NCBI GenBank assembly: GCA_016699955.1 | Contig: CP064993.1 | Coordinates: 960,001 to 992,000, forward strand | Source of the DNA: Candidatus Saccharimonadota bacterium | GTDB lineage: Bacteria > Patescibacteriota > Saccharimonadia > Saccharimonadales > UBA4665 | Length of the DNA stretch: 32,000 nt | Direction of reading: 5' to 3' | Part shown: positions 1-32,000 of the stretch, one piece after another | Layout: every line of letters starts with the position of its first letter | Numbering within the stretch: position 1 is the first letter of the stretch | The notes under the pieces: generated by a model | Databases searched by the model: none | What the model was told of the DNA's origin: nothing | What the model saw: the letters and a program-made list of their open reading frames with translations, nothing else | Made by a program: the position numbers and the translations under genes

Positions 1-254
1 AACGCGTGAATATGTAGTAAAATCCAGACAGATTCACGATTATTCCGCTAAAAGTGGTTCAGCCGAGACCCGAAACATGACCGGGGGTTAGGAACCAAAG
101 GTATTTAACACAAATAGTTTTGACAAATATATCGGAGCAGATTGCATGCAGAAAAACCGGTCATATTTTTTTCTGTTATTCAAATCTTATTAAGCTTGGT
201 AGCGGCATGTGGAATACTTTGTATAGCCTTGCATTGGGCTCGGAATACATTCCT

Positions 255-287
255 GTGCGCAGTGCTACGTTATCGAACCACGATCTA
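255..287 (-). pseudogene. decayed partial copy of the tRNA-Trp 3' half (variable region/T-arm towards acceptor)
   Basis: A 16-nt exact match (272-287, atcgaaccacgatcta) to the intact tRNA-Trp at 1078-1152, in the same orientation. Weaker similarity continues to about 255. The T-stem no longer pairs. Confidence 0.45.
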
Positions 288-337
288 CACTCACTTCGTT
301 CGCTAGACCTTGGTCAGACTTCAAAAGCTCTATCAAT

Positions 338-371
338 GTAAAACGACCAATCTTGCGACTGGCCGTTTTAC
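338..371. terminator. bidirectional hairpin terminator
   Basis: Arms gtaaaacgacca (338-349) and tggccgttttac (360-371) form a 12-bp stem with one mismatch and a 10-nt loop. An A-run and a T-run are built into the arms, so either strand reads stem plus U-tract. Confidence 0.55.
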
Positions 372-372
372 A

Positions 373-382
373 TTGGCAGGGG
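373..382 (-). repeat. 10-nt copy of the tRNA-Trp 3' terminus (CCCCTGCCA plus one flanking nt)
   Basis: ttggcagggg at 373-382 is identical to 1077-1086 (3' end of tRNA-Trp), in the same orientation. As at the real gene, a terminator hairpin follows on the minus strand. Partial similarity extends about 9 nt further. Confidence 0.4.
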
Positions 383-480
383 TATGCGGACGCATTTCAA
401 ACGGCAGCCATTAATACCGGTGACGATTCTAAGCTCAAATACTTAGTCACATCATTTAGTTTGTCGGGCGACCTGCTGTA

Positions 481-1017
481 CTAAGGTCCATCATGCCTGA
501 ATGTGGGAGCAAATAATCTCGGTGTATGTTTAAACGAATCTACAAATTTTCCTATTTCATCAGTGTGTATCACATGATTGGTGGTTGTCGGTATTGCCGA
601 AGATATTAACGTCGAGCCATTCAGCTGAGTAACTTCATATCTACTTATTTTGCCGTAATCCACCGAATGACAAAGTCGGTAATGTCTCTGGTGCGGAGAA
701 ACAAACAGACTGCAAGTAAAATTAGTGCTGGTAGCATCATAGTTCCCTTTGGCGGCAGGTAATGTGGTGCTTCGTGTTTGCGATTGCTGTATTTCATAGA
801 CCCAGTCTTCAGTTGTAAAATTAAGTTCTGTAAATACGTCAGCCTTAGTTGCCGTCACACGAACATCTTTTATAGAAATGCCTGAGGGTAAGTACGTTGG
901 CTTTAGGTAACTAAATACCAGTACACCGCCACTAAGCTTGAATAGAATACCGACAATTACCACAACTATAATCAAGATAAAAAGGAGAATTTTCTTTGAC
1001 TTTTCTGAGTGCGACAT
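481..1017 (-). CDS. hypothetical membrane-anchored protein (single N-terminal TM helix, Ser/Thr-rich ectodomain)
   Basis: Minus-strand ORF. I prefer the ATG at 1017 (MSHSEKSKKILLFILIIVVVIVGILF...), because the track's TTG at 1038 lies inside the U-tract of the tRNA-Trp terminator. I recognise no family. Confidence 0.6.
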   Translation of the reverse strand: MSHSEKSKKILLFILIIVVVIVGILFKLSGGVLVFSYLKPTYLPSGISIKDVRVTATKADVFTELNFTTEDWVYEIQQSQTRSTTLPAAKGNYDATSTNFTCSLFVSPHQRHYRLCHSVDYGKISRYEVTQLNGSTLISSAIPTTTNHVIHTDEIGKFVDSFKHTPRLFAPTFRHDGP

Positions 1018-1023
1018 CACTTT

Positions 1024-1032
1024 ATAATACCA
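1024..1032 (-). promoter_or_regulatory. extended -10 promoter element (TGgTATTAT) 6 nt upstream of the ATG at 1017
   Basis: The minus strand reads TGGTATTAT aaagtg ATG. There is no Shine-Dalgarno sequence. The geometry places the transcription start on the A of the ATG. Confidence 0.35.
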
Positions 1033-1060
1033 AAACAAAAAAGAACTTCCGAAGAAGTCC
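1033..1060 (-). terminator. rho-independent terminator of tRNA-Trp
   Basis: Minus strand GGACUUC-UUCG-GAAGUUC (7 bp including one G-U pair, UUCG tetraloop) followed by UUUUUUGUUUUG. It lies 18 nt after the tRNA 3' end. Confidence 0.75.
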
Positions 1061-1077
1061 TTTTAGCATAAGCGATT

Positions 1078-1152
1078 TGGCAGGGGCACGTGGAATCGAA
1101 CCACGATCTAAGGTTTTGGAGACCTTTATACTAACCGTTGTACTATGCCCCT
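1078..1152 (-). tRNA. trnW: tRNA-Trp (anticodon CCA), CCA-3' encoded
   Basis: Folded by hand. Acceptor AGGGGCA/TGCCCCT, D-arm GTAC/GTAT, anticodon stem AAGGT/ACCTT with loop CTCCAAA, T-arm CGTGG-TTCGATT-CCACG, discriminator G, CCA. 75 nt. Confidence 0.95.
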
Positions 1153-1171
1153 TTGGCTTTGAACAGATACA

Positions 1172-1200
1172 ATTATACCTTTTTGCTTACTAAAATCCAA
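1172..1200 (-). promoter_or_regulatory. sigma70-type promoter for tRNA-Trp (TTGGAT-17-TATAAT)
   Basis: On the minus strand the -35 TTGGAT is at 1200-1195, the spacer is 17 nt, and the -10 TATAAT is at 1177-1172. The -10 lies 19 nt upstream of the mature tRNA 5' end. Confidence 0.55.
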
Positions 1201-1280
1201 CGAGTAGCGTAGCGTAACCTTGGCTCGGTGTGGGCACAGAGTTCTGGGTAGAGAGGGATAGTGTGTTTGCACCTGGGATT

Positions 1281-1376
1281 ATGAATTTATCTCTATTAGC
1301 TTTACCTGGTTTTGTTTTTTGCTTGTTATCTATTGTGATCGGGCAACGTTATAGCTGGCGTAATATATCCCGCTAA
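1281..1376 (+). CDS. candidate 31-aa hydrophobic micro-protein (MNLSLLALPGFVFCLLSIVIGQRYSWRNISR)
   Basis: An ATG-to-TAA ORF below the track cutoff, inside a 320-nt intergenic region. It has one predicted TM helix and a basic tail. The only SD-like sequence is a weak GGGA placed too close to the ATG. Confidence 0.2.
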   Translation: MNLSLLALPGFVFCLLSIVIGQRYSWRNISR

Positions 1377-1474
1377 TTTCTACACGTTTATCACTGTAAA
1401 AATATGCTGGCACTGGCTAGCAAGGAGTATACTAAAATTACTAGGGGGATAACCCCCATTTAAGGAGGTTCAAA

Positions 1475-1978
1475 GTGGAGCTACCAAAAACCTACACAGA
1501 CAAAAACGACACAGGGTGCTGCGCAGTCCCAAACGTCGACGAGTGGGATAACAAAGAAGTAGTTTTTGAGGACAAACGCTTCATCCGAATGCATACGCGC
1601 AGCTTTCTATACATGCCCCTCAATATGTCGAAAGTTATGACTGAAATTCAACGCACAGCCGAAGATGCAGGAGCTGCCATGGTACCAAACGAGGCCATGA
1701 CGTTGTCCCGCGACGTATCGCCGTGGAAGGCCGAACATCTTTACGCAGTTACCAAAGAGGTCGGCGGTGCAGACAACGTAGTGCTGAGTGGTACGTACAT
1801 AACAAAAGTATTTGAAGGTCCGTTTAAAAACATCAGAAACTGGTATAACTCGCTGCAAACTTATGTCACGAGCCAGGGTAAAATACCAGGCGACACTTAT
1901 TTCTTCTATACGACCTGTCCAAAATGCGCCAAACATTACGGCAAAAACTACGTTATTGGTATGACAAGCGTCGCCTGA
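1475..1978 (+). CDS. conserved hypothetical protein with N-terminal CC and C-terminal CPKC cysteine motifs
   Basis: 167 aa with a GTG start 6 nt after a strong SD (TAAGGAGGT). The C-terminal YTTCPKCAKHYGKNYV motif recalls a widespread uncharacterised family from memory. No function can be assigned. Confidence 0.75.
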   Translation: MELPKTYTDKNDTGCCAVPNVDEWDNKEVVFEDKRFIRMHTRSFLYMPLNMSKVMTEIQRTAEDAGAAMVPNEAMTLSRDVSPWKAEHLYAVTKEVGGADNVVLSGTYITKVFEGPFKNIRNWYNSLQTYVTSQGKIPGDTYFFYTTCPKCAKHYGKNYVIGMTSVA

Positions 1979-2062
1979 TACTGCCGCAATAATGCGAATT
2001 TGATCAAGGGTTGGCAGGCACAATGATTTTTTAGTGCTAGCTGTCGCTTTGTCCTTAAAAAT

Positions 2063-2095
2063 AAAAACACCGGTTGATCGGACCAGTGTTTTTAT
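2063..2095. terminator. bidirectional rho-independent terminator
   Basis: aacaccgg (2066-2073) pairs with ccagtgtt (2083-2090), an 8-bp stem with one mismatch. It is flanked by an upstream A-run and a downstream T-run (gtgtttttatt). Confidence 0.55.
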
Positions 2096-2303
2096 TCCTC
2101 TAGCTAGTAGGAGTTTTGGTTTTGTTAGGTATTTTTTAATTACCTTAACATATTTTTACGTTACACGAGCATAAGCACCTTGTCAAATACTTTTTAAACC
2201 TAAAATCTCAAAAACCCAATCGTATGCTGGTGCGATATACGTGGGAGGTGCTAGCGACGCCTTACGAGTGGGCATTCTGTGGAGCTTATCGTATACTTCT
2301 ACC

Positions 2304-2978
2304 ATGAAATATAGCACCGAGGGTATAGACCTGGCTAAGGCAGAGATAGCCACTGTACTAGCTGGCGAGCTAAAGTCTGGAAAGCGCCTACTGTGGCTGG
2401 TGAGCGGTGGTTCTTGCGTAGCAGTGCAGGTGGACGTAATGAAGCGGCTGCGGGAGGCTGCGCCCGATAAACTCAGTTTGCTAACGATTTTGCCGGTTGA
2501 CGAGCGGTTTGGACGACATGGTCATGAAAATTCAAATAGCGCGCAGATGCAAAAAGCAGGCTTTAAGCCAGAAAAGGCAAAATGGCTAGACGTTCTCAAT
2601 AAAAATCAGCCTATGGCCGAAACAGTTTCCTACTACGCCCAACTTGCAGAAGACGCTATGGCCGAGGCGGATGTTGTGGTTGCCACGCTTGGTATGGGAG
2701 CAGATGCGCACACTGCCGGGCTGTTACCCGAGAGCCCCGCTCTGACAGATACCGTTTCCACAGTAGTTGGCTATAGCTGGAGTGATTTTGCACGAATGAC
2801 GTTAGGAGTACCTATGCTGCTTAAAATAAATCACGCGTGGGTACTTGCTTATGGTGAGACAAAAAAAGAATCTTTGAAGCGCCTGCAGCGCAACGCTGAA
2901 TCAGTTGAACACTTGCCGGCAAAAATCCTCTATGACTTGGCGAGTGTGACCGTCTATAATGATTACATACAAACGTGA
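2304..2978 (+). CDS. pgl: 6-phosphogluconolactonase (SugarP isomerase / Pgl-DevB family)
   Basis: Motifs LLWLVSGGS, PVDERF and GMGADAHTAGLLP. It lies first in an operon with gnd and zwf. The start is uncertain: the ATG at 2304 gives a normal N-terminal length, while the track ORF begins at GTG 2241. Neither has a clear SD. Confidence 0.8.
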   Translation: MKYSTEGIDLAKAEIATVLAGELKSGKRLLWLVSGGSCVAVQVDVMKRLREAAPDKLSLLTILPVDERFGRHGHENSNSAQMQKAGFKPEKAKWLDVLNKNQPMAETVSYYAQLAEDAMAEADVVVATLGMGADAHTAGLLPESPALTDTVSTVVGYSWSDFARMTLGVPMLLKINHAWVLAYGETKKESLKRLQRNAESVEHLPAKILYDLASVTVYNDYIQT

Positions 2979-2991
2979 GAGGTAACTTACT

Positions 2992-3915
2992 ATGAAAATT
3001 GTTATTCACGGTCTTGGCCGTATGGGTATGCAAATTGCGCGCAAACTGGCAGAAAGTGGAGACCATGAAGTCATTGGCCACAACCGTAGCCCAGAGCCGA
3101 TGCAAGAAGCTGCAGGCTACGGGGTAAAACCCATCTCTGATATAACAACCATCCCAGGTGAATTCGGCCAGGAACAAGCAGTTGTGTGGGTCATGCTCCC
3201 AGCAGAGATTACCGAGCAAGTCGTGCTTGAGTGGACTGAGCGTCTACCAAAAGGTTCCATCATAATCAACGGAGCAAATTTTGATTTTCGGGAAACAAAA
3301 CGACTTAACACACTAGTACAGGCAAAAGGAATGGCTATGGTTGACGTTGGTGTCAGTGGCGGCGTTTGGGGCTATCAAAATGGTTTCCCCCTCATGTGTG
3401 GCAGCGACAGCGAGGCCGACTTTGCGGCTGTTAGCCCTGCGCTTGAAACACTGGCAAAACCCGGCGGCATGTACGCCAGATTTGGCAGCAGCGGCGCTGG
3501 GCACTATGTCAAAATGGTGCACAATGCCATAGAATACGGCATGATGCAAAGCCTTGGCGAGGGATTTCGTATGCTACATGATGGCCCATACGCAGGACAA
3601 ATTGACCTAGCACAGGCCGCTGATCTTTGGCAACACCACAGTGTGATTACGAGCTGGCTGACTCAACTGAGCCACGATGCCCTCGCGGAGAATCCAGAGC
3701 TCGACGGCATTTCCGGCTATGTTGCCGAGAGTGGCGAAGCTCGGTGGACATTAGAAGCAGCGAAACAAATGGGCATCGACTTGCCTGCCATCCAAGCGGC
3801 TTTTGATGTGCGCGTTCGTTCGCAGCAAGGAGAGACCAACTTTGCAACAAAAGTTGTTGCCGCCCAACGCAACAAGTTTGGTGGACACAACCTAAACGGC
3901 GAAGGCAAAGCATGA
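2992..3915 (+). CDS. gnd: 6-phosphogluconate dehydrogenase, short (about 300 aa) decarboxylating type
   Basis: N-terminal Rossmann motif GLGRMGMQIARKL, and GAGHYVKMVHNAIEYGMMQ. SD GAGAGGTAA lies upstream. The stop overlaps the zwf start (ATGA). Confidence 0.9.
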   Translation: MKIVIHGLGRMGMQIARKLAESGDHEVIGHNRSPEPMQEAAGYGVKPISDITTIPGEFGQEQAVVWVMLPAEITEQVVLEWTERLPKGSIIINGANFDFRETKRLNTLVQAKGMAMVDVGVSGGVWGYQNGFPLMCGSDSEADFAAVSPALETLAKPGGMYARFGSSGAGHYVKMVHNAIEYGMMQSLGEGFRMLHDGPYAGQIDLAQAADLWQHHSVITSWLTQLSHDALAENPELDGISGYVAESGEARWTLEAAKQMGIDLPAIQAAFDVRVRSQQGETNFATKVVAAQRNKFGGHNLNGEGKA

Positions 3916-5300
3916 ACGACTACATAAACCGACCGTTTATACTTGTTATCTTTGGCATAACAGGCGACCTGTCTCAGAGAAAGCTTTTACCAGCACTGTA
4001 TCACCTGGTAAAACATCGCCAGCTGCCAGAACAGATGAAAATTGTCGGTATCAGCCGCCACCACGTGCCTGTTTCGCACGTCTACGAAAATCTTCACCAG
4101 AAGATTCATGGCGGAGACTACGATAAAGCAGTGATTGAACAGCTACACGATGCAACCGAAATGCTGCAAGTTGACCTAGACGATATAGCAGACTATGAGC
4201 GTTTGCTAGAAAACTTACGCGTCATGTCTCAAGAACTTGGACCAGGAGTAAGCCGCCTATACTACCTGTCTATTCCTGCCCAGGCCTTTGTAAACGTTGT
4301 ACACCACTTGGGAGAAACTCGTCACCACGAACCGTTTGAGCAGGATGGAGAAAGGCCACGGCTTCTCGTTGAAAAACCCTTCGGCTACAACTTTGCCTCA
4401 GCCGAAACGCTCGTAAAAGCGGCCGACGAACATTTTGGCGAGCAGCAAACTTTTCGTATTGACCATTACTTAGCCAAAGAAACGGCTCAAAACATCTTAA
4501 CGTTTCGTTTCCAGAATCCGCTGTTCCAAACAATTTGGAACACCAGACACATTGAAAGCATCCAGATTGTAGCCTACGAAACAATTGGCATCGAAAACCG
4601 TGTCACTTTTTATGAGCAAACTGGCGCTCTGCGCGACATTTTGCAAAGCCATCTTATGCAGCTGCTTGCTCTTATTACCATGGAGAAACCAGCCGCTCTT
4701 GAGAGCCATGACATTCATAAAGCAAAATTACGCTTACTTGAAAGCATTGACACAATTTCAGCAGAACAGGTAGAAACACATGCTGTCCGCGGGCAGTACG
4801 ATAGCTACAAAGCAGAAGTGAACAACCCGCGAAGTCACGTTGAAACATTTGCTCGGTTACATTTAACCATCGACAACGAGCAGTGGCGCGGCGTAAACGT
4901 GAGCATAGAAACAGGTAAAGCGCTCCACGAAAAATGCACCGAAATTATTGTGCGATTTCGAGCGAACAAAGATGCACCGGGCACAAACATTCTTACCTTC
5001 CGTGTACAGCCACAGGAAGGCATAACCCTTTCCCTCCAAGCCAAACGACCAGGCTTAAGCAAAGAAACCGAAATGGTCAAGATGGATTTTGACTATGAAC
5101 GCGCTTTTTTCGGCCAAACCGGAGATGCTTACGAAAGAGTAATTATTGATGCCGTGCGCGGTGATCAATCACTATTTGCCACAGCGCAAGAGGTGCTTAC
5201 TTCGTGGCGTATTGTCGAAAACGTGCTAAAAAACTGGTCTGAGAGCGATCACAGCCTGCAAATTTACCCTGTTGGCTCGCCTGCTTCTGATATTAATTAA
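3912..5300 (+). CDS. zwf: glucose-6-phosphate 1-dehydrogenase
   Basis: Motifs FGITGDLSQRKLLPALY, EKPFG and RIDHYLAKE. 462 aa. Confidence 0.95.
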   Translation: MNDYINRPFILVIFGITGDLSQRKLLPALYHLVKHRQLPEQMKIVGISRHHVPVSHVYENLHQKIHGGDYDKAVIEQLHDATEMLQVDLDDIADYERLLENLRVMSQELGPGVSRLYYLSIPAQAFVNVVHHLGETRHHEPFEQDGERPRLLVEKPFGYNFASAETLVKAADEHFGEQQTFRIDHYLAKETAQNILTFRFQNPLFQTIWNTRHIESIQIVAYETIGIENRVTFYEQTGALRDILQSHLMQLLALITMEKPAALESHDIHKAKLRLLESIDTISAEQVETHAVRGQYDSYKAEVNNPRSHVETFARLHLTIDNEQWRGVNVSIETGKALHEKCTEIIVRFRANKDAPGTNILTFRVQPQEGITLSLQAKRPGLSKETEMVKMDFDYERAFFGQTGDAYERVIIDAVRGDQSLFATAQEVLTSWRIVENVLKNWSESDHSLQIYPVGSPASDIN

Positions 5301-5319
5301 AAAAATGTAAAAATTCTTG

Positions 5320-6630
5320 CAATTCTGCCGTATTAGCTCATTTAACAATCTTGCTGAAACTAGTTTCTAAAGCTTTAAGTTTCCGTTGAATCTCACGTTG
5401 TAATTTCGCGGGATTCAAGCTGTCATATTGTGATTGTAGCATGGCTTTCTGCTTGTCGCTGACGTTAGGGTGACTCATCAGCCGTTGGTAGGGTGTTTGA
5501 GCTGGGTAATAGCGTTTGGTTTTCTTGCCCGTAGCCTGGTCTTTAACGGTTTCTTTAACTTTCATAGTTGGTTGGAAAAAATTAAGGTACTGCCTCCACT
5601 CGTTTTGGTAGAGGTCATTTAGGCTTTCTAGCTGTTCATTTGTGTCCATACGTTGGTAACCCACTAGTTGCCGTATGGCAGTCCAGTTCTTTTGTTCGAC
5701 ATGGGCTTGGTCGTTCTTTCTGTATGGCCTAGAACGGGTAAAGGTTAATCGATTATTCTTAGCATAGCGCGCCATGTGCCAATTGATGAATTCGCTGCCG
5801 TTGTCCGAATCAATACCCAGTAGTTTAAACGGCAAACGCTTACGGGCACTGTCAAGGCCAGTTACAGACGCTCGTTCACCCTTGCCCATAATAGCCACCT
5901 GCTCACTCCAGCTAGTAGCTACATCCGTTAAATTTAGACTGTAGATAAACGTGCCAGCTAATGTGTCGCCACAGTGGGCTACGGTGTCTGTTTCGCACCA
6001 ACCCGGTGTTGTTTCGTCCCAGCGACCATAACGCACACTAATCTGCCGTTTTAGCAGACTACCTGGTTTGGTTGTACCGCCAATTCGGATGATGCTGCGT
6101 CGCTTCTCGCGGGAGACAATGCGTTTAACAGTAGCTAGACTAATTTGCCTAAGCTGATCATCGATTTCGGGTCTTACGGCCAGTTCGCCGCACGCTACTA
6201 GCTTATCTAAAAGCTCTGGCATGAATGGCTGCAAGCGTTCAGCGCAGATGTTACTAGTGGCATGCCAGAGTAGCAAAACAACTTGCTTAGTTTCGACCGA
6301 ATAGCGAGCAGTCCGCGGCTTACGGATAATCGCCTTGGGCGGCGGGGAGCGCAGCAAGACGCTAGCATAGGTTCGGTGATAGCCAGTAATGTCTACCACG
6401 TCACTAAGTAATTTGCTGCGTTCTTTTTTCTGGTTCTTCTTGAGACGTTTGTATTTCTTTCGCATTACGCCAAGATATTCCTGGCGGGATAATCTGCTCA
6501 TTTGATAATTCTTTCCGTTTGTACTCATAGTCCTGACAGCGTAGGGCTAGAGGTAGCTTTTTGGAAACATTATTAATGAGCTAACGAATACTATTTCGGA
6601 AAGATTTTAGATGAGCTAAGTCGTTCTGCT
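5320..6630 (-). mobile_element. insertion sequence (about 1.3 kb) carrying one DDE/rve transposase; family uncertain
   Basis: Imperfect terminal inverted repeats centred on ttagctcat (5333-5341) and atgagctaa (6611-6619), with flanking matches. An extra internal copy of atgagctaa sits at 6576-6584. A single intact transposase ORF lies between the repeats. The ends are only good to about 20 bp, and no target-site duplication could be defined. Confidence 0.6.
5338..6528 (-). CDS. DDE-type transposase (retroviral-integrase-like rve core, N-terminal HTH region)
   Basis: 396 aa. Catalytic triad candidates are D in ETDTVAHCG, D in GIDSDNGSEF, and E in AHVEQKN 36 residues later. The basic N-terminus fits DNA binding. 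The RPYRKNDxAHVEQKNW motif reminds me of ISNCY/IS1202-like elements, unverified. Confidence 0.85.
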   Translation of the reverse strand: MSTNGKNYQMSRLSRQEYLGVMRKKYKRLKKNQKKERSKLLSDVVDITGYHRTYASVLLRSPPPKAIIRKPRTARYSVETKQVVLLLWHATSNICAERLQPFMPELLDKLVACGELAVRPEIDDQLRQISLATVKRIVSREKRRSIIRIGGTTKPGSLLKRQISVRYGRWDETTPGWCETDTVAHCGDTLAGTFIYSLNLTDVATSWSEQVAIMGKGERASVTGLDSARKRLPFKLLGIDSDNGSEFINWHMARYAKNNRLTFTRSRPYRKNDQAHVEQKNWTAIRQLVGYQRMDTNEQLESLNDLYQNEWRQYLNFFQPTMKVKETVKDQATGKKTKRYYPAQTPYQRLMSHPNVSDKQKAMLQSQYDSLNPAKLQREIQRKLKALETSFSKIVK

Positions 6631-6658
6631 TGTACTTGGTTTAGAATGTGCTTATACT
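6630..6658 (+). promoter_or_regulatory. sigma70-type promoter for the alpha-glucan cluster (TTGTAC-17-TATACT)
   Basis: -35 at 6630-6635, 17-nt spacer, -10 at 6653-6658, 54 nt upstream of the glycosyltransferase ATG. The -35 abuts the inferred right end of the IS. Confidence 0.45.
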
Positions 6659-6712
6659 AAAAGTTGATAAAACAACAATATTTAAAACAGAGCGAAAACA
6701 GAGAGACTAAGA

Positions 6713-7957
6713 ATGAAGGTATTAATGTTAGGATGGGAGTTACCACCTCATCATACCGGTGGGATGGGAATTGTCTGTTATCAAATGTGCAAACAACTAG
6801 CACGCAACGGAGCACAAATTGAATTTGTACTGCCGTATACCGCTGACTTCTCTCATATAAACTTTATGACTATAAACCCAGCTCTGCCAGATGATGTCGA
6901 ACAAGTCATTGGCAATGTGGCAGGTAGTACTTACGATAGCCAACACTTTGAATACGTACTGCGTGATGGATCTACGCGCGGGGCGGCTATGAATGAACAC
7001 CAGCTAAATTACGCAAAATACGTATCTCGGTTGGTGCAACTTGGTGAGTACGATGTTATCCACGCACATGATTGGTTGACTTTCCGCGCCGGGCTCGCAG
7101 CAAAACAGGCGACGGGCTTACCGCTTTTTGTTCATGTTCACTCGACAGAATACGACCGATCAGGTGGTAACAGCGGTAATCCACTAGTCAGAGAAGTTGA
7201 GTACATGGGTATGCAACTGGCCGATAGAATATTTGCAGTCAGTCAAGCGACCAAAGACACCATTGTGCGTGAGTACGACATTGACCCTAGTAAAGTAGAA
7301 GTTGTCCATAACGCCATGGAGTTTGAGCCACATGAGCTGTACGAGGATCGCAGTGACAATACTTTTCGTTACCTGACTCGCATGAAAGAAGCCGGCTATG
7401 GGGTGGTTGTAAGCGCAGGACGCCTCACTATCCAAAAAGGTCTTACTCACCTGCTACGGGCTTTTCAAAAAGCCGTTTCCAAGCGCCCAAAGAGTCTACT
7501 ACTTATAGTTGGGCCGGGCGAACAGTACGTTGAGCTAGTTGAGCTTGCGGCCGAGCTCGGTCTCAGCGGTAATGTCATTTTTACCGGTCATTTGAACGGT
7601 ACCGGCAAACAGTGGCGCGATGCCTTCCGCGCAGGCAATTTATTTGTGATGCCGAGCGTCTCTGAGCCCTTTGGACTAACGCCTTTCGAAGCCTTGGCGC
7701 AAAAAACACCTGCCCTTATTAGTCGGCAAACCGGAGCTAGTGAAATCCTGCATAGCGTACTCAAGGTAGACTATTGGGACACAGACGAAATGGCTAACCA
7801 AATTGTGGCTGTACTCGATCATGCAGATCTAGAAGCAACTTTGGCTGAAGAAGGTCATGAAGAACTTTTAAGACAAAGCTGGCAGAAACCGGCCGAAACC
7901 GTTCTTCATCACTACCATCGTCACGCGAGCGCCCGAAAGGAGCTGGCCTATGTCTGA
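6713..7957 (+). CDS. GT-B glycosyltransferase, glycogen/alpha-glucan synthase-like (GT4/GT5)
   Basis: N-terminus MKVLMLGWELPPHHTGGMG. C-terminal E-x7-E motif SEPFGLTPFEA. 414 aa. It overlaps the GH57 gene by 8 nt. Confidence 0.8.
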   Translation: MKVLMLGWELPPHHTGGMGIVCYQMCKQLARNGAQIEFVLPYTADFSHINFMTINPALPDDVEQVIGNVAGSTYDSQHFEYVLRDGSTRGAAMNEHQLNYAKYVSRLVQLGEYDVIHAHDWLTFRAGLAAKQATGLPLFVHVHSTEYDRSGGNSGNPLVREVEYMGMQLADRIFAVSQATKDTIVREYDIDPSKVEVVHNAMEFEPHELYEDRSDNTFRYLTRMKEAGYGVVVSAGRLTIQKGLTHLLRAFQKAVSKRPKSLLLIVGPGEQYVELVELAAELGLSGNVIFTGHLNGTGKQWRDAFRAGNLFVMPSVSEPFGLTPFEALAQKTPALISRQTGASEILHSVLKVDYWDTDEMANQIVAVLDHADLEATLAEEGHEELLRQSWQKPAETVLHHYHRHASARKELAYV

Positions 7958-9164
7958 TCAACGCGCAATAGTTTTATATCTACACGTCCACCAGCCTTAT
8001 CGGGTTAGGCACTACACCATTTTCGATGCTGGTCGCACGCACGACTACTTTGATGCCCAAGCTGGTAGCCCTCAAAACAATGCCGACATAGTGCGCAAGG
8101 TTGCTCACAAATCCTACCTACCGACAAACGAGCGGCTCATGCGTATGATTGCCGATAATCCCAAGTTCAGACTGTCACTTTCCATAACTGGCACTGTGCT
8201 TGAACAACTCGAAGCATATGCACCCGAAGTGTTGCATAGCTTTCAAAATTTAGTTGGCACGGGCAGAGTTGAAATTGTAAACGAAACATACCATCATTCA
8301 CTCGCCTTCTTCTACAACCGTAACGAGTTTGAAGCACAAGTACAAATGCACCGTGACATTGTCCGTCGGCTTTTTAACGTTACAACAACCGCTTTCCGCA
8401 ACACTGAGCTTAGCTACAACAATGATCTGGCATACTGGGCTGACCAAGCAGGCTACAAAGCAATTTTGAGTGAAGGCTGGGATCCAGTACTCGGCTGGCG
8501 GAGCCCCAACTTTATGTATCGGCCGGCTCACACCGAACATATTAAACTGCTGACTAAAAATTACAAGCTCAGCGACGACATTGCTTTCCGCTTTAGTAAT
8601 AAAGACTGGGAAGAATACCCGATGACAGTTGACAAATTTATGGGATGGACAAAAGACAGCTGGGATCAACCGTTACTCAATCTGTTCATGGACTATGAAA
8701 CATTTGGCGAGCACCAGTGGGCTGATAGTGGCATTTTTGACTTCCTTGAAGCCTTGCCTAAGGCATGGTTAAAAACCCCAGAACATACCTTTATGACAGT
8801 TTCCGAGGCCGCCACAGAGTTTTCTGCAGTAGACACTGTCGACTGTCCGCAAACAATTACCTGGGCAGACACAGAGCGCGACTTAACGGCGTGGGTTGGC
8901 AACAAAATGCAACAAGGGGCAATCGCCAGTTTATACGGGCTTACTGAATCAATCTTGCAAACCGGTGATTTTGCACTCATAGAAGATTGGCGCAAACTTC
9001 AAACCAGCGACCATTTTTATTACATGTGCACAAAATACTTCACCGACGGGGATGTACACGCTTACTTTAGCCCTTACGAATCACCCCATGAAGCATACAT
9101 TGCCTTTATGAATGCGTACCACGACCTTAAATACCGCCTGACAGAAAAAGGCTTTTCGGTATGA
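7950..9164 (+). CDS. glycoside hydrolase family 57 protein (alpha-amylase / alpha-glucan-active)
   Basis: GH57 signature regions are present: LHVHQPYR, GRVEIVNETYHH, FRNTELSY and MDYETFGEHQW. 404 aa. Confidence 0.8.
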   Translation: MSDQRAIVLYLHVHQPYRVRHYTIFDAGRTHDYFDAQAGSPQNNADIVRKVAHKSYLPTNERLMRMIADNPKFRLSLSITGTVLEQLEAYAPEVLHSFQNLVGTGRVEIVNETYHHSLAFFYNRNEFEAQVQMHRDIVRRLFNVTTTAFRNTELSYNNDLAYWADQAGYKAILSEGWDPVLGWRSPNFMYRPAHTEHIKLLTKNYKLSDDIAFRFSNKDWEEYPMTVDKFMGWTKDSWDQPLLNLFMDYETFGEHQWADSGIFDFLEALPKAWLKTPEHTFMTVSEAATEFSAVDTVDCPQTITWADTERDLTAWVGNKMQQGAIASLYGLTESILQTGDFALIEDWRKLQTSDHFYYMCTKYFTDGDVHAYFSPYESPHEAYIAFMNAYHDLKYRLTEKGFSV

Positions 9165-9228
9165 CCAGATTAAAGCTTGAGAAAACAGGTTTAAGATTAC
9201 TTCTCTCCTACAGTTTATCTTCTTTCTT

Positions 9229-9249
9229 TTGCAAGGCAGAGCCTTGCAA
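9229..9249 (+). promoter_or_regulatory. 9-bp hairpin occluding the GH15 start codon
   Basis: ttgcaaggc (9229-9237), loop aga, gccttgcaa (9241-9249). The last paired base is the A of the ATG at 9249. No SD and no downstream T-tract. Confidence 0.4.
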
Positions 9250-11180
9250 TGGGTAGACCGGTTATTCTCGGCAACGGTGCCCTAACGGTCGGACTCAACG
9301 AAGCTGGTCTTGTGCACGATTTTTACTACCCGTATGTTGGGCTTGACAACCTTACAACTGCACGGAGTCTACAACACCGCATTGGTGTTTTTTGCGATCA
9401 AACATTTAGCTGGGTTGACGATGGCACTTGGACCACAAGTGTGCTCAGCGAAACTGACGCACTTATCAGTAGCGTATCCATGTCAAATCATGACTTAAAT
9501 TTGTCGCTTGAAAGCAGTGATTTTGTCGATACAGAATACAACGCTTTTTGCCGTCAGATTCGGGTGAAAAATACTTCTGAAGCCAGCCGTTCTGTACGTC
9601 TGTTTATGCACCAGGTTTTTGAAATTTCGCGGGGTGGCCGCGGTGATACCGCGCTATACGTTCCAGACGGACCTTACATACTCGATTATAAGGGCCGCTG
9701 CAGCCTCATTATCTTTGGTCGTGCTGATGATGACTCGCCATTTGACCAGTATTGTGTCGGTAACTACGGCATTGAAGGGAAAGAGGGTAGCTGGAAAGAC
9801 GCCGAAGACGGCGAGCTCTCTGGAAACGCTGTAGAGCACGGCGGAGTCGATTCTGTGTTGGCTATTCCCGTTACGGTACCAGCCAACGGAGAAACAGTGG
9901 TCGAGTATTGGGTTGTTGCCGCGGACTCACAGTACAGCGCAGAGAAAATTCATAACCAGCTTCTCACCCTTGGTCTAGAAAGCAGGCTGGATAAAGCGCG
10001 CTCTCACTGGAAGAAATGGCTACAAACCGCTGAGGCAGCTACCGCGAACATACCAGACAAAGAAAAAATGGCAATCAAAAAGTCACTTATGGTTATTAAA
10101 GCCCACACCGACAGACGCGGTGGTGTAATTGCAAGTTGCGATTCAAGCATCTACAACTATGGCCGAGACTATTACAGTTATGTCTGGCCCAGGGACGGCG
10201 CTTACGCCATGTGGCCACTCATACGACTCGGCTACACTGAGGAACCAAAGATGTTCTTTGAGTTTTGTCGAGACATTATGAACCCCGAAGGCTATATGAT
10301 GCACAAGTATCAGCCAGATAAAGCCATAGGCAGCACGTGGCACCCACTGGTACATGGCAAACGCAGTGAGCTTGCTATTCAAGAAGACGAGACGGCAATC
10401 ATTATATTTATGCTGCACAAATTCTACGAAGAAACTGGCGACAAAGAATTTGTCTCAAATTTGTACAGTACCATGGTACAACCAATGGCAAATTTTATGA
10501 CCGATTTTCGGGACGAAGCAACAGGCCTCCCTCACGCCAGCTACGACTTGTGGGAAGAAAAATTTCTCACAAACACTTACACTACCGCGCTCACTCACCG
10601 CGCTCTTATGGCAGCCGCAGACTTTGCAGATATCTTTGCCTTCCCTGATGACGCCGTCAAATGGCGCGAAACCGCCGATCACATAGCCCAGAATACAAAG
10701 GTGTTTGTTGACCCAGAGCGACAGTACCTAAGAAAAGGCTTTCTCCTTCAAGAAGACGGCTCACTGCAGTTTGATAATACCCTAGATGTATCGAGTGCCT
10801 ATGGCAGTATGATGTTTGCTACCAAGGCGATTGGCTCTGCTCATATTCAAAAAACGTTTGAGGGCATAGAATCGGTGCTTCTTCATAAATCGCCTTCTGG
10901 CGGAGCGCCTCGCTATGAACACGACACCTATTTTCGATCAGATCCACCGCACATGGGCAACCCCTGGTTTGTCACAACGCTATGGGTTGCGTGCTCTTAC
11001 ATACAGACAAACAGAGAAGATGAAGCCAAAAAACTGGTAGAATGGACGCTCCAACACGCCCTCCCCAGCGGAGCCTTAAGCGAGCAAATTGATCCCACAA
11101 CCGGTGAACCGCTGTCTGTGCTCCCACTGGTTTGGAGCCATGCGGAGCTTATCAACACCCTTCTTGACCTATACGGCTAA
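9249..11180 (+). CDS. glycoside hydrolase family 15 protein (glucoamylase/glucodextranase/trehalase-like)
   Basis: 643 aa. N-terminal beta-domain plus a catalytic barrel with YSYVWPRDGAY and DLWEEK motifs. Confidence 0.85.
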   Translation: MGRPVILGNGALTVGLNEAGLVHDFYYPYVGLDNLTTARSLQHRIGVFCDQTFSWVDDGTWTTSVLSETDALISSVSMSNHDLNLSLESSDFVDTEYNAFCRQIRVKNTSEASRSVRLFMHQVFEISRGGRGDTALYVPDGPYILDYKGRCSLIIFGRADDDSPFDQYCVGNYGIEGKEGSWKDAEDGELSGNAVEHGGVDSVLAIPVTVPANGETVVEYWVVAADSQYSAEKIHNQLLTLGLESRLDKARSHWKKWLQTAEAATANIPDKEKMAIKKSLMVIKAHTDRRGGVIASCDSSIYNYGRDYYSYVWPRDGAYAMWPLIRLGYTEEPKMFFEFCRDIMNPEGYMMHKYQPDKAIGSTWHPLVHGKRSELAIQEDETAIIIFMLHKFYEETGDKEFVSNLYSTMVQPMANFMTDFRDEATGLPHASYDLWEEKFLTNTYTTALTHRALMAAADFADIFAFPDDAVKWRETADHIAQNTKVFVDPERQYLRKGFLLQEDGSLQFDNTLDVSSAYGSMMFATKAIGSAHIQKTFEGIESVLLHKSPSGGAPRYEHDTYFRSDPPHMGNPWFVTTLWVACSYIQTNREDEAKKLVEWTLQHALPSGALSEQIDPTTGEPLSVLPLVWSHAELINTLLDLYG

Positions 11181-11184
11181 TAGC

Positions 11185-11211
11185 AAAAACGCCCGTTTTT
11201 CGGGCGTTTTT
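11185..11211. terminator. bidirectional rho-independent terminator between GH15 and rpmG
   Basis: aaaaacgcccg-ttttt-cgggcgttttt. The GC core is 7 bp and is extended by A/T pairs. It gives a U-tract on both strands. Confidence 0.85.
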
Positions 11212-11228
11212 CACCTGGGACAATGTTT

Positions 11229-11432
11229 TTACTTCTTAGGTTTTACTTCGTTGCGGCCGAGGTTTTTCTTGGTCTCAGTAAATACAACGTGTTTGCGAAG
11301 TCTCTTGCTGTATTTTTTCAGACTCAGCTTTTCTGGAGTGTTCATTGTGTTCTTACTTGTGTAGTATATGCGTTCACCAGACTCTTCACTCACTAGTCCT
11401 ATAAGTTTGCGCTTTTCACCTTTTTTTGCCAT
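11229..11432 (-). CDS. rpmG: 50S ribosomal protein L33 (Cys-less form)
   Basis: 67 aa, with [33 protein letters not shown] matching the L33 core. The CxxC pairs are replaced (SEES, SKRL). Confidence 0.85.
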
Positions 11433-11440
11433 ATCCGGTT

Positions 11441-11469
11441 ATTTTAACAGACAGAACCGGGAATGTAAA
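11441..11469 (-). promoter_or_regulatory. sigma70-type promoter of rpmG (TTTACA-17-TAAAAT), 8 nt from the ATG
   Basis: On the minus strand the -35 is at 11469-11464, the spacer is 17 nt, and the -10 is at 11446-11441. Then aaccggat and the ATG. No SD. Confidence 0.5.
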
Positions 11470-11470
11470 C

Positions 11471-11501
11471 AAAAATACCGAGTGATCAACTCGGTATTTT
11501 T
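11471..11501. terminator. bidirectional rho-independent terminator
   Basis: ataccgagt (11475-11483), loop gatca, actcggtat (11489-11497). Flanked by AAAAA and TTTTT. Confidence 0.8.
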
Positions 11502-11655
11502 GATTCCTGCAGGAATTTGAGAAGTTTTATGTAAACCTGTTCGCTAGTTTGGCTAACGATAGTTTACAAGGTATGACCGTTTCGGTGCGCTTTTTATACG
11601 TTCCTCTGGGCCAATTAGTTGTAAGTGTTTGGTTTTTTGCGCCAATGCGCTTACT
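11471..11655 (-). ncRNA. candidate structured small RNA (about 185 nt), unknown family
   Basis: Bounded by promoter TTGACA-17-TAATTT (11690-11662) and the terminator at 11497-11471. It has no ATG in any minus-strand frame. Its hairpins are GCGC-AUUG-GCGC, a 14-bp composite stem (UGUAAAC..UCGUUAG-CCAAA-CUAGCGA..GUUUACA), and AUUCC-UGCA-GGAAU. Confidence 0.4.
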
Positions 11656-11661
11656 ACTTTT

Positions 11662-11690
11662 AAATTACTACTACGCTTACGCTTTGTCAA
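11662..11690 (-). promoter_or_regulatory. sigma70-type promoter (TTGACA-17-TAATTT) immediately downstream of tRNA-Thr(GGT)
   Basis: On the minus strand a consensus -35 TTGACA is at 11690-11685, with a 17-nt spacer and -10 TAATTT at 11667-11662. Confidence 0.5.
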
Positions 11691-11700
11691 GTACTATTCT

Positions 11701-11775
<75 letters not shown>

Positions 11776-11778
11776 AAG

Positions 11779-11864
11779 TGGTGCAGGGTGTAGGATTCGA
11801 ACCTACGAAGGCATAAGCCAACAGATTTACAGTCTGTCGTGTTTGACCGCTTCACTAACCCTGC
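11779..11864 (-). tRNA. trnY: tRNA-Tyr (anticodon GTA), long variable arm, CCA encoded
   Basis: Acceptor GCAGGGT/ACCCTGC, anticodon stem ACAGA/TCTGT with loop CTGTAAA, 14-nt variable arm, T-arm GTAGG-TTCGAAT-CCTAC. 86 nt. Confidence 0.95.
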
Positions 11865-11878
11865 GCATTAAAGAACCA

Positions 11879-11955
11879 TGGAGCCACCTGAGGGATTCGA
11901 ACCCACGACCCGCTGTTTACAAAACAGCCGCTCTGGCCAACTGAGCTAAGGTGGC
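11879..11955 (-). tRNA. trnT: tRNA-Thr (anticodon TGT), CCA encoded
   Basis: Acceptor GCCACCT/AGGTGGC, anticodon stem GCTGT/ACAGC with loop TTTGTAA, T-loop TTCGAAT (one U-U mismatch in the T-stem). 77 nt. Confidence 0.9.
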
Positions 11956-11969
11956 AATCAATCACGAGT

Positions 11970-11998
11970 AGTGTATCAAAACAGGGGTTATCTGGCAA
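11970..11998 (-). promoter_or_regulatory. sigma70-type promoter for the tRNA cluster (TTGCCA-17-TACACT)
   Basis: On the minus strand the -35 is at 11998-11993, the spacer is 17 nt, and the -10 is at 11975-11970. The -10 lies 14 nt upstream of tRNA-Thr(TGT). Confidence 0.45.
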
Positions 11999-12190
11999 CA
12001 ACGCTTGTTGCCTGTGCTTCCCTTGTCGCTTACCCTTCGTTATGCAATATCTTGCGCAACAGATGTAGCAAGCTAGCCAGATGTCGCTTGAGAACATCCC
12101 TGGGTCTTTCTAGAATCGAAATAACGGCCTTTTTCTTACTAACACATTCGCTTAAAATACTTCACGGACGTGGAACTTATCTGCAGCTAC

Positions 12191-12865
12191 CTAGATAACA
12201 ACTCGACGGGGACGAAGGATGCGGCGAGGTTTGCCTGAAGGAACAATAAGAGTCTTGAGCTTTTCTGCTACTTTCTCGGCTTTTTCATCCATGCCACGTT
12301 CCAAAAAAGCTCGGTGCAATAAAGAATATGTTTCTTCATTTGGCTCCAGCTCAACAGCCCGATGCAGCGACGCAAACATTAGCTTTTCATTCCCAAGTTT
12401 TTCGTTTACTTTTGCATAAGCTACGTGTCGGGCTGCCAAATTTTCTTCTAGCCTGAGCGCCTGCTCAAAAGCTATGCCGGCTTTTTCATAATTTTCTGTT
12501 TCATAGTATATGAGCCCCAAATTATGGAGGCTCGAGGGTGTTGCTTCTATACTACTGGCAATTTCAAAACAATCTATGGCGTCACGATATTCTTTTTGTT
12601 TGGCGTAAAGAATTCCCAGGCGGTTATACGCCGCCGCGTTTTTCTCGTCAATCTTCAAGATGGTCAGAAGTGCTTTTTCAGCACGTAAAAAACGGTTTTC
12701 TCTCATGCCTTGATGCGCTATATCCCAGAGCTTGCCTATGCGGTCACCAACTTTACGAGAAATATCTGACTCGTCTTCTGTGCGTTTTCGGGTGTGCAGT
12801 AGGCCCATAAAACCAAATGCGCTTACTACTAATAGTTCGTACATATCTTCCTTACAGTATAGCAC
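12191..12865 (-). CDS. TPR-repeat protein with N-terminal membrane anchor
   Basis: 224 aa. Several 34-residue TPR units (AAAYNRLGILYAKQKEYRDAIDCFEIA..., LHNLGLIYYETENYEKAGIAFEQAL...). The start is 1 nt after the holB stop. Confidence 0.8.
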   Translation of the reverse strand: MLYCKEDMYELLVVSAFGFMGLLHTRKRTEDESDISRKVGDRIGKLWDIAHQGMRENRFLRAEKALLTILKIDEKNAAAYNRLGILYAKQKEYRDAIDCFEIASSIEATPSSLHNLGLIYYETENYEKAGIAFEQALRLEENLAARHVAYAKVNEKLGNEKLMFASLHRAVELEPNEETYSLLHRAFLERGMDEKAEKVAEKLKTLIVPSGKPRRILRPRRVVI

Positions 12866-12866
12866 A

Positions 12867-13718
12867 TCACAGTTCTAGCATAAGCTCTGTCAATACAAGT
12901 TTGGTGTGCCCCCTCTGTGCGAGTGCTTTTTGCGCAATAATACCGCTGGTTAAAATCCGCTGCCACTGCACTGTATTCTCTGATTGTCTGAGGCTCATTG
13001 ACGCCACCAGCACAAGCGTGTCGACAAATTGAGCTGCCTGTTCTTTATCTTTGAGATCGCTATCAATAATCGTTAACCGACTAAATTTATCACCAGTCAG
13101 CGCTCGTTTTACCAACCCATAAACGGCAAAACCTTCACTGGCAGATTCCTCAAGGAGTTGGTTGACTACCGACGGGCTTCCGCCGCCGAGCAATATCGCT
13201 TGTTCTACGTGCGCTGTATCGAACCCTTTTGTCAAAAAATACTTTTTTGTGTCTTCTGGTTCGGGGAGACGCACACGAAGAATCTGCACCCGAGATCTTA
13301 TGGTTGCTAGCAATTTGCCAGGGGCAGAAGATGTCAGAATAAGTACCGTCCGTTCTGGTGGTTCTTCGAGCAATTTAAGTAGCGCGTTTTGAGCCTGCCG
13401 CGACATGGTTTCTGCGTCTACAATTACAATCGCACGGGAAACACTTTTCTCACCCGGAACTACTAGCGACACAAAGCTAACTAAATCTCTTATGGGTTTT
13501 ATGGCAATAACACCCTTTTCGGGCGTAATTAGCCGCACAAATGCCTGCCCCGTTACTTTATTGGATGGTACGCCAAGCAGTTTTCCTACGAGTTCGATCG
13601 CCAGGTGCGTTTTACCGACTCCAACAGTGCCTGTAAGTAGTACGGCGTGCGTTGGGTTGCTAATATAGCGCGCCAGGGCTGCTACTGTTTCAGGGTGCAC
13701 GAGCAGGTCAGGATCCAT
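12867..13718 (-). CDS. holB: DNA polymerase III delta-prime subunit (AAA+ clamp-loader)
   Basis: Walker A-like GTVGVGKTH, then IVIVDAETMSRQAQNALLKLLEEPP and the SRVQ sensor motif. 283 aa. Confidence 0.85.
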   Translation of the reverse strand: MDPDLLVHPETVAALARYISNPTHAVLLTGTVGVGKTHLAIELVGKLLGVPSNKVTGQAFVRLITPEKGVIAIKPIRDLVSFVSLVVPGEKSVSRAIVIVDAETMSRQAQNALLKLLEEPPERTVLILTSSAPGKLLATIRSRVQILRVRLPEPEDTKKYFLTKGFDTAHVEQAILLGGGSPSVVNQLLEESASEGFAVYGLVKRALTGDKFSRLTIIDSDLKDKEQAAQFVDTLVLVASMSLRQSENTVQWQRILTSGIIAQKALAQRGHTKLVLTELMLEL

Positions 13719-14628
13719 GCTTCAGCTTGTCTTCAAAGCCACCTGGCGTATTAACACGAAAAACTTTGCGCTCATGGCCAGCCAGAATAGTCAGTTCTAG
13801 CTCCTCAGCATGCAAATACAGACGATCGGCTGGTTCTCCGTTGTACAGCACATCGCCCACAATTGGGGCTCCCTGGTGCGCAAGGTGTACGCGAAGCTGG
13901 TGGGTACGGCCAGTTTCAGGTTTGAGCTCCAGTAGACTGTAGCCGCCGCCAGTGGCCAGTGTTCTGTACATGGTTTGCGCATGCTTACCCTGGGGGCCTA
14001 CGCGAAATGTGGCTGGTGCTTTTGGGTTTCGTTCTATAGGCATGTCTATAACAGCGGCCTCGGGGTTCATGGTACCTTTTATAACGGCCCGGTAAGTTTT
14101 CTTAGTTTTACGCTGTGCGAATTGTTTTTGCAACCAGCTGAGCGCCTCAGGTGTTTTGGCGCATATCATGACGCCGCTTGTTGCTCTGTCGAGTCGATGC
14201 ACAATACCCGCCCGACTCGTGTGAAATGTTAGACCTCGCATATGCTCGTCGCCTCTGTTATCTAGATGTGCGAGGTCTAACCTTTCACATCTTTTTCGGA
14301 GCCAGGTGGCCACAGTTGGTTCGGGGTTGAAGGCGCCTTTGCTGTGTGTAAGCAATCCCACTGGCTTATTTATAACCACGCAGTCATCGTCTTCATACAC
14401 GATCTCTAAGTCAATATCTGGTATGCTCTCCTCTTTTGCGGGGTCATAGTCGACAGCGACAACGTCATTCGGTTTCATCTTGTAACCAGCTTTTACCTGG
14501 AATGCGCCATTAACTGAGACTCGTTTACCTTCAATGAGTTTAGCGGCATATGCGCGGCTTAGCTGCGGAAGCATCGCTACAACTCGCTGATCTAATCTCT
14601 CCGCCCGGCTGATTTCAATATTTGCCAT
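13708..14628 (-). CDS. rluD: 23S rRNA/tRNA pseudouridine synthase, RluA/RluD family with S4 domain
   Basis: Catalytic HRLDRATSGV, plus KTYRAV and GRTHQLRVHLA..G.PIVGD.LY. 306 aa. Confidence 0.85.
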   Translation of the reverse strand: MANIEISRAERLDQRVVAMLPQLSRAYAAKLIEGKRVSVNGAFQVKAGYKMKPNDVVAVDYDPAKEESIPDIDLEIVYEDDDCVVINKPVGLLTHSKGAFNPEPTVATWLRKRCERLDLAHLDNRGDEHMRGLTFHTSRAGIVHRLDRATSGVMICAKTPEALSWLQKQFAQRKTKKTYRAVIKGTMNPEAAVIDMPIERNPKAPATFRVGPQGKHAQTMYRTLATGGGYSLLELKPETGRTHQLRVHLAHQGAPIVGDVLYNGEPADRLYLHAEELELTILAGHERKVFRVNTPGGFEDKLKHGS

Positions 14629-14655
14629 TGATTACATTCTAACAGAGGTGAGCCA

Positions 14656-15684
14656 TTATCGTAAGCCGACAGCTTGTTGTACTCGATGAAGAGCCGTATT
14701 TGCTATCTCATTCATGGCACGTTCGTCGGTTTCCAGTTTTTGCATTAGCTGTTCGTCGTTTACTCGGCTAAGTCGCTCTTGGAAGCCGCGAAGGAACTCA
14801 GAAACGGCTGCAGCTGCATCTTCTTTAAGCGGGCCATACTGTGTTTGACTGGTGTAATGGTCTTTTATTTCGTCGTAGGGTTTACCGGTGGCAAGTGCTA
14901 GGATTTGGATGAGATTCACTATGCCTGGTTGATCTTGGTTATCGACATCAATCTTGCCGTAACTATCAGTTGTGGCGCTGTGAATCTTCTTAACTGCATC
15001 ATCTGGTGAATCTCCTAAAAATATTATTCCTTTGCCAGATTCGTCACTTTTACTCATTTTTTTCGTAGGGTCTTGAAGGTCTTTTATGCGTAAACCCTGC
15101 TCCTTACCGAAAAATTCATGCTGTTTGGCGACTGGCTCAGGAACAGTGAAAAGCTGCCCAAACCTACCATTCATCCGCTCGGCAATATCCCTCGTAAACT
15201 CCAGATGCTGCGTCTGATCCTCGCCCACTGGCACATACTGCGCACCATACAGCAAAATATCAGCCGCCATAAGCACTGGGTAGTCAAAAAGACCAAGGCT
15301 GATTGATTCTGTCCCGAGTTTGCTAGACTTGTCCTTATACTGTGTCATCCGCTCCATCTGACCCACTCCAGTAAAACAGTTTAGAATTACCGTCATTTCA
15401 CTGTGGGCCGGCACGTAACTCTGGCGATAGATATGTACGCTTTGATTATCAAGTGGTAGCCCGGCTGCAACAAAAAGTCGCAAATTGTGCATTATTTGCT
15501 GTTGCAACTGGCTGTGGTCGATTGGCGTAGTGAAGCTGTGCAGATCTGGTACAAATAGATTAACCTCGTACTCTTCCGAAAGCGTCTTGGCCATGTCGAT
15601 CATAGGCAGCAAAGCCCCAAAATAGTTGCCGATATGCAAATCGTTATTGGCCCTCAGCCCCGTAAGTATCACTGGTTTATTCAT
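14656..15684 (-). CDS. trpS: tryptophan--tRNA ligase
   Basis: Class I motifs HIGNYFGA (HIGH) and KMSKS. 342 aa, a typical TrpRS size and layout. Confidence 0.9.
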   Translation of the reverse strand: MNKPVILTGLRANNDLHIGNYFGALLPMIDMAKTLSEEYEVNLFVPDLHSFTTPIDHSQLQQQIMHNLRLFVAAGLPLDNQSVHIYRQSYVPAHSEMTVILNCFTGVGQMERMTQYKDKSSKLGTESISLGLFDYPVLMAADILLYGAQYVPVGEDQTQHLEFTRDIAERMNGRFGQLFTVPEPVAKQHEFFGKEQGLRIKDLQDPTKKMSKSDESGKGIIFLGDSPDDAVKKIHSATTDSYGKIDVDNQDQPGIVNLIQILALATGKPYDEIKDHYTSQTQYGPLKEDAAAAVSEFLRGFQERLSRVNDEQLMQKLETDERAMNEIANTALHRVQQAVGLR

Positions 15685-15690
15685 ATTAGT

Positions 15691-15696
15691 AGTATA
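15691..15696 (-). promoter_or_regulatory. -10-like hexamer TATACT 6 nt upstream of the trpS ATG
   Basis: The minus strand reads TATACT actaat ATG. No SD. No convincing -35. Confidence 0.3.
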
Positions 15697-15714
15697 CCCC
15701 AGAATTTTACAGCT

Positions 15715-15939
15715 TTAGCACTTTACACCTCTTACAACATTACAGGCTTCTTCAGCTATATCATAAGTAACGGGACCGCTATGCTTTTTTAATTCATAGC
15801 AAGTTCCAAGGAATCGATTCGACATGAAAGCATGCTTGCAACCAAGGCATCCCAATACAGTACTAGCAACACTATCGGGTCGAGTGTACAGCTTCGTAGA
15901 CTCAGGCGGCGCAGCATGTGGGTTAAAAAGACCATCCAT
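15715..15939 (-). CDS. hypothetical small Cys-containing protein (74 aa)
   Basis: ATG preceded by AGAGGAAA with an 8-nt spacer. Five Cys including GCLGC and a C-terminal Cys. I recognise no family. Confidence 0.5.
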   Translation of the reverse strand: MDGLFNPHAAPPESTKLYTRPDSVASTVLGCLGCKHAFMSNRFLGTCYELKKHSGPVTYDIAEEACNVVRGVKC

Positions 15940-15970
15940 AAATAATTTCCTCTGTTAATAATTTAATAAT

Positions 15971-15987
15971 ACCGCCGGTGTGGCGGT
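15971..15987 (-). terminator. hairpin, possible terminator/attenuator downstream of the methyltransferase gene
   Basis: Minus strand ACCGCC-ACACC-GGCGGU followed by the A/U-rich AUUAUUAAAUUAUU. It lies 130 nt after the methyltransferase stop and about 30 nt before the small ORF start. Confidence 0.35.
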
Positions 15988-16114
15988 CTCTTTAGTGGGT
16001 TCAAATTTGGTTTCAGCGCACAGAACAGACCGTCACGGAAGTGTCGGTAAACCAATAGGAGCTGCCCTGAACTGTTCGCATGTTTGTTATATTACCACAT
16101 GCTACAGTCTTACG

Positions 16115-16810
16115 CTATAAAGTTTTTCGAAGTACAAGCCAAAAGTTTGTTGCCGTACCGTCGCGGTTAAGTTTATAAGTTTTCTTTGTTATAGTTTGCA
16201 GCTCGCAAACTTCAAAAACAGAGTAGAAGTTACGGAGTTCATCTTTTGTATAATCTTTTTGAAACTTGCCGTTTTGAGGCCATAGGGTGCTATTTGGCTC
16301 AGAGCCGGGGGAGTCTCTGATGAGTTCTTTTTCCCACTCGTCATCGGCTGAACAAACTGTCACAAGCGCATAGCCACCCGACTTTAGGGTACGAAGCATT
16401 TCATCGCGGCACATTTCACGACCAGCTTTTGTCTCGATATCTATGGAAGAAAATGAATCAATTGCTATATCAAAGGTGTCATCTGCGTATGGCCAAGGCA
16501 TATCAATTTCGATGTTTTTTGCAGTAACGTCTTTGGCAACACCTTGTGACTTCGCTAGCTGCTCAGTTACCTTTCGGGCAAGTTCAATGTATTCCAGCGC
16601 TTCGACTTTGTAACCGAGACTTGCCAAGAAGACAGCATTACGTCCTTTACCGCTACCTATGTCGACCGCTCGACCACTTGGTTTTACCCCATTGGCATGT
16701 AACCAATTAATAAACTTCACCACTCCACTCGCCGGATGCTCATTCGCCATCCGCGACAATGTCAGCCCTTTCTCATGCTCTTCTTGCCAAATTTGTTGCT
16801 GTTTTCTCAC
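16115..16810 (-). CDS. class I SAM-dependent methyltransferase
   Basis: Motif I VDIGSGKGRNAVFLA, an acidic residue after beta-2 (VEALE), and the post-I/II layout. 231 aa with a GTG start. Confidence 0.8.
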   Translation of the reverse strand: MRKQQQIWQEEHEKGLTLSRMANEHPASGVVKFINWLHANGVKPSGRAVDIGSGKGRNAVFLASLGYKVEALEYIELARKVTEQLAKSQGVAKDVTAKNIEIDMPWPYADDTFDIAIDSFSSIDIETKAGREMCRDEMLRTLKSGGYALVTVCSADDEWEKELIRDSPGSEPNSTLWPQNGKFQKDYTKDELRNFYSVFEVCELQTITKKTYKLNRDGTATNFWLVLRKTL

Positions 16811-16826
16811 TACATAATCCTAGCAT

Positions 16827-17426
16827 CTAAATTTTCGGAAGATTAGACGAGATCTGTTCTAGTATACCAATGCAATAACCTAATGGATCAGAAATTACAA
16901 ATCCACTTGGTGTAACGTTTTCATTGCGAGGAACAAGAAAAATGGTTGAAACCGGCTTATCATCATCGTTATAGCTTACAAATTTAGCAAAATCTAGCTT
17001 AAACTGGGGTGGTTCATATTTTCCAATTTTACCACTTGCATTATAGCCTACTACTTTGACACCGACGCGGGAAAAGCAATATTCTGGTGGTGCTTGTCCA
17101 TCACGCTCTAGCACATTACGTGAAATCTGTGCATCATGTAATGGTATTTTTCCTCCAATAGTCCCTATCCTTCCAAGCATACGAAGAGGCATGCTGTTTA
17201 AAGTCCCCTGCAATCCATTTAACACAGTTCTACCTATACCTTCTTCCATAATCCTCAGGTAGTCGAGTTCTCCAATAAACGCTGTAGTAATTTCGCCGAT
17301 GGAAGCTTCTCCCTGAGGCATGCCTACAAAGCCCGATTCGGCCAACCGGTGTTGTAATAAGTGATGAATCAGACTACCAGCATGTTGGTAGCGGTTCCAG
17401 TCTAAATTGCGCTCTGCTCTAGCCAT
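16827..17426 (-). CDS. hypothetical protein (199 aa), no recognisable domain
   Basis: Clean ORF with an ATG start, located directly downstream of rpsI. No motif I can place. Confidence 0.6.
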   Translation of the reverse strand: MARAERNLDWNRYQHAGSLIHHLLQHRLAESGFVGMPQGEASIGEITTAFIGELDYLRIMEEGIGRTVLNGLQGTLNSMPLRMLGRIGTIGGKIPLHDAQISRNVLERDGQAPPEYCFSRVGVKVVGYNASGKIGKYEPPQFKLDFAKFVSYNDDDKPVSTIFLVPRNENVTPSGFVISDPLGYCIGILEQISSNLPKI

Positions 17427-17502
17427 AATAATATATTCTGACTATACAACAAAAACCTCATGAGTAAGATTATTGTTTTTACTGGTAACTAAAAGACACC
17501 TT

Positions 17503-17910
17503 TTAGCGCTTGGTGAATTGGCGCTGTTTGCGAGCACCTTTGAGGCCGAACTTCTTGCGTTCACGCTCACGGCTGTCGCGACCAAGTAGGTCAGCGCGGC
17601 GAAGGGTTGCTTTGTAGTCTTCGTTTTTTTCTACAAATGCCTTAGCAATACCAAGACGAATAGCGTCGGCTTGTCCGGCATGACCACCGCCGGTGACAAC
17701 AACGGTAACGTCAAAATCTTTTAACGGAAGCTCCAGTACCGAAAACGGCTTCTGGATTTCACCGAGTAACAGTTTGCTTTCGGCAAAATACTCAGCTACC
17801 GGCTTGCCATTGATTGTAATGCTGCCCTTACCCTTCATAAGACGGACACGAGCTGTCGCACTTTTACGGCGACCCAGAGCGTAATAATAGTGGGTTTTCG
17901 ATTCAGCCAT
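17503..17910 (-). CDS. rpsI: 30S ribosomal protein S9
   Basis: 135 aa. GGGHAGQADAIRLGIA and the C-terminal RKQRQFTKR. Confidence 0.95.
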   Translation of the reverse strand: MAESKTHYYYALGRRKSATARVRLMKGKGSITINGKPVAEYFAESKLLLGEIQKPFSVLELPLKDFDVTVVVTGGGHAGQADAIRLGIAKAFVEKNEDYKATLRRADLLGRDSRERERKKFGLKGARKQRQFTKR

Positions 17911-17912
17911 AG

Positions 17913-18353
17913 CTATTTCGCTCCTTTCAAGCTTAGTGTTTCAGGCTTTTGCGCTGCGTGGTTATGCTCGGCACCTGCATAAATTTTAAGCCGAGCGAGA
18001 CGACCATCACGAAGCTTATTGACTGGCAACATACCGCGAACAGCTTTTAGTATCACCTCTGTTGAATCGTTTGCCATAAGATCTTTCAGCTGGCGTTCAC
18101 GCAAACCACTTGGGAACCCGCTGTGGTTGTAGTACATTTTCTTTTCTTCTTTGCCACCAGTGACTTGGAGTTTATCGGTGTTGATAACAACGACAAAATC
18201 TCCGCAATCAATATGGTGTGTAAACATGGGCTTACCCTTACCCGTCAGTAATGTTGCAATCTGTGTGGCAGCACGACCAAGCGTTACTTCAGAGGCATCA
18301 ACGACGTACCACTTGCGTGTCACATCGGTTGGTTTTGCAGAATAGGTTTTCAT
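17913..18353 (-). CDS. rplM: 50S ribosomal protein L13
   Basis: 146 aa. N-terminal RKWYVVDA motif. Confidence 0.95.
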   Translation of the reverse strand: MKTYSAKPTDVTRKWYVVDASEVTLGRAATQIATLLTGKGKPMFTHHIDCGDFVVVINTDKLQVTGGKEEKKMYYNHSGFPSGLRERQLKDLMANDSTEVILKAVRGMLPVNKLRDGRLARLKIYAGAEHNHAAQKPETLSLKGAK

Positions 18354-18354
18354 A

Positions 18355-18897
18355 TTAGCGCTCCCCGCTCTTTCTTACTTGCACCGCAGGCTTGTGGCTT
18401 AGGTGGTTATCGGCTGCTTTAACTGATTTATTTGCACCTGGGATGGCTTTTTTGACAGGGGTAGCTTTTACTTCATCTTGTTCATGGTGCTGTTTCTGAG
18501 GTACCTTTTTGACGGCTTTGGCAACGGGAGCTGCTTTGAGGTCATCTACAAAACTCACTTCGGCCATTTCTGCATTGTCTCCGCGGCGATTGTCGCGACG
18601 CACAATGCGGAAGTATCCGCTGTTGCGACCACCGAGTAACGGTGCAAGTTCATCAACTAATCGATGTGCTGTCGCTACCGTCTGCAAAGAGGCAACAATT
18701 TGACGACGATTATGTAAATCGCCTTTTTTGGCTTTTGTTATCAGTTTTTCAACATACGGCACAACGGCTTTTGCCTTTGGCACCGTCGTAACAATCCTGC
18801 CGTGTATAATCAGCGCTTCGGCAAGGCTTTGTAGGAGCGCCTCTCGCTGGTCGCGTTCACGACCAAATTTTGTTCCTTGATATCCGTGACGATGCAT
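18355..18897 (-). CDS. rplQ: 50S ribosomal protein L17 (with basic C-terminal tail)
   Basis: 180 aa. L17 core (HGRIVTTVPKAK...) plus a tail of about 55 aa. Confidence 0.95.
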   Translation of the reverse strand: MHRHGYQGTKFGRERDQREALLQSLAEALIIHGRIVTTVPKAKAVVPYVEKLITKAKKGDLHNRRQIVASLQTVATAHRLVDELAPLLGGRNSGYFRIVRRDNRRGDNAEMAEVSFVDDLKAAPVAKAVKKVPQKQHHEQDEVKATPVKKAIPGANKSVKAADNHLSHKPAVQVRKSGER

Positions 18898-19836
18898 CTA
18901 CAGCTCCAATTCCGCCAGTTTATCTTTGACTTCGTCAAGCGCTTTGCTGCCAAAGCCTTTCAGATCTCGCAATTCAGCATCGGACAGCGCAAACAAATCC
19001 TGAATGGTGTGAATGTCGTTATTGACTAGGGCATTTGTAGTGCGAGCAGTTAAATTCAGATCCTCGATGCTGGTGTGCAATAGTGAGCCGTCGTCTGTTG
19101 GCAATTCTGTGCCATCTGTGACGACACTTAAGGCCTCATGAACTTGGACACGGGTTTTGCCAGCAAGTGCAGCGTACTGATTTACCAAAATCGCGGCAGC
19201 TTCTTCAAAGGCATCACGAGGAGTAATAGTACCGTCTGTCTCAATAGTGATATTTAGCTTGTCGAGATCGGTTGTCTGACCAACACGGGTCTTATCAACC
19301 CTGTAGCGAACACGTACAACTGGGCTAAAGATGCCGTCGAGTGCAACAAAATCGGTTTGCTTTTTTGCGGTGCTTTCTTCGATGGTCTGGTACCCTCGGC
19401 CGACTTCTACAACCAAATCAATGATGAAACTGGCTTTATCGTCATCGATTGATGCAATGACTTGCTCGGGATTAACCACCTCGATATCGGCATTTCCTTG
19501 AATGTCTTTGCCGGTAACAACGCCTTTACCTTTTTTAACGATGCGTACAGTTTGAGCATCGTCGCCATAAGAACGAAAACGAAGGCGTTTGAGGTTGAGC
19601 ATGATTGCAACAACATCTTCTTTGACACCTTTTATTGTTGTGAACTCGTGCGTAACACCATCGATTTTGAAGCTTGTGACTCCAGCACCACTGATGCTTG
19701 AAAGCAACACTCGGCGCATACTGTTACCGAGAGTCATTCCGTAGCCTGTTTGAAGAGGCTCGATGACAAATGTACTGCTCGTTGCACTGTGGTCATCGAC
19801 GGCGACAAGTCCTGGGGTATGAATCATTTTTGACAT
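18898..19836 (-). CDS. rpoA: DNA-directed RNA polymerase subunit alpha
   Basis: 312 aa. NTD motif GNSMRRVLLSS, and a CTD helix-hairpin-helix region (LNLTARTTNAL). Confidence 0.95.
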   Translation of the reverse strand: MSKMIHTPGLVAVDDHSATSSTFVIEPLQTGYGMTLGNSMRRVLLSSISGAGVTSFKIDGVTHEFTTIKGVKEDVVAIMLNLKRLRFRSYGDDAQTVRIVKKGKGVVTGKDIQGNADIEVVNPEQVIASIDDDKASFIIDLVVEVGRGYQTIEESTAKKQTDFVALDGIFSPVVRVRYRVDKTRVGQTTDLDKLNITIETDGTITPRDAFEEAAAILVNQYAALAGKTRVQVHEALSVVTDGTELPTDDGSLLHTSIEDLNLTARTTNALVNNDIHTIQDLFALSDAELRDLKGFGSKALDEVKDKLAELEL

Positions 19837-19857
19837 ATCTAGTGAAACGTCCTTTCC

Positions 19858-20475
19858 TTAGCGTGAGTAGTACTCGACGATTAATTGTTCATTAATTTCT
19901 GGTTCAGCATCCTCACGAACGGGTAAACCGGTGATTTTCAGTTGAACTTTTTTACGGTCAACAGTTTGCCAGGTTGGCACGGTGCTTGGGGCTGGGCTAG
20001 TGTCGTCGAGTTTTTTAAAATATTCACTCGACTTACTGTGCTCACGAAGCTCTATAACATCGCCCTCACGGACGCGAATAGATGGTATGTCAACACGGCG
20101 ACCATTTAGCATAAAATGACCATGGGTTACCAGCTGACGGGATCCCCGCCTTGACGGCGCAAAACCGGCACGATAAACGGCATTGTCGAGCCGTCTTTCG
20201 AGGTATTGGAGCAGTGTCGCACCAGATTGACCCGGTGTGCGTGAAGCTTCAGCCATAAGATTGCTAAACTGCTTCTCGAGGAGACCATAAAGGCGCTTAA
20301 CTTTCTGCTTCTCTCGAAGTTGGAGTGCATATTGGCTTGGTTTGTTACGAGTTCGGGCGTTGACGGCTTGGCCAGGCATGTTGGTGCGTTTGGCAAGCGC
20401 TTTGTGCGCCTTTGGGTGCAGCGCATAGCCTTCCCGACGTGACATTTTAACGATGGACTGAGTATCTCGTGCCAT
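19858..20475 (-). CDS. rpsD: 30S ribosomal protein S4
   Basis: 205 aa. LERRLDNAVYRAGF S4-domain motif. Confidence 0.95.
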   Translation of the reverse strand: MARDTQSIVKMSRREGYALHPKAHKALAKRTNMPGQAVNARTRNKPSQYALQLREKQKVKRLYGLLEKQFSNLMAEASRTPGQSGATLLQYLERRLDNAVYRAGFAPSRRGSRQLVTHGHFMLNGRRVDIPSIRVREGDVIELREHSKSSEYFKKLDDTSPAPSTVPTWQTVDRKKVQLKITGLPVREDAEPEINEQLIVEYYSR

Positions 20476-20478
20476 ACT

Positions 20479-20892
20479 TTAGACCCTCCTTGCTTTCTTG
20501 GGTCGAACGCCGCCGTGTGGCACACCGGTGATGTCGGTAATGCTATCTACCGCAATGCCGGCTGTTTGCATGGCGCGAATTGCAGCATCTCGGCCCAAGC
20601 CGACGCCTTTAACAAACACATTTACTTTACTAAGTCCGTAAGCTTGTTTTGCAAGATTGCCCGCCTTTTCAGCAGCAATTTGAGCGGCATAGGCGGTACC
20701 TTTTTTGGAGCCGCGAAAGCCGCAGGCACCCGCGCTTGAAGCGGCCAGAGCCCCACCTTGGGAGTCAGTGAGTGTAACGATTGTATTATTAAACGTAGCT
20801 TGAATGTGAAGCTGGCCAGCCGAAACGCTGCGCTTGGCTTTCTTTTTCTTTGCTACAGGGGTTGTTGGAGTTGTTGAAGCTGTATCTGTCAT
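20479..20892 (-). CDS. rpsK: 30S ribosomal protein S11
   Basis: 137 aa. HIQATFNNTIVTLTD and the C-terminal GVRPKKARRV. Confidence 0.95.
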   Translation of the reverse strand: MTDTASTTPTTPVAKKKKAKRSVSAGQLHIQATFNNTIVTLTDSQGGALAASSAGACGFRGSKKGTAYAAQIAAEKAGNLAKQAYGLSKVNVFVKGVGLGRDAAIRAMQTAGIAVDSITDITGVPHGGVRPKKARRV

Positions 20893-20899
20893 AATATTC

Positions 20900-21289
20900 C
20901 TACGTCTTGCTTGCTACTTTCTTAGCCGTACCGCCGACAGTTACTTTTTTGCCACGCCTGGTACGTGCATTTGTTTTAGTGCGCTGGCCGCGAGACGGTA
21001 GACTATTTTTATGGCGTAAGCCACGGTAGCTTCCGATATCTTTTAGGCGCTTAATGTTGCCGCTAACGATACGTTGCAGCTCGCCCTCAACGGTGAGGTG
21101 CTCATTAATAAACTCTTGAATACGTCCGATTTCGGCGTCAGTCAGGTCTTTTACGCGTACTGTGCGTTCAACCTTTGCAGCCAAAAGTATATCGTCGGCC
21201 GTCTTTGGGCCGATGCCGTGCACATAGGTGAGTGAAACCCAAACTTGCTTTTCGGCGGGTATTGTAACACCAGAAATTCGTGCTGCCAT
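20900..21289 (-). CDS. rpsM: 30S ribosomal protein S13
   Basis: 129 aa. MAARISGVTIP...LTYVHGIG. Confidence 0.95.
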   Translation of the reverse strand: MAARISGVTIPAEKQVWVSLTYVHGIGPKTADDILLAAKVERTVRVKDLTDAEIGRIQEFINEHLTVEGELQRIVSGNIKRLKDIGSYRGLRHKNSLPSRGQRTKTNARTRRGKKVTVGGTAKKVASKT

Positions 21290-21292
21290 TGC

Positions 21293-21409
21293 TTACCCCT
21301 GCCTCTGCTTATGCTTCGGCTTAAATTTGTTAATAACATACAGACGACCCTTGCGACGAACAATCTTGTCGTCGGGGCTAATCTTTTTGACACTTGCACG
21401 TACTTTCAT
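21293..21409 (-). CDS. rpmJ: 50S ribosomal protein L36 (Cys-less form)
   Basis: 38-aa ORF below the track cutoff, [38 protein letters not shown]. It is L36 with the Zn-ligand positions replaced. SD AAAGGAG lies upstream. Confidence 0.9.
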
Positions 21410-21492
21410 GTACGGATCATCTCCTTTCAGGACGGTGACACACTGCTTAGTTTTATAATGGTATTGAACTTTCGAAGGATTGATCCGTACAT
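21408..21492 (-). promoter_or_regulatory. long-range 12-bp stem covering the rpmJ SD-to-start spacer and the AU of its AUG
   Basis: Perfect inverted repeat atgtacggatca (21408-21419) / tgatccgtacat (21481-21492), separated by 61 nt. Confidence 0.4.
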
Positions 21493-21554
21493 CGGTCTAA
21501 TAAATTAGGCCAGTCCGGATGAACCAATCCCTAGAAAGTTCAACAGTAGCAAAA

Positions 21555-21776
21555 TTATCCCTTGCGGTAAGTAATTCTACCTTTGGTCAAGTCGTAGGGT
21601 GTCAACTCTACGGTGACCGCGTCGCCAGGCACAATACGAATAAAATGTTTCCGCATTTTACCTGCGACGTGCGCTATAATCTGATGACCGTTTTCAAGTT
21701 CGACACGAAACTGAGTACCCGGCAGGGTCTCGACTATTACGCCGTTCAGTTCGATGACTTCTTTATTACTCGCCAT
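21555..21776 (-). CDS. infA: translation initiation factor IF-1
   Basis: 73 aa S1-like fold. [32 protein letters not shown]. Confidence 0.95.
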
Positions 21777-21794
21777 AGGTTATATCGTCATAAG

Positions 21795-21824
21795 AGTATA
21801 GCATTTTTTACGACAGGATGTAAA
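21795..21824 (-). promoter_or_regulatory. strong internal promoter in front of infA (TTTACA-18-TGcTATACT)
   Basis: On the minus strand the -35 is at 21824-21819, the spacer is 18 nt with an extended -10 TG, and the -10 is at 21800-21795. It lies in the 61-nt secY-infA spacer. Confidence 0.55.
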
Positions 21825-21837
21825 GTGTTTTATAGAG

Positions 21838-23361
21838 TTATTTCTTCTTGTCGGCACTACGGCGTAGTCGCTTAGGTACGTAGCGTAGTATTTTTGCAGC
21901 GCGAGTAGTACCTGTTTGTTTATCACCCCCGGCAGATTCGTAGAAAAAGTCATCACTGCTGTACTGGTCGTACGTAATCATAAGTGCTCGGGATTCGACG
22001 GCGCGCAGAGTCTCAAGTGAAACGGCAACAAGTATGAGCACGCTCGTACCGCCTAACGCTAAGGCAATGTTTTCTGGTACAAACATCTGTGCAATAATTG
22101 GCATAATTGCGAGAAGCCCCAAGCATATGGCGCCAAACAGCGTAATTTTATTGACAGTTTTGGCAAGATACCGTTCGGTTTGCGTGCCCGATCGGACACC
22201 CTCTAAAAATCCTCCTTGTTTCTGTAGATTTTCAGCAATTTCCTTACTGTTAAAGGTAATGCTGGTGTAGAAAAAGGTAAAAAGGAACACCAGCATGAAG
22301 TACGTGACAGGGTAAATGTAAGCATGCCAGCCACCAGCAGCCAGGGTTTGAGCTGTTGGGTTTTGGAACCATGTCACGAGGTTCTGCCCAAGTTCTTGCC
22401 ACTTGGGGTTGCTACTTGACGTCATGAGTTGTCCCGCGAAGCTTGGAACACTTAGAAAAGCAATGGCAAAGATGATCGGCACAACGCCGGCTGTGATGAG
22501 CTTAACTGGTAGTGTTGTGGTAACACCCCCGTAGGCTCGGTTTCCCTGGACGCGTTTGGCATAGTTTATGGTCAGCCTGCGCGCCGCTTCGTTCAGCATA
22601 ACAACAATCCAAGTTACCGGCAGCACAACGCCCAAGATTGCGAGAGAGAGCCAAAATGCCTTTTGGTTTATTGGAAGCTCGCGGCCAAACAATTCCCATT
22701 TGTTGTTTTTGTCGTAAATAGACGACGCAATCTGGCTGATTGTTGCAGGCAGAGCACTGACTATACCGACAGTAATGAGTAGTGAAATACCATTTCCAAC
22801 CGACTTTTCGGTCACAAGTTCACCCATCCACATGAGCAACATAGAACCACCGGTAAGCGCCGCAACCATAAGTGCCCATTGCCACATAGAAGTATTTGCA
22901 GTAATGTCGCCAATACCGCCTACTTGTTGTGCGTACTGACGAACAAGATAAATTGAACCGATTGCCTGAATGATGGCCAGTGGGAATGTCAGCAGCCTGG
23001 TGTACTGATTGATACGCTTCTGGCCAGACTCACCATCTTTACGCATGTTTTCAAGCTTGGGTATGGCTTTAGTAAGCAGCTGCATAATAATGCTGGCGTT
23101 GATGTATGGGCCGAGGCCGGCAATCATTATAGAAAAGTTGGCTAGGGCGCCACCGCTTAGCACGTTTATAAAGCTTAGCAATTGGGGCGTGTCTTGGGAA
23201 GAAAACAAATTGTTCAGCACCTGCTTCAATGTTTCCGGGTCTGCAAGCGGAACTGGTATGTGAGCTAGTATGCGAAAAACAAGCAGTATGCCAAGTACTC
23301 CAAATATTCGCCTTCGCATGTCACCCTGCTTAAACGACGCGCCAATAATCTTCCAGTTCAC
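21838..23361 (-). CDS. secY: preprotein translocase subunit SecY (long, 507 aa)
   Basis: Ten-TM SecY layout. N-terminus RRRIFGVLGILLVFRILAHIPVP. GTG start with SD AGAGGAAG. Charged C-terminal extension. Confidence 0.95.
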   Translation of the reverse strand: MNWKIIGASFKQGDMRRRIFGVLGILLVFRILAHIPVPLADPETLKQVLNNLFSSQDTPQLLSFINVLSGGALANFSIMIAGLGPYINASIIMQLLTKAIPKLENMRKDGESGQKRINQYTRLLTFPLAIIQAIGSIYLVRQYAQQVGGIGDITANTSMWQWALMVAALTGGSMLLMWMGELVTEKSVGNGISLLITVGIVSALPATISQIASSIYDKNNKWELFGRELPINQKAFWLSLAILGVVLPVTWIVVMLNEAARRLTINYAKRVQGNRAYGGVTTTLPVKLITAGVVPIIFAIAFLSVPSFAGQLMTSSSNPKWQELGQNLVTWFQNPTAQTLAAGGWHAYIYPVTYFMLVFLFTFFYTSITFNSKEIAENLQKQGGFLEGVRSGTQTERYLAKTVNKITLFGAICLGLLAIMPIIAQMFVPENIALALGGTSVLILVAVSLETLRAVESRALMITYDQYSSDDFFYESAGGDKQTGTTRAAKILRYVPKRLRRSADKKK

Positions 23362-23607
23362 TTTGCTCTTCCTCTTTATCTGCTAAATCTGCTACCAGTA
23401 TACATAGTCCTGCCCCAGAATAAAATAAGAAGCGTTCATTTTAAGCGCTTCCTATCGATAGTCATTGAATTTACCCTCTCGATCCACTGTTAGCGCCTAT
23501 AGGCGTTAGGCGAGCCTGAGCGAAGCCTACAGGGGCGCAGCTTTAGAGCTAAGGCGTTAATGCCTAAGTTTAGGTAACGAACGTGGGGACTAAGCTAAAG
23601 TAGAATA

Positions 23608-24075
23608 CTACTTGTCGTCTTTTTTCTTTGCTTGGCGCATGGTACGCGAGACAGCTTTGAAGCTACCCCCAGCTTTTTGGATTGCCTCTACCGCGTTGAC
23701 GCTTGCGGCCTGTAGTTCAACAACAACCTTTTTACTGACTTCACCACGGAAAAGCAGTTTCACCCGAACAAACTCACCACTGGTCAGCCCAGCATCCGCT
23801 AGGACTTTGTTGTTAACCGTCGTACCCAAATCATTGAGATCTTGCGTATAGATATTTTCGGCTTTGACGCGGTAACTGCGAAACCCACGTAATTTTGGTA
23901 AGCGCTGCATGAGTGGATTTTGGCCACCTTCAAACCCTGGTCGCTTGCTAAAGCCGGTGCGTGCACCTTGGCCTTTTGTACCACGACCAGCTGTTTTGCC
24001 TTGGCCTGCGGCAATACCGCGACCAACACGCTTTGGTGACTGCTTTGGAGCGGCTGTTAGCTCGTTATACTTCAT
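23608..24075 (-). CDS. rplO: 50S ribosomal protein L15
   Basis: 155 aa. RVGRGIAAGQGKTAGRGTKGQ. Confidence 0.95.
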   Translation of the reverse strand: MKYNELTAAPKQSPKRVGRGIAAGQGKTAGRGTKGQGARTGFSKRPGFEGGQNPLMQRLPKLRGFRSYRVKAENIYTQDLNDLGTTVNNKVLADAGLTSGEFVRVKLLFRGEVSKKVVVELQAASVNAVEAIQKAGGSFKAVSRTMRQAKKKDDK

Positions 24076-24821
24076 TATTTAGTCTCCTTCTTTTCCTTTG
24101 GAGCGGCTTTTTTGGTGGCTGTTGGTTTTTTAGCTGGAACAACTTTTTTCACTTCGGATTCCGTTTTAACTGGGGCAGGTTTTACCTCGACTACTTTTTT
24201 AGGCTGTTCTGTTGCCTTTTTGTGCTTTGTCGTAACCCAGTTTTTGCTTGGCTCAAGACACTGTAGTGCAGCAATAGTTGCGTAGGCTATATTGGTCTTG
24301 TTACTGGAACCAAGAGACTTACTGAGCACATTGCTCACACCGGCAACTTCCAGCACTGTTCGGACAACACCACCAGCAATCAAGCCAGTACCAGGCGCGG
24401 CTGGCATTACGAGTATGCGGGCGCCGGAAACTTTGCCCTCAACATCATGAGGAATGGTGCCCTTATAGAGCACGACCGGTACAAAGTGCTTTTTGGCAAC
24501 TTCCGTTGCTTTGGTAACAGCCGCAGTAACATCTGCGCCTTTTGCGCTGCCAATACCGACTTTGCCCTTACGGTCTCCCACCACAACGAGTGCGCGGAAA
24601 CGAAACCTTCGTCCACCTTTTACGACGCGTGCCACACGGTCAATGTGTACGACACGTTCGTCAAACTGCTTTTCTTCTGGAGCCTGAGGACCGCGATTAT
24701 CACGGCGAGGCGGACGATTGCCTCCCTGGCGCTGACCACCACGCTGAGGCCCACCGTAGCGATTCTGATTTTGGGCGGCTTGTTCTGTTGCCGCTTGTGC
24801 GGCTTGTGCTTCGTCGGCCAT
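24075..24821 (-). CDS. rpsE: 30S ribosomal protein S5 (N- and C-terminal extensions)
   Basis: 248 aa. S5 core DRVARVVKGGRRFRFRALVVVGD, plus Gly/Arg/Gln-rich N-terminal and Lys/Pro-rich C-terminal tails. The stop overlaps the rplO start, so there is no rpmD. Confidence 0.95.
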   Translation of the reverse strand: MADEAQAAQAATEQAAQNQNRYGGPQRGGQRQGGNRPPRRDNRGPQAPEEKQFDERVVHIDRVARVVKGGRRFRFRALVVVGDRKGKVGIGSAKGADVTAAVTKATEVAKKHFVPVVLYKGTIPHDVEGKVSGARILVMPAAPGTGLIAGGVVRTVLEVAGVSNVLSKSLGSSNKTNIAYATIAALQCLEPSKNWVTTKHKKATEQPKKVVEVKPAPVKTESEVKKVVPAKKPTATKKAAPKEKKETK

Positions 24822-24822
24822 A

Positions 24823-25179
24823 TTAGAACTCCAAACCTTTCTCCCGTGCCGCGTCGGCTAGGGCTTTGATACGACCATGATACTTCTTACCAGAGCGGTC
24901 GAAAACAACTGAGGATATTTTTACCTTTTTGGCGGCGGCGGCAATTTCTGCACCGACCCATACGGCTTTATCAGTCATGGTAGCCTTGGCGACAGTTTTA
25001 TTGCCTGCCGTTGTGACGGCTGCGATAGTATGTTGTTTGCTGTCGTCGACAAGTTGGGCACTAATGTTTGTATTGCTAATATAAACGCTCAGGCGAGGAC
25101 GTTCGCTTGTGCCGATCACTGTAGCGCGAATGCGATTTTTTCGCTGAGCGCGCTGGACTAATTTTTGTGCAACGCTCAT
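24823..25179 (-). CDS. rplR: 50S ribosomal protein L18
   Basis: 118 aa. [20 protein letters not shown]. Confidence 0.95.
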
Positions 25180-25181
25180 GA

Positions 25182-25721
25182 TTATTTATCCTTTCCTGAC
25201 TTACCACTTTTACGCAGTATGCGTTCGTCGACATACTTAATGCCCTTGCCCTTGTACGGTTCTGGCTTCTTGAGTGCGCGTATTTCGGCGGCGACTTGGC
25301 CAACCTGCTGCTTGTCTATACCGCTAATGGTCATTTTATTCTGCTCTACGGCAACCTGCGTGCCTTGAGGTACCTTGTAGATAACATCGTGGCTAAACCC
25401 AATATTGAGCTTTAAGTCGGTTCCTTGCATGGCCACGCGGTAGCCAACACCATTTAGCTCTAGCTGTTTGCTAAAGCCTTGGCTGACACCTTGTACCATG
25501 TTGTTGATAAGAGCACGCATGAGGCCGTGGGCGGCACGGATTTTTGGCTCATCGTTCGCACGCGTCACAGTAAGGACGCCGTCCTCTACTTTGACAGTGA
25601 TAGCCTCAAGCTGAGGCGTTTCTAGGTTCCCTTTTGAGCCAGATACCTTAATGGCATCTGAGTCGACAGTGATTGTCACACCGCTGGGGATTTGGATGGG
25701 TAGTTTTCCTACTCGACTCAT
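25182..25721 (-). CDS. rplF: 50S ribosomal protein L6
   Basis: 179 aa. [15 protein letters not shown]. Confidence 0.95.
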
Positions 25722-25814
25722 TGTGATTTAGAGTTAAGAACTATTCAAGTGATGAGTTAAGAGTATTTAGTGCTCTTTTCTCGTTTCTCTTGTTCTTAGC
25801 TCTCCTTTCCTTGT

Positions 25815-26216
25815 TTAATAAACTTGACAGATTAATTCGCCGCCAAGCCCTACAGCTTTGGCTTCCTCACCGGTCATTAAGCCTTTTGAGGTCGAAATGA
25901 TGAGTATACCGCGGCCACGTTTGACGCGAGGCATTTCACGAGCGTTAGTGTAGGCACGTCGACCGGGCTTGCTCAGACGCTTGATCTCAGTGATGCGCGC
26001 GTTTTCACCGGCAAGGTTTATCGTGATGTGCAGCTGTTTGCCAACACTGAGGTCGGTAACGCTCACGTCTTGCAGAAAACCATTATTCTTTAAAGAAATG
26101 GCGACGTTTTCCTTTATTTTGCTGTGTGGCAGGCTAACTTCATTTTTGCCAACTGCTACTGCGTTTCGTACGCGTGTCAGCATGTCTGAAATTGGATCGG
26201 TTGTAGTGGTGCTCAT
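25815..26216 (-). CDS. rpsH: 30S ribosomal protein S8
   Basis: 133 aa. DPISDMLTRVRNA. Confidence 0.95.
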   Translation of the reverse strand: MSTTTTDPISDMLTRVRNAVAVGKNEVSLPHSKIKENVAISLKNNGFLQDVSVTDLSVGKQLHITINLAGENARITEIKRLSKPGRRAYTNAREMPRVKRGRGILIISTSKGLMTGEEAKAVGLGGELICQVY

Positions 26217-26299
26217 ACAGTGCCTCCTTTCTCATTTGGCAGAGAGCATTGGGTATATGACAGAGATGTAACAGGTTTCATTTGAAGCGAAGTACCCAT
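26213..26299 (-). CDS. candidate 28-codon spacer-filling micro-ORF ([28 protein letters not shown])
   Basis: Its ATG shares the A of the rpsN stop (TAATG, 26301-26297). The frame stays open across the whole 82-nt spacer. Its TGA overlaps the rpsH ATG (ATGA, 26216-26213). Confidence 0.35.
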   Translation of the reverse strand: MGTSLQMKPVTSLSYTQCSLPNEKGGTV

Positions 26300-26568
26300 T
26301 ACCAGCTCGCTTTCGTTACGCCAGGGATTTCACCCTTGCTGGCATGTTCACGGAAAGACAAACGGCTCAGGCCAAACTGGCGCATGAAGGCACGCGGCCT
26401 GCCGGTTTCTATACAACGGTTCTTTTTTCGGGTAGGTGAAGAGTTGCGTGGCAGCTTTGCCAAACCTTCGTAATCACCAAGTTCTTTCAGCTCTTTACGC
26501 TTTACAGCGTACTGCTCGATCATCTTAATGCGCTTTTTGTCGCGCGCTAGATTTGATTTTCTGGCCAT
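26299..26568 (-). CDS. rpsN: 30S ribosomal protein S14 (long, non-zinc form)
   Basis: 89 aa from [13 protein letters not shown], with SD AAAGGAAC. The track ORF adds 12 in-frame codons from an upstream ATG (26604), which I consider less likely. Confidence 0.9.
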
Positions 26569-26674
26569 TATGCAGTTCCTTTCAGCCGCTGAGTCATGCA
26601 GCATGAGTCATAAATCTTGACAGTCACTTTGCGACCGGTAGCTAGTTCTTGTCTCTTGTTTCTTGCCTGTTGTC

Positions 26675-27277
26675 TCATTTTGAATTCTCCTTTTCAAACG
26701 GCATACCAAATTTCTGTAGTAGCGCTTTGCTATGGGCTTTATCTTTGCACTTCACCACAAAAACCGCTTGCATGCCGTGTGTCGTGGTTGTTTCTTCAAA
26801 AGTTAGTTCAGGGAAAACGCTTTGGTCAGTTAAGCCCAGGCTGAAGTTTCCTTGCTTGTCAAATGCCTTGTTGCTTACACCATGAAAGTCGCGCAGACGC
26901 GGCAACACAATGTTAATGAGCCTATCCATAAACTCGTACATCCGCTCGCCGCGAAGTGTCAGTTTGAGGCCAATCATATTGCCTTCGCGCAGTTTAAACC
27001 CAGCGATTGAGTTTTTTGCAACTGTTTCCACTGGTTCTTGTCCGGTGACTTTGCGAAGCGTATTCTTGGCAGCCTCAATTGTTTTTTTGTCATCCTTGGC
27101 TTTACCAAGTCCGACATTGACCACAATTTTTTCAAGTTTAGGAACTTGGTGAGAGTTCACTAGCCCAAGTTCTTTCTGAAGCTCGGCGGCAAATTTCGTG
27201 TTATAGTCATTTTTTAAACGTGCAACGTATTTTGCAGCAGTTTTTGCCGGTTTTTTCGTTATTGTTGCTTCTGCCAT
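26675..27277 (-). CDS. rplE: 50S ribosomal protein L5
   Basis: 200 aa. PKLEKIVVNVGLG and the L5 core. Confidence 0.95.
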   Translation of the reverse strand: MAEATITKKPAKTAAKYVARLKNDYNTKFAAELQKELGLVNSHQVPKLEKIVVNVGLGKAKDDKKTIEAAKNTLRKVTGQEPVETVAKNSIAGFKLREGNMIGLKLTLRGERMYEFMDRLINIVLPRLRDFHGVSNKAFDKQGNFSLGLTDQSVFPELTFEETTTTHGMQAVFVVKCKDKAHSKALLQKFGMPFEKENSK

Positions 27278-27681
27278 TACAGTACCTTCGCTTCTTTCTT
27301 GGCTTCAGTCTTTTTTGGCGCAGATTCACTCTTGATCTCATTGCCACTCGCTTTGTAAACGCGAGTCTTACTGCCATCTTTATCAAGCTTAAAGCCAATG
27401 CGGCTGGGTTTTTTGGTACTAGGATCAACCACCGAAACTTTACTAACCCAAATTGGTTTAGTTATTTCCAAAATACCGCCCTGAGGGTGAGCTTGGTTGG
27501 GTTTCTGGTGCTTTTTGACAATATTTATACCCTCAACGGTTACTTTATTTTCCGTAACATGTGTCGCCAATACTTTGCCTTGCTTGCCTTTATACTTTCC
27601 ACTTAAAACTTGCACAACATCGCCTTTTTTTAGACGAATTTTGAACCTTTTCACTGTAGATTTTTGACTTTTGACTTTCAT
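27277..27681 (-). CDS. rplX: 50S ribosomal protein L24 (with C-terminal tail)
   Basis: 134 aa. KOW motif [20 protein letters not shown]. Confidence 0.95.
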
Positions 27682-28050
27682 TTATAGTACCTCCGGCGCA
27701 AGGCTAATAATCTTGGCATATCCCATGTCGCGCAGCTCTCTTGGCACTGGACCAAAGATTCGCGTCCCTTTAGGGTTTTTGTCATCCCCAATAATAACTG
27801 CGGCATTGTCGTCGAATTTGATTGTGCTACCGTCTTTGCGCTTTAGCTCTTTCTTAGTACGGACAACAACGGCTCGCACAACTGTTTTCCTCTTAACGGT
27901 TCCGGTCGGACTGGCTTGTTTAACGGTTGCGGTGATAACATCGCCAACTTTTGCGTAACGTCGTCTCGTTCCGCCAAGGACTCGGATGCAAAGAATTTCT
28001 TTTGCTCCGCTATTGTCACAAACGACCAGCCTTGTTTCTTGTTGAACCAT
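27682..28050 (-). CDS. rplN: 50S ribosomal protein L14
   Basis: 122 aa. [18 protein letters not shown]. Confidence 0.95.
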
Positions 28051-28052
28051 GG

Positions 28053-28370
28053 CTATTTTTCCTCGCCTTTCACACTTGCAGGCTTGTCAGTCACGCCAGG
28101 TACTTGAACGGCAGTTTCGATGTGCTTGACTTCAGCCTTTTCGACAATTGACTGCAAGGTAAAATGTTTGCGACGGCTAATTGGTCGTGTCTCGACCACT
28201 ACAACCGTATCTCCCACTTGTGCTTCGTTGTTTTCATCGTGTGCCATAAATTTCTTGCTTGTTGTGTACTGCTTCCGGTACAAGGGGTGAGTTTTTTTCT
28301 CACGTACCGTAATAACGATTGTTTTGTCGGTTTTGTTGCTGGAGACAACACCGGTAATTGACTTTGGCAT
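28053..28370 (-). CDS. rpsQ: 30S ribosomal protein S17
   Basis: 105 aa. [17 protein letters not shown]...[11 protein letters not shown]. Confidence 0.95.
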
Positions 28371-28471
28371 TATTTGCTACCTCCGGCTTTTGTAGTAGGT
28401 ACTACGTAGTAATTAGTAAGGGATTTTGGAAGCCCAACCATGCTACATGCTACCTGTTGCATGCTAATCAT
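28370..28471 (-). CDS. candidate 33-codon spacer-filling micro-ORF (MISMQQVACSMVGLPKSLTNYYVVPTTKAGGSK)
   Basis: Its ATG directly abuts the rpmC TAA (TAAATG), with AAGGAGG 8 nt upstream. The frame fills the 101-nt spacer. Its TAA shares an A with the rpsQ ATG (TAATG). Confidence 0.4.
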   Translation of the reverse strand: MISMQQVACSMVGLPKSLTNYYVVPTTKAGGSK

Positions 28472-28672
28472 TTACTTGGCCTCCTTCACTAGGTTATCGC
28501 TTAAAACTGTCAGCATACGGGCTAGGTCTTTACGCTTATTGCGTACGGCTCGAACATTTTGGTTGTCACCCATGTATATGTGGCGGCGAAGTTCGGCTAT
28601 TTCTTCCTTCAGCTTAGTAGTCTCTTTGGTTAGCTCAGCGGTGCTTAGCTTGCGAATATCGGCAATTGTCAT
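28472..28672 (-). CDS. rpmC: 50S ribosomal protein L29
   Basis: 66 aa from the ATG at 28672 (MTIADIRKLSTAEL...), 1 nt after the rplP stop, with AAGGAGGG upstream. The track ORF starts 3 codons earlier at a GTG. Confidence 0.9.
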   Translation of the reverse strand: MTIADIRKLSTAELTKETTKLKEEIAELRRHIYMGDNQNVRAVRNKRKDLARMLTVLSDNLVKEAK

Positions 28673-28673
28673 T

Positions 28674-29087
28674 TTATGCACCCTCCTTCACAACAAATTT
28701 TGTCTTAACCGGCAATTTATGGGCGGCCAGTCGCATTGCTTCGCGGGCAATTTCCTCAGTTACACCCTGCATTTCAAACATAATCGTACCCGGTCGGACT
28801 TTGGCCACAAAAAACTCTGGAGAGCCTTTGCCGCTACCCATTTTGACGTCCAGTGGTTTGCGAGTCACTGGTGTGTGTGGGAAAATACGAATCCAAATTT
28901 TACCACCGCGTTTAATATAACGGGTCATAGCCTGGCGGCTGGCTTCAATTTGGCGACTTGTAATACGTTCGTGGCCTTGTGCCTGAAGCGCGTATTCGCC
29001 GTAGGCAATATAGTTGCCGGCAGTTGCGACACCACGAATCTTACCTTTGCGGACTTTGCGGAACTTGGTTCGTTTTGGGAGCAGCAT
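28674..29087 (-). CDS. rplP: 50S ribosomal protein L16
   Basis: 137 aa. [15 protein letters not shown]. Confidence 0.95.
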
Positions 29088-29717
29088 TTATTTGTCCCCC
29101 TTGTAGACCCATACTTTTATGCCAATAATGCCGGCGCCCGGCCAGTTGGCACGAGCTGAGGCATAATCAATATCGGCTCGGATCGTGTGCAGTGGCACAG
29201 AACCAACCGCTTCTTTTTCGCGCCGTGACATTTCGGCACCGTTCAGACGGCCTGCCACCTCGATACGAATACCCTTGGCTCCAGCGCGCATAGTTGCCGC
29301 GCTAGCACTTTTAATGGCTCGTCGAAAGCTCATGCGCCGCTCAAGCTGGTGAGCAATGTTTTCGGCTACAAGTTTGGCATACAGGTCAGGCTTCTTGACT
29401 TCTTCAATATTTACGCGGGACGGAACGCCGTACACTTTTTCTAGGGCAGCTTTGAGCTCTTGGGCTCCCTGACCGCCGCGGCCGATAACAACACCCGCTT
29501 TAGCGGTGGCGATTGTTACGGTTACTAGGTTGGGTGAACGCTCAATATCTACTTTGTTGATAGCGCCGCGTGAGCCAAATTTGTCTTGGATAAGCTTGCG
29601 CACCTTCAGGTCCATGGCTAGATAGTTGGCATACTCACGCTTGCCAACAAACCACTTGCTGCGCCAATCCTTATTGGCTTGCAGGCGCATGCTAATGGGG
29701 TTTACTTTTTGTCCCAT
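29088..29717 (-). CDS. rpsC: 30S ribosomal protein S3
   Basis: 209 aa. MGQKVNPISMRL, with a KH domain. Confidence 0.95.
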   Translation of the reverse strand: MGQKVNPISMRLQANKDWRSKWFVGKREYANYLAMDLKVRKLIQDKFGSRGAINKVDIERSPNLVTVTIATAKAGVVIGRGGQGAQELKAALEKVYGVPSRVNIEEVKKPDLYAKLVAENIAHQLERRMSFRRAIKSASAATMRAGAKGIRIEVAGRLNGAEMSRREKEAVGSVPLHTIRADIDYASARANWPGAGIIGIKVWVYKGDK

Positions 29718-30124
29718 TATTTTGCTCCTTTCACTTCATTTGGCTTGTTTTCTACTGTCGGCTTTACTTCATTTGACTTCTTGGCTGGACGTTGTTCGCC
29801 CTCAACAAGTACACGAATGTGGCTACTGCGTTTCATGTATGGTAGCGCCCGACCCATGGCAGCTGGTCGAAAACGTTTCATACGTGCACCATGATTGACT
29901 GTGATTTCGGAGATAACGAGCGTGTCTGCTTTGTAATTATGGTTGTGGCTGGCATTTGCCTGTGCGCTCTTAATTGTCTTGAGGACTGAGAGAGCCGCGC
30001 GGCGAGGCGTGTGCTCAAGTATGACAATGGCATCGGCAACGCTTCGGCCTCGGACAAGCGCAGCAACTGCTGCAACTTTGCGTGGGCTCAGGCGGACGCC
30101 TTTTGATTCTGCTTTAACGGCCAT
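29717..30124 (-). CDS. rplV: 50S ribosomal protein L22
   Basis: 135 aa. VRLSPRKVAAVAALVRGRSV. Confidence 0.95.
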   Translation of the reverse strand: MAVKAESKGVRLSPRKVAAVAALVRGRSVADAIVILEHTPRRAALSVLKTIKSAQANASHNHNYKADTLVISEITVNHGARMKRFRPAAMGRALPYMKRSSHIRVLVEGEQRPAKKSNEVKPTVENKPNEVKGAK

Positions 30125-30127
30125 GGC

Positions 30128-30400
30128 TTATTTCCCCTTCGCTAACTTACCGCCGTGGTTGCGGAACTTACGAGTGGGGCTGAACTCGCCCAGCTTGTGG
30201 CCGACCATGTTTTCGGTAACGAAAACCGGTACATGAACTTTGCCGTTGTGCACCGCAAAAGTTTTGCCCACAAAATCTGGCGCAATTGTGCAAGCACGAG
30301 CCCATGTTTTGATAATTGTGCGATCCTCGGGGCCAAGCGCAGCGACTTTTTTCGCCAGCTTCGGATCAATAAACGGCCCTTTCTTAAGTGAACGACTCAT
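30128..30400 (-). CDS. rpsS: 30S ribosomal protein S19
   Basis: 90 aa. [12 protein letters not shown]...HNGK. Confidence 0.95.
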
Positions 30401-30465
30401 TAATTAACTCCTCTTGCTGCTATTATTCCGCCTATGGCACCCCATACAATTCCTGTTGCCATCAT
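30400..30465 (-). CDS. candidate 21-codon spacer-filling hydrophobic micro-ORF ([21 protein letters not shown])
   Basis: Its ATG is 2 nt after the rplB TAA, with AGAGGAAA upstream. The frame fills the 67-nt spacer. Its TAA shares an A with the rpsS ATG (TAATG). Confidence 0.4.
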
Positions 30466-30467
30466 AA

Positions 30468-31298
30468 TTATTTCCTCTTGGCCGCGTGGCGGCTTCTTAT
30501 GATCATGTTACTAGTACTCTTGCGGCGACGGGTCTTTAAACCAAGTGTCTTTTGACCCCATGGAGTGCGAGGGGCTTTAGCCATGCGGTGACGACCACCA
30601 TCACCACCACCGTGTGGGTGATCGACTGCATTCATAACAACTCCACGCACACTTGGGCGCTTGCCTAAGTGACGATTGCGACCAGCCTTACCGATTTTGA
30701 CGTTTTGGTGCTGTTCATTACCAACAACACCTATAGAGGCTGTGCAGGTCAGTAGGAACCTGCGAACTTCGCCGCTCGGCATACGCACCTGAGCGTATTC
30801 GCCTTCCTTGGCCATAAGCATAGCGCTGTTTCCGGCGCTGCGCACAGCTTGAGCGCCGCGGCCAGGCTTGAGTTCAAGTGCATGAATGGTTGTGCCAACT
30901 GGGATGTTTGCAAGTGGCAGACGGTTTCCCATTTCAATAGCAGCTTCTTCGTGGCCACTTACTTTTTGGCCTTGTTTCATGCCACTCACCGCAAGCACAT
31001 AATGATAAGAGCCGGCAGCGTCTTTGACGCGGGCAATTCGGGCACTGCGGTTTGGATCGTACTCAATGTGTTCAACTGTTCCTTCGCCTTGGAAATTGTA
31101 GTTCATCACACGGTAGTGCCTACGCGCACCACCACCCTGATGACGGGTGGTAATACGACCTTGGTTGTTTCGACCGCTGCCGCGCTTAACACTTTTGACG
31201 AGCGATCTGACAGGCTTCTTTGTTGTCACGCCAGAAAAATCTTGGCTGGACATACCGCGCCGACCTGGCGTCGTAGGGTTGTATTGCTTAATAGCCAT
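30468..31298 (-). CDS. rplB: 50S ribosomal protein L2
   Basis: 276 aa. GRNNQGRITTRHQGGG and MNAVDHPHGGG. Confidence 0.95.
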   Translation of the reverse strand: MAIKQYNPTTPGRRGMSSQDFSGVTTKKPVRSLVKSVKRGSGRNNQGRITTRHQGGGARRHYRVMNYNFQGEGTVEHIEYDPNRSARIARVKDAAGSYHYVLAVSGMKQGQKVSGHEEAAIEMGNRLPLANIPVGTTIHALELKPGRGAQAVRSAGNSAMLMAKEGEYAQVRMPSGEVRRFLLTCTASIGVVGNEQHQNVKIGKAGRNRHLGKRPSVRGVVMNAVDHPHGGGDGGRHRMAKAPRTPWGQKTLGLKTRRRKSTSNMIIRSRHAAKRK

Positions 31299-31717
31299 TA
31301 TTTAGCCTCCTTTTTGCCAACAAGTTTCTTGAGGCCTTTAACCTTCGGCTTGTCACTTGTTTTAGATTCGGTTTTCTTGGCTTTTTCGGCGGCTTTTGCC
31401 TCTTTGGCAATTTCTTCTTCGGCAGCTGCAAAGAACGGTAGATGGCTGCCAGCGGCTAGGGTCACATAGGCCTTCCGGAGGTCGGCTTGAACGCCCTTGC
31501 GGTTACTACTACGCTTACCAGTTGTGTTCATAACGCGCTTTACTTTGCCTGGTCGATTCACAACACGCACTCGTTTTACGCTGACGTTAAACTGCTTCTC
31601 TACAGCATCGGCAATTTCGTGTTTGTTGAGACCACTTGGGACATCGACTGCAAATGTATTAGTCAACTGGCTTAGCCCAAAAGCTTTTTCGCTTAAGCGA
31701 GGTTTTACAAAATGCAT
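31298..31717 (-). CDS. rplW: 50S ribosomal protein L23 (with Lys/Ala-rich tail)
   Basis: 139 aa. L23 core (FAVDVPSGLNKHEIADAVEKQFNVSVKRVRVVN) plus a tail of about 40 aa. Confidence 0.9.
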   Translation of the reverse strand: MHFVKPRLSEKAFGLSQLTNTFAVDVPSGLNKHEIADAVEKQFNVSVKRVRVVNRPGKVKRVMNTTGKRSSNRKGVQADLRKAYVTLAAGSHLPFFAAAEEEIAKEAKAAEKAKKTESKTSDKPKVKGLKKLVGKKEAK

Positions 31718-31718
31718 A

Positions 31719-32000
31719 TTATTTTACCTCAGCTTTCTGTACTGGCTTTAGCCAAGTTTCAACCGCTTTTAGGGCGTCATTGGTTATGACAATGTGATCA
31801 GCATTCATAATGTCAAAGACATTCAAATACGTTGCGCTTACCAGCATGACGTTTTGCAGGTTGGCAGTAGCATTGACCAGCTCTGCTGTCTTTGTGTCAA
31901 CAACTACTAAGGCATCACGGGTCACACCAACTTTGGCCAAAAGCTTAGCCATATCGGCAGTCTTGCCTTCTTTGCTCGCCAGCTTTTCCATCACAATAAG
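31719..32000 (-). CDS. rplD: 50S ribosomal protein L4, C-terminal part (gene continues beyond the window edge)
   Basis: The frame is open to position 32000. Its position is upstream of rplW. The C-terminal L4-like sequence is ...LVVVDTKTAELVNATANLQNV. Confidence 0.85.
   Translation of the reverse strand, partial: LIVMEKLASKEGKTADMAKLLAKVGVTRDALVVVDTKTAELVNATANLQNVMLVSATYLNVFDIMNADHIVITNDALKAVETWLKPVQKAEVK

Follow-up and report, generated by a model that had tools for sequence, protein, structure and literature searches.

The minus strand of the window (the whole stretch of 32,000 nucleotides that was analysed) carries an S10/spc/alpha ribosomal-protein cluster running from rplW to rpsD (31717–19858; 47% G+C). 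In this cluster, the spacer between rpsN and rpsH is 82 nt long and is filled by a relay ORF of 87 nt, i.e. 29 codons including the stop codon (Table 1). The ATG of this ORF (26299–26297) has one A in common with the rpsN stop codon TAA (26301–26299), giving TAATG, and its stop codon TGA (26215–26213) sits within an ATGA whose ATG (26216–26214) is the start of rpsH. Across the 82-nt spacer, the relay frame is the sole stop-free one among the six frames. An earlier sequence-only reading had given these coordinates, the spacer length, the TAATG and ATGA overlaps and the position of the SD, and all of them proved exact to the base on the minus strand. It had also counted three bridged cases among the five spacers that exceed 60 nt; for the five between rplB and rplO, this number has to be corrected to four, since the 67-nt rplB-rpsS spacer also has a bridging ORF.

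Table 1. Features of the rpsN-rpsH region and of the other spacers with inserts in the window
Feature	Position	Strand	Remarks
rpsH-rplF spacer, heptad-periodic hairpin of the same class, without ORF	25722..25814	-	Internal contrast
rpsH (S8, 133 aa), downstream gene	25815..26216	-	Start overlaps relay ORF stop
Truncated family-1 repeat copy	26212..26294	-	nhmmer E=4.5e-16; profile positions 92-174 (3' arm and SD-bearing right end)
Relay ORF, 28 codons and stop	26213..26299	-	Only stop-free frame of six; kept in 12/12 long-spacer relatives
SD for rpsH, AAAGGAGG, element-borne	26223..26230	-	Encoded by relay ORF K-G-G codons; 6 nt 5' of ATG
rpsN (S14, 89 aa), upstream gene	26299..26568	-	Stop overlaps relay ORF start
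Second relay ORF, 36 codons, rplE-rpsN spacer	26568..26678	-	ATGA start, TAATG end; nhmmer E=7e-30
Third relay ORF, 33 codons, rpmC-rpsQ spacer	28370..28471	-	TAAATG start, TAATG end
Fourth bridging ORF, 21 codons, rplB-rpsS spacer (67 nt)	30400..30465	-	Begins 2 nt past rplB stop; TAATG end on rpsS ATG

The rplE-rpsN spacer consists of a full-length element of a repeat family (family 3), in which GAGACAA heptads, a central hairpin and CATGACT heptads are followed by CTGAAAGGA-N-TAATG. The copy in the rpmC-rpsQ spacer differs from its orthologue in the relative L012 by 1 nt, located outside the ORF, and the 21-codon rplB-rpsS ORF of the window showed no repeat-family membership in an all-against-all comparison of the inserts. 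Two long spacers of the window, rplO-secY (23362–23607, 246 nt) and infA-rpmJ (21410–21554, 145 nt), have no bridging ORF.

Taken alone, the open frame in the 82-nt spacer of the window is not statistically remarkable, being compatible with chance (P about 0.13–0.25): dinucleotide shuffles were bridged in 13% of cases when the whole spacer was shuffled and in 25% when six bases were kept at each end. Its significance comes from the ensemble of relatives and junctions only, and not from the window spacer. A search with S8 yielded 80 loci, all from Saccharibacteria/Saccharimonadales MAGs (as are all genomes compared here) with S8 identities of 92–63%; 17 operon genes were placed at each locus by tblastn, and their starts and stops were then refined. 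In most relatives with 75–88% S8 identity, the rpsN-rpsH junction reads TAATATG, with a spacer of 1 nt, and in more distant relatives the spacer is 6–20 nt long and contains an SD; as judged from the relatives, the ancestral junction is TAATATG. Twelve genomes, including that of the window, have an insert of 82–166 nt at this junction, belonging to at least four different insert families, and in all 12 an ORF connects the stop of rpsN with the start of rpsH. Two of these long spacers have a length of 2 mod 3, which is compensated by a TAAATG start in one and by a stop codon directly before the ATG in the other. The sequence-only reading had proposed that the bridging ORF serves translational coupling and had named a frame broken in relatives that retain the spacer as the observation that would speak against it; retention of the frame in 12/12 long-spacer genomes argues for such a role.

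When 16 junctions were compared in 81 loci, neighbouring genes proved to be ancestrally spaced by -8 to +4 nt at nearly every junction. Inserts measuring 60–500 nt occur sporadically, at differing junctions in differing genomes, and were found at 84 of 372 junctions in the close clade (up to 9 per genome) and at 19 of 691 in the distant group. With rpsH-rplF left out, 89 of the 103 inserts at 15 junctions are bridged (strict criterion, 60–260 nt), compared with 2.9 expected from whole-spacer shuffles and 13.3 from shuffles of the interior only; these counts are not phylogenetically independent, although the inserts fall into more than 60 sequence clusters. The spacer lengths outside rpsH-rplF are distributed 81:28:12 over the residues 1, 0 and 2 modulo 3, and in almost every insert exactly one of the six frames is free of stops; this open frame always runs in the sense direction and connects the upstream stop with the downstream start. 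Upon inspection, 13 of the 14 unbridged exceptions turned out to be scoring artefacts: 5 have their stop codon 5–9 nt beyond the downstream ATG, 2 have a start slightly farther from the upstream stop, 1 is a bridged insert masked by a mis-called gene end, 4 are mis-called gene boundaries and not inserts, and 1 is an unremarkable variant with an overlapped start. The sole exception without a start codon beside the upstream stop is a single truncated copy.

Two regions of the relatives are worth noting. 1) In L109 (591–3699), mini-ORFs of 53, 37, 33, 127, 30 and 110 aa abut both neighbours at nearly every junction from rplC to rpsS, a case of extreme colonisation. 2) At rplB-rpsS, a fast-evolving gene of 90–165 aa is present in L001, L009, L013, L024-26, L031, L032, L036, L039, L041, L045, L055, L064 and L065; it starts 2–6 nt past the rplB stop, its stop overlaps the rpsS ATG, and an N-terminal M-x-F-x-N-F-P-P-like motif is common to several copies.

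All-against-all comparison grouped the inserts into multi-copy families, with 17 clusters spanning different junctions, and empty sites are present in close relatives (insertion polymorphism). The rpsN-rpsH insert of the window was assigned to family 1, the largest family, whose 15 members in the operon table are located at rpsN-rpsH, rpsC-rplP, rplV-rpsC, rplB-rpsS and rpsS-rplV, and family 3, represented in the window by the rplE-rpsN insert, was also found at rpsE-rplO, rplW-rplB, rpsS-rplV and rplR-rpsE. Profile searches identified extra copies at rplW-rplB, rpsK-rpsD, rpsM-rpsK and rpmJ-rpsM, all of them sense-oriented and bridged, and the minus-strand matches to the family-1 and family-3 profiles are weaker palindrome echoes of sense copies. 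The only possible inverted copy lies in L002 (1263–1380, rplB-rpsS, 124 nt), where family 3 matches with E=5e-7 in reverse versus 1e-4 in forward orientation; this insert still has a 38-aa sense ORF with an SD of its own 12 nt past the rplB stop and an ATGA end. When metagenomes were scanned at the DNA level for the right end of family 1, CTGCTAAATCAGAAAGRAG, there were 19 matches, all due to chance and none accompanied by the element or by ribosomal-protein genes.

A full-length family-1 element is an imperfect palindrome of about 150–170 nt with a periodicity of 7 nt. Seven invariant C-G pairs are spaced 7 nt apart on the mirrored arms (about 64 mirrored positions), in which helices of 4–5 bp alternate with small internal loops, and several pairs covary between subfamilies (among them GC/AT at columns 63/113 and TA/AT at 56/120). 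When folded, full-length copies form long imperfect hairpins, but since A·C mismatches exceed G·U on the sense strand (105 vs 40), it is the antisense strand that folds better. In the window copy, an in-frame deletion has removed about 81 nt (27 codons) from the 5' arm and with it the hairpin, no significant fold being left in this copy (z=-0.6); an independent in-frame deletion, of 66 nt (22 codons), was found in the family-1 copy of L010.

In family 3, the central hairpin (window 26620–26640; also L002, L004 and L013) has a 3-nt loop, with GCGAAGC-type mini-hairpins included, and the stems of different copies differ by fully compensatory changes (CAGCTGC/GCAGCTG, CAGTCGC/GCGACTG, CAACAAC/GTTGTTG and CAGCAGC/GCTGCTG). 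Comparison of the copies suggests a role for this hairpin, as DNA or as RNA, that may lie in mobility. One family has a right end, AAGGAGGCCAAGTAATG, that equals the native 3' end of rpmC (at rpmC-rpsQ in L013, L026 and L043) and was also found at rpsE-rplO of L014; this element may have captured, or arisen from, the terminal SD-stop-start module of a gene. The sole lead to a parent autonomous IS for the repeats is an ORF of 396 aa in the window (5338–6528, minus strand), a possible IS transposase with a weak match to the integrase core (rve; E=1.9e-5, below the Pfam cutoff).

Family 1 is also represented outside the ribosomal-protein operons. An alignment of its peptides matched ten clusters in the protein database; each of them is annotated as hypothetical or unnamed, and none contains a Pfam domain. 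Three copies are located on one 962-kb contig, each with an ORF overlapping both neighbours: 1) between genes for a 209-aa protein and a Lactamase_B_3 protein, 2) between the two halves (N- and C-terminal) of a split transketolase, and 3) between an ABC ATPase and its ABC-2 permease. An extra bridging ORF of 47 codons lies between GAPDH and RpiB, and other family-1 peptide matches came from rplC-rplD, from rpsC-rplP and, in a second genome, again from the transketolase junction. On one contig, two copies separated by about 30 kb occupy opposite DNA strands, each being in sense orientation relative to its own genes. Element orientation therefore tracks transcription and not replication, and insertion specific to a replication strand is unlikely to explain the sense-only pattern.

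At empty sites, the SD of the downstream gene sits in the last codons of the upstream gene, and that at rpsN-rpsH is weak (-4.8 kcal/mol); this arrangement hints at a normal dependence of rpsH on termination-reinitiation. At filled rpsN-rpsH sites, the relay ORF starts at the ancestral site with an SD of equal strength (-4.4 vs the ancestral -4.8 kcal/mol). The SD that the element supplies for the downstream gene is -6 kcal/mol or stronger in 95% of the copies and is followed by TAATG or ATGA, and that of rpsH is -9.2 kcal/mol at filled versus -4.8 at empty sites. The accessibility of the ribosome-binding site (unpaired) is 0.45 at filled versus 0.49 at empty overlap-type junctions (P=0.03) and 0.61 at rpsH-rplF; masking of this site by the element was rejected as the reason for the ORF, the signal being weak.

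The rpsH-rplF junction is a natural control. Its ancestral state is an SD-driven spacer of 10–35 nt with no stop/start overlap, and the heptad hairpins of the same class found there have stops in every frame in 20 of 24 inserts. This contrast supports coupling as the selected property, and the higher accessibility of the ribosome-binding site at rpsH-rplF (0.61) adds modest support. Two layouts were observed at this junction. In the window, L004, L011, L012 and L016, an SD-like AAGGAAAGGAG directly follows the rpsH stop, on the 5' side of the hairpin, and the rplF ATG has no adjacent SD; folding would place AAGGAAAGGAG about 11–14 nt from this ATG, so that the two parts may form a split ribosome-binding site. 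In L001-3, L007-9, L017 and L018, the hairpin comes first and GAAAGGAAAG stands ahead of the ATG.

That genes joined by ATGA or TAATG overlaps can be coupled through termination-reinitiation is established (PMC6728339, PMC12548453). The rpsN-rpsH spacer is a degenerate copy of the family-1 repeat, which in a clade of Saccharibacteria sits at the stop/start overlaps of coupled genes, and we consider it probable, at roughly three chances in four, that its relay ORF preserves coupling across a selfish insertion. A ribosome ending rpsN at the UAA would re-initiate on the overlapping AUG, the same weak-SD site that rpsH uses in insert-free genomes, read the 28-codon relay ORF through the insert and terminate at the UGA within AUGA, where it would be handed to the rpsH AUG, aided by the strong element-borne SD in the last codons of the ORF. 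The element would take over the ancestral re-initiation site and return the ribosome at its right end; the peptide would be a by-product, and selection would maintain an uninterrupted frame with its start and stop abutting the neighbours, so that S8 synthesis stays coupled to S14 synthesis. From evolution alone we infer that the relay ORF is most likely translated, and a start by termination-reinitiation and a benefit from stoichiometric coupling are likewise most likely. Several points stand against this model: the window copy is so short that chance could account for its open frame, it has no hairpin, so that nothing there needs melting, with the strong SD of the element rpsH could start independently, making the relay dispensable, and the ribosome-binding site is only slightly less accessible at filled than at empty junctions.

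This SD on the element, with which re-initiation is not strictly required, would also fit if translation of the insert were selected for a purpose other than coupling, namely to block Rho-type polarity or RNase attack on bare intercistronic RNA, or to keep the hairpin melted and so free of a processing site or roadblock. The long imperfect hairpins of full-length copies are in keeping with such a purpose, and the excess of A·C mismatches looks as if the structure of the sense RNA had been weakened. However, the near-universal, nucleotide-exact TAATG/ATGA abutment is then left without explanation, hairpins of the same class survive untranslated at the uncoupled rpsH-rplF junction, and the truncated window copy has kept its frame without a hairpin. 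Overall, we regard protection or melting as rather unlikely to be what is selected.

The open frames might also reflect the mode of insertion together with youth, if elements inserted at start codons and brought an ATG and a stop with them; the window ORF would then be an undecayed relic. An ATG stands at both element ends (a possible target duplication of 3–5 bp), the family consensus includes the right end, and the window copy alone is, as noted, compatible with chance. Yet copies differ by 19–40% and all stay open, whereas neutral simulation from the real copies (substitutions only, 30% pairwise divergence) kept the frame open in only about 32% of lineages, so that 10/10 open full-length copies have a probability of about 1e-5 under neutrality; young, undecayed inserts were ruled out on this ground. 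The other two sense frames are open in 1/13 and 0/13 copies. The family-1 alignment has 162 phase-consistent columns and no inconsistent one, every indel being a multiple of three, and the deletions of 81 and 66 nt described above are independent and both in frame. Where orthologous copies differ in length by 1 base, the difference lies outside the ORF, between stop and start, or is offset by a shifted stop. The majority-rule consensus has an in-frame TAG, which was found in no real copy. Insertion mode and youth are thus very unlikely to account for the open frames.

That the relay ORF encodes a functional small protein is a highly improbable reading. Gene callers annotate family members as hypothetical proteins, and small proteins are easily missed. 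Mean pairwise diversity at the three codon positions is, however, 0.27/0.28/0.23 in six families, as opposed to 0.10/0.06/0.53 and 0.09/0.05/0.45 for the rpsH and rpsN genes, respectively, of these genomes. Since diversity is flat across the codon positions, conservation applies to the frame and not to the peptide; in the comparison of the six families with rpsH, there is no third-position excess that would indicate purifying selection on the amino acids, and a functional micropeptide was ruled out on this basis. In addition, half of the family peptide is gone from the window copy, the same junction is filled by unrelated families, and the peptides are low-complexity translations of heptad DNA repeats with no Pfam domain.

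In E. coli, S8 regulates the spc operon by binding to its mRNA. An RNA that regulates in cis (for instance an S8 autoregulatory site), within a meaningless frame, or a chance ORF in an ordinary spacer, for which the shuffle probability at this single locus would leave room, appears scarcely credible, being already contradicted by the comparative data: the ensemble statistics speak against chance, the window copy has no significant structure, and the same family occurs at non-ribosomal junctions. An Rfam scan of the window at gathering thresholds found tRNAs only, and permissive Rfam scans of the spacer region and of one full-length copy gave nothing credible. With no Rfam match, and with the family also present in metabolic operons, the element does not behave as a conserved structured RNA specific to ribosomal-protein operons.

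Several known systems resemble these elements in part, repeats of mycobacterial operons being the closest precedent. The interspersed repetitive units of mycobacteria (MIRUs; Supply et al. 1997), as summarized in PMC12548453, are dispersed intercistronic repeats in operons, co-oriented with the genes, and contain a short ORF coupled at its two ends to the stop and start codons of the flanking genes, which is read there as permitting insertion with minimal effect downstream. The Saccharibacteria elements are likewise short, dispersed, apparently mobile and co-oriented between operon genes, with an ORF coupled at both ends. As in MIRUs, they lie in sense orientation between co-transcribed genes, their ORF ends overlap or abut the flanking genes, and they are dispersed in multiple copies with polymorphism. 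MIRUs reportedly are tandem arrays of direct units of 46–101 bp without dyad symmetry, whereas each Saccharibacteria site holds one palindrome of 100–170 nt with a 7-nt periodicity, the elements form many unrelated families, and the S10/spc/alpha cluster is heavily colonised. The hosts belong to different phyla (Saccharibacteria vs Mycobacterium), and because the host is Saccharibacteria, common descent with MIRUs is unlikely.

The Rickettsia palindromic elements (RPEs; Ogata et al. 2000), according to the account in PMC10969869, are regarded as selfish DNA of about 100–150 bp that is tolerated in expressed sequence through its open frame; they insert within genes, join the host protein and have a conserved peptide in each family. 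The Saccharibacteria elements are also palindromic and made compatible with translation by an open frame, but every copy is intergenic, with its own start and stop codons, and the peptide is unconstrained. Bacterial MITEs and other intergenic palindromes of operons, such as Correia, ERIC and Chunjie (PMC10969869), are similarly non-autonomous, multi-copy, palindromic, co-transcribed with their flanks and polymorphic in presence or absence. The whole Saccharibacteria element being an imperfect palindrome, it also has terminal inverted repeats; ATG, AATG or TAATG stands at both of its ends, where a target-site duplication is not separable from functional need. Classic MITEs, in contrast, insert either way, have defined terminal inverted repeats and target-site duplications and a parent IS, and need no translation, whereas all Saccharibacteria copies but possibly one are in sense orientation and carry a relay ORF. 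A further parallel is with engineered bicistronic or translational-coupling cassettes, in which a short leader ORF with an embedded SD has a stop overlapping the start of the target (PMC12548453). Every element has such a right end, with an SD in the last codons followed by TAATG or ATGA, but the Saccharibacteria elements are natural, mobile and coupled at both ends. No account of such elements in Saccharibacteria, Patescibacteria or CPR turned up in a literature search.

The individual locus in the window is modest, but the phenomenon is systematic and, in the accessible literature, undescribed. It is about an even bet that these inserts form an undescribed superfamily of Saccharibacteria, consisting of heptad-periodic hairpin elements specialised in stop/start overlaps, with a relay ORF selected solely for its translatability. 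If so, up to nine junctions of the universally conserved ribosomal-protein cluster would be occupied in one genome, and the inserts would amount to a natural replicated experiment indicating that termination-reinitiation coupling is strongly selected in reduced genomes; they may also point to a new mobility mechanism that targets start codons. For annotation, "hypothetical proteins" of 30–55 aa of this kind in Saccharibacteria MAGs should not count as genes. As coupling cassettes of natural origin that are two-sided, the elements have a possible use in the design of synthetic operons, and their insertion polymorphism is a potential strain marker, as is MIRU-VNTR in mycobacteria. More than 100 insertions in more than 60 clusters indicate that, at stop/start overlaps, repeats persist only if the ribosome can read right through them, whereas repeats of this kind survive without translation where the downstream gene is initiated at a site of its own. 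These data provide direct comparative evidence on the strength of selection for coupling in ribosomal-protein and other operons of ultra-small CPR bacteria.

Follow-up and report, generated by a model that had tools for sequence, protein, structure and literature searches.

Introduction

The mycobacterial MIRUs (Supply et al., 1997, as summarised in later work) are repeats of about 40–100 bp, intergenic within polycistronic operons and in the orientation of the genes, with filled and empty sites between relatives and with internal inverted repeats (PMC12548453; PMC3184786). In the description given by a 2025 review, the start and stop of a small MIRU ORF overlap the flanking stop and start codons, an arrangement taken to let the repeat enter at a start codon with little disturbance of expression (PMC12548453; PMC3184786). 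Rickettsia palindromic elements (RPEs; Ogata et al., 2000, and others, as reviewed) are small selfish palindromes translated in an open frame (PMC3184786). MITEs and REP/RAYT repeats are short, non-autonomous, hairpin-forming sequences with many copies and with insertion polymorphism (PMC3184786; PMC3733652). Short "delivery" ORFs, including those of the bicistronic design, bring a terminating ribosome to the next start and unwind structure on the way (PMC12548453).

The stretch of DNA considered here (the window, 32,000 nt in all) is part of a Saccharibacteria (TM7) genome, and the S10/spc ribosomal protein operon (rplD through rplO to secY) lies on its minus strand. Few bacterial gene arrays are as conserved as this operon, and most of its junctions in the window are overlapping or 0–3 nt long. 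The spacer between rpmC and rpsQ is much longer and is filled exactly by a small open reading frame. Taken as a whole, it is probably best explained as a decayed insert of a repeat family (family A below) acting as a translational relay that preserves coupling between the two genes. Literature searches covering Patescibacteria, CPR and Saccharibacteria found no account of such elements.

Sample and definitions

The sample comprised 106 Saccharibacteria loci, each with rpsQ at its centre and taken from a species-representative genome or a metagenome; L numbers are used where individual loci need to be told apart. In each locus 17 operon genes were placed by tblastn and every junction was measured. 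A first survey took spacers of 50–260 nt, and counted as bridged those with an ORF starting between −7 and +11 nt of the upstream stop and ending on the downstream start. For the cleaned set, inserts were limited to 50–200 nt, metagenome loci were added, and frameshifted coding sequence was removed (pseudo-spacers in L022, L028 and L029).

The rpmC-rpsQ junction and other inserts in the window

All of the features described are on the minus strand. rpmC (ribosomal protein L29, 66 codons) is found at 28472–28672 and rpsQ (ribosomal protein S17, 105 codons) at 28053–28370, with a spacer of 101 nt. The rpmC stop codon TAA (28474–28472) is directly adjoined by an ATG (28471–28469), which opens a micro-ORF of 33 codons plus a stop (28370–28471) spanning the family A insert, with the translation MISMQQVACSMVGLPKSLTNYYVVPTTKAGGSK. 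The TAA of the micro-ORF (28372–28370) has A28370 in common with the rpsQ ATG (28370–28368), giving a start 0 nt from the rpmC stop and a stop −1 nt from the rpsQ start. The final codons of rpmC include AAGGAGG (28486–28480), 8 nt upstream of the micro-ORF ATG, which probably serves as its Shine-Dalgarno (SD) sequence. An element-borne SD, GGAGG (28380–28384), precedes the rpsQ ATG by 9 nt and is in the equivalent position in all three family A copies. A preliminary description of this DNA had given the same anatomy (ATG, SD, 33 open codons, shared stop and 101-nt spacer), and all of it was correct when re-checked on the minus strand.

Four of the five long spacers of the window operon are exactly bridged. 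Besides that at rpmC-rpsQ, a 67-nt insert between rplB and rpsS, a singleton in sequence, has a micro-ORF of 21 codons (30400–30465) whose start follows the rplB TAA by 2 nt and whose stop overlaps the rpsS start as TAATG. A 106-nt rplE-rpsN insert (family B) has one of 36 codons (26568–26678), with an ATGA overlap with the rplE stop and a TAATG overlap with the rpsN start, and an 82-nt rpsN-rpsH insert (family C) has one of 28 codons (26213–26299). The rplB-rpsS and rpsN-rpsH sites had already been pointed out as recurrences of the same architecture, and both are real; the site at rplE-rpsN had been overlooked. The sole exception is a 93-nt insert between rpsH and rplF (25722–25814), a heptad-repeat hairpin with no bridging ORF, of the GAGATAA type in the relative L001 and decayed in the window. 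Between 25600 and 30600, no promoter-like sites were found on either strand and no terminator-like sites on the operon strand.

Filled and empty junctions in related genomes

Short junctions predominate in the sample (715 of 797 are 30 nt or less), and inserts of 50–200 nt are confined to 22 loci, with the junctions occupied differing between genomes. The L29 and S17 genes had been described as normally contiguous, and this holds: the gap is at most 4 nt in 97 of 102 Saccharibacteria loci, with inserts in the other five. The rpmC-rpsQ spacer is taken to be an insertion for this reason.

Among close relatives, the junction is filled in the window and in L002, where the insert is 100 nt, and empty (1 nt or overlapping; AAGGAGGCCAAATAAnATG) in L001, L003 and L081, which have 82–89% r-protein identity to the window. 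The window, L001 and L002 are about equidistant, at 88.7–90.1% identity over 2,022 concatenated r-protein columns, and in the outgroup L081 (~87% identity) nearly all junctions are empty. With the site empty in three of these relatives and filled in L002, the spacer is a recent insertion and not ancestral. It is polymorphic between relatives. An exact look-up of the micro-ORF peptide and of the window S17, L14 and L16 sequences found no identical sequence on record.

Repeat families and hairpins

Family A consists of three copies of 100–101 nt from two genomes, the window and L002. The window insert is 69% identical to the L002 insert at rpmC-rpsQ and 75% identical to a second L002 copy at rplX-rplE (L24-L5). 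Families B to E have 3–10 copies each, and these sister families include copies that are 96–100% identical at separate junctions within one genome. In L002, family B is present at rplW-rplB, rplE-rpsN and rpsE-rplO, in copies 96–99% identical; the window rplE-rpsN insert belongs here as well. Family C is found at rplV-rpsC and rpsN-rpsH in L001 and at rplC-rplD, rpsC-rplP and rpsN-rpsH in L002, where the L3-L4 and S14-S8 copies are near-identical (within the 96–100% range); the window copy at rpsN-rpsH has an in-frame internal deletion of 81 nt relative to those of L001 and L002. Family D has three near-identical copies in L008, and both D and E are found again in other genomes. Every copy is at a co-directional ribosomal junction, and blastn matches to genuine elements are all on the gene strand. 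Judging from these alignments, what fills the rpmC-rpsQ spacer is a family A repeat element of ~100 nt, partly decayed, and family A appears as one among many small hairpin-forming families colonising ribosomal stop/start junctions in some Saccharibacteria.

The elements have a common architecture: a 5' arm of tandem heptamers (GGTAGCA, GAGACAA or GAGATAA), a short loop, a 3' arm whose heptamers are roughly complementary to those of the first, an SD, 5–7 nt, and TAATG. The family A consensus folds as a 14-bp interrupted hairpin. In the window copy, the 5' arm (28439–28455, GGTAGCA-type heptads) is partly decayed, and several pairs are broken in the 3' arm (28397–28413, TACTAC(A/C)-type heptads). 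Copies in L001 and L002 have fold z-scores from −1 to −6.5. The bridged copies in the window have lost the hairpin (z about 0), yet the ORF is intact in all four; folding of the entire rpmC-rpsQ region is no stronger than that of shuffled sequence (z = −0.7). Family D has a covarying two-hairpin core, 97–100% conserved between distant genomes. The proposition that unbridged inserts keep stronger hairpins was unsupported overall, with a median z of −1.9 for unbridged and −1.7 for bridged inserts.

Searches for known relatives of the elements gave little. In Rfam, tRNAs alone were matched, both at the gathering threshold for the window and eight related loci and at E ≤1 for the operon. An exact 22-base pattern from the family A 5' arm had no match in the metagenome collection, and neither family A (as a 19-base pattern) nor the family D cores had any match in viral contigs. 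A scan of 20 window ORFs found no transposase. Target-site duplication is not consistent among the elements, most families having none. On the distribution of their copies alone, the elements are therefore regarded as putatively mobile.

The two ends of the inserts were also compared with each other. In the 43 bridged inserts, comparing the 5' junction with the 3' junction of the same insert gave 10.3 matches in 21 positions, where controls gave 10.0 (p = 0.77), and on this basis target-site duplication was rejected as a general source of the coupled ends. Given that the similarity of the two ends does not exceed that of controls, the 3' SD and TAATG belong to the repeat in families A, B, C and E. 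The two edges of family A share no repeat beyond ATG, or (T)AATG, which makes the insertion point ambiguous by 3–5 nt. Junction duplications of ~20–21 nt are present in family D and in one acidic-ORF insert; they are 20/21 identical at L29-S17 in L008 and at L5-S14 in L094.

Neither the recent insertion of a repeat into what had been called an expanded spacer, nor the fact that the SD and TAATG at its 3' end are built into the element, was visible to the preliminary description.

Bridging frames

The first survey found 50 of 63 spacers bridged, where 3.7 would be expected from full dinucleotide shuffles or 9.6 if the junction ends are kept, an expectation of 6–15%. Bridging in the cleaned set amounts to 43 of 58 copies, or to 25 of 34 when independent blastn clusters are counted; copies within a family are not independent, and part of this enrichment could reflect an ORF built into the founders, with no ongoing selection at the level of the host. 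Beyond the 16 junctions surveyed, seven further copies were found, and all seven are bridged (two at rplC-rplD and one each at rplQ-rplM, rpsM-rpsK, rpsK-rpsD, rpoA-rplQ and rpmJ-rpsM). Larger inserts, each with a single ORF of 57–122 codons, seem to follow the same bridging rule (20 of 23). Frames open across the entire spacer number 58 of 189 in the sense direction and 23 of 189 in the antisense.

The ends of the bridging frames are tightly placed. Relative to the upstream stop, the micro-ORF starts at −4 to +2 nt in 38 of the 43 bridged inserts; relative to the downstream start, it stops at −4 to +1 nt in 41. An SD-like motif precedes the downstream start in 53 of the 58 inserts. Unbridged inserts are concentrated at rpsH-rplF, a junction that is natively 5–30 nt long with its own SD and is not tightly coupled even when empty; it therefore does not rely on a stop/start overlap. 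The exact placement of start, SD and stop at rpmC-rpsQ had been called unexpected by chance. Taken alone, one such ORF is uncompelling (prior about 0.2), but as a class the inserts are far above shuffles, and the claim stands in that form.

Frame and peptide

Differences between copies are spread evenly over codon positions, and the codon-position bias that was looked for is absent. In family A, the three comparisons give 8/12/12, 6/9/10 and 5/8/6 differences at positions 1/2/3, with no third-position excess, and family B gives 9/7/3. Copies within families have peptide identities of 45–58% at DNA identities of 69–81%. An exhaustive HMMER search of the 33-residue peptide against 1.84 billion representative proteins found no true homologue, the three weak matches each being a translated tandem repeat. 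Searched by tblastn against all loci, the peptide matched the L002 repeat copies only, and the peptides encoded at equivalent junctions of other genomes are unrelated. The lack of a third-position excess, together with the low peptide identity, rules out a conserved protein.

The frame itself is well kept. Internal indels in families A and C are of 3, 12 and 81 nt, all multiples of three. Family D copies have a lead of 14, 17, 20 or 23 nt between the ATG and the conserved core, and in each of the three whose core lacks 1 nt the tail is longer by 1 nt; with the deletion offset in this way, all nine complete copies end on the downstream start. In the alignment of family A, the second heptamer, at the point where TAG would be in frame, reads CA(A/G/T) in the three copies, which suggests frame maintenance. 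A neutral-drift simulation of the three family copies of the window is weakly informative, with probabilities of no internal stop of 0.41, 0.42 and 0.47, and 0.08 jointly.

Because the frame is conserved and the peptide is not, a relay is favoured over a micro-protein, the two readings offered in the preliminary description. Of these, the micro-protein does not survive the even codon positions, the divergent peptides and the lack of homologues. The relay is retained, now with comparative evidence behind it (coupled ends kept across many unrelated families, indels in multiples of three, and compensated frames), and what it crosses is an inserted repeat.

Discussion

In the proposed mechanism, the ATG at the 5' edge of the element would fall on or beside the upstream stop, using an SD within the closing codons of the gene before it; both arms of the hairpin would be read through in a frame free of stops; and the 3' edge would supply an SD and TAATG, re-creating the native stop/start overlap for the downstream gene. 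At rpmC-rpsQ, a ribosome terminating at the end of rpmC would re-initiate on the adjacent micro-ORF ATG, aided by AAGGAGG, translate 33 codons, melting any hairpin en route, terminate atop the rpsQ ATG and re-initiate there with the support of the GGAGG of the element. The one-step coupling of the empty junction would thus be replaced by a two-step coupling across the insert, with the peptide as a by-product. If a relay of this kind operates, an insertion would be translationally transparent in a tightly coupled operon. The micro-ORF is accordingly predicted to be translated, and coupling would be the selected property of the bridging frame; some other selected property, such as protection from polarity or from nucleases, would be an alternative. 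The broader proposal, on which the balance is about even, is that Saccharibacteria have a new and diverse class of hairpin/heptad elements at essential-operon junctions, carrying a relay cassette (ATG, open frame, SD and TAATG) whose frame would be kept while the hairpin decays.

Four other explanations were considered. The insert might be mainly an RNA element, a hairpin for mRNA processing, stability or regulation in which the open frame is tolerated or inherited. The long imperfect hairpins of the L001 and L002 copies (z down to −6.5), the covarying and highly conserved core of family D, and the strong hairpins kept by the unbridged S8-L6 inserts are all in keeping with such a role, which is nevertheless unlikely to be the main one: the family A copy in the window has lost most of its hairpin pairs (z −0.3 to −0.7) and kept its ORF, selection on RNA structure alone would not be expected to confine indels to multiples of three or to compensate frameshifts, and no Rfam family was matched. 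An RNA element and a relay are compatible and not mutually exclusive. A mechanical origin has also to be considered, in which the coupled ends are by-products of duplicating an SD-stop-start target, with no selection on the frame. The ~20–21-nt junction duplications in family D copies and in the acidic-ORF insert are what such a process would leave, but it makes a very unlikely general account when the ends of the 43 bridged inserts match as controls do (10.3 and 10.0 of 21, p = 0.77) and the 3' SD and TAATG are borne by the repeat in families A, B, C and E; the stop-free interior and the compensated frames would also be left unexplained.

Two explanations remain. If the frame were a chance opening in a neutral spacer, with the start and stop coincidences selected post hoc, a prior of about 0.2 for 33 open codons would make the single case unsurprising, and the drift simulation on the window copies alone is only weakly significant. 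Set against the bridging of four of five inserts in the window, of 43 of 58 copies and 25 of 34 clusters where 6–15% is expected, and of all seven additional copies, as well as the sense/antisense asymmetry of open frames and the length variation that keeps the frame, this is highly improbable for the rpmC-rpsQ frame, and for the class it can be regarded as refuted by the comparative data. A functional small protein of the ribosomal operon is scarcely credible in spite of the canonical ATG, SD and clean stop of the ORF, its location in a highly expressed operon, and the resemblance of the L2-S19 peptide to a small hydrophobic helix. The copies have no third-position excess and 45–58% peptide identity at 69–81% DNA identity, the insert is missing from 97 of 102 related genomes, 1.84 billion proteins yield translated tandem repeats only and tblastn the L002 copies only, and unrelated peptides occupy equivalent junctions elsewhere, so that this reading appears largely refuted.

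If the relay model is true, continuous termination-reinitiation translation would be near obligatory across the ribosomal operons of these reduced genomes. Repeated invasion of the S10/spc operon amounts to a natural test of what a tightly coupled essential operon tolerates, and the pattern of bridging suggests that inserts are tolerated only when translatable from the upstream stop to the downstream start. With dozens of independent families, selection on the frame can be separated from selection on a peptide or on RNA structure. There are also practical consequences. Gene callers will misjudge such "spacers," and ORFs of 20–55 codons in them are candidates for translated frames, not to be annotated as conserved small proteins. 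For operon engineering, an ATG on the stop, an open frame, and an SD with TAATG provide a natural design for a bicistronic coupler.

Comparison with known systems

The arms of family A contain GTAG/CTAC motifs reminiscent of GTAG-tagged REPs, a resemblance only. Hairpin arms are present as in MITEs, but most families lack a target-site duplication, none was found to be consistent across the elements, and the window has no cognate transposase or RAYT, with no transposase among the 20 ORFs scanned; strict sense orientation and a conserved frame are also untypical of MITEs and REPs. Like RPEs, the elements are small palindromic repeats that survive in expressed regions by way of an open frame, the difference being that RPEs are within genes and become part of a host protein, while the elements here form a separate cistron linked by stop/start overlap. 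Compared with known delivery ORFs, the ORF here is repeat-borne and would be fed by re-initiation from upstream, as a two-step relay.

The closest precedent is the mycobacterial MIRU, and by analogy the elements may well work as MIRUs do. Size, location in operons, orientation, filled and empty sites, inverted repeats and an overlapping small ORF are common to both. The Saccharibacteria elements are from another phylum (Patescibacteria) and are AT-richer; they form many unrelated families rather than three classes, have hairpin arms of tandem heptamers, and carry their own SD and TAATG. No tandem (VNTR) arrays of whole units and no consistent tetranucleotide direct repeats were seen in them, and they are concentrated in the S10/spc/alpha ribosomal operons, within a sample of ~20 kb around rpsQ per genome. 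The likeness drawn here is one of architecture and probable function, and the elements are not filed as members of the MIRU group. To our knowledge the MIRU principle has so far been essentially mycobacterial; the elements described here would extend it to the Candidate Phyla Radiation.

Family D inserts

The small repeat inserts grouped as family D, found at ribosomal-operon junctions of related Saccharibacteria loci, share a core of 71–75 nt (GGAAAAGAGCAG...GATGAGAAAAACCGTNAGGTTTGTCTCAT) that forms two hairpins. Single copies are found in L001 (19944–20018), L007 (5939–6012), L014 (1937–2011), and L085 (7622–7696), with two in L008 (1568–1641 and 2307–2381) and three in L031 (3219–3290, 6351–6422, and 7739–7809). 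Compensatory changes are seen at several pairs of the first hairpin, and the second is invariant. Between genomes, stretches of 33–37 nt in the core are 97–100% identical; the S17 proteins of these genomes share only 66–90% identity with that of the window. The core is flanked by duplications, about 21 nt long, of the junction comprising Shine-Dalgarno (SD) sequence, stop, and start, and it has no match in Rfam. It is a candidate for a new structured RNA or for a mobile element.

Bridged inserts

Within the window, a family B member fills the 106-nt rplE-rpsN spacer with a bridging micro-ORF of 36 codons (26568–26678, minus strand), which overlaps the rplE stop codon as ATGA and the rpsN start codon as TAATG. 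Three near-identical family B copies are present at other junctions of the related locus L002. This is the fourth bridging site in the window, and one not listed in the preliminary description.

Larger junction inserts, of 165–370 nt, each contain one ORF of 57–122 codons coupled at both ends. They are found at rplB-rpsS in L005, L007, L011, L084, L088, L092, L097, L100, L106, and L124, and at rplE-rpsN, rpsC-rplP, and rpsH-rplF in other loci. The predicted products are acidic (pI 4.1–5.4), lack Pfam hits, and are not detectably similar among themselves. These ORFs could encode fast-evolving small proteins, or they could be long translated relays, carrying ribosomes across the insert.

Other spacers

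The rpsH-rplF spacer of the window holds an unbridged hairpin insert of heptad repeats (25722–25814, minus strand), with a counterpart in the same spacer of L001, where the heptads are of the GAGATAA type and the folding z-score is −3.3 to −6.5. The sole SD-like sequence of the unbridged insert, AAGGAAAGGAG, lies directly 5' of the hairpin, and the rplF ATG follows 9–11 nt past it with no adjoining SD. SD and start codon may form a split ribosome-binding site whose two parts are brought together by the hairpin. In other inserts at this junction (L002, L081, L106, L114, and L124), a normal SD is present 3' of the hairpin.

In the 246-nt rplO-secY spacer (23362–23607, minus strand), which is not bridged by an ORF, there are several short inverted repeats rich in GC. 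This spacer may include a terminator and a promoter setting secY apart from the spc genes; GTG is the putative, uncertain start codon of the listed secY ORF. Inspection of the sequence by eye showed that most of the infA-rpmJ spacer (~140 nt) is taken up by a long inverted repeat that is nearly perfect, TTGAACTTTCTAGGGATTGGTTCATCCGGAC...GTACGGATCAATCCTTCGAAAGTTCAA (approximately 21461–21541, minus strand).

The rpsE-rplO junction

At window position 24075, rpsE directly overlaps rplO (−1), leaving no rpmD (L30) gene between the two; the arrangement is the same in most of the Saccharibacteria loci. This fits the absence of L30 that has been reported for Candidate Phyla Radiation genomes.

Follow-up and report, generated by a model that had tools for sequence, protein, structure and literature searches.

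An open reading frame that fills a lineage-specific insertion between rplB and rpsS may serve as a translational relay in a ribosomal protein operon of Saccharibacteria

The DNA analysed here, referred to as the window, is a 32-kb stretch of contig CP064993.1 from a Candidatus Saccharimonadota bacterium (Saccharibacteria, TM7); all coordinates are window positions. Its minus strand carries a ribosomal protein operon with the genes for L4 (cut), L23, L2, S19, L22, S3, L16, L29, S17, L14 and onward. The present contribution concerns the junction between rplB and rpsS (Table 1). The rplB gene ends with ...GCC AAG AGG AAA TAA (stop codon at 30468-30470) and is followed by TT. Two nucleotides past the rplB stop a 21-codon open reading frame (ORF) begins, which reads ATG ATG GCA ACA GGA ATT GTA TGG GGT GCC ATA GGC GGA ATA ATA GCA GCA AGA GGA GTT AAT TAA and offers two in-frame ATG codons, at 30463-30465 and at 30460-30462. 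The last A of its TAA is at the same time the A of the rpsS ATG (30400), resulting in a TAATG overlap. The last rplB codons AAG AGG AAA (30471-30479) constitute a Shine-Dalgarno sequence for whichever cistron comes next, and the GAGGA within these final codons is located 7 nt ahead of the first micro-ORF ATG. The insert supplies a further Shine-Dalgarno sequence for rpsS, AGAGGAG, which is also read as the micro-ORF codons AGA GGA G(TT). The ORF thus has the two features expected of a relay, a ribosome-binding site at its own start and a stop codon within a few nucleotides of the next start. The GC content of the 67-nt insert is 0.42, compared to 0.51-0.53 in the flanking genes.

Table 1 Features of the rplB-rpsS junction and of the other ORF-bridged junctions in the window.
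Feature	Position	Strand	Remarks
rplB (ribosomal protein L2, 276 aa)	30468..31298	-	69-94% identity to L2 of 160 Saccharibacteria loci
Proposed direct-repeat copy 1, CAAGAGGAAATAATTATG	30463..30480	-	rplB end, stop, 2 nt, first micro-ORF ATG
Lineage-specific 67-nt insertion, rplB-rpsS junction	30401..30467	-	3 nt in nearest relatives
21-codon bridging ORF and TAA	30400..30465	-	anatomy read from sequence
Proposed direct-repeat copy 2, CAAGAGGAGTTAATTAATG	30398..30416	-	3' end of insert and rpsS ATG
AGAGGAG, new rpsS Shine-Dalgarno sequence in insert	30408..30414	-	7 nt ahead of rpsS ATG
rpsS (ribosomal protein S19, 90 aa)	30128..30400	-	conserved protein start
33-codon bridging ORF (MISMQQVACSMVGLPKSLTNYYVVPTTKAGGSK)	28370..28471	-	fills 101-nt rpmC(L29)-rpsQ(S17) spacer
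36-codon bridging ORF in ~106-nt rplE(L5)-rpsN(S14) element	26568..26678	-	ATGA upstream, TAATG downstream
28-codon bridging ORF	26213..26299	-	fills 82-nt rpsN(S14)-rpsH(S8) spacer; TAATG upstream, ATGA downstream

A first-pass annotation of the same DNA had described an ORF that starts 2 nt after the rplB stop behind Shine-Dalgarno-like codons, a TAA that shares its last A with the rpsS ATG, and AGA GGA codons that double as the rpsS Shine-Dalgarno sequence; all of this is found in the sequence as described. Its further statement that the rplB-rpsS spacer, 67 nt in the window, normally measures only a few nucleotides is borne out by the relatives, in which the median is 10 nt (156 Saccharibacteria loci with both genes) and most insert-free junctions have 2-13 nt.

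These relatives were collected by a search with the L2 protein, which yielded 80 genome loci and 80 metagenome loci with an L2 identity of 69-94%; the named genome records among them belong almost exclusively to Saccharibacteria/Saccharimonadales (TM7). In the closest relatives, L001 (94% L2 identity), L002/L081 (93%) and L006 (91%), the two genes are joined as TAA-nnn-ATG with a spacer of 3 nt, which identifies the 67-nt spacer as the derived state. The rplB 3' end, GCCAAGAGGAAATAA, is kept among relatives and is located 8 nt ahead of the rpsS ATG in insert-free ones. There, rpsS is driven by AAGAGGAAA-TAA-nnn-ATG, whose Shine-Dalgarno sequence belongs to the final codons of rplB and has a distance of 8 nt to the ATG. 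The same AAGAGGAAA motif stands 7 nt ahead of the micro-ORF ATG in the window, and the second Shine-Dalgarno sequence stands 7 nt ahead of the rpsS ATG. No genome of the same species was detected, as exact-protein look-ups of S19, L14 and L16 were empty and the best metagenome relative had an L2 identity of 93%.

Searches with the 67-nt insert and with the 21-residue peptide (blastn-short, blastp-short and tblastn against the 160 loci and the whole window) produced chance-level matches only; the best peptide match among the 160 loci had a blastp E value of 0.77, and no second copy of the insert was present within the 32-kb window. A neighbour-joining tree built on L2, S19, L22 and S3 shows that the content of the rplB-rpsS slot differs between sister taxa: in the small clade of the window two members have 3 nt in the slot, one has a 124-nt hairpin element, another a 309-nt gene and a third a 144-nt ORF, next to the 67-nt insert of the window itself. 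The first-pass annotation had recommended a comparison of this junction among related genomes and had taken conservation in relatives as the measure of its proposal of a small membrane protein. ORF and DNA are absent from the 160 related loci; relatives with 91-94% L2 identity have either spacers of 3 nt, as the nearest ones do, or inserts unrelated to the present one. These comparisons therefore give no support to a conserved gene for a small membrane protein.

The rplB-rpsS junction is not the only expanded one in the window, which holds four bridging ORFs of the same class (Table 1). The first-pass annotation had counted the present ORF as the second instance of a spacer-filling pattern; the pattern stands, the count was too low. 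The DNA at the L29-S17 junction shows 72-91% identity to elements at the L23-L2 junction of L005 and at the L29-S17 junction of L003 and is derived from a palindromic family of junction elements, of which it is a decayed copy (fold z=-0.8). The L5-S14 element is 82% identical over 112 nt to the L23-L2 element of L003, and the DNA of the S14-S8 ORF is 75-80% identical to the 3' half of an element family present in L001, L003, L007 and L010. The 93-nt S8-L6 spacer (25722-25814, minus strand) is purine-rich, contains an imperfect palindrome and has stop codons in all three frames. It is the sole expanded junction of the window without a bridging ORF and hence an exception to the rule described below. 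A 246-nt non-coding gap between L15 and secY (23362-23607, minus strand) likewise has stops in all frames and includes palindrome-like stretches such as TAGGCGCTAAC / GCCTATAGGCG.

To place the window in its clade, gene ends were located in 161 genomes for the eight junctions that follow one another from L23 to L14, giving 1041 junction instances. The spacer measured -10 to +13 nt in 899 instances and at least 40 nt in 132; lengths of 14 to 16 nt (3 instances) and overlaps beyond -10 nt (7 instances) were rare. A single ORF spans at least 90% of the insert in 118 of the 121 distinct inserts of at least 40 nt, compared to 7.7 expected from composition-preserving shuffles, and in the 40-80-nt class nine out of ten inserts are bridged (1.7 expected). 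The start of the bridging ORFs lies at -4, -1 or +1 to +5 nt relative to the stop of the preceding gene, and their own stop overlaps the start of the following gene as TAATG in 64 cases and as ATGA in 33; with +2 and TAATG, the 21-codon ORF has a typical geometry among the 118. The inserts themselves are mutually unrelated, comprising hairpin element families, a gene family of ~110 aa and orphans, and they are bridged by ORFs whatever their sequence. One conserved element tail, GACYGAARGGAG, reads ...RLKGAA* in some copies and ...ATERSA* in others. Since this tail is open in two frames, it is the open frame and the joined ends that are conserved and not the peptide sequence. A purine-rich motif of the GGAG type is present close to the 3' end of every other insert as well. 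Among the three inserts without a single spanning ORF is the 585-nt rplB-rpsS slot of L069, which contains two consecutive ORFs of 98 aa and 131 aa (the latter with a TTG start), possibly two genes or a frameshift.

Untranslated gaps of more than ~16 nt are thus almost never tolerated within the ribosomal protein operon of this clade. In reporter experiments with E. coli and Haloferax, a stop-start distance of ~20 nt almost abolishes termination-reinitiation (PMC10666635), and the gap limit of the clade agrees with this distance limit. We regard the bridging rule as natural comparative evidence for strong selection on termination-reinitiation coupling or on continuous ribosome cover. No description of ORF-bridged junctions, of the junction elements or of the slot gene family discussed below was found in the searchable literature.

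The short inserts (76-170 nt) can be grouped into DNA families that recur at different junctions in different genomes and are therefore mobile. Most of them are palindromes with arms of 7-8-nt sub-repeats. The family collected in alignment A3 (L009, L012, L014, L020, L038, L042, L064, L079, L085, L099, L112, L125 and L142) occupies five different junctions and has two conserved stem-loops, the first of which has nine base pairs with compensatory changes; its peptide reads ..REKSSQS..LRDEKNR.VCLM... The junction elements, this family included, had no match in Rfam, and the family could be a mobile element that is recognised via its hairpins or a structured RNA.

The rplB-rpsS slot harbours a gene of 82-164 aa (~110 aa) in about a quarter of the Saccharibacteria loci (L004, L007, L009, L012-L015, L017, L023, L028, L035, L039, L041, L057, L061, L066, L068, L070, L073, L079, L080, L090, L098, L107, L110, L112, L119, L120, L125, L141 and L149). 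The slot proteins, encoded by long inserts (86-164 aa) most of which lie at rplB-rpsS, evolve very fast and share the motifs LGxxVG, EPP and DFxxG. Nine of them were searched against Pfam and were without a domain; a query of one slot protein against a large protein database gave no match, and the profile of the family detected four members there, one annotated as 'hypothetical protein' and three unnamed. For slot protein P0003, AlphaFold predicts a bundle of helices with moderate confidence (pLDDT 70), and no PDB entry matched this model at E<=0.001 (best E 3.8). The patchy distribution of the gene on the tree points to repeated losses or to exchange by way of the conserved flanks. Other junctions, too, are filled by longer acidic ORFs (57-116 aa), namely L23-L2 in L012, L023 and L149, S19-L22 in L017, and L29-S17 and L22-S3 in L050; the L23-L2 ORFs of L012 and L023 are 49% identical to each other. 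The slot gene phenomenon is therefore not limited to rplB-rpsS.

What, then, is the 21-codon ORF? The first-pass annotation had seen in it a gene for a single membrane helix of the GxxxG type. The peptide is indeed hydrophobic (GRAVY 1.23) with an apolar run of 17 residues and a G5xxxG9xxxG13 pattern, and a lineage-specific gene for a small membrane or glycine-zipper peptide, co-expressed with the ribosomal proteins, would have a strong inherited ribosome-binding site at its disposal. Moreover, the 21-mer is the most hydrophobic product among 87 short bridging ORFs (class median GRAVY -0.2), which a pure relay model does not predict; as an outlier it also indicates that hydrophobicity does not characterise these ORFs in general. 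Well-known examples of small hydrophobic or membrane proteins whose helices are of the GxxxG type are KdpF, AcrZ and type I toxins, and the 21-mer resembles them in length (~20-30 aa), in its apolar glycine-rich core and in its short polar C-terminus. However, these proteins are generally conserved across related species and are not known from ribosomal protein operons, whereas the 21-mer is without relatives at the DNA or peptide level in the 160 loci, is replaced by a 3-nt spacer in the nearest relatives and has no above-threshold Pfam match. Its uninterrupted apolar run covers only 17 residues (M1-A17), which may be short for a segment that spans a bilayer (~18-20 residues or more), and the 19-residue Kyte-Doolittle mean of ~1.3 (hand arithmetic) is below the usual threshold of 1.6. 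When its residues are shuffled, a GxxxGxxxG pattern appears in 9.8% of the cases. The codons are poor for a ribosomal operon (relative use of AGA 0.02, GGA 0.13 and ATA 0.17), GC3 is 0.24 compared to 0.48-0.55 in rplB and rpsS, and a membrane micro-protein expressed at the level of ribosomal proteins would be in an odd setting. We therefore retain the hydrophobic character and the GxxxG motif from the earlier description and consider a dedicated peptide gene very unlikely.

The opposite view, that the ORF is a meaningless chance product in an untranslated spacer and that rpsS is translated from its own Shine-Dalgarno sequence, must be taken into account as well, since an rpsS Shine-Dalgarno sequence at ideal spacing and without occluding structure is present and the S8-L6 spacer of the window does without a bridge. 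When the spacer was shuffled with its composition preserved, 11.5% of the shuffles had some ORF over at least 90% of the length, and 2.9% had an ATG ORF that starts between -4 and +8 nt of the rplB stop and ends between -3 and +4 nt of the rpsS ATG. At a chance level of 3-12% the ORF of the window is, taken alone, only mildly unlikely, and the strong statistics come from the clade-wide pattern. That pattern speaks against chance both by the enrichment of bridged inserts, overall and in the 40-80-nt class, and by the near absence of untranslated gaps of 14-39 nt across the 1041 junctions. In addition, the micro-ORF start sits at the position of the relatives' rpsS start behind the same Shine-Dalgarno sequence, where initiation would be hard to avoid. 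A chance ORF is for these reasons unlikely.

We lean, with some reserve, towards a third reading, in which the 21-codon ORF is a relay cistron that keeps translational coupling intact after a recent insertion, the peptide being probably a by-product. The ORF is probably translated; indirect support for this comes from the ribosome-binding site inherited from rpsS and from the bridging of 118 of 121 inserts in the clade. The course of events may have been as follows. A recent, lineage-specific insertion of about 64 nt entered the rplB-rpsS junction, so that the former ribosome-binding site of rpsS, possibly together with the former start codon, would now precede the micro-ORF ATG. Ribosomes that finish rplB, or that bind afresh, would start on the micro-ORF, cross the insert and stop at TAATG directly on the rpsS start behind the AGAGGAG supplied by the insert. 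Untranslated gaps would stay at 2 nt or less, so that termination and reinitiation would remain coupled and the operon mRNA would still be covered by ribosomes without a break. The selected property would then be coupling by way of an open frame with joined ends, and the hydrophobic, glycine-rich peptide would most likely be short-lived. Short ORFs whose only role is the delivery of ribosomes are recognised in a review (PMC12548453). The 67-nt spacer contains no significant RNA structure, attenuator, promoter or terminator; Rfam gave no match in the spacer, and only tRNAs reached the threshold in the window. A relay, or ribosome cover, fits these results better than the melting of an inhibitory structure.

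Several observations run counter to a relay function. The rpsS Shine-Dalgarno sequence is well placed and free of occluding structure, so that rpsS might be translated adequately without coupling. Both the S8-L6 spacer (93 nt) and three of the 121 inserts elsewhere are without a spanning ORF, which means that bridging is not absolutely required. Nor does a pure relay account for the first rank of the peptide in hydrophobicity among the 87.

The insert itself offers some hints as to its origin. Direct-repeat copy 1 (Table 1) is likely the original ribosome-binding site and start codon of rpsS, and copy 2 keeps the TAA-3 nt-ATG geometry of insert-free relatives. The 3' end of the insert, CAAGAGGAGTTAATTA-ATG, matches the rplB end, CAAGAGGAAATAATTA-TG, at 14 of 16 positions (p=0.0085 against shuffles), and the insert tail scores 16 against the rplB end and not more than 11 against five other gene ends of the window. 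These data from the window are suggestive of a duplication of the RBS-stop-start junction around a core of ~45 nt upon arrival of the insert, in which case rpsS would formerly have started at the first ATG of the micro-ORF; they are no more than suggestive because convergence under selection for a Shine-Dalgarno sequence could lead to such a likeness as well. When all 41 rplB-rpsS inserts are considered, their tails resemble the rplB end no more than they resemble control gene ends (means of 10.5 and 10.8). A tandem duplication of the rplB 3' end was rejected, as only the last 16 nt, comprising Shine-Dalgarno sequence, stop and spacer, match (p=0.0085) and the 44-nt core does not (p=0.40).

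Alternatively, and compatible with a relay, the insert may be a stump left by the decay of a junction hairpin element or of a ~110-aa slot gene, with the frame kept open meanwhile. Hairpin elements or slot genes occupy the same slot in close relatives (L003, L004, L008-L010), the strongest of the weak DNA matches of the insert all fall on GGGAAAAGAGCAGCCAGAG, the 5' motif of element family A, and the peptide is loosely similar to hydrophobic stretches in slot proteins, L110 and L035 among them. Against such a descent, Smith-Waterman alignments of the insert with all short elements were not above shuffles (p=0.32, the best alignment being equalled by 32% of them), and the best peptide match was the above-mentioned one with E=0.77. 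The hairpin of the palindromic elements was not found in the 67-nt spacer (MFE z-score +0.31; 127 of 200 shuffles fold as well). The insert ends in GCAGCAAGAGGAG and not in the conserved element tail GACYGAARGGAG. With the HMM of the slot family the peptide reached -1.3 bits, a value matched by 16% of shuffles; the same result led us to reject as unsupported a remnant of a long slot gene, which a by-eye likeness to L110, L035 and L017 had brought up. An origin from a decayed stump is thus conceivable and, on balance, doubtful.

The proposed relay has counterparts in other bacteria. Mycobacterial interspersed repetitive units (MIRUs) are mobile intergenic repeats that insert at start codons and carry a coupled ORF (PMC12548453). 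As with MIRUs, a short insert resides in an operon at or near a start codon between co-oriented genes and brings a small ORF of the same orientation whose ends abut or overlap the flanking genes (+2 nt and TAATG), and for both the proposed role of the ORF is to make the insertion tolerable without harm to translation of the downstream gene. The description of MIRUs reportedly goes back to Supply et al. 1997. They differ from the present insert in being multi-copy repeats, whereas the 67-nt insert occurs once in the 32-kb window and in none of the 160 relatives, and in their upstream joint, a -4 overlap instead of +2 nt. The elements at neighbouring Saccharibacteria junctions are better analogues of MIRUs, yet they are palindromic hairpins and not tandem direct repeats. 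Palindromic elements of Rickettsia are mobile and are tolerated through compatibility with open reading frames, a likeness that applies to the hairpin elements at the neighbouring junctions. The Rickettsia elements, however, insert in frame within genes and join the protein, whereas the junction elements are separate mini-cistrons between genes, and the 67-nt insert, unlike the Rickettsia elements, is not palindromic. A further parallel is provided by delivery ORFs coupled to a downstream gene, as in synthetic bicistronic designs (PMC12548453) and in the iraD leader ORF (PMC5574718). These share with the 21-codon ORF the very short length, the proposed hand-over of ribosomes through a 1-4-nt overlap and the dispensable peptide; they differ in that they lie in 5' leaders and start the chain, whereas the 21-codon ORF lies between cistrons and would relay a chain begun at rplB. 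By analogy, the ORF appears to work like a MIRU-type or delivery ORF with no detectable membership in a repeat family.

Taken alone the 21-codon ORF is a minor curiosity. The more interesting result, and the value of this modest locus, lies in the clade rule and in the mobile hairpin elements, hitherto undescribed, and the uncharacterised gene family to which it points at operon junctions. One could go further and assume that operon junctions of Saccharibacteria are obligatorily translated slots and a nursery for new peptides and proteins, although we consider this quite improbable. If true, a mobile hairpin, a foreign gene or junk DNA would persist only as an open, tightly joined mini-cistron, inserts would be translated at the level of ribosomal proteins, and the 21-residue glycine-zipper peptide would represent an incipient micro-protein, with the ~110-aa slot family as an older product.

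For annotation, the junction ORFs call for caution, since many such mini-ORFs are probably translated and yet are not genes in the usual sense. ATG codons within the elements can also mislead the calling of start codons. The S14 gene of the window is a case in point: a mechanical ORF list places its start at 26604, an in-frame ATG within the L5-S14 element, and the true start is most likely 26568.
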